Source: Prolixibacteraceae bacterium (GTDB lineage Bacteria > Bacteroidota > Bacteroidia > Bacteroidales > Prolixibacteraceae). Taken from it: DNA of 64,000 nt. Of this stretch, positions 1 through 64,000 are shown piece after piece; within the stretch, counting starts at the first letter, position 1; each line of letters starts with the position of its first letter. Location of the stretch: assembly GCA_037129695.1 (NCBI GenBank), contig JBAXUL010000001.1, forward strand, positions 4,057 to 68,056, written 5' to 3'. The translations under genes and the position numbers were made by a program. The notes beneath the pieces were generated by a model that was not told the DNA's origin, made no database searches, and saw nothing but the letters and a program-made list of their open reading frames with translations.

Positions 1-133
1 AAGGCAAAAGGCAAAAGGCAAAAGTGAAGATTGGTAGGAGGAAGTTTGAAATAAATGCAAAACTCAATCTCTTAATCTACGTATTATTTTAAAGTTGCGT
101 ATTTTAGCCTTTTCACTTTGGCCTTTTGCCTTG
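1..133. repeat. Tandem heptamer repeat (GGCAAAA x3, then GTGAAGA) at 3-30. An imperfect inverted partner (GCCTTTTCACTTTGGCCTTTTGCCTT) lies at 107-132, and the two flank an AT-rich spacer of about 75 nt. Truncated by the window edge.
   Basis: Direct reading. Positions 1-12 pair perfectly with 121-132, and 22-28 pair with 112-118. The left arm carries one extra heptamer. Confidence 0.7.
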
Positions 134-154
134 TAAAATGGTACATTTTAAGAC

Positions 155-2182
155 ATGGATTTCAAGATAACCGCTGATTTTATTCCTACCGGAGACCAGC
201 CTCAGGCTATAGTGCAGCTGAGTGAGGGGATCATGTCGGGTTATCCGTACCAGACGCTTTTGGGTGTAACCGGTTCCGGTAAGACCTTCACGATGGCCAA
301 CGTCATCGAAAAAGTTCAGAAACCCACCCTGATTCTGAGTCACAACAAAACACTTGCTGCCCAGTTGTATGGAGAAATGAAGCAGTTTTTTCCTGAAAAC
401 GCGGTTCAGTATTTTGTTTCCTATTACGATTATTATCAGCCTGAAGCCTATTTGCCAACCACAGATACCTTTATTGAAAAGGATCTGGCCATCAACAAGG
501 AGATTGAAAAATTAAGATTGGCAGCTACCTCCTCCCTTTTATCCGGAAGAAGGGACATTGTGGTCGTCTCTTCGGTATCCTGTATATATGGAATTGGTAA
601 TCCAGAGGATTTTCATGCCAACGTAACCCACATTAAAGTGGGGGAGAAGCTGGGAAGAAATGTGATGTTGAGAAAATTGGTTGACGCCATGTATTCCCGT
701 ACCGATGTCGATTTTCAAAGGGGAAATTTCAGGGTGAAAGGTGATACAGTCGATATATTTCCCGCCTACGCGGATGATGCCGTAAGGATTCAGTTTTTTG
801 GGGAGGAGATCGAAGAGATATCCACTTTCAATCCGGAAAACGGGGCGTTTTTGAATCAGCATGATCATTATGCCATCTATCCGGCCAATATTTTTGTGAC
901 CACCAAAGACAGGACCAAAGCGGCGATCCGGCAGATTCAGGATGATCTGGTCAGACAAATTGATTTTTTCAAAAGTGTCGGGAAGCATGCCGAGGCCAAA
1001 AGAATAGAAGATCGTGTTAATTATGACCTGGAGATGATCCGTGAATTGGGATACTGTCCTGGCATCGAGAATTATTCACGCTATTTTGACGGAAGAGTTC
1101 CGGGTTCCAGGCCATTCTGCCTGCTTGATTTTTTTCCTGACGATTTTCTGATGATAATTGACGAAAGCCATGTCACCATGCCTCAAATCCGTGCCATGTA
1201 TGGAGGCGACCGTTCCCGGAAAACCACACTGGTTGACTATGGTTTTCGCCTGCCGGCGGCCATTGACAACCGTCCCCTGAAATTTGACGAGTTTGAGGCG
1301 ATTGCCCGGCAGTTGATCTTTGTCAGTGCCACACCTGCGGATTACGAGTTGCAGAAAAGTGAGGGTGTAATTGTGGAGCAGATTATTCGCCCTACCGGAC
1401 TGCTGGATCCGATCATTGAAGTACGGCCGGCCCACAACCAGATAGACGATCTGATCCATGAGATTCATCTCCGTATCACCAAAAATGAGCGGATACTGGT
1501 GACCACCCTGACCAAAAGAATGGCTGAGGAGTTGTCCAAATATTTCGACCGCATCAACATCAAATGCAGGTACATCCACTCCGATGTAGATACCATGGAA
1601 AGGGTGGAGATCATGGAAGAGTTGAGAAAAGGCAGTTTTGATGTCCTGGTTGGTATCAACCTCCTTCGGGAAGGGCTGGATTTGCCGGAGGTTTCACTGG
1701 TGGCCATTCTGGATGCCGACAAGGAGGGATTTCTCCGTTCAGAACGATCACTGACGCAGACTGCCGGTCGTGCCGCGCGTAACCTGAACGGACGGGTGAT
1801 CATGTATGCGGACAAAATCACCGATTCCATGCAAAGAACCATTGATTCCTCCAATTACCGGAGGGAAAAACAGCATGCCTATAACCTGGCCAACGACATT
1901 ACACCTACTCAGATTGTTAAACCAACGCGTGAAATCATAGGTATGGAATACAGGCTGACCAAAGGATTGGGAGGAAAGCCATATATTCCGCCTGAGACTG
2001 TCGATTATGCAGCAGATCCGGTATTGGCCTACCTGACACCGGATGCCCTGGAGAAAGCCATGCTGAAGATCAAGAAAGAAATGGAGAAAGCGGCCAAAGA
2101 GCTTGATTTTATTGAAGCGGCCCGATTAAGAGATGAAATGTTCGCCTTACAGAAACTTTTAAAAGAACGGAAAAATGGATAA
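155..2182 (+). CDS. uvrB: excinuclease ABC subunit B
   Basis: 675-aa ORF with ATG start. Walker A GVTGSGKTFT, IIDESHV box, helicase C-terminal motifs, and a C-terminal UVR motif (FIEAARLRDEM). Confidence 0.97.
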   Translation: MDFKITADFIPTGDQPQAIVQLSEGIMSGYPYQTLLGVTGSGKTFTMANVIEKVQKPTLILSHNKTLAAQLYGEMKQFFPENAVQYFVSYYDYYQPEAYLPTTDTFIEKDLAINKEIEKLRLAATSSLLSGRRDIVVVSSVSCIYGIGNPEDFHANVTHIKVGEKLGRNVMLRKLVDAMYSRTDVDFQRGNFRVKGDTVDIFPAYADDAVRIQFFGEEIEEISTFNPENGAFLNQHDHYAIYPANIFVTTKDRTKAAIRQIQDDLVRQIDFFKSVGKHAEAKRIEDRVNYDLEMIRELGYCPGIENYSRYFDGRVPGSRPFCLLDFFPDDFLMIIDESHVTMPQIRAMYGGDRSRKTTLVDYGFRLPAAIDNRPLKFDEFEAIARQLIFVSATPADYELQKSEGVIVEQIIRPTGLLDPIIEVRPAHNQIDDLIHEIHLRITKNERILVTTLTKRMAEELSKYFDRINIKCRYIHSDVDTMERVEIMEELRKGSFDVLVGINLLREGLDLPEVSLVAILDADKEGFLRSERSLTQTAGRAARNLNGRVIMYADKITDSMQRTIDSSNYRREKQHAYNLANDITPTQIVKPTREIIGMEYRLTKGLGGKPYIPPETVDYAADPVLAYLTPDALEKAMLKIKKEMEKAAKELDFIEAARLRDEMFALQKLLKERKNG

Positions 2183-2669
2183 ACAAATCGCAGAAGTCTT
2201 GTCCGAAATGATCAGCCGAAACAGGGGTGACAAGAAAAGAATAGAGCATTCGCTGAAAGTGTACGGTTATGCCCAATTGCTTGGAAATCTGACTGGATTA
2301 ACCAAGGAAAAACGATTCGTTTTGGAACTGACTGCCATTTTGCACGACATCGGAATTCACGTTTCAGAATCCAAATTTGGTATTTCTGACGGGAACAAAC
2401 AGGAGGTCGAAGGTCCGCCTGTTGCGCGTGAGATCATGGAAAATATTGCCGTCAATCCAAAAATTGTTGACAGGGTTTGTTACATTATCAGTAAACACCA
2501 TACTTTTTCTGCCATTGACGGGATTGATTTTCAATTATTGATAGAAGCTGATTTTTTGGTCAATGCAGTGGAGGAGGGGATAGATCCGGAAGGAATAGCC
2601 AATTTCGTCACGCAAAATTTTAAGACTGAAAGCGGAAAAAAACTGATTGGCGAGTTGTTCGCGCAGTAG
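2175..2669 (+). CDS. HD-domain phosphohydrolase
   Basis: 164-aa ORF overlapping the uvrB stop by 8 nt. His...HD signature (HSLKVYGYAQ ... ILHDIGI) and a later KHH. Confidence 0.8.
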   Translation: MDKQIAEVLSEMISRNRGDKKRIEHSLKVYGYAQLLGNLTGLTKEKRFVLELTAILHDIGIHVSESKFGISDGNKQEVEGPPVAREIMENIAVNPKIVDRVCYIISKHHTFSAIDGIDFQLLIEADFLVNAVEEGIDPEGIANFVTQNFKTESGKKLIGELFAQ

Positions 2670-2857
2670 CTTAAGTCTGGTAATCAGGCACGTTTGAGTT
2701 GGTGCTTTAAGCACTACGGCCCGTGAGTGTTGGAGGGTTTTGATTGATGCAGATATTAGAATCTTCTACCCGATGTATTTCTTACGCCGGATATTTTTCG
2801 TTTTGTATCAAATGTTTATCCTCCTATCTTCAAGGTATTCAAAAGAATAAGGGGATA

Positions 2858-3208
2858 TTACTTTTTTGCTTTCTTTTTCCTTGATGATTTCGCCTTGCTG
2901 TTAAAATCCAGGGCAAGGCCGATCCAATAGTCCAGATCCTGGATATTTCTCAATCCTGTTTCATCAATCATCACCCAACCCTTCATCTGTTGTTTGGTGA
3001 AGTCCATGGTACGGCACCCCGTTTTTTCTATGACCTCTGCGTGTAAGGCAGGGGCCATCCGGCACATCATCTCATCTTTGATGACTCCTACGCACATTTT
3101 GTCGTTCACCATAAATGCCAGGCCACCCATCATCTCCTTTTCCTCAATGACAGGTAGATTGGCAAGTCTCTCCCTTATTCTGTCTGCCAGTTTGCTGTTA
3201 TAAGCCAT
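2858..3208 (-). CDS. TfoX/Sxy N-terminal-domain family protein
   Basis: MAYNSKLADRIRERL...MMGGLAFMVNDKMCVGV... is typical of the TfoX_N fold. I chose the ATG at 3208 because the longer ORF (to 3268) would overlap the upstream gene's 3' end. Confidence 0.72.
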   Translation of the reverse strand: MAYNSKLADRIRERLANLPVIEEKEMMGGLAFMVNDKMCVGVIKDEMMCRMAPALHAEVIEKTGCRTMDFTKQQMKGWVMIDETGLRNIQDLDYWIGLALDFNSKAKSSRKKKAKK

Positions 3209-3225
3209 TTTTATCGATTTAATTG

Positions 3226-6200
3226 TCAGTGCCAGACTCTCGCCTTGTCGTATCCTTTTTCTTTGCAATATTGGTGCGCCTGGTGCATGAAAGCCTGCAA
3301 TCTGGTATCAATGTTGATGGTATCCTGTCCGTCGTAGGCAATGTTCTCCCAGGGGATATTGTCATGGTCCTTCCGAAACAGATGGGAAACGGATGTGATC
3401 AGGGTTCCGGGCATGCAGGTGAAAGGAAGAATATTGGCGATTCCTGAAATGTTGGTTTTGGTCAGATTGACGGCGGCTCCCATGGCAAGCGGCGGATCAC
3501 CGTCGTAATGCTTATGGACATAGGTGCCGCAGGCCTCCAGCATCTCATGGAGGTGCAGGTCACGGTCCAATTCTGCAACACCTGCGACCCTATTATTCAG
3601 CATGCGCTGTGAAATATGCTGAGACAATTCTTGCAGTTTGGATTTGAAGAGACCCTTGAAATCAGATTTCCAGATACTGTCGCGCCAGTAGCGGTAGGTG
3701 GAATAGCTGATCCATTCTGCCATTGGCGCCATAAATGTTTCTGCACCAAGATCTTCAAGCCTTTGGACAACATAGCCATTGCAAAAGGGGTTGTCGCGCA
3801 TGAAGACTTCGCCGATCACCGGGATTACCGGTTTGCGGTAACCGTTCACAATGGGAATATTTTTGAATGCCAAAGCTGATCTGCTGAGTACCGCATTCAA
3901 ATTGTTGGCTCCAGTTTCCAATGACCGGATCACTTCGTCCAGATATTGATGGTAAATCTGATCCGTCATTCCTTTTATCGCCTCATAAGGTCTGCGTTCC
4001 TGCTGCATTTTTCTGAGGAGGTCGACTGCAATCATGCCCTTCCATGCCGTGAACCTGAATTTGGTAGATTTTCCTGCTGCCATCGTTTCATAAGAATCAT
4101 CGTTGCCGGGAGAGATGATTTCGGCATCCTGAAATCCCAGCCTGTCAAATATTTTTCGCTGCAACTGGTTGTATTGTCCAAACCGGCAGGGTCCATTGTG
4201 ATCAGGCATAAAGAATGCCACTTTTTTTGGGTCGATGCCCGGCTCCATCAGTTTTTGGAGAAAACTGCCGGTTGTGCACGTAAGCGGGAAACATTCCTGC
4301 GAGGAGGTATATTTCCTGGCCAGCTCAAGGGCATTGTCATCCGTCATTGGCAAAACCTCAGACTGGATGCCGCAACTCCGTACGGCTGCCGAAACTGCAT
4401 AGGCGGCATCGCGCATGTAAGGAAAGTATATGGTTCTGTCGTCGTTGAAGTGCCGGATCATCTGGAAGGAGGCCGGCTGTTTGGTGGCTGAATGAAGTTT
4501 TCGATACCCATCCAGACTATCCAAAAATGCTTCGCAGCGCGTCAGTAATCCGGCATCGGCACTGTGCTCGTCTACCTCGAGCAGCAAATAAGGTTTGCTT
4601 TTCAATTCGTCGCGGACAAAGTGATGCAGAAATGAATCGGGACCACATCTGAAATTGCTCAGATACACGGCATATAAATTTTCAGTCTGGTTAACAATTT
4701 TGGAAGCAGCCAGTATTTTTTGTCCGTTGGGCCAGTACATTCTGGGATAGTCCTTAAATACATCGATGGTATGAAGCGGTAAATAATCAAGTGGTATCGG
4801 CAGAATATCCATGTTGATCAGTTTTTCTACCAGATTCAGATTCAGCATCGTATCCGCCGAATTGTAGGGTCTGCCTATGATGACCATCGCTTTTTTGTCT
4901 TTTGGCAAATTGGCCATCACTTCTGCACCCCTTTGTGCCACGGTGCGTTCAAATGAAATTTGTGCTTCATCTGCTTTTTTGAATGCTTTTTGTACACTGG
5001 AAGATGGTGTTCCGAATTTTTCTTTCATGAAGCCGGCCAATTCCTTCCTAATCACTTTCTCCGAAAACCGGAAATGGAGGGTCGGTACCAAAAGCTTTTC
5101 AGTGAGCGGATTGTTATGCATGGCTCCTTTAACCATGAACGGATAGGATTGGATCCAGGGACAATTACAGTTGCTTGTCGGATTGGTTGTAGCTGCTTTG
5201 GCATTGACAATGAAGGGGGTGAACACAAAATCCACCTTTTTTTCCAGGAGGTTGTTGATATGGCCGTGCATCACCTCTACCGGGAAGCATGTTTCAGTAA
5301 CAATTGATTCTATGGAATTGGTGACGATTCCAGAATCTGTAACATCAGAAACGACTATTCTGAATCCCAGTTCCTGAAAGAAAGTTCTCCAAAAAGGAAA
5401 CTGCTGGTAATAGAGCATCAATCCCCGGGGAATGCCTATGGTGATTTGATTTCTCTGTGGTTCTTCCACATAATCTCCAACAAGGAATTTCAGCCTTTCC
5501 TCAAATAAATTGGGGATATCCTTGCCTTTTCCCTTCCGATCGGCAACTTCCCACCTGTCGCATCGTCCTCCGAAATAAAGAGGTTTCGCCTCGCCCTCAA
5601 TTTTCACCATCTGCACTTCACAATCATTGGAACAATGTTTGCAGGTGAATTTTCTGAGTGAATAGGGTAGTTTGGAGACTCCAAATCCTTTGAACCGGGA
5701 TTGTGCATCCGGTTTCATGAGGTTACGCGAAAGAATGGCAGCACCAATCGCCCCGGTAACGTCGTAATGTGGCGGAATGATGATCTTCTTGCCTGTCACT
5801 TCTTCGAAGGCTGCAACCACGGATTTGTTGTTGGTTACACCTCCCTGAAAAAATATTTTGTTCCCGACAGGTTTTGTGCCAACGACTTTGCGGATATAAT
5901 TGTGGACAATTGAATAGGCAAGACCTCCTACAAGATTTTCCCTGGCTTCACCTTTTTGCTGATGAGAATTCAGGTCTGATTCCATAAATACAGTGCATCT
6001 GTCGCCCAGTTTGCAGGGCTGATGCGAACTTAATGCCAGGTTTCCAAATTCATTGACAATGTTGATGTCTAATTTTTCAGCCTGTTCCTCCAAAAATGAT
6101 CCGGTCCCTGCTGCGCAGACCTTGTTCATTTCAAAATCAACCACCACACCATTTTCAATCCGGATGTACTTCGAATCTTGTCCTCCAATTTCAAAAATAG

Positions 6201-7488
6201 TGTCGACTGTAGGGTCATAGGCGATGGCAGCTGTTGCCTGTGCGGTGATCTCATTCTGGATGGTGTCTGCCCCGATAAAGTCTCCGGTAAGATAGCGTCC
6301 TGATCCGGTTGTTCCCGCTGATTTCACTTCGACACGCATTCCGACTTCATCATCAATCTCTTTCAGGCCGCGTCTGATCGCATCTATTGGTTTACTGGCA
6401 GTTGGCAGGTATCGCCTGGCTATGACATTGTTTTTTTCGTCAATCAATACCACATTTGTACTGAGTGATCCAACATCAATGCCTAGATACACCGGGTATT
6501 TTTCCTTTGTTCCTTCCGGTATTGGTGTGACATACCTGTTGTAGACAGCGTTGGATTCTTTTAACGGAGGAAGATATTTTTTGTCGGTTTTGTCGCCTGC
6601 CAGAAATTGATCAAGGGCATCGAGACCTATGAATTTCTTGCTCGTTGAAGGATGATCTATCGCAAGCATGACTGCGCCGATAGCCCCCATGGAGGCATGA
6701 TGTTCGGGTATGATCAGTTCGCCTTTCTCTAATTCGAGCACCTCCTCGAAGGCCCTGATCATGCCCACGTTGGCAGCAACTCCCCCCTGGAAAATTACAG
6801 GTTTATGGAATTTTTTTCCTCGGCCAAGTGTGCTTTTGAAATTGCGGGCTACTGCGAAACAGAGTCCGGCCACAATGTCATGCAAAGGAGTGGCAACCTG
6901 TTGGAGGTGAATCATGTCGCTTTTGGCAAATACGCTGCATCTGCCGGCTATGCGAGGGGGATTTTTAGATTTCAACGAAAGTTCGCCAAATTCATCGACG
7001 ATGGAAACGCCAATCCTTTTTGCCTGCTGATCCAGGAAGGAGCCCGTGCCGGCAGCACAAAGGGTGTTCAGCGCAAAATCAGAAAGCTGTGATTGGTTGG
7101 TTACCTCCTTGTGTTCCATGAAGATCAGTTTGGAATCTTCTCCACCCATCTCGATGATTGTTTTTACTTCAGGATACAATTTTGAGACTGAAGTCGACTG
7201 GCTGATGATCTCATTGATAAAACTGCCTCCAACCATTTCCGATGCCTGTTTGCCGCCGGTACCTGTAAATGCGATCAGACCTATGTTTTCAATTCCTATT
7301 TTGGTGGAGAGATCCGCTAAAATATTCCTGAGGACATTGAATGGTCTGCCATGACAGAAATCATACCTGCTGTCTGTAATTTGGCCGTTGCAGTCCAGTA
7401 TAACTGTATTGACAGATATTGAACCTATGTCAATTCCCAGGTTAAAATTACTGCATACAGATTCCGTTGTGAGAGATGTAGGTTGCAT
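3226..7488 (-). CDS. Fused acyl-CoA dehydratase activase-type protein: two BcrAD/BadFG/HgdC ATPase modules plus a dehydratase-component-like C-terminal region
   Basis: 1420 aa. Two actin-fold ATPase modules (GIDIGSISVNTV..., GIDVGSLSTNVV...), each with the CAAGTGSFL and RC(S/T)VF cysteines. A CKHCSNDC...GGRC cysteine motif follows, then about 800 aa resembling the uncharacterised CoA-activase/HgdB-like domains. Confidence 0.85.
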   Translation of the reverse strand: MQPTSLTTESVCSNFNLGIDIGSISVNTVILDCNGQITDSRYDFCHGRPFNVLRNILADLSTKIGIENIGLIAFTGTGGKQASEMVGGSFINEIISQSTSVSKLYPEVKTIIEMGGEDSKLIFMEHKEVTNQSQLSDFALNTLCAAGTGSFLDQQAKRIGVSIVDEFGELSLKSKNPPRIAGRCSVFAKSDMIHLQQVATPLHDIVAGLCFAVARNFKSTLGRGKKFHKPVIFQGGVAANVGMIRAFEEVLELEKGELIIPEHHASMGAIGAVMLAIDHPSTSKKFIGLDALDQFLAGDKTDKKYLPPLKESNAVYNRYVTPIPEGTKEKYPVYLGIDVGSLSTNVVLIDEKNNVIARRYLPTASKPIDAIRRGLKEIDDEVGMRVEVKSAGTTGSGRYLTGDFIGADTIQNEITAQATAAIAYDPTVDTIFEIGGQDSKYIRIENGVVVDFEMNKVCAAGTGSFLEEQAEKLDINIVNEFGNLALSSHQPCKLGDRCTVFMESDLNSHQQKGEARENLVGGLAYSIVHNYIRKVVGTKPVGNKIFFQGGVTNNKSVVAAFEEVTGKKIIIPPHYDVTGAIGAAILSRNLMKPDAQSRFKGFGVSKLPYSLRKFTCKHCSNDCEVQMVKIEGEAKPLYFGGRCDRWEVADRKGKGKDIPNLFEERLKFLVGDYVEEPQRNQITIGIPRGLMLYYQQFPFWRTFFQELGFRIVVSDVTDSGIVTNSIESIVTETCFPVEVMHGHINNLLEKKVDFVFTPFIVNAKAATTNPTSNCNCPWIQSYPFMVKGAMHNNPLTEKLLVPTLHFRFSEKVIRKELAGFMKEKFGTPSSSVQKAFKKADEAQISFERTVAQRGAEVMANLPKDKKAMVIIGRPYNSADTMLNLNLVEKLINMDILPIPLDYLPLHTIDVFKDYPRMYWPNGQKILAASKIVNQTENLYAVYLSNFRCGPDSFLHHFVRDELKSKPYLLLEVDEHSADAGLLTRCEAFLDSLDGYRKLHSATKQPASFQMIRHFNDDRTIYFPYMRDAAYAVSAAVRSCGIQSEVLPMTDDNALELARKYTSSQECFPLTCTTGSFLQKLMEPGIDPKKVAFFMPDHNGPCRFGQYNQLQRKIFDRLGFQDAEIISPGNDDSYETMAAGKSTKFRFTAWKGMIAVDLLRKMQQERRPYEAIKGMTDQIYHQYLDEVIRSLETGANNLNAVLSRSALAFKNIPIVNGYRKPVIPVIGEVFMRDNPFCNGYVVQRLEDLGAETFMAPMAEWISYSTYRYWRDSIWKSDFKGLFKSKLQELSQHISQRMLNNRVAGVAELDRDLHLHEMLEACGTYVHKHYDGDPPLAMGAAVNLTKTNISGIANILPFTCMPGTLITSVSHLFRKDHDNIPWENIAYDGQDTINIDTRLQAFMHQAHQYCKEKGYDKARVWH

Positions 7489-7535
7489 AAGTCACAGAGG
7501 TTAAGGTTTGTGCTTCTAATCTACTGAATTTTTTT

Positions 7536-7543
7536 CAAAAATA
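7536..7543 (-). promoter_or_regulatory. Candidate Bacteroidota -7 box (TATTTTTG on the minus strand) for the activase gene
   Basis: Exact TAnnTTTG match about 48 nt upstream of the ATG at 7488. Confidence 0.3.
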
Positions 7544-7698
7544 TTTCTTTATTACATCTAATTTTTCACATAAGTTTAAAATTTATAATCATTACAAATA
7601 TGGTTTTTCAACAGAAGCGTTAATCACCTTGTAAGGTGAAAACATTTTGTGAATTGATTATCTGAAATTAATTGGGATGAACCCTGGTGACAACGCAT

Positions 7699-7737
7699 AA
7701 AAAAGCCCTGATCCTACAAGAATCAGGGCTTTTTTTA
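7699..7737 (-). terminator. Rho-independent terminator downstream of rpoD (bidirectional shape)
   Basis: AGCCCTGAT / ATCAGGGCT 9-bp stem (7704-7712 / 7722-7730) flanked by an A5 run and a T7 run. Begins 15 nt after the rpoD stop. Confidence 0.8.
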
Positions 7738-7751
7738 TGTGTAGGAATTAT

Positions 7752-8612
7752 TTATCCAAGATAAGTTTTCAGCAGTTTACTGCGGGAGGTGTGTCTCAAA
7801 CGACGGATTGCCTTTTCCTTGATCTGACGAACCCTTTCACGGGTCAACCCAAAGTGTTCTCCGATTTCTTCGAGGGTCATTTCGGTACTGGCAATGCCAA
7901 AGAACATGCGGATAATATCTGCTTCTCTCTCTGTCAGCGTAGCCAATGAACGTTCGATTTCACGGGATAGTGATTCATCAATTAAAGCACGGTCGGCATT
8001 GGGCGAATCGTTGTTGATCAAAACATCCAGCAGACTGTTGTCCTCACCATCCACGAAAGGTGCATCAACCGATACATGTCGGCCTGAAACACGCAGCGTG
8101 TCAGCTACTTTTTCTGCAGGAAGTTCAAGCTGATCTGCAAGTTCTTCTGGTGAAGGCCTGCGTTCATGTTCCTGTTCAAACTTGGAATAGGCTTTGTTGA
8201 TTTTATTCAATGATCCAACCTGGTTCAATGGAAGACGAACGATACGGGATTGCTCAGCAAGGGCCTGCAAAATTGACTGGCGAATCCACCAAACAGCATA
8301 GGAGATGAATTTGAATCCTCTGGTTTCATCAAATTTCTCAGCAGCTTTGATTAGACCTAAATTACCTTCATTAATCAAGTCGGGCAAACTTAATCCTTGG
8401 TTTTGGTACTGTTTGGCAACAGAAACCACAAACCTGAGGTTGGCTCTTGTCAGCTTTTCGAGGGCTGCCTGGTCACCTTTCTTGATCCGTTGCGCTAACT
8501 CAACTTCTTCTTCAACTGATATAAGTTCTTCTTTTCCAATTTCCTGAAGATATTTGTCAAGTGATGCGCTTTCGCGGTTTGTTATTGACTTGGTAATTTT
8601 TAGTTGTCTCAT
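7752..8612 (-). CDS. rpoD: RNA polymerase primary sigma factor (Bacteroidota short sigma-70 / SigA)
   Basis: 286 aa. Regions 2-4 recognisable ([41 protein letters not shown]). Confidence 0.93.
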
Positions 8613-8632
8613 GCTCTGCGATTAAAAGTCTG

Positions 8633-8640
8633 CAAAGATA
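8633..8640 (-). promoter_or_regulatory. Candidate -7 box (TATCTTTG on the minus strand) for rpoD
   Basis: TAnnTTTG match about 21 nt upstream of the ATG at 8612. Confidence 0.35.
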
Positions 8641-8690
8641 CTAATAAAGTTGCTTTCAACAATGTTAAATCTTTGGTTACAATTGATGAA

Positions 8691-10148
8691 TTATTCGTTT
8701 AAATCAAATACATAATAGGCCCATTTCCCATCCGGATACACACCTTCAAACAGGGTCGGCTTTTTGCTGCTGCTTTGCGAGATAATGCGCTTGATATCCT
8801 CAACATTCCTGACCTCTATTTTGTTCACGTCGGTGATGATAAATCCAACACGTATACCCGCATTTTTAATTTTTCCACTGGTGATTTTTAGCACCTGTAC
8901 ACCGTTTTCGATATTCAGACGTTCTTTGTCCTTGGTGGAAATCTCTCCGAACTCTGCACCCAGAGAAGAGAAATTCTCTTTCACGATGGAAGTGGTGCCT
9001 TTCATGTTCCGAAGGGTTACATTGAAAGTTTTGTCTGAACCGTCTCTTCTGATGACAATGGAAACCTGATCGCCGGGACGGTGTTTTCCTACCTGTTCCT
9101 GAAGTTCACCACTGGAATTGACTTTTGTTCCATTCACCTCCACGATCACATCTCCTTTTTTGATTCCGGCAGATCTTGCAGCTCCTTCCTCGGTTGTTTC
9201 GTCAATATAGACTCCTTCAACTTTACTCAGCTTATTTTCTTTGGCGAGGTCTGCATCCACCGTCCTGATGGATACCCCTAGTAATGCCCGTTGGACTTCC
9301 CCGAATTTTCTGAGGTCTTCCACTACCTTGTGTACGATTGAAACAGGAATGGCAAAGGAATAGCCGGAATAGGAGCCGGTTCTCGATGCGATGGCGGTAT
9401 TGATCCCTACCAGCTCACCGCGAATATTTACCAATGCCCCTCCGCTGTTGCCTGGGTTGACTGCTGCATCAGTTTGAATGAACGATTCCATTGCCATTTT
9501 GTCGACCGAGATTCCGATGCTTCTGGATTTAGCGCTCACTATCCCTGCTGTGACGGTTGAAGTCAGGTTGAAAGGATTTCCTACGGCCAACACCCATTCG
9601 CCAAGTTTCAGGGCCTCAGAATCACCCCAGGGCAATACTGTCAGATTCCTGGCGTCAATTTTGACCAAAGCAATGTCAGTATTGGAATCATGACCGATGA
9701 CCTTGCCCGTAAATTTTCGGTTGTCATTGAGGATTACATCAATATTTTCGGCCCCGTCAACCACATGGTTATTGGTCACGATAAAGCCATCTTCACTGAT
9801 GATTACACCCGAACCAGCAGCCATGCTGTACTGTTGTTCCTGATTGTATCCTCCTTTGGGGCCGAAGAAAAATTCAAAAAGCTGGTTGTTACCACCGTAC
9901 ATGTTATTCCTTGTTTTGGTGGTAATATGCACAACAGCTGAAACACTCTTTTCAGCTGCGAAGGTTAGATCGGGCAACTGCCCTTGCGGCAATGCAGGAG
10001 GAGAGTAGCTGGATAACTGGACAGGCCTGCTTTCATCAACAATCCCGGTTTTTTCGTTTTTATTAAATTGTGAATACAAAGAGAGAGCCAATACCGCTCC
10101 AATAAATGCAAATGCTACATAGGATGCACTTTTTTTAATTGCGTTCAT
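8691..10148 (-). CDS. htrA: HtrA/DegP/DegQ-family periplasmic serine endoprotease with two PDZ domains
   Basis: 485 aa. N-terminal membrane anchor, catalytic triad context (TNNHVV, DIALVK, GNSGGALVN), and a PDZ-like C-terminal half. Confidence 0.9.
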   Translation of the reverse strand: MNAIKKSASYVAFAFIGAVLALSLYSQFNKNEKTGIVDESRPVQLSSYSPPALPQGQLPDLTFAAEKSVSAVVHITTKTRNNMYGGNNQLFEFFFGPKGGYNQEQQYSMAAGSGVIISEDGFIVTNNHVVDGAENIDVILNDNRKFTGKVIGHDSNTDIALVKIDARNLTVLPWGDSEALKLGEWVLAVGNPFNLTSTVTAGIVSAKSRSIGISVDKMAMESFIQTDAAVNPGNSGGALVNIRGELVGINTAIASRTGSYSGYSFAIPVSIVHKVVEDLRKFGEVQRALLGVSIRTVDADLAKENKLSKVEGVYIDETTEEGAARSAGIKKGDVIVEVNGTKVNSSGELQEQVGKHRPGDQVSIVIRRDGSDKTFNVTLRNMKGTTSIVKENFSSLGAEFGEISTKDKERLNIENGVQVLKITSGKIKNAGIRVGFIITDVNKIEVRNVEDIKRIISQSSSKKPTLFEGVYPDGKWAYYVFDLNE

Positions 10149-10446
10149 AAATAGTAATTTTTAAAATTTGATTGGATGCGTAACTCAAATTTTGTACCAA
10201 GTTGGTGGGTACTCACATCCTATTAGACGTAAAAGATGTGAAAAGTAATCACGATTAACAAACTTTAACTACGATCTTTTCCACTGCGCTTCAAAATGGA
10301 CTTTATCTAACATAATTCCATGGTGAATCATGGAGAAAAATGGTCAGCGATTTGCAGTTATTACGGATCAAAATACAGATTGAATCCAGATTTATCATTG
10401 ATTTTTGCTGAAGTCAGAGTCACTGAAAAAATTGCAGGACAATTTG

Positions 10447-11046
10447 TCAGTTTTTGTTTTCGTTCTCTTTGTTTGGGACATTGAACCATTTGGAGAGGGG
10501 TTCTGCCGGGACATAATCCCGGATGTATGCAACTGCTTCTTCCGGAGTGGAAGCGACAAAATACATTTCGCGGTAGCTCTCCTTGGCAAAGGTTTCCTGG
10601 TAAGCCCTGTCGAATTGTTCGAACAGTGGGTTGTAATAACCGTTGGTGTTGATGAAAACAATTGCTTTGTTGTGGTAATTCAATTGCTTCAGGGTAATTA
10701 CCTCCAGAATTTCCTCCAGTGTTCCGAAACCGCCCGGAAGTGCGATGAACGCATTGGAGCGTTTGCGCATCAGGTATTTTCGCTCACGCATATTGGGAGT
10801 GATGATCTGTTCGTGGTCGTTGGGACTGGAGAGCCTGTGGGCATGTATCAGTTCCGGAATGATGCCTACAGTCTTCGAGCCACTTTCCCTGGCTGCTTCG
10901 GCGCAGGCATGCATCAGACCCACGTTGGCACCACCGTATATCAGTTTCCAGCCTGATTCTCCGAGCAGGCGACCCAGACTCCGGGCCGCATCAAAATAGA
11001 TTTCCGGGATTGCATTGCTTGAGGAGGAGAAAACACAGATGTTCAT
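10447..11046 (-). CDS. LOG-family protein (TIGR00730-type, cytokinin riboside 5'-monophosphate phosphoribohydrolase-like)
   Basis: MNICVFSSSS..., GGANVGLM, and the PGGFGTLEE motif. Start set at ATG 11046; the longer ORF only translates the heptamer repeat. Confidence 0.87.
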   Translation of the reverse strand: MNICVFSSSSNAIPEIYFDAARSLGRLLGESGWKLIYGGANVGLMHACAEAARESGSKTVGIIPELIHAHRLSSPNDHEQIITPNMRERKYLMRKRSNAFIALPGGFGTLEEILEVITLKQLNYHNKAIVFINTNGYYNPLFEQFDRAYQETFAKESYREMYFVASTPEEAVAYIRDYVPAEPLSKWFNVPNKENENKN

Positions 11047-11059
11047 AGATAGTGGGAAA

Positions 11060-11128
11060 TGAAAAGTGAAAAGTGAAAAATGAAAAATGAAGAATACTAA
11101 TTTTTCATTTTTCACTTTTCATTTTTCA
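11060..11128. repeat. 28-bp inverted repeat / hairpin built from GAAAAGT and GAAAAAT heptamers, with a 13-nt loop
   Basis: 11060-11087 pairs with 11128-11101 base by base (27 Watson-Crick pairs plus one G-T). Loop is 11088-11100. Lies between the gyrB stop (11136) and the LOG start (11046). Confidence 0.9.
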
Positions 11129-11135
11129 CTTAAAT

Positions 11136-13103
<1,968 letters not shown>

Positions 13104-13262
13104 TTAAAATGGATTTTTATCGAAAATTAATACAATGATCTGGTAATCAGAATATTATTACTGATTCCATAAGTACGCAAACCATCGAATACTGTATGAT
13201 TTTATCTTATTTAACTAAGCAGACAAATGTAGCTTATTTTCACCAAACAGACAAGTAATTTT

Positions 13263-15047
13263 TCAGAAAGAGAGGCTTGCCCCGAGTTTGATCCGGATAC
13301 CCTGAACTGTATAGCCATACCATATTTCGTCTTTCCTGTTGAGCAGGTTTTCGACCTTGCCGAAGAAATCAAATTTGTTGCTAAAACTGTATTTTGCCCC
13401 GATATTGACATCTAATACCGGATCTGCCTTCAGGTAAATGGGTGGAGGTGGGGTTGCCGATGAAATGGGTGGCAGGTAGTATTTAAGCATCAGATTTCTT
13501 GGCCCGGTTACAAACATTTCTGCCAATGCACTCAAATGGTTTGTGACCTTGAATTCACTGGTGGCATTCAAGGTGAAATCCGGCATGTATGGCGCTTTCT
13601 CGAGGGCATTCAGCTGGTAGCTGTAGAAATGTCCTGAAAGGAGCAGGAACATTCCTGCCCCGGTATACGAAAGATCACCTGAGAAATCCAGGGTACTGAG
13701 CTGGTCGTATACCACCTCGAAGGCATTGTTGTAAGCCAGGCCTTCGAGACTGGTAGTGGAAGATGAGTACCCATAGCGTTCAACCCTTGTGACATAAAAA
13801 TACTGATCTTCTGTTTTGCCATAATTTACACCAATATCGAAAGTCAGCGGAGTGGTTATTTTGCCTTTGACGCCTGCCGAGAAAGTTGAAAGATGACTCG
13901 ATGGCCGCACGGTCAGGGTAGGGTTGACCCATCGGTTTTCTGAAGCAATTTTTGAATAGTTGTTGTTTTCCAGGTAGCCGTTGAGACCGGCATAGAGGGT
14001 GAAGTTTTTCTCCGCCGTATGGAAGGCAAATGATACTTTGGGATAGGGTTTAACGATGGTTCCGTTCAAATTGTCGAAAACGGAATAAAGGTTGAAGCCG
14101 CCTTCAATCGTAAAATTTTCATTTTGGTAAAATGCAGTGGGGGACAGCTGCAACCAGGAACTTCCTGACGATGCCATCACCGCAAAATCAGTGTTGTTGG
14201 TTACATTCTCAGTGTCAAAATGCGAATAGGCGGCGGATAATTTACCTCTGAAAGCGCCAAAGTCGTAGTCGAAATCACCCACAAATCGCATGGCCTTTTC
14301 TACCTGATCTGTAGAAGTATTGAAGTAACTCAGGTTCACGCCGGAATTGAACCTCAGTGCGGATGAAGCGCTGGCATTGCTTTTAACCTGCAAATGAAAA
14401 TTTCCCAGTTGGTTCGTCTGGTCCTTGCCGAAATATTTTACGAAATTATTGGTCAGGATGTCTGACGGGATGGCGATGGGATACCCGTAAAACCTGTTGA
14501 CGTCACGCTGATAGGAAAAGTCGGAGGAAATTGTGACTCCTTCGTAAACATAACTCCCGTAGGCGACAGCCCTGTTGTAGCTAAATGGAGCATCAATTTG
14601 ATTTCCTCCTTTCAATTCTACACTTCCTTGCGAGGAGAGATGGTTCAGCTGCAGTCCGAATGTGCCGTTTTCAGAGTTGGGATTGTTGAGGTAAAAATCG
14701 AAGAAAGGTGTCAGATTGGTGCCGAAACCTCCGCTGATTTTCCCGTAACCGGGATGGTTGAACTCCGCAGGAAGCTGGTTGGATGCATTCAGTGCCGAGG
14801 ACTGGAATCCGGAAGTAACCGGATGGCTGCTTATTTTGTAATTAAGATCAGGTCTGAAGCGCGTGGTGTCGTTGATTTCCGGCAAAAGGTTGATTTTTTC
14901 TGCTTTAGACACAGAAGGACGATAGGCTTTGATCACTTCCACCTGTTGGTTCATCTTTGATGTATCCTGCTGCGCATCCACCCGGGAAACGAATCCTGGT
15001 AAGACAAAAGTCAACAGAAACAGAGGTATGAAATATCTTGGAGTCAT
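13263..15047 (-). CDS. Outer-membrane beta-barrel protein, family unknown
   Basis: 594 aa. Signal peptide ending ...VDAQQ, alternating beta-strand-like sequence, C-terminal ...GASLSF with terminal Phe. Confidence 0.6.
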   Translation of the reverse strand: MTPRYFIPLFLLTFVLPGFVSRVDAQQDTSKMNQQVEVIKAYRPSVSKAEKINLLPEINDTTRFRPDLNYKISSHPVTSGFQSSALNASNQLPAEFNHPGYGKISGGFGTNLTPFFDFYLNNPNSENGTFGLQLNHLSSQGSVELKGGNQIDAPFSYNRAVAYGSYVYEGVTISSDFSYQRDVNRFYGYPIAIPSDILTNNFVKYFGKDQTNQLGNFHLQVKSNASASSALRFNSGVNLSYFNTSTDQVEKAMRFVGDFDYDFGAFRGKLSAAYSHFDTENVTNNTDFAVMASSGSSWLQLSPTAFYQNENFTIEGGFNLYSVFDNLNGTIVKPYPKVSFAFHTAEKNFTLYAGLNGYLENNNYSKIASENRWVNPTLTVRPSSHLSTFSAGVKGKITTPLTFDIGVNYGKTEDQYFYVTRVERYGYSSSTTSLEGLAYNNAFEVVYDQLSTLDFSGDLSYTGAGMFLLLSGHFYSYQLNALEKAPYMPDFTLNATSEFKVTNHLSALAEMFVTGPRNLMLKYYLPPISSATPPPPIYLKADPVLDVNIGAKYSFSNKFDFFGKVENLLNRKDEIWYGYTVQGIRIKLGASLSF

Positions 15048-15065
15048 AGACTTAGCTTAAATCGG

Positions 15066-18000
15066 TTATTTTTTTTGTTCCAGTATTTTCAGATAAGCGG
15101 ACGCTTCATCGACAATGCCATCGTCCTTGATCTCATAATTTTCAATCACACTTTTGAGGGTGTTGGTCGCCTGAAACAGATCGTTCATTTTCTCATAGAT
15201 ATGGGCCAGGAGTATGAAACTCTTACCAAGCCAGAATTTTTGCGGACTGTTTTTAGCAATAAAATCCATCACCTCGTTTTCGCCATCCTTGAGGCGGTTG
15301 TTCTCTGCATAATATTTGCAAACGTTGTACTTGGCTTCTGCTCCTTCCCGTGATTTGGGATCTGCGGATAGTTTGCGCCACAACGGAAGGGCTTTTGCCT
15401 GATCTTTCAAAGCATCATAGGCTTTGGCGGACTTGTAGGAACTCTCCCGGTCAAGTTCGGGGGGGATTTTACCATTGCTGCGGACTTTCCATCCCGTTTT
15501 TGCTACTTCTTCCCAATTGCCGAGTTCGTACTGGCAGCGCATGATGCCGGTGGTGCCTGCCAGTACATTGGCGGGATTTCCGCCAATGGTTTCGAGGCGT
15601 TGGAAATATGTCAATGCCTTTGAATAGGCTTTGGCATCATAGGAAAGTCCGGCGGCCCTGATCAAAGCATTCTCAGTAAAAAGATTATTCGGTTGGGCGA
15701 GTACCATTTCGTAATCCTGTAATGCCTCTGTGTTCATGCCGGCATTGAAGGCACATTCGGCACGGTAAAAACGGGCATTGACAGTGAAACTACCATTCGG
15801 AAAGCCGGAAAGGTACCTGGAAAGTTGTTCTGATGCATTGGATGACTGCGACATGTATAGTTTTTCGGCAGCTGCATAGGTGAGCGAATCCTGCTCGTTT
15901 TGTGATGGCGTAGCTCCTTTGCCCAGTTTTTTGGTATAGGTGATATAGTCTTCCACCTGGTTGTTCTCCATGTAATTGTTTTTGATACCTGTCAGGGCTC
16001 CCTTGGCCTCAGGGGTGTCAGGGAATCGGGATATCACCTCCTTGTAGTAAGCGATGGATGCATCATACTGATTCTGATTGTAGGCAATCAGGCCGAGTTG
16101 TGCGAGGGCCTTAGCTACCAATGGGCTTCCGGGGTATTTGGCAATCAGGTCGTTGTAATTTGATTTGGCCCCTTCAAAATCCGATTCCTTCTCCCTTGCC
16201 TTCCCGGTTTCGTACAGGGCATCATCGCAATAGGGAGAATCCGGATATTTTGAGATGAGCTGTTCCAACTCCTGAATTTTGGTCTGCTGTTCCTGCATCA
16301 GACCATGGGTGAAAGCGGTTTGGAAGAGAGAATAATCGGCATCAGGCGAATTCAGATCAATGGCTTTTCCGTAATTTCTCAGTGCTGCATCAAAATTGCG
16401 GTCGGCATAGGCACAGTCGCCCAGCCTGTTGCAGACGTCGCCAAGTAATTTGTCGTGATCACCGGTAGATCGCTCGGCATACTTATTGAAATAGAAAGCT
16501 GCCTGTGCCAGATCCTGCTTGTTGAAAAACTGGTACCCCATATTGTAAAGTGATAACGCGTATTCGTTCAGCTTGGTGCTTCCCGGCAGGGACTGGAATT
16601 TTTTGTATTCGGCGAAAGCCTCTTCCGGCTTGTCAAGTCGGTAAAGTGTTTCAGCGTGCCAATATTGCGCCTGGGCCTTGAAACCCGGATTGTAGGTGCC
16701 ATTTTCCAGTGACTTGTCGAATAGTTTTTGCGCACCTGTGAAGTTCAGATCCCGGAAAAGTTCCATCCCACGGTAGAGGGCTACCCTTTGATAGGCTTTT
16801 TTGACTGAAGGACTCTTTACCTTGATCTTGTCCATGGAGGTAAGCGCATCCTTGTAGTTGTGGGTTGTCATGAAAACGTTGACCAGATAGGTATATGCCT
16901 GATCGTTTTCCCTGGCATCGGGATATTCGGTGATGTAACGGTCGAGTGCCTTGATGGATTCGTTGAACGGAGAATAGTCCAGCTCATAGGTGGCCTTGGC
17001 ATATTGGAACAACGCGTCCTGCCTTATTTTCGGGTCAAACTTCATCTCTGAGGCATGTTGAAATGCCAACAGTCCTTTTTGCTTGTCGCCTTTTTTCATG
17101 TAGAGTCCGCCCAACTGGTAGTAGGTTCCCTGAGAGATGGCATCACTTTGCTGAATCGATTTTTCATACCATTGGATGGCCAGATCCGGCTGACCGCTTT
17201 TTTCCTGGCAAAAGCCTGCGACATAACAATCGGCCCTGCTAACTTCCTTATTTTTGAAATACCTATCAATCAGTTCTGTCGCCGAAACATACTGTTGCTG
17301 CTGGTAATAGGAGGTAACGATGATTCTTGCCAACTCGAATTTTCGTTCTTCGGGTGCCTTCTCCAAAAGTGGAACACCCAGTTCGATCACTCTTTCAAAA
17401 TTACCTTTCGCAAAGGCAACCTGAACCTCATAATAGGGAATGAGCTTAAAATAGACGGGTGTATTTTCAAGTTTTTTCAGTTCAGCGAGCGACTCGTCAA
17501 AATGACCTTCCAGGTAACTGATATGTGCCCAATAATATTTGGCGCCATCACCAATGGATCCTTTTTTACCCCTTAACTGATTAAAATTACTTTTTGCTCT
17601 GGGTTTGTCTCCGGTTTCAAGCAAGGAAATGCCGGAGTTGTAAAGATATTTATCCCTTTCACCGTCGGATAGATTGGCGGGTTCAATTTTGGTGTAAAGC
17701 TGGAGGGTTTCCTTGTAATTTTTGCGCTGGAAAGAAAGATTGGCAAGCCTGAATAGCGCACCGTTGATCAGCGGAGAGTCCGGCTGATCTTCAACGAATT
17801 TTTTCAGTTCTGCTTCACCATTGGGATTTCCCAGTTCCAGCCTCGAAGCCGCAATGTAATAGGCTGAGGCTCTTGCAAGCAGTCCGTCATTTTCTGACTG
17901 AAGTTCTTCAAATACCTTGATGGCAGATCCGTAATTTCCGTCATTAAAAAGGGCTGTTCCTTCCCTGTAGCGACGGGTTTCGGTTCCTTTGCCGGTCTCA

Positions 18001-18080
18001 TTGTTCTGTGAAAAGACCGTTGCCAAGGAAAAAACGAATGGAATCAGGATGAAAATGGTTCTTTTTATCTGGGTTCTCAT
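15066..18080 (-). CDS. Large secreted tetratricopeptide-repeat (TPR) protein
   Basis: 1004 aa. Signal peptide, then many TPR-like A/Y/L-rich repeats (e.g. YYIAASRLELGN, AQYWHAETLYRL, ALYETGKAREKE). Ends 18 nt upstream of the barrel gene. Confidence 0.8.
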   Translation of the reverse strand: MRTQIKRTIFILIPFVFSLATVFSQNNETGKGTETRRYREGTALFNDGNYGSAIKVFEELQSENDGLLARASAYYIAASRLELGNPNGEAELKKFVEDQPDSPLINGALFRLANLSFQRKNYKETLQLYTKIEPANLSDGERDKYLYNSGISLLETGDKPRAKSNFNQLRGKKGSIGDGAKYYWAHISYLEGHFDESLAELKKLENTPVYFKLIPYYEVQVAFAKGNFERVIELGVPLLEKAPEERKFELARIIVTSYYQQQQYVSATELIDRYFKNKEVSRADCYVAGFCQEKSGQPDLAIQWYEKSIQQSDAISQGTYYQLGGLYMKKGDKQKGLLAFQHASEMKFDPKIRQDALFQYAKATYELDYSPFNESIKALDRYITEYPDARENDQAYTYLVNVFMTTHNYKDALTSMDKIKVKSPSVKKAYQRVALYRGMELFRDLNFTGAQKLFDKSLENGTYNPGFKAQAQYWHAETLYRLDKPEEAFAEYKKFQSLPGSTKLNEYALSLYNMGYQFFNKQDLAQAAFYFNKYAERSTGDHDKLLGDVCNRLGDCAYADRNFDAALRNYGKAIDLNSPDADYSLFQTAFTHGLMQEQQTKIQELEQLISKYPDSPYCDDALYETGKAREKESDFEGAKSNYNDLIAKYPGSPLVAKALAQLGLIAYNQNQYDASIAYYKEVISRFPDTPEAKGALTGIKNNYMENNQVEDYITYTKKLGKGATPSQNEQDSLTYAAAEKLYMSQSSNASEQLSRYLSGFPNGSFTVNARFYRAECAFNAGMNTEALQDYEMVLAQPNNLFTENALIRAAGLSYDAKAYSKALTYFQRLETIGGNPANVLAGTTGIMRCQYELGNWEEVAKTGWKVRSNGKIPPELDRESSYKSAKAYDALKDQAKALPLWRKLSADPKSREGAEAKYNVCKYYAENNRLKDGENEVMDFIAKNSPQKFWLGKSFILLAHIYEKMNDLFQATNTLKSVIENYEIKDDGIVDEASAYLKILEQKK

Positions 18081-18172
18081 AGGGTCTGTTTCATGCTGGG
18101 ATTTGCGATTCTACCTGTTGAAAATGCCTGACACGGGACAAATTAAGATTTCTGAAGATCATCAAAAATCCT

Positions 18173-18180
18173 TAGATTTG
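18173..18180 (+). promoter_or_regulatory. Candidate -7 box (TAGATTTG) for ftsE
   Basis: TAnnTTTG match about 47 nt upstream of the ATG at 18227. Confidence 0.35.
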
Positions 18181-18226
18181 TACATCGTTGTTTTTACAAA
18201 ATTAGGATTTTATCAACACTTCACCC

Positions 18227-18943
18227 ATGGCAGAAGAAATTATCAAACTGGAAAACGCAGATATCTATCAACAAGAGACTTTGGTACTGAAAGAGGTGAG
18301 CCTGACAGTGCTCAAAGGGGAATTTCTTTACATCATCGGGAAAGTTGGAAGCGGCAAAACGAGTTTACTGAAATCCTTTTACCACGATCTACCACTTGTG
18401 AACGGTGAAGGTACCGTCCTGGGTTACGACCTGAATAAAATGAAAATGAAGGACATTCCGATGTTACGCAGAAGGCTTGGGATTATCTTCCAGGATTTTC
18501 AGTTGCTGAGTGACCGGACCGTGCAAAAAAATTTCGAGTTTGTGCTTCGGGCTACCGGATGGCGTCAGGAACGGGCAATTTTGGAAAGGATCGATGAAGT
18601 ACTGAATCTGGTTGAGATGCCCGAGGCAGGATCGAAAATGCCGCATAGGCTCTCCGGTGGTGAGCAGCAGCGGATCGTCATCGCCCGTGCCATGCTCAAT
18701 AACCCTCAAATTATCCTGGCAGATGAGCCTACCGGGAATCTGGATCCCGAAACTTCGGAAAAACTGATGGTACTGCTTCATGAGATCAACAAGGATGGGG
18801 TAACTGTCGTCATGGCCACACACGATTATGAGATGATCCGCAAGTTTCCCGCCCGTCGGGTAAAATGCGAGGAGGGCCAATTGAAGGAATTCCTTTTGCC
18901 GGCAGAACCTTTAGATTTTGATAGTTTGCTGTCAGAAGAATAA
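18227..18943 (+). CDS. ftsE: Cell-division ABC transporter ATP-binding protein FtsE-like
   Basis: 238 aa. Walker A GKVGSGKTS, signature LSGGEQQR, Walker B ILADEPTGNLD. Confidence 0.85.
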   Translation: MAEEIIKLENADIYQQETLVLKEVSLTVLKGEFLYIIGKVGSGKTSLLKSFYHDLPLVNGEGTVLGYDLNKMKMKDIPMLRRRLGIIFQDFQLLSDRTVQKNFEFVLRATGWRQERAILERIDEVLNLVEMPEAGSKMPHRLSGGEQQRIVIARAMLNNPQIILADEPTGNLDPETSEKLMVLLHEINKDGVTVVMATHDYEMIRKFPARRVKCEEGQLKEFLLPAEPLDFDSLLSEE

Positions 18944-18948
18944 AGAAT

Positions 18949-18976
18949 AAAGGCAAAAGGTAAAAGGCGAAAGTCA
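18949..18976. repeat. Tandem heptamers AAAGGCA AAAGGTA AAAGGCG AAAGTCA
   Basis: Direct reading, just after the ftsE stop. Closely resembles the repeat at 1-30, including the following GGTGAAG / TAGG words. Confidence 0.75.
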
Positions 18977-19075
18977 TTAGGGTGAAGCGAGGAATTGAAC
19001 TGGAAGATAGCGCTGAAACTGTGACCCGAAATTTGTAACTTGCAGCAAATAACCCCTAACTTATACTTCAATACC

Positions 19076-20095
19076 GTGTTCAAACTTATTCCCAATTTTT
19101 CGCTCAAAGACAACAACAGTTTCGGTCTGGATGTCAAAGCCGATTATTGGCTTACCCTTACTGAAGCCGAAGACTGGAAAGAGGCGATGGAGCGGCATCC
19201 GCATCTTTTGCAGGAAAAAAGGATGATCGTTGGAGGAGGAACCAACCTGTTGTTCCTATCTGACTATGACGGAATGATTATTTCCCCTGATATTTGCGGA
19301 TATACAATCACTTACCAGGACAGCGAAATCGTCGATATCACTGTCGGAGCCGGTGCAGAATGGGATGATTTCGTGGTGTTTTGTGTCAAAAACGGTTGGT
19401 ACGGAGTCGAGAATTTATCCCTGATTCCGGGTAAAACTGGTGCAGCAGCCGTTCAGAATATTGGAGCCTATGGAGCTGATGCTGCTTCGGTCATTGTGCA
19501 AGTCAGCGGTATCAGGCTGGAAACCTTTCAGCCTGAAAATTATTCGCACGATCAATGTCATTTCAGCTACAGATCAAGCATTTTCAAAGAACAACTCTCA
19601 GGTAAGTTACTGATCACTTCTGTTACTTTCCGGCTCAGAAAGAAGGGTGAAGTTGATTGTTCCTATGGGGACCTGAAAAGAACGATGTCAGATTTTGGTG
19701 AGCCCAGCCTGGAGAACCTGCGCAAGGCAGTCATACAAATCAGGGAATCCAAACTTCCCGATCCCAGGAAGACCGGCAATGCCGGCAGTTTCTTTAAAAA
19801 TCCGGTAGTTGTTGAAGAGGTTGCCTTTGCCTTGGAGGAACTCCTTCCCGGACTTCCTGTTTTCCAGCTGACGGAGGGATTTGTGAAAGTCGGTGCAGGT
19901 TTTTTAATTGAAAAGGCAGGCTGGAAAGGATATCAGTTGGGTCATGCAGGTGTTCATGACGGGCAGGCCCTGGTACTTGTCAACCTTGGAGGAGCAACCG
20001 GTCATGAAATTTTGGAGCTTTCCCTTGCCATCCAACAGGACGTGCTGGAGAAATACGGGGTAGCACTGGAAAGAGAAGTGCAGTTAATAGGATAA
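19076..20095 (+). CDS. murB: UDP-N-acetylenolpyruvoylglucosamine reductase
   Basis: FAD-binding PCMH-type N-terminus (NNSFGLDV..., GGGTNLLF) and a MurB C-terminal domain (GNAGSFFKNP). The ORF opens at TTG 19040; the in-frame GTG at 19076 gives an N-terminus typical for MurB. Confidence 0.9.
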   Translation: MFKLIPNFSLKDNNSFGLDVKADYWLTLTEAEDWKEAMERHPHLLQEKRMIVGGGTNLLFLSDYDGMIISPDICGYTITYQDSEIVDITVGAGAEWDDFVVFCVKNGWYGVENLSLIPGKTGAAAVQNIGAYGADAASVIVQVSGIRLETFQPENYSHDQCHFSYRSSIFKEQLSGKLLITSVTFRLRKKGEVDCSYGDLKRTMSDFGEPSLENLRKAVIQIRESKLPDPRKTGNAGSFFKNPVVVEEVAFALEELLPGLPVFQLTEGFVKVGAGFLIEKAGWKGYQLGHAGVHDGQALVLVNLGGATGHEILELSLAIQQDVLEKYGVALEREVQLIG

Positions 20096-20119
20096 GTTAC
20101 GAATTTGCAGATTGGCAAA

Positions 20120-20365
20120 TCAGCTTCTCCCTTTTCTGAATTTCATCACGATGTCGATGATACTTAGAACAATACCAATCCCAATCAGGCTATATCCAAC
20201 AATTCTGCTTTCACCGGCAAACAAACCTGCCAGAATGAATCCGAAAGCGATTCCGGCAATGGGAGTAAGTTTTGCCTGAGGGTGTTTTCCCAAAAAGAAA
20301 AACATAAAGGCGATGATGGCAAGCACAACTATTGCGATGACCACCCAGAATGAAGAGTTTACCAT
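20120..20365 (-). CDS. Small integral membrane protein (about 3 TM helices)
   Basis: 81-aa ORF with ATG start and hydrophobic segments throughout. No recognisable family. Confidence 0.5.
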   Translation of the reverse strand: MVNSSFWVVIAIVVLAIIAFMFFFLGKHPQAKLTPIAGIAFGFILAGLFAGESRIVGYSLIGIGIVLSIIDIVMKFRKGRS

Positions 20366-20479
20366 AATCAGTAATTTATAGGATGAATTACTTAATGATC
20401 CGGTTTTTCAAACCAGCTTATCACTCAAATGTAATCAAAATAGGTTGTAAATCAAACAGGTAAATTCTGTATAATGCCA

Positions 20480-21046
20480 TCAATCGATCACAATTCCATA
20501 TTTGTCAAGTAATCCGGCTATGCCTGTCAGGGAAAACCTTGCTTTTTTGAGGCGGTTTTTTTCGGGATCGATGGAATAATGATAAGCGCTTCGAAAATCG
20601 GTTTTCTCCAGTATTGTATTTTCAAATATGGCGCCGGTTAAATCACACTGGTCGAACACCAAAGCACTGAGGTCAGCTTCCGTAAATTCAACTTCATGGA
20701 GTGAACTTTTTCTAAATTTGGTCCTCTTGAGATTTAACTTGTAAAACGAGGAGAGGTTGAGGGTACACCGATCGAAATCAATCGCCATGAGAAACTGATT
20801 GCAATTTTCAAAATGAAGTCCCAATAATTTGCACTCCCTGAATGCAACCTCCTTGAAAGCCGTCTGGGTAATTTTGGCAAGACTCAAATTACACCGGATG
20901 AAACTGCACTCCGTGAAACTTATTCCTGAAAGATCACTGTTTGAAAATCCGCAATCATTGAAAGTGCACAACTCATATTCGCCTTTGGGCAATGCGGTTG
21001 CGGTGAAGTCGGTTTTATCAAAGTTTTTGGATTCAATGTAGATCAT
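20480..21046 (-). CDS. Pentapeptide-repeat protein
   Basis: 188 aa. Consecutive A(D/N)LxX-type pentapeptides (FSNSDLSGISFTECSFIRCNLSLAK..., ADLSALVFDQCDLTGAIFENTIL). Confidence 0.85.
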   Translation of the reverse strand: MIYIESKNFDKTDFTATALPKGEYELCTFNDCGFSNSDLSGISFTECSFIRCNLSLAKITQTAFKEVAFRECKLLGLHFENCNQFLMAIDFDRCTLNLSSFYKLNLKRTKFRKSSLHEVEFTEADLSALVFDQCDLTGAIFENTILEKTDFRSAYHYSIDPEKNRLKKARFSLTGIAGLLDKYGIVID

Positions 21047-21088
21047 GATGCGATGATTGATTGATGTGGTGTTGATAAGAATTCCTTA

Positions 21089-21102
21089 AACTCCCAACTC
21101 CG
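21089..21102. repeat. Two tandem heptamers AACTCCC AACTCCG
   Basis: Direct reading in the 60-nt gap between the mltG stop and the pentapeptide gene start. Same word family as 32122-32146. Confidence 0.5.
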
Positions 21103-21106
21103 GTCT

Positions 21107-22225
21107 TTATTTGTAGATCTTCTTCTTGTTCAGTGCTGCCTGGTACTTCAGGGCATTTCTATTGTGTTCGGAGAGGGTTTTGGCGAAGTTGTGATAACCT
21201 GAAAAGTCATCTTTTGCACAGAAATAGAAATAGTCATGGACGACATAGTTCAGGACGGCATCCAGTGAAGAGATCTCCGGAATATTGATTGGGCCCGGGG
21301 GGAGTCCCAGGTTGACATAAGTATTGTAACGGCTCTCGACTGAAAGTTGTGCGGTGAGTATCCGCCGGACCGAAAAGTCGCCAAGTGCAAAACGGATCGT
21401 CGGATCGGCCTGAAGTGGCCAGCTTTTTCGCAGTCGGTTGAGATAAACGCCTGCAATCACAGGCTTTTCATCGTTTTTGTTGCTCTCCTCCTGAATGATC
21501 GAAGCCAAGGTCGCCACCTGGTCTGTTGTCAGTCCACTGGCTGTGGCTTTGAGCTTCCTTGATTCATTCCAGAAAAGATCGTATTCACGCTTCATCCTGG
21601 AAAGGAAACTTTCAGGAGTGGTCGTCCAGTAAATGGAGTAAGTGTTTGGAATAAAAAGTGCAGGAAATGTTTCAGGCTTGAAACCGTTCCGGATGGCATT
21701 GGAGTCGTTTTTGAATGCAGAAAGAAATGCTGCCGAGTCGCATTGCAACTGGTGTGAGAGTTTTCCGGCAAGTTCTTCAAGGGTACGAATGTTATTGAAG
21801 GTAACCATCACCGGCGTCTGGGCGCCTGATCTCAAAATATTGATCAGTTGGTTGTTGCTCCATCCGGGCTGGAGCCGGTATGCACCTGGCCTGACGTTCA
21901 CATTGTACTCCTTGATGCCGGCCAGGCTTCTGAAAGTTTTTAGATTGGTGAGGCATCCGTTTTCGTTCAGTAACCGCTCGACCTGGTCGTATTTGTCGCC
22001 GTTGTGAATGAATAGGAGGTAACTCTTAACCACGTTCGGACCATAGTAATCGGTGTGGAGGTGTTTGATCGTGATTGCAGCTATTATAACACAAACAATA
22101 CCCAGGTATATCATCATTTTTCTGATTCCTGTCCTGACTACCAGGGCATAAAAAGACAGAAAGACCGGATAAATCCGGACTGTCATTTTGCCTAATGCGG
22201 TTAATTTTTGCTTCAGATCGATCAT
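21107..22225 (-). CDS. mltG: Endolytic transglycosylase MltG (YceG family)
   Basis: 372 aa. N-terminal TM helix and YceG-like body (ASIIQEES..., NTYVNLGLPPGPI). Confidence 0.87.
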   Translation of the reverse strand: MIDLKQKLTALGKMTVRIYPVFLSFYALVVRTGIRKMMIYLGIVCVIIAAITIKHLHTDYYGPNVVKSYLLFIHNGDKYDQVERLLNENGCLTNLKTFRSLAGIKEYNVNVRPGAYRLQPGWSNNQLINILRSGAQTPVMVTFNNIRTLEELAGKLSHQLQCDSAAFLSAFKNDSNAIRNGFKPETFPALFIPNTYSIYWTTTPESFLSRMKREYDLFWNESRKLKATASGLTTDQVATLASIIQEESNKNDEKPVIAGVYLNRLRKSWPLQADPTIRFALGDFSVRRILTAQLSVESRYNTYVNLGLPPGPINIPEISSLDAVLNYVVHDYFYFCAKDDFSGYHNFAKTLSEHNRNALKYQAALNKKKIYK

Positions 22226-22315
22226 TTGCTGCTCAAAAATACAATTTTAATACAAATTGTTAAACGGAATGATCAAATGTTGAAAAATTGGCCGGTCTGA
22301 TAAGGTATAAAATAG

Positions 22316-22323
22316 TATTTTTG
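22316..22323 (+). promoter_or_regulatory. Candidate -7 box (TATTTTTG) for the flavodiiron gene
   Basis: TAnnTTTG match about 32 nt upstream of the ATG at 22355. Confidence 0.35.
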
Positions 22324-22354
22324 CCGATAGAACTCTGTAAAAAAACAACGTGCC

Positions 22355-23554
22355 ATGCATCAGATTAAATTAGCTGACAACATCTTTTATCTTGGTTTCA
22401 ACGATCGCCGGACTGCACTTTTTGAAAATATCTGGCCAATACCGGATGGCATTTGCTACAATTCCTATTTGATTGTAGACGAGAAAGTGGCTTTGGTAGA
22501 CACCATGGAACGTCAGTACATCGAAGATTATCTGGAGCGCATTACAGATATTATCGGAGACCGTGCAATTGACTATCTGATCATCAATCACATGGAGCCC
22601 GACCACTCAGGTTCTCTCAAAGCCATCGTCAACCGCTACCCGGGCATCACGCTGGTGGGAAACAGGAAAACATTCGGCATCGCTGAAAACCTTGGCTACA
22701 GTCCAAAGATTATCATGGAAGTTCATGATAATTCAATACTCGATCTGGGAAAGGTGAAGTTACAGTTTCAAACTATTCCGATGGTGCATTGGCCTGAAAC
22801 CATGGTAACCTATGATGAAACCAACAAGATTTTATTTTCGGGAGACGCTTTCGGAAGTTACGGTACCCTGGACGGCGGCGTTTTTGACGATGAGATCAAC
22901 CTCGATTTCTACGAGGTAGACGTGATGCGCTATTTTACCAATATCGTTGGTAAATACTCTCCCCATACCCAGCGAGCCATCAAAAAACTTGCACCGCTCG
23001 ACATTAAAATGATTGCAGCAACGCATGGTCCGATCTGGAGAACAGACTTGAACTGGGTACTAAGTCGTTACAACAAATGGAGTTCCTACGACAAGGAACA
23101 GGGAGCCATCATCGTGTATGGTTCGATGTATGGAAATACCCAGAAGATGGCAGAAGTTATTGCCCGTCAATTGAGCGAACGTGGCATCAAAAATATCCGG
23201 GTCTATGACTCTTCCAAGACGCATACCTCCTACATTATCAACGATATATTCAAATACAAGGGATTGATTATTGGCAGTTGTGCCTACAACAATGCGATTT
23301 TCCCCAATGTGGAGACTTTGCTTTCTACCATCGAACACATGGCTGTAAAAAATCATTACTTTGCCATCTTCGGAAATTTTCTTTGGAACGGCGGAGGTGT
23401 GAGCAATCTGAAAAAATTCTCTGACAGTATGCACTGCATGGGCTGGGAAACTGTTTATGAACCTGTCGAGGAGAAAGGAAGCCTGAAACCCGAAAAATTT
23501 CAGATGTGCATCGATCTTGCCAATGCCATGGCCGACAAGTTGCTTGCCATGTAA
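22355..23554 (+). CDS. FprA-type flavodiiron protein (metallo-beta-lactamase fold plus flavodoxin domain)
   Basis: 399 aa. Di-iron ligand motif HMEPDHSG and a C-terminal flavodoxin-like segment (IIVYGSMYGNT). Confidence 0.87.
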   Translation: MHQIKLADNIFYLGFNDRRTALFENIWPIPDGICYNSYLIVDEKVALVDTMERQYIEDYLERITDIIGDRAIDYLIINHMEPDHSGSLKAIVNRYPGITLVGNRKTFGIAENLGYSPKIIMEVHDNSILDLGKVKLQFQTIPMVHWPETMVTYDETNKILFSGDAFGSYGTLDGGVFDDEINLDFYEVDVMRYFTNIVGKYSPHTQRAIKKLAPLDIKMIAATHGPIWRTDLNWVLSRYNKWSSYDKEQGAIIVYGSMYGNTQKMAEVIARQLSERGIKNIRVYDSSKTHTSYIINDIFKYKGLIIGSCAYNNAIFPNVETLLSTIEHMAVKNHYFAIFGNFLWNGGGVSNLKKFSDSMHCMGWETVYEPVEEKGSLKPEKFQMCIDLANAMADKLLAM

Positions 23555-23586
23555 ATTCCTGAACTTCCCGGTAGGGGAGTATATCC

Positions 23587-24117
23587 ATGAAACGTATTGC
23601 CCTGTTATCGGATACCCATAGTTACCTGGATGAGCGGATAGTTGCTTTATTGGGTGAATGTGATGAGATATGGCATGCCGGCGACATAGGAAGTTGTGAA
23701 GTCACGGACCGGCTGATGCAGGTAAAGCCTTTGAAAGCGGTTGTCGGAAACATTGATGGGGCAGACTTGAGGCTGCAGTTTCCTTCCTTCCTTCGTTTCA
23801 AATGCGAAGAGGTGGATGTGTTGATGACCCATATCGGAGGTTATCCCGGTCACTACGACAGGCACCTCTTGCCTGAATTGAAAGCCAATCCTCCAAAACT
23901 ACTGATTGCAGGCCATTCCCATATCCTGAAAGTGATTTATGACCCGAAGCTGCAACTGCTGTTCATCAATCCGGGAGCAGCGGGTCAGCACGGTTTTCAT
24001 TTGGTGCGCACCATCATTAGGTTTACCATCGACGGCGATCAGATCAAAAACCTGGAGGTGGTGGAATTGGGTCAGCGTGGTCTTCTAGCGGCAAAACCGG
24101 GCGGCACACCAGTCTGA
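23587..24117 (+). CDS. YfcE / MJ0936-family metallophosphoesterase
   Basis: 176 aa. LSDTHS, HAGDIGS, GNIDG, and GHSH motifs. Confidence 0.85.
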   Translation: MKRIALLSDTHSYLDERIVALLGECDEIWHAGDIGSCEVTDRLMQVKPLKAVVGNIDGADLRLQFPSFLRFKCEEVDVLMTHIGGYPGHYDRHLLPELKANPPKLLIAGHSHILKVIYDPKLQLLFINPGAAGQHGFHLVRTIIRFTIDGDQIKNLEVVELGQRGLLAAKPGGTPV

Positions 24118-24921
24118 TCTCTCATAGTTGGCGGTAAGTTTCAGATCCAGCGAGGCAGCTTTCTCCGTGATGGATGCAAGATCAGCAGTGTAAAATCCGC
24201 TCATAACCAGCTCTCCCCCCTGATTCAGAACTTTTCTGTAGGCTTCCATATCCTGCAGGAGGATGTTTCGCTGGATGTTGGCCAGAATGATGTCGAATGA
24301 CTGTTCCTCCAATAGTCCGGCATCACCCAGCAATACCTTGATATTCCTGATTTGGTTGAGTTCAGCATTCTCAAGGGTGTTGTTGTATGACCATTCGTCG
24401 ATGTCGATGGCAGTTATTTCTGATGCTCCTTTCATGGAAGAAAACAGGGAGAGGATACCGGATCCGCAGCCAATGTCGAGAACCCGCTTGCCCTTCATTT
24501 CCAGTTCAAGGATGGCAAGGATCATCAGGTGAGTGGTTTCATGGTTGCCGGTGCCGAATGCCATCCTGGGATTGATGATGATTTCGTACTCGGCGCTTGG
24601 ATAGGTATCGTGAAATGGCGCCCTGATCAGGCACTTGTTTTCAATCAGCAGTGGTTCGAAATAATTCTGTTCCCAAACTTCATTCCAGTTTTGATCGGCA
24701 ATTACCTCAGTCGAATATTCAAAATGGAAGAAGTCATTCTTCCGAAAGTGCTCTGAAGTGAGGATTTCCGGTGAAAAATCGGGGGATTGAATGTAGGCCT
24801 CGACCGTATCATCTGTTTCGACAAAACTTTCAAAACCCACATTTCCGAGATCGGCAATCAATAATTCCCGTGCCAGGTGGTTGTCGGGGTTGAGTACGCA
24901 GGTGACTTTGGTATATTCCAT
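24085..24921 (-). CDS. prmA: Ribosomal protein L11 methyltransferase
   Basis: 278 aa. SAM-binding VLDIGCGSGILS and the PrmA N-terminal domain. Confidence 0.9.
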   Translation of the reverse strand: MEYTKVTCVLNPDNHLARELLIADLGNVGFESFVETDDTVEAYIQSPDFSPEILTSEHFRKNDFFHFEYSTEVIADQNWNEVWEQNYFEPLLIENKCLIRAPFHDTYPSAEYEIIINPRMAFGTGNHETTHLMILAILELEMKGKRVLDIGCGSGILSLFSSMKGASEITAIDIDEWSYNNTLENAELNQIRNIKVLLGDAGLLEEQSFDIILANIQRNILLQDMEAYRKVLNQGGELVMSGFYTADLASITEKAASLDLKLTANYERSDWCAARFCR

Positions 24922-24923
24922 TT

Positions 24924-27572
24924 TTAATAGGCAATTCTAAAGGCCAGGTTGACGCCGACCTTGGTTACGTTCATTTTGTCAAACCCTACGAAAACGCCTA
25001 CATTGGTCGAATAGAATACTTCGAGCAGGGTATATCCGATTTCTGTATGGTGCGAATTGGTAGGCGAGCTGTAATATCCGGCCCAGATCATCTCCCGCCA
25101 GAGCGTGTTACTGAGGATTGGTAAATATTTCAGGATGATGAAGGGAGCCTTGTAGGAGATAAACCCGTTGATGAACCTGTCTCCTGTTGACAGGGCATAA
25201 TAGTTGGGGATATAAAAGGAATGCCTGTATTCATGCGGGAGGATAGGACTCGTCTGGGTCATTACATGGGCAAAATCAGAAAAATGCAACTGGTCGCTTT
25301 TTGTGTACCAGCCTACGGCCAGATTCCAGCAAAGACTTGATGTTTGGGTTAGCTCCCTTCCATAATCAATACCGCCGTACAGATAATCGAAATCTGAAGT
25401 ACTTGAAAAAATGTTTTTGAAACCCTTGTCATAACCGACATAAAAAGTTGGAAAATCTGAATGGGACATTTCCTTCACACCATTGCGTACCCGGTAATAG
25501 TATTTCGGGGTATAATCAATCCTGATTCCTGCTTTTGATGTAATCTGATTTGCCAATTGCGCTGCGGTTACCTCATCATTGGCGGGCAGGTTGGGCATGT
25601 AATTGTCAAGGCTGTTGACCAACGAAAAGTTGGTGATATTCTCCATTTCCCTTGTGTTCTTGTATTCCAGTTTGGCACGGATGACCAGTCCGTTTGCCAG
25701 ATCGACGCGATTGGAAAGTTTCACGAAACGGTTTTCAAAATATCTTGCATAATTGGTCTTGAAAAATAAGGAAGCAATGCTGTTGACGAAAGGAGTAACT
25801 GCCGATTCCGGATCGTTGAAATCCTCCGAATTGCTTCCGCCACTCAGTTCGATCGTGCCCCGGTGCATGGGCGCATAACTGTATTTGATGTTGAGTTTTC
25901 CCATCAGGACATTTCGGTTAATGGCATAGGCCATTTTTGGGCGAATCTCAAGGGATTTTCCGGGTTTATAATCCTTGGTAAAAAGAAACTCCTGGTTGAG
26001 TGTAAATCCATCCACTGTGTTAAATGTGAAGCAGTTGGGATTGATTAGTCCAAAATACTGGAAACGTTTGGTCGAATCACGAAAGGAAGAACGACCGCCG
26101 AAGATGAGTGGAGTCAGAAAGCCGAAACTTACTTTGTGTTTGTCGAAAGAAATGGTCCTGGGTTTGTTTTGTTCCTCCAAAACTAATGAATCACGCTTCC
26201 GGAAGCTTTGTAACTCATCCGAAGCGAGGGGTATTGGACGCATGGTGTTCCAGAAAGCAGTGTCCTGGTTGGATGCCTTCGGATCAATCTGTACTTTGAC
26301 CGATTCGTGTATTTCGAGGGATTTGACGGAATCTTTCTCTGCGGTCTTGTGGGTGGACTCCATCAATCTGGAGAGTTTACTCATTTCGCTATTGCTCAGC
26401 TCTTTTTTTTCGAGCAGATTGTCAATTTTTGCTCTTTTTTTCTCAGCCGATTTGGATGGTTTTGGAACGATGGAAGGAGCAGCAGCGGCAGGTTGGTTGA
26501 CCTGTTTGGTGGACCCATCAGGAACAGGAATATTAAGCAGTGCAATAACTGTTTTATTGAAGTGCACATCCGTATATTTCATGGATGTGGAGAATTTCCC
26601 GCTGCCCTTAATTCCCATCATGCTGGCATCGAAGGAGAACTTGTGGCTCACCGGAAGCCAGATTGCGGGAGAAACTTCATCGTAGGTCATGTAAAGGTTA
26701 ACAGGACCGACAGGAGTATCAAACGTGAGATCCGCCTGTCTGAGGCACCAGAATACCTCCATCACATACAGGTATCCTTCGAAAAGCAATTTGCTTTTGC
26801 GCTTTGGGGTCACCTTGATTTTATTGACAATATTCTTCCCTTCGTAACTGAATCCTTCATATTTATAATCATAATGGGCCAGTGCATTTTTTCCAACCGG
26901 GGAAATCATAATGTCTATGTTGTCCTGGTAAAGACTTGAAGCGAGTATGTCAGTAACCTGGAAGTCTATGCCTTTAGGGAATGAGGAGTTGATTGATTTG
27001 ATTTTGAGATCGTATTTGTCGGGAGCTTTGAATGTAATCTCATTGACGCTCTCCTGCACCAGAATATCTCCCGACTTGACGTCAATGTTCTGTTTTTTTA
27101 ATTGATTGCGGAAGATTCCAGGGATATTATCTACCTTGATGGTGCCCCTGAGATAGGCGGTTGCAGAGTAGCTCTGCATCTGATTCAGGTGTACATAGGA
27201 GAGACTGATCACTTTGCGCATGATGGGATAGGCCCGGTCGATGCCTGCATTGATGGTAATTTCCTGGATTTCCTGGATCTGCTCTTCCAAAACAATGCTG
27301 ATGGTTTTGGAAAGGGAGGAAAGGTTGACTGTTTCTGTTTTGGGTGAAAAACCCAGGCTACGGTAGGTGACAGTATATTTTCCCGCCGGAAGTACGATTT
27401 CAAAATCACCTTTTTCGTTGGTGGTTGTTCCCTGGGATGCTTCCTTGAAGAACACGGTTGCGAAAGGAATAGGAAGGCCATTCTTGTCTTTGATGTTCCC
27501 TTTCAGGTTATGAGCCACAGACATTCCTGCCCACAAAAAGAAAATGGTAATCAGAATCATGAATTTTTTCAT
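24924..27572 (-). CDS. Carboxypeptidase-regulatory-like domain protein with a large beta-rich C-terminal region (DUF5686-like, from memory)
   Basis: 882 aa. Signal peptide, an N-terminal CarboxypepD_reg-like module (GNIKDKNGLPIPFATV...GKYTVTYRSLGF), and a beta-barrel-like end ...NLAFRIAY. Confidence 0.72.
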   Translation of the reverse strand: MKKFMILITIFFLWAGMSVAHNLKGNIKDKNGLPIPFATVFFKEASQGTTTNEKGDFEIVLPAGKYTVTYRSLGFSPKTETVNLSSLSKTISIVLEEQIQEIQEITINAGIDRAYPIMRKVISLSYVHLNQMQSYSATAYLRGTIKVDNIPGIFRNQLKKQNIDVKSGDILVQESVNEITFKAPDKYDLKIKSINSSFPKGIDFQVTDILASSLYQDNIDIMISPVGKNALAHYDYKYEGFSYEGKNIVNKIKVTPKRKSKLLFEGYLYVMEVFWCLRQADLTFDTPVGPVNLYMTYDEVSPAIWLPVSHKFSFDASMMGIKGSGKFSTSMKYTDVHFNKTVIALLNIPVPDGSTKQVNQPAAAAPSIVPKPSKSAEKKRAKIDNLLEKKELSNSEMSKLSRLMESTHKTAEKDSVKSLEIHESVKVQIDPKASNQDTAFWNTMRPIPLASDELQSFRKRDSLVLEEQNKPRTISFDKHKVSFGFLTPLIFGGRSSFRDSTKRFQYFGLINPNCFTFNTVDGFTLNQEFLFTKDYKPGKSLEIRPKMAYAINRNVLMGKLNIKYSYAPMHRGTIELSGGSNSEDFNDPESAVTPFVNSIASLFFKTNYARYFENRFVKLSNRVDLANGLVIRAKLEYKNTREMENITNFSLVNSLDNYMPNLPANDEVTAAQLANQITSKAGIRIDYTPKYYYRVRNGVKEMSHSDFPTFYVGYDKGFKNIFSSTSDFDYLYGGIDYGRELTQTSSLCWNLAVGWYTKSDQLHFSDFAHVMTQTSPILPHEYRHSFYIPNYYALSTGDRFINGFISYKAPFIILKYLPILSNTLWREMIWAGYYSSPTNSHHTEIGYTLLEVFYSTNVGVFVGFDKMNVTKVGVNLAFRIAY

Positions 27573-27619
27573 CCTGCAACGCTTTTGCTTTGATATACGG
27601 AAATCCGGTATAAAGGTAG

Positions 27620-27660
27620 CAAAAACGCACGAAGGGCAGAATTTATCTGCCGCCTCGTGC
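27620..27660 (-). terminator. Probable intrinsic terminator after tpiA
   Basis: Imperfect GC-rich hairpin GCACGAAGGGCAGA / TCTGCCGCCTCGTGC (27626-27660), followed on the minus strand by GTTTTTGC. Confidence 0.5.
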
Positions 27661-27685
27661 GGTTAAAAGTTAATTCCTTCGGTAA

Positions 27686-28444
27686 TTAATAGGCATTGAT
27701 GATGACCAGAAAATCTCCCGCTTTCAGGGAAGCTCCGCCAATCAGTCCGCCGTCGATATCAGGTTGTGCGAATAACTCCTTTGCATTGGATGGGCTGCAT
27801 GATCCACCGTAAAGGATGGAACACTCATCCGCAATGGTTTGATTGTATTTTTTGGCAATCAGACTGCGGATAAAGGCAAGCATATCCTGAGCCTGTTGAG
27901 AACTGGCTGTACGTCCGGTGCCAATGGCCCAGATAGGTTCGTAGGCGATCACAACTTTGCCGAAATCATCGGCAGTCAAGTTGAAAATGGTCTCTTCCAG
28001 TTGGTTCTGGACGAAATTATTTTCGGTTCCGGCTTCGCGGATCGCGAGGGCTTCTCCACAGCAATAGATGGGAGTTAATCCCTGTGCGAGGGTCAACGCA
28101 ACTTTTTTGTTGAGGGTCTCGCTGGTTTCGTGGTAGTATTCGCGGCGTTCTGAATGTCCAAGAATGACATAGGTAGCTCCGGTTGATTGGATCATTGATA
28201 CGGAAACCTCGCCGGTATAGGCTCCTTTTGGTTCTGCTGCACAGTTTTGAGCCGCAATGCATACCCGGTTTTGATCAACAGCGGCCGATACACTTGTGAG
28301 GTGGGTAAAAGGTGTGCCTAAAACAACAACTACATCTTTCGCGCCCTTTTCGCTAACCAGATCGCTTACCTGTTTAGCCAGTGTGATGCCTTCGCTGACA
28401 GTCGTGTTGCATTTCCAGTTACCGGCTACAATTTTCTTTCTCAT
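27686..28444 (-). CDS. tpiA: Triose-phosphate isomerase
   Basis: 252 aa. [15 protein letters not shown], and [11 protein letters not shown]. Confidence 0.96.
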
Positions 28445-28484
28445 GGTCGGTGATATTTATTTTTTGAGGTTAATAATCTTCGGT

Positions 28485-28492
28485 CAAAGATA
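28485..28492 (-). promoter_or_regulatory. Candidate -7 box (TATCTTTG on the minus strand) for tpiA
   Basis: TAnnTTTG match about 41 nt upstream of the ATG at 28444. Confidence 0.35.
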
Positions 28493-28544
28493 AGAATCAG
28501 TCATTGAACCTACTATAAACAGAAAGTAATTCAGACTGATTTAA

Positions 28545-29684
28545 CTATTTGATTACGTTTGAAACCAGGCGTGTCATTTCTTCGACGGACGGAATATCGT
28601 TGTAGTGCCATTTGCCGAGAATAGTCCCGCTGCGCACGTACAAAAGCCCGGGATTACTTCGGATCACTGTCTTCAGTGTTATTTCATCGCCGAAAAGAAA
28701 TTCATAGGTCGGATTGGCTGCTTTTTTGAATGACTCAAGTCGCTCACCGTTGGTTGAGGTCAGGCAGACGAACTTGTATCCTGCAAATCTTGCCCAGTTA
28801 GCCAGTTGGTTAATTTGCTCCTGCTTTTTTAGTGAACTTTTCGTCAGATTGGGTGCAATCAGGAAAAAAGTAGGCTTGTCATCGGCAAAAAAGAAATTGG
28901 TGACATCGTCTCCTGGGGCCGTGCGCATTTGAAAATCATGAATGGGAGGGGTATATCCTTTCTTTACCAGAACGGATTCGCCCATCGACTCAAATTTCCA
29001 GTTCAGGGTATCCTGCCATGGATAATCGGTGTCAGTAAACTGTTTAACGATGTTGCTGTTTTTATTGCGGTAGAAAAAGCTGTTTTTATATACATCTGAA
29101 GCTGCCCCGGCCGGTATTTTCATCGATTCAGGAATGTTGATCCCAATTTTATATGGCCTGAAATCGAAAACCGGATCGTGCCTGTACGACCAGGTTACAA
29201 AACCCAGGTAGATGCAGGAAATGATGCCAATCCGGTAGTATCTCCATTTTCCCAGCATGGCCGGCTCAATGGAATTTCGCCTGATGTAAACCAGAACTGC
29301 GATGGCAGAAAGAAAGATGTTTTTAAAGAACGTTTCCCAGTTGGTAATCACCAGCGCATCCCCAAAACAACCGCAATCAGTCACAGGGTTTTTGATGGCT
29401 ACATAGAGCGTCAGGGGAGTGAAGAATGCCATAAACAGCAATCCCAAAAGTGAGGCCAGCCGGATTCTGACACAAAGGAGCATGGCAGCTCCGATGAGGA
29501 ATTCAGCAAAAGGAAGCAGATAGGAGCCAATTGGTGCCAGAAAAGTCAGGCCGTTGAGTCCCATGGCATGAAGATAATCCACCAGTTTGTACTCAAGTCC
29601 GGAGGGATCAATGCCCTTGACGAACCCCGAAAAGATAAATACGAGTCCGAAAACCCACCGCAAAATCGTTGTAAAATTTTTCAT
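28545..29684 (-). CDS. DoxX-like membrane domain fused to a thioredoxin-fold-like domain (BT_3928-type protein, from memory)
   Basis: 379 aa. Four N-terminal TM helices with a DCGCFGD motif and a soluble C-terminal half. The start overlaps the DUF1599 gene stop by 4 nt. Confidence 0.7.
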   Translation of the reverse strand: MKNFTTILRWVFGLVFIFSGFVKGIDPSGLEYKLVDYLHAMGLNGLTFLAPIGSYLLPFAEFLIGAAMLLCVRIRLASLLGLLFMAFFTPLTLYVAIKNPVTDCGCFGDALVITNWETFFKNIFLSAIAVLVYIRRNSIEPAMLGKWRYYRIGIISCIYLGFVTWSYRHDPVFDFRPYKIGINIPESMKIPAGAASDVYKNSFFYRNKNSNIVKQFTDTDYPWQDTLNWKFESMGESVLVKKGYTPPIHDFQMRTAPGDDVTNFFFADDKPTFFLIAPNLTKSSLKKQEQINQLANWARFAGYKFVCLTSTNGERLESFKKAANPTYEFLFGDEITLKTVIRSNPGLLYVRSGTILGKWHYNDIPSVEEMTRLVSNVIK

Positions 29685-30223
29685 TGTGCTTTTTCAAATT
29701 CCATTTTGATCAGGGCGAAAACAGAATAGTTGATCATGTCAAGATAGTTGGCATCTACACCCTCCGAGATCAGGGTTTTGCCCTGGTTGTCTTCGATCTG
29801 CTTGGTACGCTTGATCTTCATCAGGATCAGGTCCGTAAATGAACTGATGCGCATTTTTCTCCAGGCTTCTCCATAGTCATGGTTTTTATCCAGCATGAGG
29901 TTTTTTGCCTTGTCCAGGTTGGCAAGATACATGGCCTCGGCCCTGTCGTGCGGCAGTTCTTCTTCCATTGCACCCAGTTCGAGCTGGATCAAAGCAAGCG
30001 CACAATAGTTGATGATTCCTATGAATTCTGACCGGGCATCATCTTCAATTTTAGCCACACCTGTCTCCTCAATAGTGCGGATTCTCTGGGCCTTGATAAA
30101 TATTTGATCGGTCATGGAGGAAGGGCGCAGGATTCGCCAGGCCGTGCCGTAATCTTTCATCTTTTTGATAAAGACTTCCCTGCAAAGGCCGATCACATGA
30201 TCGTATTGTTCTTTGGTTTTCAT
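29681..30223 (-). CDS. DUF1599-like protein (internally duplicated helical domain)
   Basis: About 180 aa with two similar halves (KDYGTAWRILRPSSMTDQIFIKAQRIRTIE / HDYGEAWRKMRISSFTDLILMKIKRTKQIE). The folP-DUF1599-DoxX-tpiA neighbourhood is recalled as conserved in Bacteroidota. Confidence 0.72.
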   Translation of the reverse strand: MKTKEQYDHVIGLCREVFIKKMKDYGTAWRILRPSSMTDQIFIKAQRIRTIEETGVAKIEDDARSEFIGIINYCALALIQLELGAMEEELPHDRAEAMYLANLDKAKNLMLDKNHDYGEAWRKMRISSFTDLILMKIKRTKQIEDNQGKTLISEGVDANYLDMINYSVFALIKMEFEKAQ

Positions 30224-30391
30224 CACATTGTCAAATTAAAGCCTAAAAGTATTATTTTTTCAGGGAATGGATGTGGCTATAATTACTATTTTTGTGAATA
30301 TTGATCAACTTTAGTCCGCTTTTTTCTTACTGAATCATTGAATTTCAGTAACTCATTTACGGATATTCAATTATAAAATCAGCATCTGTCC

Positions 30392-31261
30392 ATGTTGTTT
30401 CAAAAGAACGACCGTCCCTTTTACCGAAAGAAAAGATCAATTCAGCTGAATGGTCATTTGATCCTACTGGATCAGCCTGCCGTTATGGGAATTCTGAACC
30501 TGACCTCCGACTCTTTTTACGATGGAGGCAGGTATCAGACCGAAAAGGCCCTGCTTTTGCGTGCGGAAGAGATTCTTAGTCAGGGAGGAATGATCATTGA
30601 TATCGGAGCTGTTTCTACCAGGCCAGGGGCAGCAGAAGTTACCACGGAAGAAGAGATTCGTTTGTTGCTTCCGGCGGTTAAGGCCATCAGGAAAAATTTT
30701 CCATCTGCAATTTTGTCAGTCGACACTTACCGGTCGGAGGTTGCAGAACAGGTTGTTGGAGAAACCGGAGGCTGCATCATCAACGATATCTCCGGCGGAA
30801 CGCTGGATGCCAAAATGTTTGAAACAGTGGCCCGGTTAGGAGTGCCATATGTTTTGATGCATATTCAGGGTACTCCTCAAACGATGCAGAAAAATCCCTC
30901 GTATAGCGATGTTGTCAAGGAGATCATGCTCAATCTTTCCGACAAAGTCAATACCTTGAAGTTGCTTGGGGTGAATGATATCATTGTGGATCCTGGTTTT
31001 GGTTTTGGGAAAAATCAGACGCACAATTACGAACTTTTAAACCGCCTCGATTCGTTTCGTCTTTTTGAGCTACCTTTGCTGGTAGGGTTATCCCGCAAGA
31101 CCATGATTTGGAAACTGTTGGGTGTATCCCCCGAAGAAAGCCTGAATGGAACAACGGCACTGAACACGCTGGCCCTGATGGGTGGAGCTGATATTCTCAG
31201 GGTTCATGATGTTCGGGAAGCGGTTGAAACAGTCAGGCTGGTTTCCGAACTTAAAAAATGA
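30392..31261 (+). CDS. folP: Dihydropteroate synthase
   Basis: 289 aa. MGILNLTSDSFYDGG, IIDIGA(V)STRPG, and SVDTYR motifs. Confidence 0.93.
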   Translation: MLFQKNDRPFYRKKRSIQLNGHLILLDQPAVMGILNLTSDSFYDGGRYQTEKALLLRAEEILSQGGMIIDIGAVSTRPGAAEVTTEEEIRLLLPAVKAIRKNFPSAILSVDTYRSEVAEQVVGETGGCIINDISGGTLDAKMFETVARLGVPYVLMHIQGTPQTMQKNPSYSDVVKEIMLNLSDKVNTLKLLGVNDIIVDPGFGFGKNQTHNYELLNRLDSFRLFELPLLVGLSRKTMIWKLLGVSPEESLNGTTALNTLALMGGADILRVHDVREAVETVRLVSELKK

Positions 31262-31264
31262 TTT

Positions 31265-32047
31265 ATGTCCGAATTCTTTATACATATTAAATTTCTGGAC
31301 GTCCTCGACATATTTTTCGTGGCGATTCTGTTTTATGAGTTGTACAGTCTGGTGAGAGGTACCGTCACCTTCAGTATTTTTCTGGGAATATTCATCGTTT
31401 TCGTGGCCTGGGTTGTTGTCAGGGCGCTTAAAATGGAGTTGCTGGGGTCTATACTTAGTCAGTTGTTTGGTGTTGGTATGATCGCGCTGATTGTTGTGTT
31501 TCAGCAGGAGATACGAAGGTTTCTGCTGATGCTAGGAAACAGTTACAAAACCAACAAGCGGATTTCTATCGGATCCCTCATTTCCAGTCAGTTCAGGAAT
31601 ATTTCTCCCGGGGGAATCAAATCGATCGTGGATGCTTGCACCCAGATGGCCAAAGGCAAGACAGGGGCATTGATCGTTATTTCAAGGGAAAATGAGTTGA
31701 AAGAATATATCCGGACCGGCGAATTTATCGATTCAGAGATACGCACAGACCTGATATGCAGTATTTTTTTTAAGAATTCGCCACTTCACGACGGCGCCTG
31801 CATTGTAGCTTCCAATCGCATTCAGGCGGTCCGGTGTATTCTGCCGGTCTCTTCAAGCCAGGAGATCAGTCCTGCGCTGGGATTGAGGCACCGTGCCGCC
31901 ATCGGCTTGTCTGAGGTCACGGATGCCTTTACCATTGTGGTCAGTGAGGAGACAGGTAAGATTTCGATCACAGAAAGTGGATTGCTGATTGAGAACGTTA
32001 CTCCTGATGAGTTGTTTCGGATTCTTCAGTCCGAAAAGAAAAACTGA
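31265..32047 (+). CDS. cdaA: Diadenylate cyclase (CdaA/DacA type, membrane-anchored)
   Basis: 260 aa. Three N-terminal TM helices and a DAC domain with the DGA (HDGACIV) and RHR (GLRHRAA) signatures. Confidence 0.9.
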   Translation: MSEFFIHIKFLDVLDIFFVAILFYELYSLVRGTVTFSIFLGIFIVFVAWVVVRALKMELLGSILSQLFGVGMIALIVVFQQEIRRFLLMLGNSYKTNKRISIGSLISSQFRNISPGGIKSIVDACTQMAKGKTGALIVISRENELKEYIRTGEFIDSEIRTDLICSIFFKNSPLHDGACIVASNRIQAVRCILPVSSSQEISPALGLRHRAAIGLSEVTDAFTIVVSEETGKISITESGLLIENVTPDELFRILQSEKKN

Positions 32048-32121
32048 GCACCTATTAAATGACGGATTCACTGTGAAAATAATTCCGGTCGCTGGAATGA
32101 TTTAATCCTTTACAAACCGAT

Positions 32122-32146
32122 CTCCTAACTCCTAACTCATAACTCA
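32122..32146. repeat. Tandem heptamers CTCCTAA CTCCTAA CTCATAA CTCA ending exactly at the ATG of the next gene
   Basis: Direct reading. The repeat abuts the start codon at 32147. Confidence 0.8.
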
Positions 32147-32725
32147 ATGAGCCTGCTTTCAAACCTCAACTATTTTGATTACCTGATTTTACCCTTGCTG
32201 ATTTTTCTGGCGAGGATTTGCGATGTGACCATTGGCACCCTGAGGATTGTCATGATCTCCAAGGGTCAGAAGAAACTGGCGCCTTTTCTGGGTTTTTTCG
32301 AAGTGCTGATCTGGCTGATAGCGATTGGAAATATCATGCAGCATTTGGATAACTGGGTCTGCTATATCTTTTATGCCGGTGGTTTTGCAACGGGCAATTA
32401 CATCGGGATGCTGCTGGAAGAGCGGTTGGCTGTGGGTATTTCCCAGATTCAGATCATCACAGGCAGTGATGCATCGATTCTGATCCGTGAATTGACAGAT
32501 GCCGGATATGGAGTGACACTCCATCCAGCCGAAGGTGGTTCCACAGGCAGAATGGTAACCATCATTTACAGCGTGGTGAAAAGAAGTGAATTGGACAAGG
32601 TTGTAACTATTGTCAAAGCGCACAATCCTGAGGCATTTTATACCTTCTCGGATGTGCGCTTTGTCAGTAAAGATCTCTTTGCCCCGTTAACGAACAGGTT
32701 TTTTGGAATCAGTAATGGAAAATAG
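32147..32725 (+). CDS. UPF0316 / DUF2179-family membrane protein
   Basis: 192 aa. Three TM helices (ICDVTIGTLRIVMISKG) plus a C-terminal DUF2179-like soluble domain. Confidence 0.72.
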   Translation: MSLLSNLNYFDYLILPLLIFLARICDVTIGTLRIVMISKGQKKLAPFLGFFEVLIWLIAIGNIMQHLDNWVCYIFYAGGFATGNYIGMLLEERLAVGISQIQIITGSDASILIRELTDAGYGVTLHPAEGGSTGRMVTIIYSVVKRSELDKVVTIVKAHNPEAFYTFSDVRFVSKDLFAPLTNRFFGISNGK

Positions 32726-32781
32726 CCGAAGTTCAATCGTTGAAAAAAGGCTAACTCATTACATTCCCAGCGGTTTTTTAT

Positions 32782-34449
32782 CTAGTTGCTATCCAGGTGA
32801 ACAGATTTCACTGCTCTTCCTGAAGGGTCAGCATTGTTTTTGAATGAAGGATCCCATGCCAGTGCCTCAGGGGTACTGCATGCAATGGAGGGCACGGAGG
32901 GAACACAGGAAGCCGCAGTGTCGGAGGGGAAGTGTTCGGCGAAAATGGAACGGTAAAAATACTCTTCCTTCGACATCGGGGTATTGATCGCGAAGCGAAA
33001 CTTGGCACTTTTCATCTGTTCGTCAGATACTTTGTCTGCTACCATCGCCTTCAGCGAGTCAATCCAGTTGTATCCTACGCCATCCGAAAATTGCTCTTTC
33101 TGGCGCCATGCAACACTTGCCGGTAAATAATCTTCAAATGCCTTGCGCAAGATCCATTTTTCCATTTTGCCGTCTTTGGCCATTTTGTCCTCAGGATTCA
33201 GGGTCATGGCTACATCCATAAACTCCTTGTCCAGGAAAGGTACCCTGCCTTCAACTCCCCATGCTGCCAGCGATTTGTTGGCACGAAGGCAGTCGTAAAG
33301 ATGTAATTTACTAAGCTTCCGGATGGTCTCCTCATGGAAAGCCCGGGCATTGGGAGCTTTGTGGAAATAAAGGTAACCGCCAAAGATCTCGTCGGCGCCC
33401 TCACCTGAAAGCACCATTTTAACTCCCATGGATTTAATCACCCTGGATAATAAATACATCGGAGTCGAAGCTCTGATGGTGGTGACATCATAGGTCTCGA
33501 GATGATAGATGACGTCGCGGATGGCATCCAGTCCTTCCTGTACTGTGAAGTGTACTTCGTGGTGAACAGTTCCGATATGATCTGCAACTTTTCTGGCAGC
33601 CACCAGGTCGGGAGAACCGATGAGTCCGACAGCAAAAGAGTGCAACTGTGGCCACCAGGCTTCCAGTTCATCGTTTTCGGATTCAATACGTTTGGCTGCA
33701 TATTTTTTGGCAATGGCTGAAATTACTGATGAATCGAGTCCGCCTGAAAGTAAGACCCCGTAAGGTACATCTGACATCAACTGACGGTGAACGGCTTCTT
33801 CGAGGGCATTCCTGAGTACATCAATGCTGGACACGTTATCCTTCACATTGTCATATTCAGTCCAGCTTCGGTTGTACCATTTTTTGGGTATTCCGTCCTT
33901 GCTCCAAAGATAATGGCCCGGTAAAAACTCTTCAATCTTTTTGCAGACTCCTTCAAGCGCTTTGAGTTCGGAGGCGATATAAAACTGTCCGTCTGCGTCC
34001 CATCCCATGTACAGCGGCATCACGCCAATGTGGTCGCGGGCAATCAGGTAGCAGTCCTTTTCGCGGTCGTACAGGACGAAGGCAAAGATGCCATTCAACT
34101 CTTCCAGGAAATCGATTCCTTTTTCCTGATACAATGCCAGGATTACTTCGCAGTCTGACTGTGTCTGGAATTCAAATTTATCCTCAAGTTGCTTCCTGAG
34201 TTCCCGGTGATTGTAAATCTCACCGTTGACCCCTAAGACCAGGTTTTTGTTTTTGCTGTAAAGTGGCTGACGGCCGGAAGCCGGATCAACAATGGCCAAA
34301 CGTTCATGGGCGATAATGGCATGCTCATCCACAAATATTCCCGACCAGTCCGGACCGCGGTGACGGATCCGTTTTGACATTTCAAGTGCTTTGGTACGCT
34401 GGTGCTCCGATGAGCCGTTGATTTCAAAAATTCCTACTATTCCGCACAT
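32782..34449 (-). CDS. asnB: Asparagine synthase B (glutamine-hydrolysing)
   Basis: 555 aa. N-terminal MCGI nucleophile and the PP-loop SGGLDSS. Confidence 0.95.
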   Translation of the reverse strand: MCGIVGIFEINGSSEHQRTKALEMSKRIRHRGPDWSGIFVDEHAIIAHERLAIVDPASGRQPLYSKNKNLVLGVNGEIYNHRELRKQLEDKFEFQTQSDCEVILALYQEKGIDFLEELNGIFAFVLYDREKDCYLIARDHIGVMPLYMGWDADGQFYIASELKALEGVCKKIEEFLPGHYLWSKDGIPKKWYNRSWTEYDNVKDNVSSIDVLRNALEEAVHRQLMSDVPYGVLLSGGLDSSVISAIAKKYAAKRIESENDELEAWWPQLHSFAVGLIGSPDLVAARKVADHIGTVHHEVHFTVQEGLDAIRDVIYHLETYDVTTIRASTPMYLLSRVIKSMGVKMVLSGEGADEIFGGYLYFHKAPNARAFHEETIRKLSKLHLYDCLRANKSLAAWGVEGRVPFLDKEFMDVAMTLNPEDKMAKDGKMEKWILRKAFEDYLPASVAWRQKEQFSDGVGYNWIDSLKAMVADKVSDEQMKSAKFRFAINTPMSKEEYFYRSIFAEHFPSDTAASCVPSVPSIACSTPEALAWDPSFKNNADPSGRAVKSVHLDSN

Positions 34450-34512
34450 ATTGTAAAATAATTTGTTTTCTGTAATATTGAGTTGAATGCAAATTGATTA
34501 AATAATCGTGTG

Positions 34513-34520
34513 CAAATATA
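34513..34520 (-). promoter_or_regulatory. Candidate -7 box (TATATTTG on the minus strand) for asnB
   Basis: TAnnTTTG match about 64 nt upstream of the ATG at 34449. Confidence 0.3.
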
Positions 34521-34648
34521 CAATTATCCAATAAAAGAACAAATAATAATACAAAATGTCAGAGATATGTCATTTATTTAATATTATTGAATCCTGGCTA
34601 GTATGCCGATTTTGATTGAATTTGCTAATTATTAATTTGGATCCCCCT

Positions 34649-34688
34649 AAAAAAAGGACAGATACGATAAAGTATCTGTCCTTTTTTT
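34649..34688 (-). terminator. Rho-independent terminator closing the 34.8-47.5 kb operon (bidirectional shape)
   Basis: GGACAGATAC / GTATCTGTCC 10-bp stem (34656-34665 / 34672-34681) with a 6-nt loop, flanked by A7 and T7 runs. Confidence 0.8.
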
Positions 34689-34769
34689 GTTAATACCCCC
34701 TAAAAATACATCCTGACACTTAAAATTAAGATGTAATTATTAGCAGATGATTATTTACCAGGTTAAATT

Positions 34770-36005
34770 TTAGTTGTAATGTTTATTGGGAAATATATTA
34801 ACGGCTAAAAATCCGAATAGTCCGGTCGTGGAAATAATGAAAAGATCAACCAGATGATTTTTGAGTTTTTTCTTTGAATGAAGTATCCAACTGATCTGAA
34901 GAAGAAGCAATAGTAAACTAAAAATCAAAAACATAATACCATCTGAGTATCTGGTTCGGAAGTCAATAAAGCGGCTTAAATCACTATTGAGCGTCATTTC
35001 AAAAGGGAAAATGACGGCGAATATCTTTCCTTCCAGCCGATGGTATTTGTCTTCCCATTTCTCCGAGTATTCATCAATTTTTTTGAATTTGTCGTCCAGC
35101 GCAATGTTCCTGATGTAATTGTCGCCTTCGATCACCACATTGTAGTTGAATAGATCACCTGAAATTTTCAGCTCATCAGTAGTTGGATTGAAACCATCTA
35201 CCGGCAATTTTACCAATTCGTAGGTATCCTGCATTAAAACGTATACCTCGTTTTTGGTTGAGATAAGGTAGGCATAGTATTGTTTGTTTGAAAAATCAAC
35301 ACATTCTATCCAAAGAAAGGACAAATCGGCTGGGATCCCAACTCGCTTTACATACGGTTTTCCCCCTTCCATTTTTAGGTGAAAAAGCTGTTGCTGAGCA
35401 TCTGCGATCAGGTAGCCTTCATCACAACTTTTTTTGGTTGTTGGTATTCCTGCAATAATCCTTGCGGGAAATGCAAATCCTTTTTTGGTCAGGGCTTCAG
35501 TGTAAGCAGTACTTTTCCCTTCGATCAGCTTGTTTGTTTTAGCATCCAGAAATTCGAACTGATTTCTGATTCTGAAATAGTCATCCGGCATCTCCAGATT
35601 AACCCGGCCTGATGCGGATTCGAACAAGGGGTAGAGTCCTGCCTGAGGTGCATCCAGGGTCTTTGGCTGAAACCTATAGTTGGACCTTGCTTTACGAAGC
35701 AGGTGAATGTCCATTTCGACACCGTTGATGGAGTCGGGCATCGTGCCGGAGGTAGCCAACTGCATAAAAAACATCATAGGAAGTTTTTTTTCATATTCTT
35801 CCCTTGTGTATTTATTTCCTTTGAGATCCTGGCGAATCATGGTTGTACCCGGCCTTTGGATCATATAGTTTTTCTCGGTGCAACTGTAGGTGATGACAGG
35901 AGCATAAACGGGATGCTCCATGATGGTCCAGTAGAGTTTTGGAAGGGTTATCGATCCGACAATCACTGCGGTCAAAATCAGAACATATCTGCTGATAGCT
36001 GTCAT
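34770..36005 (-). CDS. Membrane-anchored accessory protein of the ABC-2 system (DUF4857-like, from memory)
   Basis: 411 aa. One N-terminal TM helix, a large extracytoplasmic body, and two C-terminal TM helices. The start lies 2 nt after the permease gene stop. Confidence 0.6.
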   Translation of the reverse strand: MTAISRYVLILTAVIVGSITLPKLYWTIMEHPVYAPVITYSCTEKNYMIQRPGTTMIRQDLKGNKYTREEYEKKLPMMFFMQLATSGTMPDSINGVEMDIHLLRKARSNYRFQPKTLDAPQAGLYPLFESASGRVNLEMPDDYFRIRNQFEFLDAKTNKLIEGKSTAYTEALTKKGFAFPARIIAGIPTTKKSCDEGYLIADAQQQLFHLKMEGGKPYVKRVGIPADLSFLWIECVDFSNKQYYAYLISTKNEVYVLMQDTYELVKLPVDGFNPTTDELKISGDLFNYNVVIEGDNYIRNIALDDKFKKIDEYSEKWEDKYHRLEGKIFAVIFPFEMTLNSDLSRFIDFRTRYSDGIMFLIFSLLLLLLQISWILHSKKKLKNHLVDLFIISTTGLFGFLAVNIFPNKHYN

Positions 36006-36007
36006 AA

Positions 36008-36676
36008 TTACATTTCTCCTTTTCTAAAACGATTGGCTGAAAACAACAATGAAAGACTTAAAAAAGCCGTAAGAATGAAAAATTTCATGTTCACGGGTTC
36101 GTACCCGCCCGCACCCGAAGACAACAGGTATTGTGCGATAAACCCGTATGCGACGAGGGCATAGGGTATCCAATATCTCCAAACCGGTTCCAGAACTATG
36201 AACGCGATAAAATAATAGATGGCATATCCGGACAGAAACCAGGGTATGACAGATGGAATGGCTGCATCAACTATTTCCTGAGGAAAATAGTGAAGACTAC
36301 CCATCCAGAACATGCTGAACATTAATCCAAAAGAGACAAAAAGTGATACTGAACCGCATAACATCATGCCAATGAGCATTTTGTTCTCATTAATCGGAAG
36401 GTGGAAGCTTAATTTGATCCTCTTATTGATCGTTTCCGGAAAGTATTGAGCAATGCCCACAGAGAGTCCGATAACCAGGGGGACATACTTAAGCAGGTGA
36501 TAATATTGGTAGCCCATGAAAAGTATGCTGTACCAATAATTGGTTGCGCCACTAAACAGGATGTCATGCTGGACGTTCAGAAAGATGGAGATGAGTGCAG
36601 CCAATCCAATGGTCGTAAAAATTGCCAAAATCCACCTGATTTTTAGCCATTCTTTGAATAATAATGATTTCCACAT
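36008..36676 (-). CDS. ABC-2-type transporter permease (about 6 TM helices)
   Basis: 222 aa, hydrophobic throughout. Lies 4 nt downstream of the ATPase gene. Confidence 0.65.
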   Translation of the reverse strand: MWKSLLFKEWLKIRWILAIFTTIGLAALISIFLNVQHDILFSGATNYWYSILFMGYQYYHLLKYVPLVIGLSVGIAQYFPETINKRIKLSFHLPINENKMLIGMMLCGSVSLFVSFGLMFSMFWMGSLHYFPQEIVDAAIPSVIPWFLSGYAIYYFIAFIVLEPVWRYWIPYALVAYGFIAQYLLSSGAGGYEPVNMKFFILTAFLSLSLLFSANRFRKGEM

Positions 36677-36680
36677 AACT

Positions 36681-37568
36681 TTAGTATTTACCGGTTAATC
36701 CAATAAAAGCATCTTCGAGTGACATCTGTATCTGCCTGAAATTGTTATAAATAATTCCCTGACTGTCCAAAAATGCTCTGATTGATTTTTCTGGTTCATA
36801 AGTATATAATTCTATGCTGTTTTTGATTTTTTCGATGTTGACAACAAACGCTTCTTTTGCCAATTTCTGTACATCTTGTTCTGTTTCAAAACAAAACTGC
36901 CTGAAGGTTTGCATAAACTCATTTACGGGTTTTTGCGCAAGGATCCGATTGTAATCCATGATTAATACATCATCAATCAATCTTTCCATATCCTGAATGA
37001 TGTGTGAGGTGGTGAAGATTGTTTTATTTTCCGCTTTGGCATATTCCCTCAGATAATCAATAAATAGTCTTCGGTAACCCGGATCAAGACCCATCGAGAA
37101 ATCATCCAATATCAACAGATCCGGATCCTGGGCGAGTATCAATCCCAAGGCAACCTGTGATCTCTGTCCACATGACATGGAGGATATTTTCTGATTCGGC
37201 ACGACCTTGAGCTTTTTCATCAATTCCCAATAGGGTTCTCTCTTCCAGTTCGGATAAAATCCCGCATAGAATTTCTCGATCTGGCTGATATTCATGAAGG
37301 AATATTGGATGTGCCCCTCAATCAAAAAGCCGATGCGTGCTTTTGTGGAAGGTGACAAATGCTGGGTGTTTTCATTGTAGATCAGACATTCGCCACTTCT
37401 GGGTTGTAGAAATCCATTGAGAATATTGATTGTTGTCGTTTTTCCTGCACCATTTTTACCCAACAAACCCAGAATACTACCTTCTCTGACATGGATATTC
37501 AGATTTTCGTACACCAATTTCTTGCCGTAATAATGGGTTAGGTTATTGCATTCAATAACGTTGCTCAT
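36681..37568 (-). CDS. ABC transporter ATP-binding protein (ABC-2 subfamily)
   Basis: 295 aa. Walker A GKNGAGKTT, signature-like MSCGQRS, and Walker B LLILDD. Confidence 0.92.
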   Translation of the reverse strand: MSNVIECNNLTHYYGKKLVYENLNIHVREGSILGLLGKNGAGKTTTINILNGFLQPRSGECLIYNENTQHLSPSTKARIGFLIEGHIQYSFMNISQIEKFYAGFYPNWKREPYWELMKKLKVVPNQKISSMSCGQRSQVALGLILAQDPDLLILDDFSMGLDPGYRRLFIDYLREYAKAENKTIFTTSHIIQDMERLIDDVLIMDYNRILAQKPVNEFMQTFRQFCFETEQDVQKLAKEAFVVNIEKIKNSIELYTYEPEKSIRAFLDSQGIIYNNFRQIQMSLEDAFIGLTGKY

Positions 37569-37647
37569 TGCTTTTTTGTATTATTTATATGATCCTTTTA
37601 AATGGAGATTCTTGTAACATCCAGCGGAATTTTTCTTGCTTCATTTG

Positions 37648-39213
37648 TCAGAATATAAATCCAATTTTTCCTGACAAAACTGAGAACCCATCGTTGAGGG
37701 TGATGGATCTCAGGTTGGTATAGTCAAGTGAAAAAAACAACTGATCAATATGCTTGATTTTTACCGGAAAATATCCACAAACCAATTGTCCGCTGAATTT
37801 AAATTGGTTTCCGGCATAATAATTAAAATCTGCAGTGTAAATGTCTTTCATCTGCTTTTTGGTTATTTCGGTAAGATCGGATAAAAGCATTGTTCCGTTC
37901 AGATTTTGAACGTACGAAAATGAAATTCGAGGCGCAAAATGAAAGGATTTCACATAGAGATTTTTTTCAAGGGATAGATCTCCTGTTAAGTTGGTATACT
38001 TTGACGTGAAGATTTCAGGGATGTAATAATAAGTCTCCTCATTTGACAAAAAAGCCAACCCCGACCAAACAGACCAATCCAACTGCCCGGAATCATTGAG
38101 TCGTTGAAATTCGTGACGAAGATTACCGCTGATCCTTCTTCTGTTGAATTTGAGATTCTTCGCAATGGTTACATATTCAGCGATGTTGCCCTTGTAAACT
38201 TTGTCCTGGGTATATTCCGTTCCATCTCCATCAAAGAAACCGGCCGAAATTAGCAGCGTATGAAGCTTTTTATTTTCTCCAAACTTGGCGGTCTCATTGA
38301 GCCTGAAGTCGATTGCCTTCCAGTCACCGCCATACTGTTTGATCACTGCACTTGACCCATCGTTGATCTGCTCCATGCCGTATTTGAACCGCAATTCGCT
38401 GATCAGACGGTTTTTGTTCTGTTTTTTTTCAAATTGTATGGCTCCGAAGTATTCACTCAGGCTTTGAAATCGGCTGTAACTGGTTCCGATCTCTTTGGCA
38501 TAGAATCCAAACCCTTTGAAGAAATAGAAGGCTGGATCCGGATTGTCTGTGATATTCTGCAGGTAACTGATCTCCTCCTGCCTGTTGAGGTAGCCAAGAT
38601 CTAATCCGAGGTTGTAACTCTTTTTATTCCAGATGATTCCGGGGTTAAATAAGAACTGAACCACAGTATTGAGTGGTCGAGGGTCCTTTTGTTTGGCTCC
38701 CACACCAACGAAGTAGTCTATCTTACAGCCGATCATGAGATGCTCGTTCAAAGTGGTTGCTACCCCTCCTGTCAGGGAATAATTCTCTTTTCTGTAGATC
38801 GAATTGCTGATAGAATCCCCCAGGATATAGGGACTTCCCCGGTAAGGGTCATAAGTTCCGTTCCATCTGGAACCTTTTTCCAGTAGGTTGTTGTAGGCAA
38901 AACCTCCGTAGAGCGTGTATTTGCCAATTTTTTTATAACTTTTTGTGGATAAGCTGTAGATCTGATAATTTGAGGGGTCCATCGTTTTATGGTAGCTGCC
39001 GTCTGCATCGTCCATTCCTGCGTAGACACCTACCAGGTTGGGTGTTGAAGTAAAAATCAATCCGGTCATGTTCTCCGTCCCGGACCACAGATTTCTGTAA
39101 TCTGTAATGCGAAAGGAGTTGAAGGTTTTGACTCTCAGACTATCACTGCCATTCACACTGACCACTGTTATGATCAGTATAAAAAGAAACAGATATTTTC
39201 TCAAAATTGTCAT
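37648..39213 (-). CDS. Outer-membrane beta-barrel protein (DUF6850-like, from memory)
   Basis: 521 aa. Signal peptide, Y/G/F-rich alternating strands, and C-terminal ...GKIGFIF. Confidence 0.6.
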   Translation of the reverse strand: MTILRKYLFLFILIITVVSVNGSDSLRVKTFNSFRITDYRNLWSGTENMTGLIFTSTPNLVGVYAGMDDADGSYHKTMDPSNYQIYSLSTKSYKKIGKYTLYGGFAYNNLLEKGSRWNGTYDPYRGSPYILGDSISNSIYRKENYSLTGGVATTLNEHLMIGCKIDYFVGVGAKQKDPRPLNTVVQFLFNPGIIWNKKSYNLGLDLGYLNRQEEISYLQNITDNPDPAFYFFKGFGFYAKEIGTSYSRFQSLSEYFGAIQFEKKQNKNRLISELRFKYGMEQINDGSSAVIKQYGGDWKAIDFRLNETAKFGENKKLHTLLISAGFFDGDGTEYTQDKVYKGNIAEYVTIAKNLKFNRRRISGNLRHEFQRLNDSGQLDWSVWSGLAFLSNEETYYYIPEIFTSKYTNLTGDLSLEKNLYVKSFHFAPRISFSYVQNLNGTMLLSDLTEITKKQMKDIYTADFNYYAGNQFKFSGQLVCGYFPVKIKHIDQLFFSLDYTNLRSITLNDGFSVLSGKIGFIF

Positions 39214-39272
39214 TCGGGTTCCTAGTTTAATAGCGGCACATTTCGAGGAAATGTGCTGCGTTATTGGTTAGG

Positions 39273-40487
39273 TTATTTCTCTACAACCGTCGGATTTACG
39301 CCTGGAGTAGGTGTCACGTCATGCAAGAAATCTGCTGTGGAATTGTTGGTGTCCTTGTAAATTACTCGTCCTCCGACGATCATGTTCGCCTTTCTCCTGA
39401 CTGACTTGGAACTATAGGAACCGGCATCCAGGTAAGTATATCCGGCATCCAGTGTATCAGGAAGTCTTTTGTATCGCTTTGTCTCATCCGCATAGACTAA
39501 TTCTACCGCATCTACTACATTACTTTTGTTAATCATGAAGTATTTGGTGGTGGCGGTGCTGTTGGGAGCAGTCTTGAAGTTGTTTGCGTTGTTTGCGTAA
39601 GTTTGCCAGTCGGTTCCTGTAGGCAAACGGAATATAATGGTAGCGTAACCGTTCACATTGACTGACCAGTCGGTCATCAGAGGTGCAGTGGTATACATCA
39701 AAGTAAGGTTGGGAACACCGGGAGCATCCAGGTCTTTGCCGTTGTCGACATAGGATTCCCATTGTGCATTGGCCAGATTCACAGGTGAAGTTGGATTCCC
39801 GTTGGGGTCGGTAATGTGGTTGATACCATCCTGGGCGATCACCAAACTTTTACCCGGATAAACAGGATGTTCTTTGCCGGTTCCGGGGATCATCCATGCC
39901 TGAAATATGATCGGAAGTTCATCCATAACCGTTCCATCTGTTTTTAGCCAGACATTGGGGGAGGAGGCAATTTGCTGCAGACATCCGATGCAAAGGCCAT
40001 CGGCAAACAGCGTGTCGTTGGAATTGTTGTAAATTTCATGAAATTGGTCTGATGCATAACTTTTTGCATCCGGAGTCTTGGATCCCGCATAATAGATCTC
40101 TTTCAGGATAAATCCCCCCGAATTCTTGGCCAGCACCAAATCCATGTTGATCGGACCATCTTTTGTCAAAACCACATTGTTTTGCACCCCATTGAAAAAG
40201 TATTCGTCCGATCCTACTTTAACCGAAAAATTGCATTTGACACTGTATTTCCCTTCGACAAGAATGACCGAAACTTTTCCCGAGGCATCGCCAAGGATCA
40301 CAGTTTCTCTGCCCGTTTCGGCATTTGTAATCTTTATTTCCACACCGGTAGGCATGGATGCCAGCGTGAACCCCTGGGGGAATGCCAGGGTGACGTCAAC
40401 CTTATAACTCGGGGTGACATCTTTTTTACAGTTGAGCACTGTTAAACCCAAAGTCAGTGCCATTACTAAAACAATTGATCTTTTCAT
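39273..40487 (-). CDS. Surface lipoprotein with an Ig/carboxypeptidase-regulatory-like N-domain and a lamin-tail-like domain (DUF4876-like, from memory)
   Basis: 404 aa. Lipobox LTVLNC and an LTD-like segment GFILKEIYYAGSK...QFHEIYNNSNDTLFADGLCIG. Confidence 0.6.
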   Translation of the reverse strand: MKRSIVLVMALTLGLTVLNCKKDVTPSYKVDVTLAFPQGFTLASMPTGVEIKITNAETGRETVILGDASGKVSVILVEGKYSVKCNFSVKVGSDEYFFNGVQNNVVLTKDGPINMDLVLAKNSGGFILKEIYYAGSKTPDAKSYASDQFHEIYNNSNDTLFADGLCIGCLQQIASSPNVWLKTDGTVMDELPIIFQAWMIPGTGKEHPVYPGKSLVIAQDGINHITDPNGNPTSPVNLANAQWESYVDNGKDLDAPGVPNLTLMYTTAPLMTDWSVNVNGYATIIFRLPTGTDWQTYANNANNFKTAPNSTATTKYFMINKSNVVDAVELVYADETKRYKRLPDTLDAGYTYLDAGSYSSKSVRRKANMIVGGRVIYKDTNNSTADFLHDVTPTPGVNPTVVEK

Positions 40488-40506
40488 GGTTTTTTATTAT
40501 TTTGGT

Positions 40507-43359
40507 TTAGAATACTAGTTTTAATTCAGCTCCAAAATAGGCGGTTTGATTCATCCTGACATAGGAATCCGCACGAGCTGTTCGATAGATGGGCCTTTGG
40601 TTAAGAAGGTTGTTGGCATAGAAGGAGAACTGGGCACGATCGCCAATTTCTTTGGTAAGTTTTAGATTTATTTGCCATGTTACCGGATAACTTTCTGTGG
40701 TAAAATAGTTGTTGTACAGGGAATTAACCAAAAAGCTAAAAGGCATTTGGAAACTATTGGCTGATTGCCACGCATGGTATTGCATCTGTTTGTCGAGGTA
40801 TCCGACCGGATCGACGTATACTTTGCTTGCATGTTCGTATTGTCCATAAATTTTTTCATTATTGGAATTCAGTGTATATGCCACATTTTGTCCCTGGTAG
40901 TTCCAGTAGTAAGCAGTTTTGTCGATCCAGATAATTTGTGCTTTTACCGAAACAATCATCCTGACCTTGGGCAGGTGGGTGGTGATGTTGATGTTCGAAT
41001 TCAGCCTTTGTTTTAAATTTCCTTTTCCACCTGGCATCAACGCAACGTAAGGGAACTTTTCACCCAAGTAGGATGCATTGGGTCTTTCCTGATAAGGTGC
41101 CACATTTTCAGTTTTTTGAATGTGGTAGTAAGCGCCATCTACCATTAAGGTCGTTTTAAGACTCTTTAACTTGCCAAAGTTCAGGATGTATTCTATTCCC
41201 TTCTTGGTGACGTCGTAGTTGTTCTGCGGACTGTTATAGTAATGAAACTCCTGTTTTTTTGCGTAGGGAAGGGTTTTGGTTGTTCCATTTTCAACGTAGG
41301 TAATCGCTCCGTTTTGGTATTGCGGTTGTTTTCCGATACCCGATACCTGATCCCATTTGTTGTACTCCATCGCAAAAAATTGACTTTCCCAGGTATATCC
41401 ATTGATTATCTTTTCGGAGAATCCTGTAACGGATACCTTAATTCCTTTTACCTTCATGTCAACTCCTGCCTCAAATTTGGTATTGGAAATCGGTTTTAAC
41501 GCAGGATTACTTGTGTCAGTGATCACTTTCGTGGTAATGACGATGAGATCCGGATAGTAGTTGAAACTCATCTCGTCCTGATAGGATTTGTCAGGATACA
41601 TGAAAATCATGGATGGGTTTTTCGAGGTCTTTCCGTATCCGCCGTGAAAGGACAAATCTTGCATCAACAGATCTTCCCTTTTTTGAAAGAGATCGTAGGT
41701 GATGTTTATCCTGGGTTCCAGGTTGATGAATCCATCTGTTGTAAAAAGGCCTTTGGGTAGCATATTGTTGTACCGAATACCAAACTGGGATTTCAGTGAA
41801 CCCGAACCTATAGGCAGAACGAAGAGGTCCTCGGCGTAAAATGCAAGATCACGGCTCATGGGTATATCATTGAAAGCCCTCGGTCTGGTTGAAGAAGCAC
41901 CGGTAGGTGGTTTTGTCAGGTCATATATTTTTCCGGCCCCATTGTTGCCGGCGCTTTTCCATTCTGCTCCCACCATCAGGTTGTTACTGGCTTTACCGAA
42001 ATCGTTGGCGACTGTTCCTTTCACGACTCCATAAAAGTTGAAGGGTTGTCCGTCTATTCTTAGATCGCTGATGTACCTTGTTGGTAAAATAGAACCTACG
42101 GCCTCTCCGGAAACCATAGCTGTTGGCAAGGCGGTGGCTCCTGCATTGGTAGTCACCCTGTGTTCAAAGACCTCCTGTTTGGTGTAATCACCTGAAAAAT
42201 TATAGGATATGTTGTTGAGCCATGGTTTTCTCACAGACCATTTTCCGAAAAGTTTTAATCCTGCATTTTCTTCTTTTTCCTGCAAAATTTCCTCTCTTAA
42301 CAGGTCCGGGTCATTCTTTGCTTTATCAAGGGTATTGTAGTAGTTGATTTTTACATTGATACTTAATGGTTTGGAGTCAGTAAACAAAGTGTTGGAGTAA
42401 CCCAACTGCCCGGTAAGTCTTTTGTAACTTTTTGAAGGTTTACGAAGGTCGTCGTAGGAATGTGCGTAATCTACATCAATATTCAAAGCCCCATTTTTAG
42501 TGCCGGGAAGAAGGAACCCTTTGGATAGGGTCAATTGCTTTATTTTAGGGTCTGTTTTGATCCCTGCATGTAGTTTTGATTTACCTGCTTTGGTGCGGAC
42601 AAGAACAATTCCGGTAGTTAGGTCGCCGTATTCGACGGATGGAATACCTCTGATAACTTCAACGGATTCAATGTTGTCGGTAGGAATTTTTCTGAGGTCG
42701 ATTCCTTGTCCGGAGGTTGAATAAGCCTGAATTGTGCCACTTCCTGCCGTATTGAGGGTTTGCAAGTTGGCATCATTGTTCAGTGGAGTTCCATCCAGAA
42801 CGATGGCCGTACCCATGGCGCTGTTGTTATCCGGTTTGCTGGCGGTATTGATATCCCGGATGGTAATCTGATTGGAGGAAGACATATTTGGATTGAGGGT
42901 AATTTGTCCCGGTACCAGTTGCATCACATCCGCGAGGCTACTTGGCTGCACATGCGTCAGCGCGGTACTTTCAATCTTGGAGGAGGAACTCATACTGGTA
43001 TGCTCCCGGGCTATTACAACGACTTCCTCCAAAGCCAGAGAGGATTGTTGCATGACAACTGTTACCTCGGTAACAGAGCTGTTGATGGAGATAGGAAGTT
43101 CGTTTTTTTCATAACCCAAACAAACTACCTGCAAGGTGTATTTTCCGGCAGGTACATTGTTGAAAATAAAATCTCCCTGGTTATTGCTTGTTGTCCACCT
43201 GTTTAATTCAAGTAATTGGACAGATGCCAATTCAATCTTAAATCCAGTTTTACTTTCAATGATATGACCATTCAGCCTGAAACCATTCTGGGCAAACGTA
43301 CCTACAGAAAGTAATGTACATAAAGGCAACAGAATATGTTTTTTAATCAGATCAAGCAT
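40507..43359 (-). CDS. TonB-dependent receptor with a carboxypeptidase-regulatory-like N-terminal domain
   Basis: 950 aa. Signal peptide, CarboxypepD_reg-like module (GHIIESKTGFKIELASV...GKYTLQVVCLGY), plug region (IESVEVIRGIPSVEYGDLTTGIVLV), and C-terminal ...AELKLVF. Confidence 0.88.
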   Translation of the reverse strand: MLDLIKKHILLPLCTLLSVGTFAQNGFRLNGHIIESKTGFKIELASVQLLELNRWTTSNNQGDFIFNNVPAGKYTLQVVCLGYEKNELPISINSSVTEVTVVMQQSSLALEEVVVIAREHTSMSSSSKIESTALTHVQPSSLADVMQLVPGQITLNPNMSSSNQITIRDINTASKPDNNSAMGTAIVLDGTPLNNDANLQTLNTAGSGTIQAYSTSGQGIDLRKIPTDNIESVEVIRGIPSVEYGDLTTGIVLVRTKAGKSKLHAGIKTDPKIKQLTLSKGFLLPGTKNGALNIDVDYAHSYDDLRKPSKSYKRLTGQLGYSNTLFTDSKPLSINVKINYYNTLDKAKNDPDLLREEILQEKEENAGLKLFGKWSVRKPWLNNISYNFSGDYTKQEVFEHRVTTNAGATALPTAMVSGEAVGSILPTRYISDLRIDGQPFNFYGVVKGTVANDFGKASNNLMVGAEWKSAGNNGAGKIYDLTKPPTGASSTRPRAFNDIPMSRDLAFYAEDLFVLPIGSGSLKSQFGIRYNNMLPKGLFTTDGFINLEPRINITYDLFQKREDLLMQDLSFHGGYGKTSKNPSMIFMYPDKSYQDEMSFNYYPDLIVITTKVITDTSNPALKPISNTKFEAGVDMKVKGIKVSVTGFSEKIINGYTWESQFFAMEYNKWDQVSGIGKQPQYQNGAITYVENGTTKTLPYAKKQEFHYYNSPQNNYDVTKKGIEYILNFGKLKSLKTTLMVDGAYYHIQKTENVAPYQERPNASYLGEKFPYVALMPGGKGNLKQRLNSNINITTHLPKVRMIVSVKAQIIWIDKTAYYWNYQGQNVAYTLNSNNEKIYGQYEHASKVYVDPVGYLDKQMQYHAWQSANSFQMPFSFLVNSLYNNYFTTESYPVTWQINLKLTKEIGDRAQFSFYANNLLNQRPIYRTARADSYVRMNQTAYFGAELKLVF

Positions 43360-43386
43360 GGTAACATCAATTAATCATCAGGGATT

Positions 43387-45294
43387 TTAGAATTTAAACA
43401 TGTTGGCCATTTTCTCTTTTTCACCTGTGCTGAAGGTGATAGAGAGGGAATCACACTTCAGGGAGTTCCAGATTTTGGTTGGATTGGTGAGGGTATCCAC
43501 ATAAATTATCTCGAAATTTATCTGTTGTATCGTGTCGAGTGCCGATTTAAATCCAACAACGCCGTCATCGTTCGACAGGTGACTGATCAGATAAGGAAGT
43601 GCCTTGGTGTTGTATTTGTTGGTGCCCAAAGGAACAACCATGGTGTCAAGAAGCGATGTACTGTAATTTGCAATGTTGTTGAACTCTTTGACGATCGGCT
43701 GAAACATTTTCCTGACATAATCCCCTTTCGAAATTGTTGAGAATTGAAGCTTGTTGACGACTTTGTATGAAATCGCTATATTTTTCTTCTTGCCACCCGA
43801 TTCTACTGCCAATTGATCGGATTCGAGCTCTTTAATCAGGTTTTCTTCCTTAATATCAGAATTGCCGGGGAAATAAATTCTGATCTGAACCGGACAATTG
43901 AATTCACTTTCAAGACCAATTGCCGTTGTTTTTTCTTTGAGTAAGATGGACAGATAGGTAAAGTCCATCGGATCAAAGAAGTTATCAAGTAACAATGAGA
44001 CCACTTTAACCTCTTCAATCCCTTTGTCAAGCAGTCGTATCGGCGTTTTCATCGGTGTGAAGAGTTCGGATTGCAGTTTTAATTTATTGGTGACCGCAGG
44101 ATCGAAATATACTTTTACCGTGTGCGTGGTCACAAAAGTTGCCACTCCCATGACACCAGGCACCTCTTTCATTTTAGCAGCAAAGGCCATAGAACTTCCA
44201 TAACATTTTACATTTTTCAAACCCGACTGGGTAAAGACTTCTGCTTTCTTCATTTCATTGCTGTCGTACCATTTTTGGTCGATTGTTGGCAATTCCCATA
44301 CAGTACTCAGGAAAAATCCAACCACGATTAACACCAGTACTGCGATTGGGGGCAACCATCTCAGTTTGTTGGAGTGGTTGATTTGTATGGTCTCTTTTAC
44401 AGGGCAAACCGTTATACATTCACTGCATAAATTGCAATCGATATGATTAACCACCTTCATGCTGGCTACATCAATGGCTTGTGGACATTTTCTGCTGCAA
44501 AGCTGACAATCTGTGCATGTGGTTTCGTTTCGTGTAATCCTGGCAACCGGTATGAAGAGTAGTCGTGTTCCCCAAATTTCCAGGATATATCCTCCAAGAC
44601 AAAGAATTCCCAATGGCCATGCAAAATGAATGGTAAAGTTCAGTTTAATGAGCACAATGTAGATGAGGATGACGGCAAGGAAAAACCAGGCAAATTTGAA
44701 CAGGTTGGAAATGGCTCCAAGCGGGCAAAGGTATTTACACCACAACAGTCGGATGAAAACGGAACCGATGATGACAATTGCGATTGCAAGTGAAGCATAC
44801 AGGAGAACCACATCCATGCTAAAGCCTGAGGCGATCGCGTAATAAGGGTCATATTTCTTGCAGAACAGTTCATTGGAACCAAGGGTAAAATAGAAGGTGA
44901 TGAAAAGCAGCAGGTATTTGAGTGATCTCATCAAAGTGTCGGTAAGACCAGATAGGGTAATTCTTACTTTGATTTTTTCACCAAGCTTTCCAAGCCATTC
45001 ACTGATCGTTCCAATGGGACAGATATAGGAGCAAAACAGTTTACTGAACAATACGACCCCAATCATCAACATAACTCCCATGGCAATCTGGGCGGAAGTC
45101 ATGGTACATGCCAATGAACCGTTAAGCAGGAAACTGCTGAGGGCTTGTATTCCACCGAAAGGACAATAGGCCTCAAAATCGGGTGTGTAATCATCTTTAA
45201 AAAATGGCAATGCGGCCAGAATGACAACTGCCACGATGAAAGTCCACTGAATGACGATTCTGGGAAGGTTTGAATTTTTTAGATTGCTTTTCAT
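43387..45294 (-). CDS. Membrane polyferredoxin (NapH/NosR/MauN-like 4Fe-4S-binding protein) with a roughly 300-aa C-terminal extension
   Basis: CPFGG, CSYICPIG and CKYLCPLG motifs at TM helix ends. Two ferredoxin motifs, CTDCQLCSRKCP and CNLCSECITVCP, then another TM helix and an uncharacterised C-terminal part. ATG at 45294 preferred over the TTG at 45339. Confidence 0.8.
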   Translation of the reverse strand: MKSNLKNSNLPRIVIQWTFIVAVVILAALPFFKDDYTPDFEAYCPFGGIQALSSFLLNGSLACTMTSAQIAMGVMLMIGVVLFSKLFCSYICPIGTISEWLGKLGEKIKVRITLSGLTDTLMRSLKYLLLFITFYFTLGSNELFCKKYDPYYAIASGFSMDVVLLYASLAIAIVIIGSVFIRLLWCKYLCPLGAISNLFKFAWFFLAVILIYIVLIKLNFTIHFAWPLGILCLGGYILEIWGTRLLFIPVARITRNETTCTDCQLCSRKCPQAIDVASMKVVNHIDCNLCSECITVCPVKETIQINHSNKLRWLPPIAVLVLIVVGFFLSTVWELPTIDQKWYDSNEMKKAEVFTQSGLKNVKCYGSSMAFAAKMKEVPGVMGVATFVTTHTVKVYFDPAVTNKLKLQSELFTPMKTPIRLLDKGIEEVKVVSLLLDNFFDPMDFTYLSILLKEKTTAIGLESEFNCPVQIRIYFPGNSDIKEENLIKELESDQLAVESGGKKKNIAISYKVVNKLQFSTISKGDYVRKMFQPIVKEFNNIANYSTSLLDTMVVPLGTNKYNTKALPYLISHLSNDDGVVGFKSALDTIQQINFEIIYVDTLTNPTKIWNSLKCDSLSITFSTGEKEKMANMFKF

Positions 45295-45414
45295 ACTTTT
45301 TTTATAATACCATTTGAACTCTTTGAATAAAATAACCAATTGCTATTTTGAGAGCGAAGAGTCGGTTATGGTTGTTTGTTAGGAGTAATTGGGTTCAAAT
45401 GAGTGGGTGAAAGA

Positions 45415-45810
45415 TTAAAATAATTTTTCGTGATCGACATTTAGGTGATGTATTTCTTTGAGTTGAATGAGTGCTTCATTCTTTTTTGAGTTTTTGGAAA
45501 ACAGTATTTGTGTATTGGCATGGAAACCCAGCATGATACCGAGTACGATGGCTGCAGCTGCAACAGTTGAAAATTGAAAAAACAGGGACAGATCTCTCTT
45601 TTTAGATCGTTCTCCAATTTCCAGCTTGGTATGGTCCAATATTTTATCCAGAAGGCCTGGGGGAAGGTCAATGGGTTCATCTAAAAATAGCATGGAACCA
45701 TTCACTTGTTCCAAAAGGGTTGAACATTGAGGGCATTGATCCAGATGTTCCTGAAATTCAATGCCGGACAAATCTTCCTTTATCAATTGTATAGAATGGG
45801 CACATTTCAT
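45415..45810 (-). CDS. Putative anti-sigma factor (zf-HC2 type, single TM helix)
   Basis: 131 aa. H-x3-C-x2-C motif (HLDQCPQC) near the N-terminus and one TM helix (FSTVAAAAIVLGIMLGF). Confidence 0.62.
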   Translation of the reverse strand: MKCAHSIQLIKEDLSGIEFQEHLDQCPQCSTLLEQVNGSMLFLDEPIDLPPGLLDKILDHTKLEIGERSKKRDLSLFFQFSTVAAAAIVLGIMLGFHANTQILFSKNSKKNEALIQLKEIHHLNVDHEKLF

Positions 45811-45909
45811 TCAATCGGAAATTTTATTGGTTAATGATGGTTTCACATCAATTGTATGGGTTCCTTTTAAAGACGCACAAAAAAAAAAGATCTGGCGCGG
45901 AATCAAAAA

Positions 45910-46419
45910 TTAATTATTTAGCTGGTCCCTTCTGGAGCACTCTTTTTTATTACAATAGCTGCATTGGTTGCCCAGTTCCATCATTTCTTTCAGGAGTTCG
46001 TTGAGTTTGATTTTTTGTTCGTCTGTGCAAATGCTCTTAATATTTTCAAAATGCCTGATGGTTTGCCTTTTCAGACCCGTTCTGTATTTTCCGATTGAGA
46101 CGGCAATGGAATCCATCTTTGCCTTAGAAGGGTGGTCGGAAGTCATCTCTTCAACCAGTTTGAAGTTATAGGCGCACTCCATGTCAAGCAGCGATTGATA
46201 AATTCTGAGTACCTCATTGTCTATCACCGACATTTTCTTGAACTGATCCTGTGTCAGGTTAAGTTCCTCTTTCAGGAATTGGTCCGAATTGTATTTCTCA
46301 AGCGATGGCGTATTTCCTTGTCTGTTGAGCAGCAGAATTGTTCCAAATGCCGAGATATTAATCATCAATAAAAAGATGTTGATCCATTGGATGATTCGGT
46401 GCTTTTTAGCTTTTTCCAT
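45910..46419 (-). CDS. Membrane-anchored periplasmic LTXXQ-motif protein (CpxP/Spy/ZraP-like 'heavy-metal sensor' type)
   Basis: 169 aa from ATG 46419, one nt after the sigma-factor stop. TM helix, LNLTQDQFKKM and CTDEQKIKL motifs, and a Cys-rich tail CSYCNKKEC. Confidence 0.62.
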   Translation of the reverse strand: MEKAKKHRIIQWINIFLLMINISAFGTILLLNRQGNTPSLEKYNSDQFLKEELNLTQDQFKKMSVIDNEVLRIYQSLLDMECAYNFKLVEEMTSDHPSKAKMDSIAVSIGKYRTGLKRQTIRHFENIKSICTDEQKIKLNELLKEMMELGNQCSYCNKKECSRRDQLNN

Positions 46420-46420
46420 T

Positions 46421-47002
46421 TTATTCAGACTGATTTTTAAAATAGTGTAACAGCGATTTCCGCAGGTTGGTCTTGGCTCTGTAGATGAGCGATTCAACCG
46501 AGATAAGCGAAATTCCCATTTGCTCACAAATTTCTTTTTGTGAGTAATTTTCGAATTTGTGCAGCAGGATTACCTTTTTTTGATTTTCGGGTAACCTATC
46601 AATGGCTTGTAAGATTATTTTTCTTGATTCCTCCTGTTCAAGTTTTTGGGAAGGAGTATTCGAATCGACTTGCTTGATTGTTCTGTCGATGGAAGAGGAA
46701 GCTGTTTCAATGCTAACACTGTTGGTCAGTTTGACAGGATTGTGTTTGCGCAGAAAACTCAACGATTTGTTCAGTGCTATTTTATAAATCCAACCTGAGA
46801 GGTCGTTGTCTTTCTGGATGAGCGCGATGGACCGGAATACCTCTACAAATACCTCCTGGGTGAGATCTTCAGAATCAGTCTTGGACCGGACAAGCCTGAA
46901 ACAGGTCACATAGACCAATCGCTGGTATTTTATTACCAAGGATCCGAATGCCTGTCTGTCATGTTTCAGGATCTTTTCTACCAGTATGCGGTCTTCTTCC
47001 AT
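46421..47002 (-). CDS. ECF (sigma-70 family group 4) RNA polymerase sigma factor
   Basis: 193 aa. Region 2 (DLTQEVFVEVFRS...) and region 4 (YSQKEICEQMGISLISVESLIYRAKTNL). Confidence 0.92.
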   Translation of the reverse strand: MEEDRILVEKILKHDRQAFGSLVIKYQRLVYVTCFRLVRSKTDSEDLTQEVFVEVFRSIALIQKDNDLSGWIYKIALNKSLSFLRKHNPVKLTNSVSIETASSSIDRTIKQVDSNTPSQKLEQEESRKIILQAIDRLPENQKKVILLHKFENYSQKEICEQMGISLISVESLIYRAKTNLRKSLLHYFKNQSE

Positions 47003-47021
47003 TTAGATAGACTATACTGAC

Positions 47022-47483
47022 TTAGTTCCCGACCTTAAATCTGCCTTTTGTATCGTCTTTGTAAACCCATCCTTTGTTTTTGAGGTATTTGTCTGCCTCT
47101 TCTCTGGTTAGAAATAGTTCGCCTTCCTTTTCCCACCAGGTACTTCCTGTTGAAATTCCCAGTTTGTTACAGTCTTTGGTTTTTGCCAGATTGATGGTCT
47201 CCAGTGCTTTCATCTTTAGACTGTCATTCCGGATGGATACAATGACTGCCTGGATAGATTTTCCATATTTAACAGATTGATTCTTGTTGGCCAAAACGAT
47301 GAGTCCAAAACATTTTGAACCTTCTTGTGCCCATGTTCCAATCCGCCCATTCAATCTATCATTGAGTTTTGTTACCTCTTCCTTGTAAGTTTCTTTCGGT
47401 TTGACGGTAGATTTTGGATTTGAATGACAGCTGGTCAATGAATAAATCACTAATGAGAGGAAAAAAATTCGGGATAGAAGCAT
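47022..47483 (-). CDS. Lipoprotein of unknown function
   Basis: 153 aa. Lipobox SLTSC. Ends 19 nt upstream of the ECF sigma gene on the same strand. Confidence 0.6.
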   Translation of the reverse strand: MLLSRIFFLSLVIYSLTSCHSNPKSTVKPKETYKEEVTKLNDRLNGRIGTWAQEGSKCFGLIVLANKNQSVKYGKSIQAVIVSIRNDSLKMKALETINLAKTKDCNKLGISTGSTWWEKEGELFLTREEADKYLKNKGWVYKDDTKGRFKVGN

Positions 47484-47606
47484 GGCCTTAGTTATTGGTA
47501 TTAAATAGGTAGACGCAATTTAATTCAAAATCTGGCGATTTGTACCTTGATTTCCCGAAAATAATCAAAAACCATCCATGATTCAGTTGCAGGAACTTAA
47601 AATCTT

Positions 47607-48341
47607 CTATTTTTTGAACATCACGAAAAGTGAAATTGAAATAAAAAGAAGTATGCAGGAGGCGATACCGTACAATTGCAATGCAGCGATGAGTAAGATG
47701 GAGAGGAATACGAAGGAGATTTGTAATTGGTTGTTTTTCCAGCTGAGGGTCTTGAATTTGAGCGAAAACATGGGGATTTCAGAAATCAGCAGGTAAGAGA
47801 AGATCAGTGTGATTCCAATCAATACAGGTGTGGAAAGCAGGATATGGTCGACGGCAGGTAGGGAACCGTGTTCCTGTATCAAGGCAAGTGAGGAGATGAA
47901 TATGGCATTTGCAGGAGTCGGTAAGCCAATAAAGGAACTTGTCTGACGCTCATCAATATTGAATTTGGCCAGTCGGAGTGCCGAAAAAATTGGTATCAGA
48001 AATGCGGTTCCCATGATCAGTAATTGGACAGGAGAAAGATTGGACTGTAGTTCCGGCAGAATGTCTGCTTTAAATATGCTAATTTCCAGTAATTTGAACA
48101 TAAGCAACCCCGGGGCTAACCCGAATGAAATCATATCTGCCAATGAATCAAGCTCTTTTCCCATGAGGGAATAGGCTTTTAAGAGCCGTGCACTCATGCC
48201 ATCCAGAAAGTCGAAAATGGCCGCCAGCATGATCAGGAATACACCCGTGGTGAGGTCTCCCTTCAAAATAAATACTACCGCGACGCTTCCGCAGAGCACG
48301 TTGAGCGAGGTAATGAAATTGGGGATATTCTTTCTGATCAT
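47607..48341 (-). CDS. pssA: CDP-diacylglycerol--serine O-phosphatidyltransferase
   Basis: CDP-alcohol phosphatidyltransferase motif DFLDGMSARLL...GKELDSLADMISFG. ATG at 48341 chosen; the track ORF opens at a TTG at 48365. Confidence 0.9.
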   Translation of the reverse strand: MIRKNIPNFITSLNVLCGSVAVVFILKGDLTTGVFLIMLAAIFDFLDGMSARLLKAYSLMGKELDSLADMISFGLAPGLLMFKLLEISIFKADILPELQSNLSPVQLLIMGTAFLIPIFSALRLAKFNIDERQTSSFIGLPTPANAIFISSLALIQEHGSLPAVDHILLSTPVLIGITLIFSYLLISEIPMFSLKFKTLSWKNNQLQISFVFLSILLIAALQLYGIASCILLFISISLFVMFKK

Positions 48342-48351
48342 TCGATCCGGA

Positions 48352-49002
48352 TTAGAGTTCTGCAAGTATGGTTTGACTGCCCGTCACTTCCTGGCATAAT
48401 TCAACATTTATTTTGGTTCCGACCGGCAGATAAATATCTACCCGCGATCCAAAACGGATGAACCCGAGTTCGTCTTTTTGTGTAACTTGTTTGCCGGCAG
48501 TGGAGTAAGTAATTATCCTTTTCGCAACGGCTCCGGCAATCTGTCTGACCAGAACTTCTGTGCCATCCGCCATTCGGATTACAGTAGTTGCTCTTTCATT
48601 TAAGGTAGAGGACTTTGGCAGGTAGGCTGCCATAAAATGACCACTGTGATGCTTGAAATAAGTTACTTCTCCGGGAACCGGATTCCAGTTAATATGCACA
48701 TTGTACACTGACATAAAGACAGAGACCTGTAATCTCTTGTCCTTAAAATATTCATTTTCTGTGGTTTCTTCAATGGCAACGATGGTGCCATCAGCCGGCG
48801 ACAGTACTGATTTTGGAGCGTCTGTAATATTTCTGTGGGGATAGCGAAAAAAGCGAATACTCAGGATTAACAGGGGTAATGTGGACAACAGAATAAAAAC
48901 ACGGAATACCGTTTCTCCAGTTAGTCCAACTAAGTAATTGATAGTCAGCCATATTAAGATCGATATGGCAACTATTTTATAGCCTTCTTTGTGTAGTCTC
49001 AT
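48352..49002 (-). CDS. psd: Phosphatidylserine decarboxylase proenzyme
   Basis: Psd body with the self-cleavage region FIRFGSRVD. ATG at 49002 chosen; the track ORF opens at a TTG at 49035. Confidence 0.92.
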   Translation of the reverse strand: MRLHKEGYKIVAISILIWLTINYLVGLTGETVFRVFILLSTLPLLILSIRFFRYPHRNITDAPKSVLSPADGTIVAIEETTENEYFKDKRLQVSVFMSVYNVHINWNPVPGEVTYFKHHSGHFMAAYLPKSSTLNERATTVIRMADGTEVLVRQIAGAVAKRIITYSTAGKQVTQKDELGFIRFGSRVDIYLPVGTKINVELCQEVTGSQTILAEL

Positions 49003-49022
49003 CCTTTTTTGTTTGGTTCCGG

Positions 49023-49030
49023 CAAAAATA
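49023..49030 (-). promoter_or_regulatory. Candidate -7 box (TATTTTTG on the minus strand) for psd-pssA
   Basis: TAnnTTTG match about 21 nt upstream of the ATG at 49002, inside the 171/204-nt gap after cdsA. Confidence 0.35.
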
Positions 49031-49206
49031 GTCAATAATTTTAGAATTCAGAGACAATTCGGCAATTCAACGGTCCTGCAATTGGAAAATGTGGAATGTG
49101 CTGATGAGGAGCCATCAGAAAATGAATCCATAGAACTATCGACAGGGTTGAGGAAATTGGGCTCGGTGATCGATTTAAATAGCCGAAAATTAAAGTCTTA
49201 AGTGGT

Positions 49207-50028
49207 TTAACCGAAGAATTGAACCACGAGATATACAAAGGGTGAAGCGAAGAGGATGCTGTCGAATCTGTCGAGCAATCCGCCGTGACCCGGCAGGAAC
49301 TTGCCGGAATCTTTCAGTCCCAGATTCCTTTTGATCATTGACTCAATCAGGTCGCCAAATGTGCCGGTAATTGTAACGGTAGTTGCAATAAGCAATAAAA
49401 AGTATAAATCATAGGTCGGGAACAGTCGATTCATGGCAAAAGCAAGAACCATGGACAGAAACCATCCTCCGAAAAAACCTTCCCAACTCTTTTTGGGTGA
49501 AATCCTTTCAAAAAGCCGGTGTTTGCCGAAAGTGATCCCAAATAAATAGGCGCCAGAATCGTAAGCCCAAATCAGGATAAAAAGGAAAACGAGGAGCGTT
49601 GGATTGTATTGATCACTTAGCGGAAAATCAGGAAAAACCAGAAAATTAAACAACGAGAATGAAAAAGTGACATAAAGAATTCCGAAAAGGGTCACAGCAA
49701 TATTCTCCAATGCATTTTTCTTCGCCCTGAATAATTCGAAGGCTGGCACAACAAAGAGCATGGCCAGGTAAATTCCGAGCATATTGACGGAAATAATGCC
49801 TTTGGCATAAAGAAAGGTAGAGAGGAATATCAATCCTCCAATTACCAGTCCGACTGTTTTTTGAGGGGAAACGCCGGCTGTCTTTGACAACTGGTAAAAT
49901 TCTCTGAGGATAAAAACGGAAAAAAGGCCGAAAAGAAGCGCGAAACTCCATGGACCAAACACGATTGCTCCCAACAGTACGGTCGCAAAGAGCAGTCCGG
50001 AGATGCTCCTCTTCTGAAATTCTTTCAA
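49207..50028 (-). CDS. cdsA: Phosphatidate cytidylyltransferase
   Basis: 273 aa. Signature SMIKRNLGLKDSGKFLPGHGGLLDRFDS. TTG start one nt after the preceding gene's stop. Confidence 0.92.
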   Translation of the reverse strand: MKEFQKRSISGLLFATVLLGAIVFGPWSFALLFGLFSVFILREFYQLSKTAGVSPQKTVGLVIGGLIFLSTFLYAKGIISVNMLGIYLAMLFVVPAFELFRAKKNALENIAVTLFGILYVTFSFSLFNFLVFPDFPLSDQYNPTLLVFLFILIWAYDSGAYLFGITFGKHRLFERISPKKSWEGFFGGWFLSMVLAFAMNRLFPTYDLYFLLLIATTVTITGTFGDLIESMIKRNLGLKDSGKFLPGHGGLLDRFDSILFASPFVYLVVQFFG

Positions 50029-50029
50029 A

Positions 50030-50242
50030 TTACCCTTTTTTTAGTTTAGCCAGAATTTTTAAAGCCTCTTTCTCGTCCTTCTCCTCGACGTACAACTCGA
50101 TGTCTCCGAGGGAAAGGTAAGTGGAATCCTTGTGGTTCATAATCACCGAATTGATTCCACTTTCAGCCAGTAAGTCATGAGCAATTGTTGCCGTAACTTC
50201 TTCGCCTGTAAAGTAGATTTTTTTCCAACCGTTTTCCATCAC
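50030..50242 (-). CDS. Small DUF2007-like protein (putative signal-transducing-protein fold)
   Basis: 70 aa, sandwiched between ftsH and cdsA with 9-nt and 1-nt gaps. Confidence 0.6.
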   Translation of the reverse strand: MMENGWKKIYFTGEEVTATIAHDLLAESGINSVIMNHKDSTYLSLGDIELYVEEKDEKEALKILAKLKKG

Positions 50243-50251
50243 TTTTTAATG

Positions 50252-52282
50252 TTATACAGCAGTATTGTTATCTGTTTCTGCCTGCGGGGATACCTCCTCC
50301 ACCGACGGTTTTTCAGATTCTTTTGGTTTATTCCATGGCCTTGGACCGAATACATTTTCAAGATCTTCCGTGAAAATTACCTCACGTTCGAGTAGGAGTT
50401 CAGCCAGTTTCTTATGACTTGCGGCATTGGAAACCAGAATTTTTTTAGCTCTTTCGTATTCTTTGTTGATGATGACGTTTACTTCAGAATCAATGATTTC
50501 TGCAGTCTTTTCGCTGTATGGTTTCGTGAATGAATAATCAGACTGTCCGGTGGAGTCGTAATAACTCACTTTTCCGATTTTATCGCTCATCCCGAAGTAG
50601 GAGACCATTGCAAAGGATGTTCTTGTTACTTTTTCAAGATCATTCTGGGCACCTGAAGAAACTGACGAGAAAATTAATTCTTCCGCAGCACGGCCTCCGA
50701 GAGTCGCACAGATTTCATCCAGCATCTGTTCTTTGGTGGTAATCTGCCTTTCTTCCGGCAGGTACCAGGCTGCACCAAGCGCTTTTCCGCGAGGGACAAT
50801 GGTTACTTTTACCAATGGATGCGCATGTTCCAATAACCAGCTGACGGTCGCGTGTCCGGCTTCATGGTAAGCAATGGTGGCTTTTTCATTCACCGAAATT
50901 ATTTTGTTTTTCTTCTCGAGTCCGCCGATAATACGGTCTACCGCATCGAGGAAATCTTGTTTTTCTACCACCTCTTTTAATTTTCTGGCGGCAATCAGCG
51001 CAGCTTCGTTGCAGACATTGGCAATATCAGCTCCTGAAAATCCGGGAGTTTGTTTCGCCAAAAACTCTACTATGACATCGGATCCAAGTTTCAACGGTCT
51101 CAGGTGTACTTCGAAAATCTCCTTGCGGTCGATCATATCTGGTAATTCGACATGAATCTGACGGTCGAAACGACCGGCACGCATCAGGGCACGATCGAGG
51201 ATATCGGCACGGTTGGTGGCCGCAAGTATAATGACTCCAGAGTTGGTATCGAAGCCATCCATCTCGGTAAGAAGTTGATTCAGAGTATTCTCTCGTTCAT
51301 CGTTGGATCCCATATTGGGGTTACGGCCACGGGCACGGCCGATCGCATCAATCTCATCAATGAAAACGATACAAGGTGATTTTTCCTTGGCTTGTTTAAA
51401 CAGGTCTCTAACGCGGGAAGCACCTACGCCGACAAACATTTCGACGAAATCAGATCCGGACATGGAAAAGAAAGGAACTTCAGCTTCTCCTGCTACGGCT
51501 TTGGCCAACAAGGTCTTTCCTGTTCCGGGAGGGCCAACGAGCAAGGCTCCTTTCGGGATTTTTCCTCCCAATTTTGTGTATCGTTCAGGATTTTTCAGGA
51601 ATTCAACGATCTCCTGGATCTCCTGTTTGGCTTCCGCCAAACCTGCTACTTCCTTGAAGGTGGTAGAGACCCTCGATTCTTTATCGAATACCTTGGCCTG
51701 CGATTTTCCTACGTTGAAAATATTTCCTGATCCGCCTCCGCCTTTACTCATTCTGCGAAAGATCCAGAAATAAAATAATACCAGAAGCAGCAACGGGAAT
51801 ATCCAACCGATTATCTCAGAAAAATAGTTGGTACGGTTGTCGTATTTTAAGGTCACTCTTGATGCTTCTCCTACTTCCTCCTGCTCTTTGGCCAGGTTGG
51901 ATTCGAATACATCAACAGATCCAATGTTGAAAGTGAAATGAGGTCCTGCCTTGGGTGGAACGGAAATGCCCTGTTCCATTTTGGCCTTGTATTTATCATA
52001 CGAACTCTCCTTTAGGTAAATTTCGGCTTCAGTCTTGTTGACGACGACGATCTTTTCTACATCCCCATTTTTGAGCATGGTATTTTTAACCTCCCGCCAG
52101 TTGGTCTCCACAGGTTTTCCTCCGGATCCGTAAAACTGGAAGGCGAAGAAGGCCAGTATGATAATGCCATAGATATAAATGGGATTAAACTTGAAAGCGG
52201 AGGGCTTATTGGAATTACCCACTACAGGCTTATTCGGTTTGTTGGTCCGTGGACCTTTTGTATTTTGTTTCTTTTCTGCCAT
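50252..52282 (-). CDS. ftsH: ATP-dependent zinc metalloprotease FtsH
   Basis: 676 aa. Two TM helices, AAA+ Walker A GPPGTGKT, Walker B IVFIDEID, and zinc site HEAGHA. Confidence 0.97.
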
Positions 52283-52288
52283 AATAAT

Positions 52289-52666
52289 TTAAATGTCAGC
52301 CTCAATGTTATAAATAGTTCCATCTCCCCAGAGCGATTCCAGATCATAAAACCTTCTGAAAGGTTCCTGAAAAATATGAACCATTACATTCACATAATCA
52401 AGAAGTATCCACTGTGCATTTTGAAATCCATCCTGACGCCAGACATATTCTTTAGCCAGTTCCGTTACACTTTCTTCCACGGAGCGTGCGATTGCGTCGA
52501 CATGTGTGTTGGAACTCCCGTGACAGATAATAAAGTTGTCGCATTCGGCTTCTCCCTCTTTGGAAAGATCGATGTTGACAATCTCCAGTCCTTTTTTTCG
52601 CCGGATACCCTCTACGATGGCATCTACCAAATTGAACTGAACATTTTTACTGTCTTTTTGAGTCAT
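52289..52666 (-). CDS. rsfS: Ribosome silencing factor RsfS
   Basis: 125 aa. DNFIICHGSSNTHV and WILLDYVNVMVHIF motifs, 6 nt upstream of ftsH. Confidence 0.9.
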   Translation of the reverse strand: MTQKDSKNVQFNLVDAIVEGIRRKKGLEIVNIDLSKEGEAECDNFIICHGSSNTHVDAIARSVEESVTELAKEYVWRQDGFQNAQWILLDYVNVMVHIFQEPFRRFYDLESLWGDGTIYNIEADI

Positions 52667-52778
52667 GATTGGATTTAAAATACAAAGATAGTTGTTTTAA
52701 GTGATTCCGAAAAAACTCTTTAGGTGCCTGATCAACCGAATATCACTTAACTTTACCGACTGATAATCTCGAAAAGTC

Positions 52779-53516
52779 ATGATAGGATCAACCATCGTAC
52801 ACCTGGATATTGTAGATTCGACCAATAACTATGCCGCAAAGGAATTGCTGACAAAAAGTCTGAATGACGGAACCGTATTCATCGCTGCTTGTCAGAATTC
52901 AGGAAAAGGACAGGGTGGTTCATCCTGGGAAAGCGCAGCAGATCGGAATCTGACTTTCAGCATTGTGCTTTATCCTCCGAATTTGGATGTCGCCCGGCAA
53001 TTTTCCATCTCCAAAGCGATCGCACTGGGCATCACGGATTTTCTGGCCGTTTATATTGGAAATCTATCGATCAAATGGCCAAACGACATTTATGCCGGTG
53101 ATCAAAAGATAGCCGGCATATTGATTGAGACAGCAGTTACCACCGGAAAATTATCCAGGGCCATCGTTGGGATCGGATTAAATGTCAACCAGGAAAGGTT
53201 TGTCTCAGATGCCCCCAATCCGATATCTTTGAGAAATCTGACAGGAAATAATTATGATCTCAGCGCGTTACTTGGCGAATTGTGCAGTAAACTTGATTTG
53301 CGGTACCTGCAACTGTTTGAAGGTAAGTCTGAACTGGTTGGCAATGACTATGAGTCACAGCTTTTCAGGCGGGGGCAATGGGCGAAATACTTCGCCGACG
53401 GAATTTATTTTGAAGGAATGATTACCGGAACGGATGCAGACGGCAGACTGCTGATCCTGAACCGTGAAGGTTTAATCAGAAGTTTTCAATTCAAGGAGGT
53501 TCAATTTTCACCCTAG
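52779..53516 (+). CDS. birA: Biotin--[acetyl-CoA-carboxylase] ligase (group I, no HTH domain)
   Basis: 245 aa. GKGQGGSSWES (GRGRxGRxW-type) and KWPNDIY motifs. Confidence 0.88.
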   Translation: MIGSTIVHLDIVDSTNNYAAKELLTKSLNDGTVFIAACQNSGKGQGGSSWESAADRNLTFSIVLYPPNLDVARQFSISKAIALGITDFLAVYIGNLSIKWPNDIYAGDQKIAGILIETAVTTGKLSRAIVGIGLNVNQERFVSDAPNPISLRNLTGNNYDLSALLGELCSKLDLRYLQLFEGKSELVGNDYESQLFRRGQWAKYFADGIYFEGMITGTDADGRLLILNREGLIRSFQFKEVQFSP

Positions 53517-53526
53517 GCGAGTCCAG

Positions 53527-54618
53527 TTATTTCACTGCTGTCTTCTCATCAAGCTCTTTTTGATCCATCCAGAATATAAAGAGTTTGTAACCAACTGAGA
53601 AGACGATAGCTCCTGTGAAGAGGCCAACGAATCCGGAATAAATAAATCCTCCGATGGCACCGATAAAGATAACCGGCATTGGGACGAGTGCACCTTTCCC
53701 CAATAAAATAGGCTTTAGGATATTGTCCAGCGGTGAAATAATGATGCACCAGATCAAAAAGAGTACTGCAGTTGTGGTGCTATAGGTAGCAAAAACATAA
53801 ATCACCACTGGGATAACTACCAGGAAAACACCAACTTGAACGATTCCCAGAATAAGCGACAGCATGAACAGCAGTCCTGCAGCAGGAACACCAACTATTA
53901 CCATTCCTATCCCCAAAAGAAGTGACTGGATAAATGCAACCCCCAGTATCCCCTTCACAACAGTTCGGATCGTTTTTTCTGCCATATATGCGTATTCCGT
54001 GCCATGATCGCCAATAAGTTTGGTGGAAAGTCCCAAAGCCATTTTAGAAAATGTTTCTGAACTGACCAACAAAAAGCCTGCGATGAGGATCGATATAAAC
54101 AATTTCACGAAACCAATTCCTGCTGAAGCGATGGAAGAGATAACTGTTAGAGAGACATCCTTGAGTTGGGGAGCATATGCCTGAAGTCCTTCCCCCGTAT
54201 TGGTCGATAAGGCATTCCACTTTTCATAAATAAGAGGCCCAATCAATGGCAAGGAGGCAATTTGTTCTGAAGCATTGGGTATCAGGCTGCCATTGGATTC
54301 ATACTGAGCCTTGATAAAGGTGATTCCGTCATACAACGAGCTGGCGAAGAGGACAACAGGAAGGATGAACAACAACATCATTGCGCCAACGATGAAGACG
54401 GCAGATAAAATTTTCCTTCCGCCAAGTTTTCCTGCCAGCCAGTCATAACCAGGATAAAGTGCAACAGCAAAGATGATTGACCAAATGAAGAAATCCATAA
54501 ATGGTTTAATGATACCATAGCACCAGTATAGCAAAAGAAATAGGAGTGCAAGCCGCAAGGTTATTTCCACAGCACTGCGAATCTGGCTTGTTTCGTTGAT
54601 GGAAGTTTTTTGTGACAT
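53527..54618 (-). CDS. AI-2E family (PerM/YhhT-like) transporter
   Basis: 363 aa with about 8 TM helices and family-typical organisation. Confidence 0.82.
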   Translation of the reverse strand: MSQKTSINETSQIRSAVEITLRLALLFLLLYWCYGIIKPFMDFFIWSIIFAVALYPGYDWLAGKLGGRKILSAVFIVGAMMLLFILPVVLFASSLYDGITFIKAQYESNGSLIPNASEQIASLPLIGPLIYEKWNALSTNTGEGLQAYAPQLKDVSLTVISSIASAGIGFVKLFISILIAGFLLVSSETFSKMALGLSTKLIGDHGTEYAYMAEKTIRTVVKGILGVAFIQSLLLGIGMVIVGVPAAGLLFMLSLILGIVQVGVFLVVIPVVIYVFATYSTTTAVLFLIWCIIISPLDNILKPILLGKGALVPMPVIFIGAIGGFIYSGFVGLFTGAIVFSVGYKLFIFWMDQKELDEKTAVK

Positions 54619-54769
54619 GGCTTTGTATGTTTACAGGTGACTAAAAAAAGGTCAAGCTCAGCGATTGTTCCGATGTTTGAAGCACAGCGGCCAATCAAAA
54701 TTAATTAATTTTCTGAAAATCAGAGACAACTGAATGCGTTTATTCAAGACAGGATTGTAATGCAAGTAC

Positions 54770-55234
54770 TCAGCTTTGCGAGTAATCGACGGATACCAGA
54801 AGATCAGCAAGCTTTTCAATTCCACTTTCAAGATAACCGTTGACCATCATTTTGATCATCGGACTCAAATCGGCATGAAGTGTAAGTCTGATTTTGCAAC
54901 TGATTTCACAATCTGCCACAAGTTGCACCCAAAATGTAACTGGAAAAGGTACCGATTTTTCGCCCTCAAATTTAATGGTTCTGAAAGGTTCGCGTTCCAC
55001 TATTTCAATCCCGACATTTCCGAGTGGATTGATTTTGAAACTGCAGCGATCTTCGGATGCAGTAAAATTTTCCAGGTTAAAACCTGAGATGTTCACTCCT
55101 TTCTGGGTAAGCTCCTCCATTTTTTCTTTGGAAATAAGTTGTTCCAGGTTTTTCAGATTGGAGAGTTTGGTATAAACCAGTTCCTGTGAATAGGGTATAA
55201 CCCGGGGTTCACAGACATATTTTTCTATTCCCAT
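54770..55234 (-). CDS. SRPBCC-fold-like protein of unknown function
   Basis: 154 aa. Size and beta/alpha pattern are compatible with a START/SRPBCC fold. No motif-level proof. Confidence 0.45.
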   Translation of the reverse strand: MGIEKYVCEPRVIPYSQELVYTKLSNLKNLEQLISKEKMEELTQKGVNISGFNLENFTASEDRCSFKINPLGNVGIEIVEREPFRTIKFEGEKSVPFPVTFWVQLVADCEISCKIRLTLHADLSPMIKMMVNGYLESGIEKLADLLVSVDYSQS

Positions 55235-55383
55235 ATCGAAGCTTGGTTGGTTGATTGAGTGGCGATTAGATGTTTTTTACAGGTGGTGATGAGTCCGTTA
55301 AAGGTCAGGCAAAAAGAATTGGCTGAACACTCGATGAATGTTATCATTGCATTATAAATACAGAAAGTTCAACGCTGAATTAC

Positions 55384-56016
55384 TTATTTCCCCCAGGTTT
55401 CAGGAGTTTTTCTCCAGTTATTCAGACTTTCCAGTTGTTCCAGGTTGATCTCGCCTGAATCGAATGCGACTTTTAACAAAACATTGTAATTGCTGAGGGT
55501 GGTAAGCTCAATTTTGGCATCTTCGAAATTCTTGGCGGCATGTGGGAAATTGTAGGTGAAAATGGCAAGCATACCCAATACTTCCGCACCATAATTGCGA
55601 ACAGCCTCTGCAGCGTTGAGCGAACTGTAACCAGTCGAAACCAGATCCTCAATCACGACAGTTTTGGTACCCTGGGGAATATCACCTTCGATCAGGTTCT
55701 CCAATCCGTGGCCTTTGGGAGCCGAACGAATGTAAATAAACGGAAGTCCCAGTTTTTCTGCCACCAACACACCATGGGCAATGGCTCCTGTTGCAACTCC
55801 GGCAATGGCTTCTGCTTCTGGATATTTCTCTTTCACCAGTCGGGTGAATTCATCGCAGATGAAGGTGCGGGTTGCAGGATAAGAGAGAATCTTGCGGTTG
55901 TCGCAATAGATGGGTGCTTTCCATCCGGATGCCCAGGTAAAAGGAGAGTCGGGCTGTATTTTTATCGTATTGATAGCCAGCAACTGTTTGGCAACTTCAA
56001 TTTGTCTTTGTTCCAT
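55384..56016 (-). CDS. pyrE: Orotate phosphoribosyltransferase
   Basis: PRPP-binding loop VVIEDLVSTGYSS. ATG at 56016 chosen; the track ORF opens at a TTG at 56034. Confidence 0.93.
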   Translation of the reverse strand: MEQRQIEVAKQLLAINTIKIQPDSPFTWASGWKAPIYCDNRKILSYPATRTFICDEFTRLVKEKYPEAEAIAGVATGAIAHGVLVAEKLGLPFIYIRSAPKGHGLENLIEGDIPQGTKTVVIEDLVSTGYSSLNAAEAVRNYGAEVLGMLAIFTYNFPHAAKNFEDAKIELTTLSNYNVLLKVAFDSGEINLEQLESLNNWRKTPETWGK

Positions 56017-56135
56017 CTGTTGTTTTTTTGACAAAGTTAAGCTTTTTTACTATTTTTATTCGGCCGGTAATTGTTGTTTTATAACGTCACCGGAGAATAA
56101 CTCAATCAACTGACGATTCATTTTCCAGCTCCAAA

Positions 56136-59024
56136 ATGTTTGCAATGAGAAATTATACGATCAGACTGTGTCAGATGGCCGTTTTAATATTTTTAAATTT
56201 TGGAGTTACTGCTCAGAATCATATCCAATTGATTGCTGGTAAATTGTCAAAGACCGAAATTTCCGGATTGGTTGATGGTTCAGGGATTCCTATATTGCTG
56301 AAACATCCAATGCCTTTGATTTCCTATGAGATTTGTCCGAAAAATGATCTCCAGCATAAGGAAATCTTTACAACTCACGATGGGCCTGGGAGCAACGCTA
56401 CTAATTCAAAAATGGAAGTTTCTGTCGAGGAGACAGAAGGATTTAGTCCAGGATACAAGGCCTTAATTACGTTCAAAAACTCTTCAAGCGACACCTTGTG
56501 GCTGACCAATGTGGTCCCTTTCGGATTTTCGGCGGACAAGATATGCGTCACCGGGAAAGGAGATCATCCATTGTCGAGGAGTTATCTCTTTCGACCGGGG
56601 TTTGATCCCGTCAACTGTATTTTGCCGGACAATGCCTGGGAACTCGGATTCACGGATTTTCAGGTGAATGATGGGGTAAAGATTGCAGCGCTCACCCGCA
56701 GGTTAAGGGATCATATGGAGAAATCTGTGCGTCATCGTTTTGAAACTGAGATGGCGCCGGGTGGAGTCGTTCAGTATGTTTTCTATGCGGATGTTCACAA
56801 GGGTAACTGGCAGGATGGTCTCAGGATGATTTTTCAGGACAGGCTGTTGTATGATGTTGATCCGGGTCAATTTGACAATTCACTGTTTGAAAGAAAAGAT
56901 CTGAAGTGGGTCAGGCAGGCCTATGTGGCTCATCTGATGATGGCCTGGAACGGATTTTTCTATGATGTTCAGGATCAAAATTTCCATCTTGAAGATTTTG
57001 TCAGGAAAGGAAAAGCGAGCTACGGCGGTGACGATTTTATTGGCATCTGGCCCACATGGCCGACTCTCGGAGTAGATCAGCGCAACCAGTGGGACCTGTT
57101 TCGTGATCTCCCCGGCGGAACGGAGCAACTTAAGAAGGAGTCAGAAATGCTGAATAAGTTGGGAAGCCGCTTGTTTATCTGTTACAATCCATGGGATGAA
57201 AATACACGAAATGAGAGTCATACCGGAGGTATGGCCCGGCTTGTGGCAGCTACCAGCGCGAGTGGGGTTGTTCTGGATACCAGGGGAGCATCCAGTAAAG
57301 CACTTCAACAGGCTGCTGATTCCGTGCGACAGGGTGTGATTATGTACAGTGAGGGCATGGCAATTCCCAAGGACATGCAGGGTATCGTTGCCGGAAGGGT
57401 TCATAATGCACTCTATTATTGTCCGATGCTGAACCTGAACAAGATCATTAAACCCGAATTTGCTATTTTTCGGGTAGCAGAAATCTACAAGGAACCGATC
57501 AAACGGGAATTTTGTCTCTCCTTTTTCAACGGATATGGCACCGAACTGAATATTTTTGCCCCCGGTATCCCCGAATGGGCGGATGAACAATATCGTTACC
57601 TGGGAAGGATTGCCCGAATTCAACGGGAAAATTCCACAAATTTTACGGCAAAGGAGGTCACTCCCTTGTTGGAAACCGCCCGGGATAAAATATGGGTCAA
57701 CAAATGGTATACAGATGAAAAAACGGTATTTACCATTTATAGCCTGATCCCGGAAGGGTTCAAAGATCTCCTTTTTGAGGTGACACCCAAACCCGGAACC
57801 CATTTTATTGATCTATGGAAGCACGAAGAAAGAATACCGGTATCCAAGGGCATGAACTGGCAGATGGAAGCAGAAACCGATGCTTTCAACCAAAGCTGGC
57901 TCGGATCGAACAATGAAGGTGAAGTGGATTGCGTGGCTCAGCTGCCTGAGCTGATCACTGCAACATTATCAGGAGATGAACTTTCGTTGTCGTTTAAAAG
58001 CGGAGATTCGATCAGGATATGGGCCGGTGTACCTGATTACGCAAAAAAACCACTTACTCTTCGGGCAAAGGATCAGACCGTTCGTTTATCGGATCATTTT
58101 GGTCGTTACGAGGGGAAATTTGTGATTCAGTTGTTTCTGCAGCAACAGCTTATGGATGAAAGAATTGTCCGTTTGGTACCCGGAACGCCAAGGCTCATTA
58201 GCAGGGTCGTGAAGACTGAACCTGTCCTGAAAAATCCACCTGGGATGGTTAAAATTCCTGCCGGGAAGTTCATCTTTCATACGACCAACGGAGATGAGTT
58301 TATACCTTATCCCAAAGAGAACGAGGGAAAAACATTCGAAATGCCGGCCTGTTTCATGGACAGGTTTCCGGTAACGAACCTCCGGTTTAAGGAATTTCTG
58401 ACCGCTTCGGGGTACCAACCAGCGGACAGTGTCAATTTCCTGAGAAATTGGAAAAATGGGACTTTCCCGGTAGGGGAGGAGCAATTTCCTGTTGTCCATA
58501 TTTCTTATGAAGATGCACAGGAATATGCCAAATGGGCAGGCAAAAGACTGCCAACAGAACTGGAGTGGCAGTATGCCGCACAAACAGCTGCCTGCAATGA
58601 GTGGCCATGGAAACAGAAGCAACAGATCAAACGGTCGGAAGAATCAGTGACCGGTACTTTGACCGTGTTTAAGATTACAGGCCTTGATCCGGATCGATGC
58701 AATGCCGGAGATGGCAAACGCTATGCGGCAGGGAGCTTCCCAAAGGGTGCAAATCCCTATGGTTTGCAGGATCTCGTCGGGTGTGTCTGGCAATTGACCA
58801 ATGACCTCTATACCAATGGAAGCTATCGTTACATCATGATGAAGGGTGGCAGTTTTTTCAATCCGTCCTCCAGCTGGTGGTATGTACAGGGAGGTCCAAG
58901 GGAATTGCATTACAGGCAATTTCTGCTGCGGGTCTCGGAAGGATTCGAACGCAATGCAACAGTAGGATTCAGATGTGTGAAAGACGCTGAATTATCCTAT
59001 TCTGACGGAAGAAATAAATATTAA
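56136..59024 (+). CDS. Secreted multidomain protein: unknown N-terminal region of about 690 aa plus a C-terminal FGE/SUMF1-fold (sulfatase-modifying-factor-like) domain
   Basis: 962 aa. Signal peptide, then a C-terminal MVKIPAGKF...FMDRFPVTNLRFKEF...HISYEDAQEYAKWAGKRLPTELEWQYAA...NPYGLQDLVGCVWQLT...VGFRCVKD. Confidence 0.8.
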   Translation: MFAMRNYTIRLCQMAVLIFLNFGVTAQNHIQLIAGKLSKTEISGLVDGSGIPILLKHPMPLISYEICPKNDLQHKEIFTTHDGPGSNATNSKMEVSVEETEGFSPGYKALITFKNSSSDTLWLTNVVPFGFSADKICVTGKGDHPLSRSYLFRPGFDPVNCILPDNAWELGFTDFQVNDGVKIAALTRRLRDHMEKSVRHRFETEMAPGGVVQYVFYADVHKGNWQDGLRMIFQDRLLYDVDPGQFDNSLFERKDLKWVRQAYVAHLMMAWNGFFYDVQDQNFHLEDFVRKGKASYGGDDFIGIWPTWPTLGVDQRNQWDLFRDLPGGTEQLKKESEMLNKLGSRLFICYNPWDENTRNESHTGGMARLVAATSASGVVLDTRGASSKALQQAADSVRQGVIMYSEGMAIPKDMQGIVAGRVHNALYYCPMLNLNKIIKPEFAIFRVAEIYKEPIKREFCLSFFNGYGTELNIFAPGIPEWADEQYRYLGRIARIQRENSTNFTAKEVTPLLETARDKIWVNKWYTDEKTVFTIYSLIPEGFKDLLFEVTPKPGTHFIDLWKHEERIPVSKGMNWQMEAETDAFNQSWLGSNNEGEVDCVAQLPELITATLSGDELSLSFKSGDSIRIWAGVPDYAKKPLTLRAKDQTVRLSDHFGRYEGKFVIQLFLQQQLMDERIVRLVPGTPRLISRVVKTEPVLKNPPGMVKIPAGKFIFHTTNGDEFIPYPKENEGKTFEMPACFMDRFPVTNLRFKEFLTASGYQPADSVNFLRNWKNGTFPVGEEQFPVVHISYEDAQEYAKWAGKRLPTELEWQYAAQTAACNEWPWKQKQQIKRSEESVTGTLTVFKITGLDPDRCNAGDGKRYAAGSFPKGANPYGLQDLVGCVWQLTNDLYTNGSYRYIMMKGGSFFNPSSSWWYVQGGPRELHYRQFLLRVSEGFERNATVGFRCVKDAELSYSDGRNKY

Positions 59025-59035
59025 AAATAGATTAA

Positions 59036-61069
59036 ATGATACGAATGAAAAATTCTACCGGAATTGTCACCTTACTTGTGGTGCTTGCATTATTTTCCAA
59101 TTCTGTTGTTGCTCAACAAACTGGAAAACCCGAAGCGTCGAATTACCTGAACAACAGGGCCCCACTGATCTCCAAGCCTTTCATCGAACTTCCCCTTGGA
59201 GCGATTTCCCCGGAAGGTTGGTTGAAAGATCAGCTGATCAAGCAAAAGAATGGCATGACCGGTCACCTGGATGAAATCTACGAAAAGGTGATGGGGCCAC
59301 GGAACGGCTGGCTCGGTGGCGATGGCGATGCCTGGGAGCGGGGACCTTACTGGATCGACGGACTATTGCCGCTGGCCTATCTGCTGAAGGACCAGGAACT
59401 GATAGCGAAGACCAAACCGTGGGTCGAATGGGCACTGCAAAGCCAGCAGCCGGATGGCTATTTCGGTCCGGTGACGGACAGGCCTAACGAACCCGGACTT
59501 CAGCGTGGCAATGCCCACGACTGGTGGCCAAAAATGGTCGTCTTGAAATTTTTGCAGCAATATTATACTGCCACCCAGGATGAAAGAGTGATTAAGCTGA
59601 TGCGTAATTATTTCAAATATCAGTTGACTGAATTGCCAAAAATGCCCTTGAACCACTGGACCCATTGGGGGGAAGACCGTGGTGGCGACAACCTGGCGGT
59701 GGTGTATTGGCTTTACAACCTGACCGGTGACAAATCACTGCTCGAACTGGGTGAATTGATCCACAAGCAGACCGTCAACTGGACGGATGCCTTCCTGACC
59801 GGAAAACTGAGTCAGCCCTGGAGTTTCCATTGTGTCAATGTGGCCCAGGGGATGAAGGAGCCGGGAGTGTATTTTCAGCAGTCAAAGGATGCCAGGTATG
59901 TGGACGCCGTAAAGTCGGGACTCTCTGACTTAAAACAGTTTCATGGTTTTCCGGATGGATTGTACGGAGCCGATGAGATGCTTCATGGAAACAATCCGAC
60001 CCAGGGGTCCGAATTTTGCTCGGCTGTGGAGATGATGTTTTCGATGGAGTCGATTCTTCCGGTTACGGGGGAAGTCGCTTTTGCCGATCAACTTGAAAGG
60101 GTGGCCTTTAACGCTTTGCCGACCCAGGCGACAGATAACTACGACAGCCGGCAGTATTTTCAACAGGTCAACCAGGTGCTGGTTAGCCGGGAAGAGCGAA
60201 ATTTCAATACTGCCTACGAAGGAACAGGACAATTGTTCGGGCCACTTACAGGTTATCCATGCTGTACTTCCAATATGCACCAGGGTTGGCCGAAATTCAC
60301 CCAAAATCTTTGGTACGCCTCTGCTGACCAGGGAATTGCGGCACTTATTTATGCACCTTCAACGGTGAAGGCCAAAGTTGGGAATGGGAAAATTGTTGAA
60401 ATTGCCGAAACCACAGATTATCCTTTCGGTGAAACCATTCGGTTTACTCTTAAAATGGCACAAAAAATCAATTTTGCTTTCCATCTGAGAATCCCCTCCT
60501 GGTGCAAGAGTGGGAGTTTATCTGTAAACGGAATGAAATGGAATGAATCTGCAATATGTAATCTGACAACGGTTTCTCGTGAATGGTCTGATGGTGATGT
60601 AGTTGAACTGGTTTTGCCGATGGAGGTATCCGTGAGCCGCTGGTATGAAAATTCGGCCACAGTAGAACGTGGTCCGCTGGTCTTTGCCCTTAAAATTGGA
60701 GAATCTTGGAAGAAAGTCCAAAATACCGACAAGTACGGTGAATTCTTTTACGAAGTTTGGCCAACTACCCGCTGGAACTATGGCTTGCTGGCTTCCTCAG
60801 TAAAGAATCCAGGGAAAGACTTTGAGGTCGTCAAACGGTCTGTTCCAAAGGACAGTTATCCCTGGAATCCTGAAAATGCTCCGGTTGAAATCAAAACCAA
60901 GGGGGTATTGATCCCTTCATTGGCCTTGTACAACGGCTCCGCCGGACCATTGCCCTACAGCGAACAATACCAGCTGAAAACGGGTGCTCCCGAGGTAATA
61001 TCCTTGTTGCCATACGGTTGCACGACGCTGCGGATTACGGAGTTTCCGGTAGTAAACGTGGGGAAATGA
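59036..61069 (+). CDS. Glycoside hydrolase family 127-like protein (DUF1680, beta-L-arabinofuranosidase family)
   Basis: 677 aa. Signal peptide, (alpha/alpha)6-like N-terminal half, CCTSNMHQGWPKF (Cys-rich catalytic/zinc region typical of GH127), and a beta-sandwich C-terminus. Confidence 0.82.
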   Translation: MIRMKNSTGIVTLLVVLALFSNSVVAQQTGKPEASNYLNNRAPLISKPFIELPLGAISPEGWLKDQLIKQKNGMTGHLDEIYEKVMGPRNGWLGGDGDAWERGPYWIDGLLPLAYLLKDQELIAKTKPWVEWALQSQQPDGYFGPVTDRPNEPGLQRGNAHDWWPKMVVLKFLQQYYTATQDERVIKLMRNYFKYQLTELPKMPLNHWTHWGEDRGGDNLAVVYWLYNLTGDKSLLELGELIHKQTVNWTDAFLTGKLSQPWSFHCVNVAQGMKEPGVYFQQSKDARYVDAVKSGLSDLKQFHGFPDGLYGADEMLHGNNPTQGSEFCSAVEMMFSMESILPVTGEVAFADQLERVAFNALPTQATDNYDSRQYFQQVNQVLVSREERNFNTAYEGTGQLFGPLTGYPCCTSNMHQGWPKFTQNLWYASADQGIAALIYAPSTVKAKVGNGKIVEIAETTDYPFGETIRFTLKMAQKINFAFHLRIPSWCKSGSLSVNGMKWNESAICNLTTVSREWSDGDVVELVLPMEVSVSRWYENSATVERGPLVFALKIGESWKKVQNTDKYGEFFYEVWPTTRWNYGLLASSVKNPGKDFEVVKRSVPKDSYPWNPENAPVEIKTKGVLIPSLALYNGSAGPLPYSEQYQLKTGAPEVISLLPYGCTTLRITEFPVVNVGK

Positions 61070-61201
61070 TCATTTGCTAAGGAGCTGATTGGATGGTAGG
61101 ACATACCGGTTCATGCCTGATTTATTGAATGCGAAATTTAAGAAAAGGCATGATTCTGCGGTAAGAAAAAACAACAAAAGAAATAGCATCAGCCTTGAAA
61201 T

Positions 61202-61333
61202 TCAGTGAGATATCAGGTAAATGAAATCTCCAAAATGAATACCGAGCTGATAAATATAGTAGACAGAAGGAATAACAGCCACAATGGCAAGGGACTTTTT
61301 ATGCCTTTTGATCAAACCAAAGATTTCCTCCAT
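61202..61333 (-). CDS. Possible 43-aa single-TM mini-protein (MEEIFGLIKRHKKSLAIVAVIPSVYYIYQLGIHFGDFIYLISH)
   Basis: ATG...TGA ORF read by hand, below the track cutoff. Same strand as and downstream of the CPBP gene. Hydrophobic core preceded by a basic patch. No other support. Confidence 0.2.
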   Translation of the reverse strand: MEEIFGLIKRHKKSLAIVAVIPSVYYIYQLGIHFGDFIYLISH

Positions 61334-61465
61334 TATTATTTCAGTGTGTTAATTCGTAGATCAAACCTCCTATGGCTTTCCCGAGATTATAAATGGCTAA
61401 TATAAAGATGGTTAATAAATGAGGAAATGTGCAATTTTGCTAACGTGCTAATGTGGGAAAGTTGG

Positions 61466-62002
61466 CTACATCCTGAGCAGTACTATACCAATTGCGATCA
61501 TATTTCGAAGTGCATGAATGAAGACAACAGCGATATAGGCATCGCTCCAATTGTTTTTTCTCTCGTAAAGTATAAAGGCGGTTGATAATATTACTCCCAA
61601 AAAAACACCGAAGAAAATATAGGTAATATTATAGTTGTGAAATAATCCAAAAAGTACTGAAGATATTGCTATTTGAAATGTAATCTTATTTGTTAAAAAT
61701 CTATCGATCAAATAGATTAATCCTGCCTGAAATATTAATGTTTCAATAACCGGAGCAATGATGATGGATTCAATGAGTTTAAAAAAATGAATATCCCCTG
61801 ATGACGCTCTAGGTGGAAGAAAAAGGGCTGCGGGAATATAGAAAATAAAGATCAGATATGACATAAGTAATGATACACCTACAAATGGAGCAAATTGAAG
61901 ATTCCCCCACCAAATTAATTTCCGCTTAATTTCATTTCTGATTTTCATAATTTTAGAAATGTAAATGCTAGCCAAACAAGAATCTTCTTCAGTGGCTAGC
62001 AT
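61466..62002 (-). CDS. CPBP-family (CAAX protease / Abi, bacteriocin-self-immunity-type) intramembrane protein
   Basis: Multi-TM protein with motif 2 FGLFH and motif 3 HALRN. Motif 1 is degenerate (PVIETLIFQ instead of EExxxR). The ATG at 61948 (MKIRNEIKRK...) is probably the true start, because the hairpin at 61967-62000 occupies the longer N-terminus. Confidence 0.8.
   Translation of the reverse strand: MLATEEDSCLASIYISKIMKIRNEIKRKLIWWGNLQFAPFVGVSLLMSYLIFIFYIPAALFLPPRASSGDIHFFKLIESIIIAPVIETLIFQAGLIYLIDRFLTNKITFQIAISSVLFGLFHNYNITYIFFGVFLGVILSTAFILYERKNNWSDAYIAVVFIHALRNMIAIGIVLLRM
61967..62000 (-). promoter_or_regulatory. Intercistronic stem-loop between the peptide gene and the CPBP gene
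   Basis: GCTAGCCA (61967-61974) pairs with TGGCTAGC (61993-62000) in a perfect 8-bp stem. An inner AAGA/TCTT extension is possible. Confidence 0.5.
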
Positions 62003-62009
62003 TCATTTA

Positions 62010-62186
62010 TTAATAACCGTGGCCTGTCCAATTCGGTGGCATTTGCGATCTGTAATAACTAGTGTATGCAGCGGATTTACCAATCAGCCCTTCTCCTGTC
62101 ATGACATCATACACAAGGCAAACCAAATCCCACCATAGATTTCCACCTTCGACTTCTCTCAATTCCATTTCATTTAACTCTTTCAT
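62010..62186 (-). CDS. Double-glycine-leader peptide precursor (bacteriocin-like or signalling peptide), 58 aa
   Basis: Hand-translated: MKELNEMELREVEGG-NLWWDLVCLVYDVMTGEGLIGKSAAYTSYYRSQMPPNWTGHGY, then TAA TAA. The leader fits the LSxxELxxIxGG consensus at positions -15, -12, -8, -7, -4, -2 and -1. Absent from the ORF track because it is shorter than 60 aa. Confidence 0.65.
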   Translation of the reverse strand: MKELNEMELREVEGGNLWWDLVCLVYDVMTGEGLIGKSAAYTSYYRSQMPPNWTGHGY

Positions 62187-62190
62187 TACT

Positions 62191-62198
62191 CAAATTTA
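62191..62198 (-). promoter_or_regulatory. Candidate -7 box (TAAATTTG on the minus strand) immediately upstream of the peptide gene
   Basis: Exact TAnnTTTG match only 4 nt from the ATG at 62186. It would imply a leaderless or near-leaderless transcript, so confidence is low. Confidence 0.25.
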
Positions 62199-62260
62199 TT
62201 TAATTTTAATTTCATAGCCTTGCATTCTTTTCCGTGCTGCAGGTTTTGGCACGCGTAACG

Positions 62261-62596
62261 TTACAAGGTTAAAATTATCCTCGCAGGGTGCACAAAAAAA
62301 GCACGCTGCAAAAAAAGTGCACAATTACCTCCAAAAATTACCTTTGCGTTCTCTTTCGAGATGATTTTCAGTGAATAGCTCAGTTCAATTTCATGGCCAT
62401 TCGAATAGTAATAGGTGCCCCGCTGTCTGGAATAGTCAATTTTTACCCCTATGGTACGGAGTTCGTCCAAATGTTCAAATAGCCTTCTTCGGCTAATGTG
62501 CAGGTAACAGGCAAACTCTTCGGGCGTGCCTGTCTTTTCTGAGCTGATCAGTCGGTTGATCCGAGTGAGGCGTTCCAATTGTTCAAATGATTTCAT
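62261..62596 (-). CDS. Small helix-turn-helix regulator (HTH_11/DeoR-N-like)
   Basis: 111 aa. N-terminal winged-HTH-like segment (RINRLISSEKTGTPEEFACYLHISRRRLFEHLDELR). The C-terminal 37 aa are unusual (see findings). Confidence 0.62.
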   Translation of the reverse strand: MKSFEQLERLTRINRLISSEKTGTPEEFACYLHISRRRLFEHLDELRTIGVKIDYSRQRGTYYYSNGHEIELSYSLKIISKENAKVIFGGNCALFLQRAFFVHPARIILTL

Positions 62597-63023
62597 TGAT
62601 TTGGTATTTCCTTGTTAATCGTAACCAACGGGTTGTCCTGGAAAGCTCCTTTTATAAACTTTCACCCTCTGCAGTAAACGTGCAAATTGAGCGCGGCATG
62701 CGCAATCGGCTAATAATCTGAATATGGTAAAATGTTTATCCATTCGACAGTTGTCCATGGAATGAGATAGACTTTCGCAGGATTCTAAAATTTGAAAGTC
62801 CTTCTCGTAAATTTACGGCAAAAAAACACAAAAGAGAATTTTGAATGATTCAATTCACTGAAAATAGGATTGGGAATACTGATTGTAAGTATCAGGTTTG
62901 CAGGCGAGGATGACCAATTCGCACCAATTAGTTTTCATGTTGCATGATCAGGTGCAATTCCCTTCCATGTAATCCAATTCATGTCATTCGTGGATGAGAT
63001 AATCATAAATCTTGTGGACAGAT

Positions 63024-64000
63024 TTACTGTTTCCGGAACCTGCTTTCCCTGTATATTTTCAGGAAGAGTGCTTCGAAATTGTGAGAAGGAGACAAAGCCT
63101 GTGATAGCACCAGTTTCTGGTCGGGAGAGATCAGGTAAAAAGTTGGAACAGTTTTAAGGAGGTAATCCTTGCGAACTTTCTCCGGTTCAGCGGCAGCGTA
63201 CAATTCCCAGGGATATTTCTTTTCATTCCAGAATTTGGTGGCATCCCCGAAATTTTCGTCCAGCGAAATAGGGATGACAGTTAAAATCGTATTCAGTTTT
63301 TTCTCCATGCCAACCAGCGAGTCCAGTTCGGCCCTGCACTCTTTGCTTGCGCTTTTGAAAAAGGCCAGATAAAGGAATTTTCCGTTCGCACGAAGCGGTA
63401 ATTTCACATTTTGCCTGTTGATCAGTACAAGTCCGGGGGCAGGATTTCCTTCCTGAAGGAAGGTGATCTTTCTGACGATTCCCGGCAGGACTTCTTTCAA
63501 CGGTTCGAAAGTGACTTGAATGGTTGCCTCTTTCAGCCCTTTTGTCATGGCGTTTTTGTCAAATTTGCCGTCATGGAAGCCGTCGTAAAAACATTTACAG
63601 GCCAAAAGCTCCGCTGCCGGCAGATTATATCCGGCCGAAGTCAGTTGATGCACGAATCCGGCAAAATCGCCTTTCAATGCGGGTGCTATGAACTCTTTTT
63701 GATGAAAATCCTGCGATTTGCCAGTGAGATAATCCGAATAAATGGCCTTGAAGAGATGCTGGTAGGCAGGGTGGGAGAGCATCACATTCTTTCCTGCAAA
63801 ATACTTTTGTATGATCTGTTCTTTGGCAGGCTGAAAGATGATCAATTCAAGTTCCCCGTAACTGTAGGTTTTGAGCGCATTCAGATACGGATCTTTCCCG
63901 GCAGGATAGTTTTTTTCCAGTCTTGAAATGATGGCTTTAACAGAATCTGCTGATTTTTTCTGATAGAGATCGATGGTATGGGTTGCCAGTTCCCTGTTGT
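63024..64000 (-). CDS. Thioredoxin-fold (TlpA/AhpC-TSA-like) protein, 5'-truncated by the window edge
   Basis: C-terminal thioredoxin-like region (KFLYLAFFKSASKECRAELDSL...TVPTFYLISPDQK). The reading frame stays open upstream of the TTG at 63845 to position 64000, so the gene is partial. Confidence 0.7.
   Translation of the reverse strand, partial: NRELATHTIDLYQKKSADSVKAIISRLEKNYPAGKDPYLNALKTYSYGELELIIFQPAKEQIIQKYFAGKNVMLSHPAYQHLFKAIYSDYLTGKSQDFHQKEFIAPALKGDFAGFVHQLTSAGYNLPAAELLACKCFYDGFHDGKFDKNAMTKGLKEATIQVTFEPLKEVLPGIVRKITFLQEGNPAPGLVLINRQNVKLPLRANGKFLYLAFFKSASKECRAELDSLVGMEKKLNTILTVIPISLDENFGDATKFWNEKKYPWELYAAAEPEKVRKDYLLKTVPTFYLISPDQKLVLSQALSPSHNFEALFLKIYRESRFRKQ

Follow-up and report, generated by a model that had tools for sequence, protein, structure and literature searches.

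The eleven genes at 34770-47483 of the window (the whole 64-kb stretch of DNA that was analysed) form a real, widely conserved Bacteroidota cluster. In the reading that we favor, to which we assign a probability of roughly 0.5, the locus would take up a ferric complex through its TonB-dependent receptor, and a novel seven-TM Fe-S protein that bears HMA-like domains would release the metal in the periplasm by reduction. That a metal or metal-bound ligand is acquired reductively, as put forward in the initial annotation, is the reading best supported by genomic context and the literature. All eleven co-directional open reading frames were found on the minus strand as originally described. The features are listed from the first gene to the last.

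47511..47537, minus strand: P1, promoter-like motif of the ECF type (CGCCAGAT-N12-TGCGTCT); the lipoprotein ATG lies 27 nt downstream
47022..47483, minus strand: lipoprotein, 153 aa; lipobox ...LTSC, conserved Cys58 and Cys105
46421..47002, minus strand: ECF sigma factor, 193 aa; Sigma70_r2 and Sigma70_r4_2 matches
45910..46419, minus strand: membrane-anchored periplasmic helical protein, weakly LTXXQ/CpxP-like, 169 aa; N-terminal TM at residues 13-31
45871..45897, minus strand: P2, promoter-like motif of the ECF type, second copy; the anti-sigma ATG lies 60 nt downstream
45415..45810, minus strand: anti-sigma-like protein, single-pass, 131 aa; N-terminal HxxxCxxC, TM at residues 76-94
43387..45294, minus strand: polyferredoxin, 635 aa; Fer4_5 twice and a Fer4 dicluster
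40507..43359, minus strand: TonB-dependent receptor (TBDR), non-SusC type, 950 aa; CarbopepD_reg_2 and Plug matches
39273..40487, minus strand: DUF4876 lipoprotein, predicted TBDR lid, 404 aa; Pfam E 3e-46
39233..39259: hairpin with 12-nt arms in the DUF4876-DUF6850 spacer
37648..39213, minus strand: DUF6850 protein, 521 aa; Pfam E 1e-73
36681..37568, minus strand: ABC ATPase of the ABC-2 exporter-like class, 295 aa; ABC_tran match
36008..36676, minus strand: polytopic membrane protein, presumed permease, 222 aa; at least four hydrophobic segments
34770..36005, minus strand: DUF4857 protein, 411 aa; Pfam E 4e-87
34649..34688: bidirectional intrinsic terminator; perfect 17-nt inverted repeat, 6-nt loop, flanking A/T runs

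The strong terminator that had been claimed is thus present. The gaps between genes, first given as 1-99 nt, became 1-120 nt once two start codons were corrected. For the polyferredoxin, ATG 45294 is the most likely start and the mechanically assigned TTG 45339 is unlikely; this ATG gives 635 aa, the length of database entry P0001, to which the protein is 100 % identical. For the LTXXQ-like gene the most likely start is ATG 46419, 1 nt past the sigma stop codon, and its mechanical start, GTG 46527, is unlikely. The proposed HMM annotation was run with Pfam and NCBIfam and placed most assignments above cut-off, namely the ECF sigma factor (TIGR02937, 107 bits versus a cut-off of 42.9), the Fer4_5 polyferredoxin, the Plug/CarboxypepD_reg TBDR, DUF4876, DUF6850, the ABC ATPase and DUF4857. 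The three DUF families had been named correctly, and the locus indeed contains neither a SusD partner nor a periplasmic binding protein nor any glycoside hydrolase.

Conservation was counted in 51 well-covered loci of other species, out of 87 loci overall. The TBDR, DUF4876 and DUF6850 genes (the outer-membrane trio) constitute an invariant core (51/51), and the ATPase, permease and DUF4857 genes (the ABC trio) a second module (40/51); 11 loci have the outer-membrane trio without the ABC module. The polyferredoxin is encoded in 34 of the 51 loci. The sigma and LTXXQ-like genes form a module in 27 loci and were never found without the polyferredoxin (27/27), and the lipoprotein gene comes first in 36 of 51, some of them sigma-less. 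The full set (lipoprotein, sigma, LTXXQ-like protein, polyferredoxin and both trios) recurs in 26 of the 51 loci, in different species, in two gene orders and with differing flanking genes; the arrangement is far beyond chance. The core genes therefore co-occur outside this genome, as had been proposed, and conservation as a unit, together with the confinement of the sigma module to polyferredoxin loci, supports the ferric uptake reading.

Outer-membrane and ABC modules

The TBDR ends in a C-terminal Phe, gave no match to SusC/RagA models and had no PDB relative at E<=0.01. Its DUF4876 partner matches PDB entry 4q1z, a 'putative lipoprotein' (E 1e-38), and DUF4876 has been predicted to act as a lid for non-SusC TBDTs (bioRxiv 10.1101/2023.03.17.533168); Pfam did not bear out the earlier label 'lamin-tail-like'. 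The DUF6850 protein carries a signal peptide and has no internal TM helix; its C terminus, ...GFIF, is conserved as GxxF, and on these features it is a probable second outer-membrane beta-barrel.

The NCBIfam models nearest to the ATPase were PmtA, GldA, DrrA and NodI, all under cut-off. The 222-aa protein had been called an ABC-2 permease, for which there was no Pfam support, and no relative was found in Pfam or PDB; it is accompanied by the ATPase and DUF4857 in 40 of 40 loci, and its gene lies 4 nt and 2 nt from its neighbors. The AlphaFold model of the DUF4857 protein (pLDDT 83.7) predicts an N-terminal TM helix, a periplasmic beta-propeller-like domain and three C-terminal helices, and its Foldseek matches were beta-propellers (PorZ, WD40, BtuG; E 1e-4 to 1e-3). 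This model and these matches ruled out the suggested likeness to NosD or GldG, as the protein is membrane-anchored without a NosD beta-helix and is not GldG-like. The trio resembles NosDFY and GldAFG in having an ATPase of the same broad class, a small permease and a translationally coupled third protein that is mostly periplasmic and anchored by terminal TM helices. However, the third protein here is beta-propeller-like, the ATPase scored 125 bits on the GldA model versus a cut-off of 403, and the locus has no NosZ, NosL or gliding genes.

Regulatory module

A conserved promoter-like motif supports the claim that the locus is under ECF control. P1 and P2 are the only two matches to this motif in the window (expected 0.07), one before the first gene and the other before the anti-sigma gene. 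The P1 motif also lies upstream of the lipoprotein gene in five related loci (L003, L008, L014, L017 and L028), and a related motif, CCGCARG-N16-TGTCT, occupies the P2-equivalent position in 14 loci that have the other gene order. The 153-aa lipoprotein itself matched no Pfam family.

The LTXXQ-like protein contains five conserved cysteines (C82, C131, C153-x2-C156-x4-C161). Its Pfam match to LTXXQ was weak (E 0.02, below cut-off), and its profile matched the VirG-like PDB entry 5ihf (E 0.0015) and NccX (4clv, E 0.41). In the case of the 'zf-HC2' anti-sigma factor, the HxxxCxxC motif is present and conserved, but there was no Pfam match and the NCBIfam antisigma model (E 8e-6) gave 26 bits versus a cut-off of 100. 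Alignment indicated a short periplasmic tail bearing a conserved HHLN. Hardly any of this protein lies in the periplasm, which makes a separate sensor plausible. In gene layout and predicted topology the three proteins correspond to CnrYXH and NccYXH (ECF sigma, small single-pass anti-sigma and membrane-anchored periplasmic metal sensor); in contrast to those systems, the candidate sensor here carries its five cysteines and is not significantly similar in sequence to NccX, and the regulated genes resemble an uptake system rather than an efflux pump.

The polyferredoxin and its PepSY_TM-like counterpart

The polyferredoxin had been described as NapH/NosR-like. It does belong to the Fer4_5 superfamily, and it shares with NapH, NosR and CcoG, whose members pass electrons to periplasmic metalloenzymes or reduce Cu(II), the CxxxCP motifs and cytoplasmic 2x[4Fe-4S] domain of a polytopic membrane protein. 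However, it failed all three family models: its scores were far under cut-off for NapH (47 versus 213-234 bits) and NosR (32 versus 1000), and it did not match the CcoG domains Fer4_18 or FixG_C. It also lacks an FMN-binding domain, including that of the NosR type, has seven predicted TM helices rather than four to six, and carries a periplasmic domain of ~300 aa that is unique to its family. The AlphaFold model and topology prediction place two CxxxCP motifs and the 2x[4Fe-4S] motif (C260-C297) in the cytoplasm, and the invariant C44, C63 and C145 are predicted to face the periplasm. As modeled, the topology agrees, as do the cofactor motifs, with a conduit for electrons across the membrane. 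The periplasmic domain is predicted to contain tandem ferredoxin-like (HMA-like) folds, its top Foldseek match being the CopA HMA tandem (E 0.04). The first repeat has an invariant Cys at the HMA loop position, and Met375, Cys467 and His572 are also invariant; the canonical HMA CxxC motif was not found in the protein. This C-terminal domain has 141 representatives in total, nearly all at residues ~335-635 of ~640-aa proteins.

Four loci of other lineages (L024, L036, L085 and L087) lack the polyferredoxin and instead contain PepSY_TM-like ORFs after DUF4857. PepSY_TM proteins use haem to reduce ferrisiderophores in the periplasm (FoxB, bioRxiv 10.1101/2021.01.28.428567; also XusC), and this alternation argues for ferric uptake, as does the presence of feoAB directly after the Proteiniphilum locus L087, the one locus with this arrangement. 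Conversely, several of the PepSY_TM-like matches are weak or faint, that of L036 clearing the Pfam cut-off narrowly, and seven loci have the ABC trio without the polyferredoxin, five of them with no reductase gene in the locus. PepSY_TM proteins also serve copper acquisition (PMC13038864).

Expression of homologues points to iron. BT3625-33 of B. thetaiotaomicron and PG1019-22 of P. gingivalis are induced 37- to 128-fold and 21- to 214-fold, respectively, under iron or haem limitation (PMC10434189), and the P. gingivalis DUF4876 gene homologue changes by log2 -5.4 in excess hemin (PMC10470040). The homologous DUF4876 gene is co-regulated with HmuY and flavodoxin. The initial annotation was right that part of this gene set has never been assigned a function, but it omitted the published induction and the lid prediction. 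By Pfam family, BT3625-BT3633 share the TBDR, DUF4876, ABC ATPase, small membrane protein and DUF4857, in the gene order of the Marinifilum locus L085 including its two DUF4876 copies, and PG1019-PG1022 share DUF4876 and the TBDR. However, these homologues are distant (about 30-45 % identity or family-level), have PepSY_TM proteins (BT3628/29 in B. thetaiotaomicron) in place of the polyferredoxin, and contain neither the 153-aa lipoprotein nor the module of sigma, sensor and anti-sigma genes; BT3630, at the place of DUF6850, is annotated as fimbrillin-family. Furthermore, BT3632/33 transposon mutants had no clear phenotype across 519 conditions.

Proposed uptake route and competing readings

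The logic of the favored route has a precedent in B. japonicum: siderophore that arrives through a TBDT is reduced by FsrB in the periplasm, the ion passes inward through FeoAB, and ExsFGH, which exports periplasmic siderophore, maintains homeostasis (PMC10760861). In our locus the lidded TBDR would bring a metal complex, most probably a ferric chelate, into the periplasm, with DUF6850 as an ever-present second outer-membrane component. The polyferredoxin would draw cytoplasmic electrons via its two [4Fe-4S] clusters and two CxxxCP motifs and hand them to the periplasm-facing Cys triad and HMA-like domain, where the metal would be reduced and freed from its ligand; a PepSY_TM-type protein would do this in sister loci. 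The reduced ion could then enter via a general transporter such as FeoB. The ABC trio may be an ABC-2-like machine that expels emptied or unprocessed ligand from the periplasm or performs ATP-driven mechanical work on a periplasmic step. That ABC-2-type ATPases are typical of exporters counts against the uptake reading. Expression would be driven from P1 and P2 by the locus's own sigma factor, held by the small ZAS-type anti-sigma, with the Cys-rich sensor setting its state.

Like XusABC of B. thetaiotaomicron, FoxA/FoxB of P. aeruginosa and the FsrB system, this scheme combines an outer-membrane TBDT with an inner-membrane electron-transfer protein, has no binding-protein-dependent importer and leaves the ferrous ion to Feo; Xus also has a lid lipoprotein, and ExsFGH is a dedicated exporter that clears siderophore from the periplasm. 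It differs in its candidate reductase, a Fer4_5 Fe-S polyferredoxin where the others use a di-haem PepSY_TM or FsrB protein, and in its candidate exporter, which belongs to the ABC-2-like rather than the RND type and is paired with a beta-propeller-like protein; DUF6850 and the lipoprotein are extra partners.

Copper is the main rival metal. The same architecture, or one for another thiophilic metal, could import chelated Cu through the TBDR and reduce Cu(II) to Cu(I) on the HMA-like domains, with the ABC-2/DUF4857 machine and small lipoprotein passing the ion to periplasmic or membrane cuproenzymes, like NosA, NosR, NosDFY and NosL or CrtA, CrpH and CcoG. The HMA-like folds with their invariant Cys, Met and His, the kinship to CcoG, NosR and NapH and the weakly CnrX/NccX-like sensor point equally to such a metal; CcoG, a cupric reductase, is a member of the Fer4_5 superfamily (PMC7558416), and a TBDT and PepSY_TM operon of B. 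pertussis imports copper, its crpH overlapping functionally with ccoG (PMC12914433, PMC13038864). We nevertheless consider copper unlikely: the HMA and NccX similarities are statistically insignificant, the CxxC motif is missing, no cuproenzyme, NosZ, NosL or NosD was found in any of the 87 loci, feoAB adjoins L087, and the homologue expression data all concern iron or haem limitation.

Uptake of a nutrient that is not a metal or derives from protein or a tetrapyrrole (a peptide-like compound, porphyrin or bilin), with the polyferredoxin performing reductive processing unrelated to metal release, is rather improbable. In its favor, most relatives have a twelfth gene for a ~720-aa protein with PBS-type HEAT repeats, in whose N-terminal region the motifs H-x-HHHG and DAC are invariant and Peptidase_C25 matches weakly; in distant loci M16, S9 or S46 peptidases or an APC-family permease adjoin the trio, and haem supply affects the P. 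gingivalis homologues. However, the window has no HEAT-repeat protein, peptidases or APC permease, the peptidase neighbors are not conserved, and the PepSY_TM alternation and feoAB adjacency point to metal reduction. Least probable is export or detoxification, in which a CnrYXH-like metal or redox stress switch would control removal of a toxic metal, metallophore or redox-active compound by the ABC-2-like transporter through DUF6850, with the polyferredoxin detoxifying by reduction: the exporter-class ATPase, the missing binding protein, the sigma module and a second barrel in every locus suit it, but the invariant lidded TBDR is an import device, 11 loci dispense with the ABC module, starvation rather than excess induces the homologues, and no relation of DUF6850 to TolC-type ducts or any other known exit duct could be detected.

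The polyferredoxin is a new kind of Fe-S membrane protein, and its probable role is to provide the electrons that release an imported metal, with iron the likeliest. In gut and oral bacteria, relatives of the locus are among the genes most strongly induced when the cells are starved of iron or haem.

Gene content and borders of the locus

The initial annotation had placed eleven minus-strand genes here, and all of them are present as described: a 153-aa lipoprotein, an ECF sigma factor, an LTXXQ-like protein, a putative anti-sigma factor, a polyferredoxin, a TonB-dependent receptor (TBDR), DUF4876, DUF6850, an ABC ATPase, a putative 222-aa permease and DUF4857. Pfam and NCBIfam searches confirmed the ECF sigma factor, a Fer4_5 polyferredoxin, a TBDR outside the SusC group, the three DUFs and the ABC ATPase. 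The DUF numbers given in it proved correct; judged by a match above the Pfam gathering threshold across most of the model, DUF4876 scored 158.3 bits (cut-off 27.9), DUF6850 249.1 bits (cut-off 27) and DUF4857 292.5 bits (cut-off 25). The labels 'LTXXQ' and 'zf-HC2' fared less well, as both proteins fell below the family cut-offs. No Pfam or NCBIfam family matched the lipoprotein of 153 aa or the membrane protein of 222 aa. Housekeeping genes flank the locus: asnB lies downstream of it, and upstream are pssA, psd, cdsA and ftsH.

Features of the locus (window positions)
34770-47483, minus strand: the eleven-gene locus
46421-46527: 107-nt overlap with the sigma gene, created when the LTXXQ-like ORF is called mechanically from GTG 46527
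46419, minus strand: ATG that most plausibly starts the LTXXQ-like gene, 1 base past the sigma stop, as judged from orthologue alignment
45294, minus strand: ATG that most plausibly starts the polyferredoxin gene
39233-39259: hairpin with 12-nt arms GCGGCACATTTC / GAAATGTGCTGC, within the 59-nt DUF4876-DUF6850 spacer
34649-34688: terminator 82 nt past DUF4857, a 17-nt perfect inverted repeat with A and T runs on either side

Initiation at ATG 45294 yields a 635-aa polyferredoxin, which a database entry from a Prolixibacteraceae MAG matches with 100% identity. The terminator was missed by a generic terminator scan and confirmed with a repeat finder, and the hairpin at 39233-39259 could provide differential expression inside the operon. 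A generic sigma-70 promoter scan returned counts no different from those of shuffled controls.

The outer-membrane part of the locus consists of the TBDR, DUF4876 and DUF6850. TBDRs were defined by an N-terminal plug followed by a large beta-barrel ending in a C-terminal aromatic residue, and the window protein contains Plug (E 1e-12), CarbopepD_reg_2 (E 4e-17) and a C-terminal ...LKLVF. The barrel model did not reach E 0.01 for this protein; its orthologues in two related loci, L001 and L002, also match TonB_dep_Rec_b-barrel. Sequence and profile searches of the PDB gave nothing useful for DUF6850 or the TBDR. A SusC/RagA transporter with its SusD partner, which calls for a TIGR04056 match and an adjoining SusD-family gene, was rejected, since no SusC/RagA model was among the NCBIfam matches and the neighbouring lipoprotein is DUF4876. 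In published AlphaFold-Multimer predictions, DUF4876 proteins cap their TonB-dependent transporters (bioRxiv 10.1101/2023.03.17.533168).

Conservation of the gene set and its exchangeable electron-transfer gene

Contig look-ups for three polyferredoxin homologues recovered the whole gene set in other genomes. Since the flanks of L001 and L002 differ, the locus behaves as a unit. The gene-neighbourhood survey that had been proposed as a check was then carried out with a DUF4876 seed and one genome per species. It gave 80 loci, which belong to Prolixibacteraceae, Draconibacterium, Sunxiuqinia, Maribellus, Rikenellaceae, Marinifilaceae, Sphingobacteriales, Chitinophagaceae and Chlorobi-like lineages. 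Among cultured bacteria, Maribellus maritimus 5E3 (L066) has the full locus, and Draconibacterium and Sunxiuqinia elliptica have variants of it. ORFs called in the related loci were assigned by BLASTP to the eleven window proteins and counted in the 51 well-covered loci.

Occurrence of locus components in related loci
TBDR-DUF4876-DUF6850: 51/51 well-covered loci
ATPase-permease-DUF4857: 40/51 well-covered loci, all-or-none
small lipoprotein: 36/51 well-covered loci
polyferredoxin: 34/51 well-covered loci
sigma factor and LTXXQ-like gene: 27/51 well-covered loci, the polyferredoxin always present too
HEAT-repeat protein of about 720 aa: L003:17689-19857 and 51 other loci (cluster c0)

This comparison reveals which genes form the invariant core. 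In the gene order of the Prolixibacteraceae, including the window, the regulators are followed by the polyferredoxin, the outer-membrane trio and the ABC trio (ATPase-permease-DUF4857); in the Rikenellaceae/Bacteroidales order the ABC trio lies between the polyferredoxin and the TBDR. In 36 of the 51 loci DUF6850 is followed by a HEAT-repeat protein of about 720 aa. The window lacks this protein and has a 79-nt spacer in its place. The protein has PBS-type HEAT repeats in its C-terminal half, and the N-terminal half contains invariant H-x-HHHG and D-A-C-(F)-N-G-S sequences and a weak Peptidase_C25 match; these motifs suggest a caspase/gingipain-like Cys-His dyad. In two distant loci (L064:2088-7146 and L080:2131-7158) the region immediately upstream of the TBDR encodes a peptidase, M16 in L064 and S9 in L080, as well as a copy of the HEAT-repeat protein, and an S46 peptidase follows the polyferredoxin in L057. 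One Prolixibacteraceae genome has, directly upstream of the locus (L002:1-4616), genes for a KAP NTPase, QatB, QueC and TatD, which look like a Qat-type anti-phage defence system unrelated to the locus; thus the flanks vary between genomes.

The electron-transfer gene differs by lineage. Five of the loci with the ABC trio and no polyferredoxin contain no reductase gene at all. In L024 (Sunxiuqinia) and L036, which also lack the polyferredoxin, PepSY_TM-like ORFs directly follow DUF4857. A second search, seeded on the DUF4857 subfamily of such PepSY_TM-type loci, found this subfamily in cultured Marinilabiliales, Butyricimonas and Proteiniphilum. The order in L085 (Marinifilum) and L087 (Proteiniphilum) is TBDR, DUF4876, DUF6850, ATPase, permease, DUF4857, then a lipoprotein of 175-180 aa and a PepSY_TM-like protein of 183-184 aa. 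PepSY_TM takes the place of the polyferredoxin in L024, L036, L085 and L087; the Butyricimonas locus (L086) ends after a 178-aa protein, without a PepSY_TM-like gene. The 153-aa lipoprotein of the window was rejected as a homologue of the 175-aa lipoprotein of PepSY_TM loci, as their alignment is limited to the signal peptides. In Proteiniphilum a fused feoAB ferrous-iron transporter gene (L087:12247-14763) lies directly after the locus on the same strand. The B. thetaiotaomicron locus BT3625-BT3633 contains the same families with two PepSY_TM genes. Di-haem inner-membrane proteins of the PepSY_TM type, such as FoxB, carry out periplasmic reduction of ferrisiderophores (bioRxiv 10.1101/2021.01.28.428567), and XusC is a second example of such reduction; therefore the polyferredoxin fills the slot of a periplasm-directed reductase. 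This exchange of polyferredoxin for PepSY_TM by lineage points to reductive metal release in the periplasm. Since Pfam found no PepSY_TM (PF03929) protein in the window locus, it is not itself a Fox/Xus-type PepSY_TM siderophore reductase system.

Eight loci without the polyferredoxin (L024:15111-17344, L071:15028-17092, L074:14006-16239, L078 and L081-L084) encode a protein of about 290-360 aa without a Pfam family after the outer-membrane module. In three polyferredoxin-less loci this protein is followed by an APC-family amino-acid permease, which may offer another path through the inner membrane.

The polyferredoxin and the ABC module

Pfam and NCBIfam matches identified Fer4_5 and an additional 2x[4Fe-4S] motif in the polyferredoxin. 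The NapH, NosR and CcoG families do not accommodate it. NapH/MauN proteins score above the cut-off of their models, have four TM helices and are accompanied by NapG/NapAB; the window protein reached about 47 bits against cut-offs of 213-234 (TIGR02163, NF007013), has seven predicted TM helices, and no nap genes were found in the window locus or related loci. NosR, defined by a periplasmic FMN-binding domain joined to a polyferredoxin in a nos cluster, was rejected at 32 bits against a cut-off of 1000 (NF046105) with no FMN_bind match, and nosZ, nosD and nosL were not found near the locus. The cupric reductase CcoG/FixG was rejected because Fer4_18 and FixG_C were both missing among the Pfam matches at E<=0.01.

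The AlphaFold model of the polyferredoxin had a mean pLDDT of 72.7, with residues 340-635 at about 85. Together with hydropathy and charge counts, the model predicts seven TM helices with the N-terminus inside. In this topology the two CxxxCP motifs and the eight-Cys dicluster motif would face the cytoplasm, the invariant C44, C63 and C145 would lie on periplasmic loops, and the C-terminal 300 residues or so would form a periplasmic domain of repeated beta-alpha-beta-beta-alpha-beta units. In the first unit an invariant Cys occupies the HMA loop position, and there is no CxxC motif. Its likeness to HMA domains is weak, since the phmmer match to 1opz had E 0.25 and the best Foldseek match, the CopA HMA tandem, had only E 0.04; the whole model had no significant Foldseek match in the PDB. 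When 1.84 billion representatives were searched exhaustively with HMMER, only 141 relatives of the C-terminal domain emerged, nearly all at residues 335-635 or so of proteins of about 640 aa, and the domain is therefore specific to this polyferredoxin family. Our literature search found no paper connecting a polyferredoxin with these TBDR-DUF4876/ABC-DUF4857 systems.

The ATPase is closest to models of exporter-type nucleotide-binding domains (PmtA, GldA, DrrA and NodI), all below cut-off. An ABC-2 exporter was defined as a DrrA/NodI/GldA-class ATPase with a permease matching an ABC2_membrane family; the permease had no Pfam or PDB relative, the PDB search giving just a spurious PEN-2 match. 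Sequence and profile searches of the PDB gave nothing useful for DUF4857, and its AlphaFold model (pLDDT 83.7) has one N-terminal TM helix, a beta-propeller-like domain placed in the periplasm and three C-terminal helices. In architecture the trio resembles NosDFY and GldAFG, where an ABC-2 pump carries a periplasmic accessory protein, but the folds differ; a NosD/GldG-like accessory was rejected on the beta-propeller-like fold of the DUF4857 model, NosD being a right-handed beta-helix. The gaps between the ATPase, permease and DUF4857 genes are 4 nt and 2 nt, which suggests that the trio is translationally coupled. The module may serve in ligand export or in force transmission.

Regulation and probable role of the locus

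The sigma factor contains Sigma70_r2 and Sigma70_r4_2 and matched TIGR02937 with 107 bits (cut-off 42.9), in agreement with an ECF definition of sigma-70 regions 2 and 4 only and a TIGR02937 match. The sequence CGCCAGAT-N12-TGCGTCT occurred exactly twice in the 64 kb (0.07 expected), both times on the coding strand; the two copies precede the ATG codons of the lipoprotein and anti-sigma genes by 27 nt and 60 nt, respectively. Related loci totalling 1.49 Mb contained 26 near-matches, 23 of them at the same two positions. Loci with the other gene order contain a related element, CCGCARG-N16-TGTCT, once each in 14 loci and always between the LTXXQ-like gene and a small anti-sigma-like gene. The spacing and the GTCT-type downstream element are consistent with the architecture of ECF promoters, and we infer that this promoter-like motif is read by the sigma factor of the locus itself.

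ZAS anti-sigma factors are recognised by an N-terminal H-x3-C-x2-C zinc motif and a zf-HC2 match in Pfam. The HxxxCxxC sequence of the anti-sigma factor (HLDQCPQC) is kept in 11 of 12 close orthologues. This protein was unmatched by zf-HC2 in Pfam and reached 26 bits against a cut-off of 100 for the NCBIfam antisigma model. Besides a single TM helix it has a periplasmic tail of 27 residues, in which an HHLN sequence is conserved. The LTXXQ-like protein has an N-terminal anchor and five conserved cysteines. It falls outside the LTXXQ/CpxP/Spy family, since its PF07813 score (16 bits, E 0.02) is below the cut-off of 24.3; its profile matched a VirG-like protein in the PDB (E 0.0015) and, weakly, nearly the full length of NccX (4clv, E 0.41). 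The resulting sigma/anti-sigma/sensor trio resembles CnrYXH in layout only. Cell-surface signalling of the FecI/FecR type requires a FecR-domain anti-sigma factor and a TBDR whose N-terminus bears a signalling extension; it was rejected, since the 131-aa anti-sigma factor has no FecR domain and the TBDR begins with CarboxypepD_reg. In the distant Pseudoflavitalea/Pedobacter loci (L075:5144-9982 and L077:5881-9982) a FecR-domain gene immediately precedes a longer TBDR of about 1010 aa in the outer-membrane trio, and in L075 an ECF sigma gene adjoins the FecR/TBDR pair. There, classical cell-surface signalling replaces the Cys-rich sensor module. Four Draconibacterium loci (L025-L027 and L029), which lack the sigma module and the polyferredoxin, share a conserved Fur-box-like element, AATAATATGATAAT / AATAATATGATAA(T/C) with a TGATAAT half-site, which precedes the TBDR start by about 55-70 nt; its conservation is weak evidence because the four species are closely related.

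Published data on distant homologous loci bear on the metal. On iron depletion, BT3625-33 of B. thetaiotaomicron increased 37- to 128-fold and PG1019-22 of P. gingivalis 21- to 214-fold (PMC10434189). The P. gingivalis DUF4876 gene was strongly repressed by excess hemin (PMC10470040) and tracks HmuY and flavodoxin in other data sets. In 519 fitness assays no clear phenotype emerged for BT3632/33 mutants (bioRxiv 10.1101/2023.03.17.533168), and PG1019/PG1020 were still termed an uncharacterized transport system in March 2026 (PMC13096392). In B. japonicum, FsrB, which is a periplasmic reductase, works jointly with FeoAB and a periplasmic siderophore exporter (PMC10760861), a combination that sets a precedent for the logic proposed here. 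A TBDT and PepSY_TM pair imports copper in B. pertussis, with functional overlap with the Fer4_5 protein CcoG (PMC12914433, PMC13038864), so that copper stays a candidate substrate metal.

We conclude that the locus is real, conserved and coherent, and that its function is most likely TonB-dependent uptake of a metal complex followed by reductive release in the periplasm. Iron is the likeliest metal, with copper as the main alternative, and for the whole model with iron we put the probability at about 0.5. The locus probably works like reductive iron uptake of the Xus/Fox/Fsr type, and it falls outside the NapH, NosR, CcoG, NosDFY, GldAFG, SusCD and FecIR classes. Its new parts are a polyferredoxin family with a unique domain, predicted to be periplasmic, and an uncharacterized ABC/beta-propeller module. 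A bolder joint reading, which we consider somewhat less likely than not as a whole, is that with the 635-aa protein a new class of metal reductases begins, which are transmembrane Fe-S proteins. Electrons would pass from cytoplasmic [4Fe-4S] clusters to a periplasm-facing Cys site and tandem HMA-like domains, replacing the haem-based PepSY_TM reductases in TonB-dependent metal uptake. This protein would act alongside an ABC-2/beta-propeller mechanotransducer of a kind not recognised before, and a Cys-rich sensor in the periplasm would relay the periplasmic metal or redox state to the ECF sigma factor. If true, this reading would give a mechanism to the DUF4876, DUF6850 and DUF4857 families.

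The candidate sigma promoter makes the regulon directly testable. Distant homologues of the TBDR-DUF4876 and ABC/DUF4857 modules are among the top iron- or haem-starvation genes of a gut commensal and a periodontal pathogen. If confirmed, the proposed role would establish a haem-independent route for periplasmic metal reduction and a function for three DUF families that are widespread in Bacteroidota.

Follow-up and report, generated by a model that had tools for sequence, protein, structure and literature searches.

A conserved double-glycine-leader peptide-CPBP gene pair in Bacteroidota, a candidate satellite unit of class II bacteriocin loci

Does a 58-codon open reading frame (ORF) on a contig of an uncultured Prolixibacteraceae bacterium encode an exported peptide, and what would then be the roles of the CPBP-family membrane protein and the small helix-turn-helix (HTH) protein encoded on either side of it? 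We addressed this question in the window, by which we mean the whole 64-kb stretch of DNA analyzed, and in related loci.

A short gene with a double-glycine leader

The ORF is located at 62010..62186 on the minus strand and matches exactly the 58-aa sequence that the first-pass annotation had reported. Its first 15 residues, MKELNEMELREVEGG (62142..62186, minus strand), form a leader of the double-glycine (GG) type, with M at -15, L at -12, E at -8, L at -7, V at -4, and G at -2 and -1, which confirms every leader position named previously. The GG-leader pattern is held in all homologues of the peptide, though the remaining leader positions vary, and a regular-expression search of all six frames found this ORF to be the only one with a GG leader in the window. 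The predicted core of 43 aa (62013..62141, minus strand; stop codon at 62010..62012) has a monoisotopic mass of 4941.30 Da and a net charge of -1.2. It contains three Trp, five Tyr, and one Cys, in line with the earlier description of a Trp/Tyr-rich peptide with a single Cys, and this Cys is not conserved among homologues. All the predicted cores of the family are anionic (-1 to -2, pI 4.5 to 6.0). Class II bacteriocins are mostly cationic. AlphaFold2 (AF2) modeled the peptide with low confidence (pLDDT, 63), giving a weak hint of two helices.

GG-leader HMMs, which had been put forward as a check, gave subthreshold support confined to the leader: PF10439 scored 16.6 bits (cut-off, 27.1; residues 1 to 27 only) and TIGR01847 13.0 bits (cut-off, 15.7; leader portion only), both being short models with little power, and TIGR04149 gave no match at E≤10. 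Among the bacteriocin-family HMMs, none matched the peptide above threshold, and the weak matches were confined to the leader. The gene had also been described as unannotated. The flanking CPBP and HTH proteins carry consecutive NCBI accession numbers (MEI6274382.1 and MEI6274383.1), so the NCBI pipeline apparently skipped the peptide gene, an annotation gap; on the other hand, several public assemblies include it among their gene calls (six contigs), and the description is accurate in part.

A conserved and mobile peptide-CPBP pair

We found seven distinct intact homologues of the peptide. Homologues P0001 to P0005 share 64 to 84% identity, and the C terminus, TSYYRSQMPxNWTGHGY, is nearly invariant. 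The peptide gene has a dN/dS of 0.10 to 0.28 at a dS of 0.55 to 1.45. It is thus real and under purifying selection, in support of the proposal that it is a genuine GG-leader peptide gene. The dN/dS of the CPBP gene is 0.14 to 0.21.

The CPBP gene (61466..61948, minus strand) lies directly after the peptide gene on the same strand, as had been stated, and encodes a CPBP/Abi-type intramembrane protease homologue of 160 aa with a score of 33.2 bits against PF02517 (cut-off, 22.4), a domain present in all members of its subfamily. The maximal ORF reaches 62002 and would encode 178 aa, an overextension that overlaps a conserved hairpin; the start is M19 of this ORF according to NCBI and to all homologues. 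Since a PDB sequence search with the CPBP gave no match even at E≤10, we mapped its catalytic residues by alignment to canonical CPBPs from neighboring loci. Motifs 1, 2, and 3 read PVIETLIFQ, FGLFH, and HALRN, respectively, and E69, F100, H104, H145, and N149 are invariant (alignment A6), so that motifs 2 and 3 are intact, as previously noted. The reading of motif 1 has to be corrected. It had been given as IE...Q, but it aligns as E-T-L-I-F-Q with the canonical E-E-x-x-F-R, which means that the first Glu is retained, the second is replaced by Thr, and the Arg is replaced by Gln. This ET...Q variant is constant throughout the subfamily and is found likewise in the 29%-identical CPBP of a related locus, L015, so that it looks like the product of selection rather than of decay. 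With the first Glu and the His/His/Asn residues invariant and the variant itself conserved, a nonproteolytic role does not follow from a degenerate motif 1, as the first-pass annotation had argued.

We then looked at the relative positioning of the two genes. The peptide gene is constantly found directly upstream of a member of one small CPBP subfamily, which comprises eight clusters in 5.8 billion proteins, the peptide family being equally rare. We saw the pair in at least five genomic contexts unrelated to one another (the window, L007, L009/L019, L011, and L023), which supports the tight coupling proposed earlier and identifies the pair as a conserved mobile module. Across loci, the CPBP is about 75 to 80% identical and the peptide 66 to 84%, while identity of the HTH partner drops to 27%. 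Of the trio whose recurrence had been put forward as a check, the peptide-CPBP pair recurred, and the HTH gene usually precedes the peptide gene and is missing in L023. Within the same loci, different GG peptides are paired with their own distinct CPBPs. We also found orphan CPBP genes with no accompanying peptide gene (L025, L026, L035, and the first CPBP copy of L011 and L013) and, in L020, a stop-riddled peptide remnant beside an intact CPBP gene. The persistence of CPBPs where the peptide is absent or a pseudogene favors a function in immunity over one in processing.

A stem-loop followed by a T-rich stretch is located directly 3' of the peptide stop codon (61962..62005, minus strand). Its folding energy is -22.1 kcal/mol, versus -7.6 ± 2.3 kcal/mol in shuffled sequences, equivalent hairpins exist in 6/6 loci, and RNAalifold retrieved 11 consensus pairs, of which none is broken, two are changed on both sides, and one is a G-U pair. 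This element, between the peptide and CPBP genes, is likely a terminator/attenuator or an mRNA-stabilizing element.

The small HTH protein and the upstream cis elements

The third gene (62261..62596, minus strand) encodes a small winged-HTH (wHTH) protein of 111 aa; as had been observed for the window, a small HTH gene usually precedes the peptide gene in related loci. The protein consists of an HTH_11-type wHTH domain (residues 1 to ∼64), a conserved GG-leader-like motif (residues ∼75 to 90), and a tail (residues 91 to 111). Although its own score against HTH_11 (PF08279) is 20.8 bits, below the cut-off of 25, this model matches 101/150 representatives of its family, with a best E value of 3e-10. 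The AF2 model is confident for residues 1 to 64 (three helices and a wing) and disordered past residue 88, and the best Foldseek matches, none at an E value of ≤0.001, are the N-terminal wHTH domains of NiaR and BirA. The family is large, with 931 representative clusters at E≤1e-10, and neither Pfam nor NCBIfam has a model for it.

Genes of the HTH family are physically linked to loci encoding GG peptides and PCATs (peptidase-C39 ABC transporters). A PCAT gene is found directly upstream of the HTH-family gene in 38/45 metagenomic loci and a GG-peptide ORF downstream in 50/57; in a controlled subset, the GG peptide is directly downstream in 32/37 cases, versus 0/37 and 0/30 for the antisense and upstream controls, respectively. 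A recurrent locus plan, MFP-PCAT-small HTH-GG peptides (MFP, membrane-fusion protein), is thereby exposed. We discarded the idea that a CPBP gene constantly accompanies HTH-family genes, as we found one in only 2/23 loci with an HMM of our own of low sensitivity.

The motif of this unnamed family resembles the exporter's own recognition signal. In the window, it reads ...LKIISKENAKVIFGG, with the two glycines at residues 89 and 90 (62327..62332, minus strand). The family pattern comprises hydrophobic residues at -15 and -12, S/T at -11, Glu at -8, Ile at -4, and G/A-G at -2/-1, and GG or AG is found at the aligned position in 116/150 representatives. We toned down an initial view of this motif as a textbook GG leader, because an HMM built from 75 local GG leaders scored it at a median of 0.3 bits and a maximum of 7.4 bits. 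Divergence by codon position bears the mark of selection on the protein as far as the GG; past it, in the tail, the pattern is flat (0.37/0.29/0.32), and close relatives read this DNA in two frames (FLQSAFFVH versus FCRVLFLCT). The tail is therefore unlikely to be a product, and we disfavor it as an exported signal peptide.

Long-leader PCAT substrates of the NHLP and Nif11 types, with a leader derived from a folded protein domain, were reportedly described by Haft and colleagues in 2010. The HTH protein shares with them an N-terminal part of ∼90 residues homologous to a functional protein domain, a Gly-Gly, a short C-terminal stretch, and, in its family, an adjacent PCAT gene. In contrast to NHLP and Nif11, the stretch past the GG is unconstrained, the N-terminal part resembles a working DNA-binding domain, and the motif is poorly scored by the HMM from local GG leaders. 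We consider it rather unlikely, yet worth stating, that the HTH proteins of GG-peptide loci are transcription factors themselves recognized by the peptide exporter, in which case the C39 domain of the PCAT would dock to or cleave the motif. Production of GG peptides, satellite cassettes included, would in this way depend on whether the transporter is present or how loaded it is, giving a secretion-gated switch with a logic comparable to that of FlgM export, and a functional motif would represent a new coupling of gene expression to a peptide secretion system. A limited literature search, which in itself is no proof of novelty, retrieved no report of HTH proteins with GG leaders.

Two sequence elements precede the peptide gene. 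The first, TGTAACGTTACGCGTGCC (62248..62265, minus strand), overlaps the stop codon of the HTH gene and contains a perfect 10-bp palindrome, GTAACGTTAC. It has one match in the window, versus 0.03 expected, and it is found upstream of GG-peptide genes in 17 loci, at times in two or three copies per locus, a distribution confined to a close clade (of the wider metagenomic loci, 4/74 have it). This element could be the operator of the HTH protein. The second, TAAATTTG (62191..62198, minus strand), fits the Bacteroidota consensus TAnnTTTG for the -7 promoter box, has its end 4 nt away from the ATG of the peptide gene, and is kept in the aligned upstream regions of homologous loci; it may function as a promoter, possibly of a leaderless mRNA. 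A scan for sigma-70 promoters and terminators, a method unsuited to Bacteroidota, performed no better than on shuffled sequences. An Rfam scan of 60500..63500 returned nothing at E≤1; thus, the hairpin and the cis element do not belong to known RNA families. The hairpin, the upstream palindrome, the orphan CPBPs, and the GG-leader-like motif of the HTH protein all come in addition to the features described by the first-pass annotation.

A candidate satellite bacteriocin unit and its alternatives

Which transporter could export the peptide? A tblastn search of the window found no homologue of a PCAT or MFP, only matches to generic ABC ATPase domains, and on the identical public contig, the 10-kb flanks on both sides contain no called radical SAM (rSAM)- or LanM-type gene. 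The earlier statement that the window encodes no exporter and no modification enzyme thus stands for the PCAT over the whole window and for modification enzymes over these flanks. Elsewhere, a radical SAM gene located ∼7 kb from the pair in L009 is CofH-like, and none of the examined loci contains a thiol oxidoreductase gene. Since relatives of the HTH gene are found directly downstream of MFP-PCAT genes and no PCAT is encoded in the window, the picture of an orphan cassette with its exporter elsewhere appears to be the right one. In two related contigs, the peptides encoded directly after MFP-PCAT-HTH carry an identical 15-aa leader. The contig that seemed the best candidate, L015, originates from the same sample as the window, has similar coverage (15.9 versus 15.4) and the identical leader, and encodes a PCAT confirmed with Pfam (C39 at 108 bits, ABC_membrane, and ABC_tran). 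The flanks of L015 have a GC content of 0.40 to 0.41, its tetranucleotide correlation with the window is 0.83 to 0.90, versus 0.93 to 0.95 within the window, and its FtsY clusters with that of a Mariniphaga sp. metagenome-assembled genome. Because of this differing composition and of the FtsY clustering, we rejected as unproven the idea that L015 holds the exporter genes of the window's own genome. The cassette itself has a GC content of 37%, versus 44% for the window, and so looks acquired.

We propose, with slightly better than even confidence, that the cassette belongs, as a satellite (orphan) unit, to the Bacteroidota type of class II bacteriocin locus. Judging from sequence, the peptides would constitute a new family, in loci that are a Bacteroidota version of the class II bacteriocin type, and the cassette most likely encodes a bacteriocin with its own immunity gene and an exporter elsewhere, an arrangement ordinary in kind. 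We infer how the peptide is exported and where it is cleaved, that it is antibacterial, that the CPBP confers immunity, and that the HTH protein binds DNA, as follows. The peptide gene would be expressed from its own promoter as a 58-aa precursor, and the hairpin past its stop codon would limit or stabilize a short transcript, the CPBP being made in smaller amounts than the peptide as a result. A PCAT and its HlyD-type partner, both encoded elsewhere, would recognize the 15-residue leader; the PCAT would cleave after Gly15 and export an unmodified, mildly anionic peptide of 43 residues, with two helices and an invariant aromatic tail, which would target related bacteria. The adjacent CPBP, with its Glu/His/His/Asn site residues intact, would shield the producer from this bacteriocin, as suggested indirectly by strict adjacency, comobility, and the orphan copies, and the wHTH protein would control the peptide gene by binding the palindrome 5' of it. 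Against this proposal speak the anionic cores, the lack of any bacteriocin-family HMM match above threshold, the lack of a PCAT in the window, the low-confidence model of the peptide, and the intact site residues of the CPBP, which would also suit a processing enzyme.

CAAX/Abi proteins of bacteriocin loci are reported to confer immunity (Kjos 2010, in the summary given in PMC9298176), and roles as processing enzymes or receptors are also possible (PMC9298176). The CPBP could be a maturation protease that trims the C terminus or removes the leader, as proposed for SagE, with immunity, if any, encoded elsewhere. The invariant Glu69, His104, His145, and Asn149 and the conserved ET..Q are what one would expect of an active, specialized enzyme, strict one-to-one pairing with a peptide of invariant C terminus fits as well, and SagE and SilX are precedents (PMC9298176). 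We nevertheless regard this explanation as improbable, because intact CPBPs persist where the peptide is absent or pseudogenized, which is hard to reconcile with a dedicated enzyme, and because the GG leader in itself implies that a C39 peptidase removes it. In 2010, Kjos and coworkers are also said to have found Abi-mediated immunity to depend on the conserved protease motifs, so that proteolysis does not rule out immunity. About equally improbable, in our estimation, is a compact quorum-sensing unit. The peptide would then be a pheromone, secreted as a signal and matured or sensed by the CPBP, with the HTH protein as output regulator. The 17 invariant C-terminal residues and the anionic core would suit a receptor-binding epitope, the site residues of the CPBP are intact, the CAAX proteases SilX and MroQ have been implicated in the processing of signal peptides (PMC9298176), and a regulator gene adjoins. 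However, the HTH protein, a wHTH domain of ∼64 residues with a short tail, has no recognizable peptide-binding domain, the cassette encodes no kinase or receptor, and the HTH partner is exchangeable (clades share 27% identity; L023 has none), whereas the peptide and CPBP are constant. Moreover, the orphan CPBPs and the pseudogene beside an intact CPBP gene fit immunity better.

A last possibility is that the cassette is the inert remnant of a lost bacteriocin locus, still readable but in this genome neither exported nor functional any more. The lack of a transporter in the window, the low GC content suggestive of acquisition, and the decayed peptide gene of L020 agree with this, but we deem it very unlikely: the cassette is 99.9 to 100% identical among independent assemblies with intact frames, all three genes are under purifying selection, including at loci that likewise have no adjacent PCAT, and the hairpin and palindrome are conserved.

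The satellite bacteriocin unit that we favor can be compared with known systems. As in Firmicutes class II operons that contain Abi/CPBP immunity genes (plantaricin pln and sakacin 23K skk; Kjos et al. 2010, cited in PMC9298176), a short GG-leader precursor gene is directly followed by a gene for a small CPBP/Abi membrane protein, a genome may harbor several peptide-immunity units, orphan immunity genes exist, and export would rely on a PCAT, possibly from a different operon. Unlike in these operons, the host is a Gram-negative member of the Bacteroidota, the core is anionic and without similarity to described bacteriocin families, motif 1 of the CPBP reads ET..Q, and a small wHTH protein apparently takes the regulatory place of the pheromone/kinase/response-regulator trio. 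Bacteroidetocins (Coyne et al. 2019, PMC6671954; PMC8546649) also come from Bacteroidota, with a 15-residue GG leader, after which cleavage was shown by mass spectrometry (PMC6671954), a mature part of 42 to 43 residues, and production involving a PCAT, as predicted here. They have no sequence similarity to the present family and differ from it by their four Cys engaged in disulfides, as opposed to one nonconserved Cys, by their need for a neighboring thiol oxidoreductase and a transmembrane (TM) protein, the former being absent here, and by the lack of an immunity gene, in contrast to the dedicated CPBP of the present family. The TIGR04149 rSAM-target precursors of Bacteroidota are set apart by the lack of an HMM match and of an adjacent rSAM gene on the contig of the window. 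Finally, SagE (streptolysin S), SilX (SilCR), and MroQ (AgrD) are likewise CPBPs encoded in a peptide locus with site residues present, and SilX has the Arg-to-Gln change in motif 1 in common with the CPBP described here (PMC9298176); those systems do not form a strict one-peptide-one-CPBP traveling module, while here the CPBP survives peptide loss.

An uncharacterized family of anionic GG-leader peptides, with no conserved Cys and with a dedicated CPBP partner, would enlarge the bacteriocin repertoire known from environmental Bacteroidota, which has been little studied. To our knowledge, the mechanism of CPBP/Abi immunity is still unsolved, and the pair, the orphan CPBPs, and the peptide pseudogene together offer a clean natural experiment on it.

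An ORF of 43 aa with a single predicted membrane pass lies 3' of the CPBP gene (61202..61333, minus strand), and whether it belongs to the cassette is uncertain. Every contig from the same species has it called as a gene. We rejected it as a conserved fourth component, since it is absent in L007 and shows no significant sequence similarity; ORFs of ∼40 aa with one TM segment end the loci L015, L022, and L011 and share with it their architecture alone.

A peptide gene and its cis elements

The minus-strand ORF at 62010..62186 encodes MKELNEMELREVEGGNLWWDLVCLVYDVMTGEGLIGKSAAYTSYYRSQMPPNWTGHGY, whose residues 1 to 15 match the double-glycine (GG) leader pattern at each position. The ORF is as described in the first-pass annotation, and it is the sole match to a permissive GG-leader regular expression in six frames of the 64-kb window. 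A search of 5.8 billion proteins yielded five homologues (64 to 84% identity), and two more came from the fetched loci L019 and L023; conservation, proposed earlier as a check, thus extends to seven homologues, with a pairwise dN/dS of 0.10 to 0.28 at a dS of 0.55 to 1.45. We conclude that 62010..62186 is a real gene. The homologue leaders vary, with L-12, L-7, E-5, V-4, and GG kept. In the core, the N-terminal half is variable and the C terminus, TSYYRSQMPxNWTGHGY, is nearly invariant; the single Cys is unconserved, and every predicted core is anionic (net charge, -1 to -2). With low confidence (pLDDT 63), AF2 models the peptide as a pair of helices that meet at the invariant TGxG and are accompanied by a disordered tail. 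In the HMM searches that had been recommended, PF10439 (16.6 bits; cut-off, 27.1) and TIGR01847 (13.0 bits; cut-off, 15.7) matched the leader only and below threshold, and TIGR04149 did not match the peptide.

The last 12 kb of the window matches one ENA metagenome contig (L001) at 100% identity and another three at 99.9%. Since the NCBI accessions of the flanking CPBP (MEI6274382.1, 160 aa) and HTH protein (MEI6274383.1, "hypothetical protein") are consecutive, the peptide gene was apparently skipped in that record, although other gene callers do call it. The cassette itself stands as first observed, with two corrections: the reading of CPBP motif 1 (see below) and the CPBP start, which is M19 of the 178-aa ORF (nucleotide 61948), giving 160 aa in agreement with all homologues.

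A minus-strand hairpin with a 13-bp stem (61962..62005) lies directly 3' of the peptide stop codon and overlaps the spurious N-terminal extension of the 178-aa CPBP ORF; T-rich sequence follows it. The hairpin has a dG of -22.1 kcal/mol versus -7.6 ± 2.3 for shuffles, and equivalents occur in 6/6 loci, with 11 consensus pairs, 0 broken and 2 changed on both sides. Such hairpins usually separate a bacteriocin structural gene from the genes that follow it. Upstream, the 18-nt element TGTAACGTTACGCGTGCC (62248..62265, minus strand) contains a perfect 10-bp palindrome, GTAACGTTAC, and overlaps the HTH stop codon. The window has a single copy (0.03 expected). In 17 fetched loci the element stands ahead of GG-peptide genes, with up to three copies per locus (L012), and it is a plausible candidate operator for the HTH protein. 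The box TAAATTTG, which ends 4 nt upstream of the peptide ATG and matches the Bacteroidota -7 box, would be the promoter of the peptide gene. Rfam gave no match among these elements.

The peptide-CPBP pair

The protein encoded downstream of the peptide (61466..61948, minus strand) matches PF02517 above cut-off (33.2 versus 22.4 bits), in line with its assignment as an adjacent CPBP. Aligned with canonical CPBPs of neighboring loci (PIVEEVIFRG, PILEELVFRG), it has PVIETLIFQ as motif 1, with an invariant first Glu, Thr in place of the second Glu, and Gln in place of Arg; FxxxH and HxxxN are invariant. The 29%-identical CPBP of L015 has the same ET..Q variant, which is therefore conserved rather than a sign of decay. 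By the Rce1 structure, the retained first Glu, both His, and Asn are the catalytic residues, and the earlier argument from a degenerate motif 1 to an inactive protein is therefore unsupported. With 8 clusters, this CPBP subfamily matches the peptide family in rarity.

The pair adjoins GH127 and FGE-sulfatase genes in the window, a GFO/IDH oxidoreductase gene in a Prolixibacter MAG (L007), and GT1 glycosyltransferase and stand-alone C39 peptidase genes in L023; it is flanked by ribonucleotide reductase and a TonB-type receptor in L009/L010 and L019 and sits amid other GG peptides in L011-L014. Across loci, the peptide is 66 to 84% and the CPBP ∼75 to 80% identical. Of the trio whose recurrence was to be checked, the pair recurs in varied contexts, whereas the upstream HTH proteins form two clades with 27% identity and are absent from L023. 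Other GG peptides of the same loci are accompanied by their own, different CPBPs. Peptide and CPBP are a mobile two-gene module. The cassette region (61100..62700) has 37% GC versus 44% for the whole window and, in relatives of near-identical composition (L009 and L019; tetranucleotide r, 0.96 to 0.98), the pair occupies a different chromosomal position, which together suggest that the module moved horizontally.

Intact CPBPs lacking a peptide are present in L025/L026/L035, and the first CPBP of L011/L013 is likewise without one. In L020 (1..690), on a contig labelled as a Chitinophagaceae MAG, the peptide is a pseudogene, with stop codons and then the remnant ...SQMPSNWTGHGY*, alongside an intact, 78%-identical CPBP. 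Retention of the CPBP after peptide loss is expected of an immunity gene. The CPBP could instead mature the peptide, or the peptide could be a signal and the cassette a signaling one; SilX, a CAAX protease implicated in signal processing, has the same R-to-Q change as the window's CPBP subfamily (PMC9298176). A dedicated maturation enzyme, however, would not be expected to outlive its substrate in this way. We lean, by a modest degree, toward a bacteriocin with CPBP immunity under a small wHTH regulator, each biochemical step being putative; apart from the motif argument, this largely agrees with the first interpretation. Firmicute class II bacteriocin operons with Abi/CPBP immunity are the closest system in working principle. 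Bacteroidetocins are the closest in taxon (15-aa GG leader, 42-aa core) but differ in having four Cys and an oxidoreductase and no immunity gene (PMC6671954). The kind is already known, since 4,494 unique GG-leader class II peptides have been predicted in Bacteroidota (PMC12648112); new here are this family of peptides and the ET..Q CPBP subfamily dedicated to it, along with the conserved cis elements and the family of small HTH proteins linked to PCATs.

Several loci carry further genes. A ParE-toxin/antitoxin pair lies directly downstream of the peptide-CPBP pair in L009 (10929..11476) and L010 (1150..1679). In L023 (1836..3675), the genes after the pair encode a GT1-family glycosyltransferase (UDPGT/EryCIII-like), a 165-aa stand-alone Peptidase_C39 with its Cys present, and, further on, DUF2007 proteins and another GG peptide, which has a canonical CPBP; L023 may represent a glycosylated variant of the pathway. 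After the window's CPBP comes a 43-aa single-pass membrane ORF (61202..61333, minus strand), which has no detectable sequence similarity to the ∼40-aa ORFs of similar architecture that end loci L015 (two copies), L022, and L011.

A small HTH family linked to exporters

As had been noted, no C39-ABC exporter lies in the window: tblastn with a bona fide peptidase-containing ABC exporter (PCAT) and its membrane-fusion protein (MFP) retrieved only generic ABC ATPase domains. In L015/L016 and another contig, peptides with the identical leader MKELNEMELREVEGG and unrelated cores directly follow an HlyD-MFP, a PCAT (confirmed by Pfam in L015), and an HTH homologue, and this gene order recurs in two contigs of megabase scale, of which one is named uncultured Draconibacterium. 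L015 and the window contig share a sample of origin and have similar coverage (15.9 versus 15.4). We do not claim L015 as the exporter locus of the window's genome, because its composition differs (flanks of 40 to 41% GC; tetranucleotide correlation of 0.83 to 0.90 with the window versus 0.93 to 0.95 within it) and its FtsY groups with that of a Mariniphaga sp. MAG. Between its GG peptides and CPBP (10775..11991), L015 also encodes a 207-aa ORF with no Pfam match and a DUF3267 "putative zincin peptidase" membrane protein.

The gene upstream of the peptide (62261..62596, minus strand), noted earlier as a small HTH regulator, encodes a 111-aa HTH_11-like protein scoring below cut-off (20.8 versus 25 bits). 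A profile search of 1.84 billion representatives gave 931 clusters at E ≤ 1e-10, nearly all of 100 to 120 aa; HTH_11 matches 101 of 150 representatives, and neither Pfam nor NCBIfam holds a family-specific model. A metagenome scan provided 74 loci (L027-L100). A PCAT ends ≤400 nt upstream of the HTH gene on the same strand in 38 of the 45 loci with enough sequence, and a GG-leader ORF lies ≤1.5 kb downstream in 50/57; in a controlled subset, the latter was found in 32/37 downstream windows versus 0/37 antisense and 0/30 upstream controls. The family therefore belongs to the core of an MFP-PCAT-HTH-GG peptides locus plan, of which the window cassette is a satellite copy.

A leader-like motif in the HTH proteins

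The HTH proteins carry near their C terminus a motif resembling the exporter recognition signal (...LKIISKENAKVIFGG in the window, ...LSNKEIQIVNGG in L019), with the family pattern ..L-S-x-x-E-x-x-x-I-x-G/A-G ahead of a disordered, unconstrained tail. Among 110 anchored representatives, positions free of the anchor have L/V/I at -15 in 89, L/I at -12 in 91, S/T/N/D at -11 in 83, and E/D at -8 in 79; the anchor itself accounts in part for Ile at -4 (90/110) and G/A-G at -2/-1. An aligned GG or AG is present in 116/150 representatives, and some members terminate exactly at GG. In the AF2 model, the motif borders the folded wHTH, and the chain is disordered beyond residue 88. The motif scores weakly (median, 0.3 bits) against an HMM made from the leaders of 75 local peptides, and we found no published account of such a motif in these proteins in the literature searched. 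That it is a functional PCAT-recognition element is a lead we regard as rather doubtful.

Mean pairwise divergence at codon positions 1/2/3 in the marine and freshwater clades was, respectively, 0.21/0.10/0.45 and 0.29/0.17/0.55 for the HTH domain, 0.21/0.08/0.48 and 0.39/0.17/0.55 for the motif, and 0.32/0.22/0.38 and 0.37/0.29/0.32 for the tail after GG. In these sequence comparisons, domain and motif have the pattern of protein-level selection and the tail is nearly flat. The tail (62264..62326, minus strand) and its homologues P0010-P0017 are conserved at the DNA rather than the protein level: the same T-rich sequence is translated in two frames among close relatives (FLQSAFFVH versus FCRVLFLCT), and stop positions range from 105 to 121 aa. 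Promoter elements of the peptide gene probably overlap with this tail DNA.
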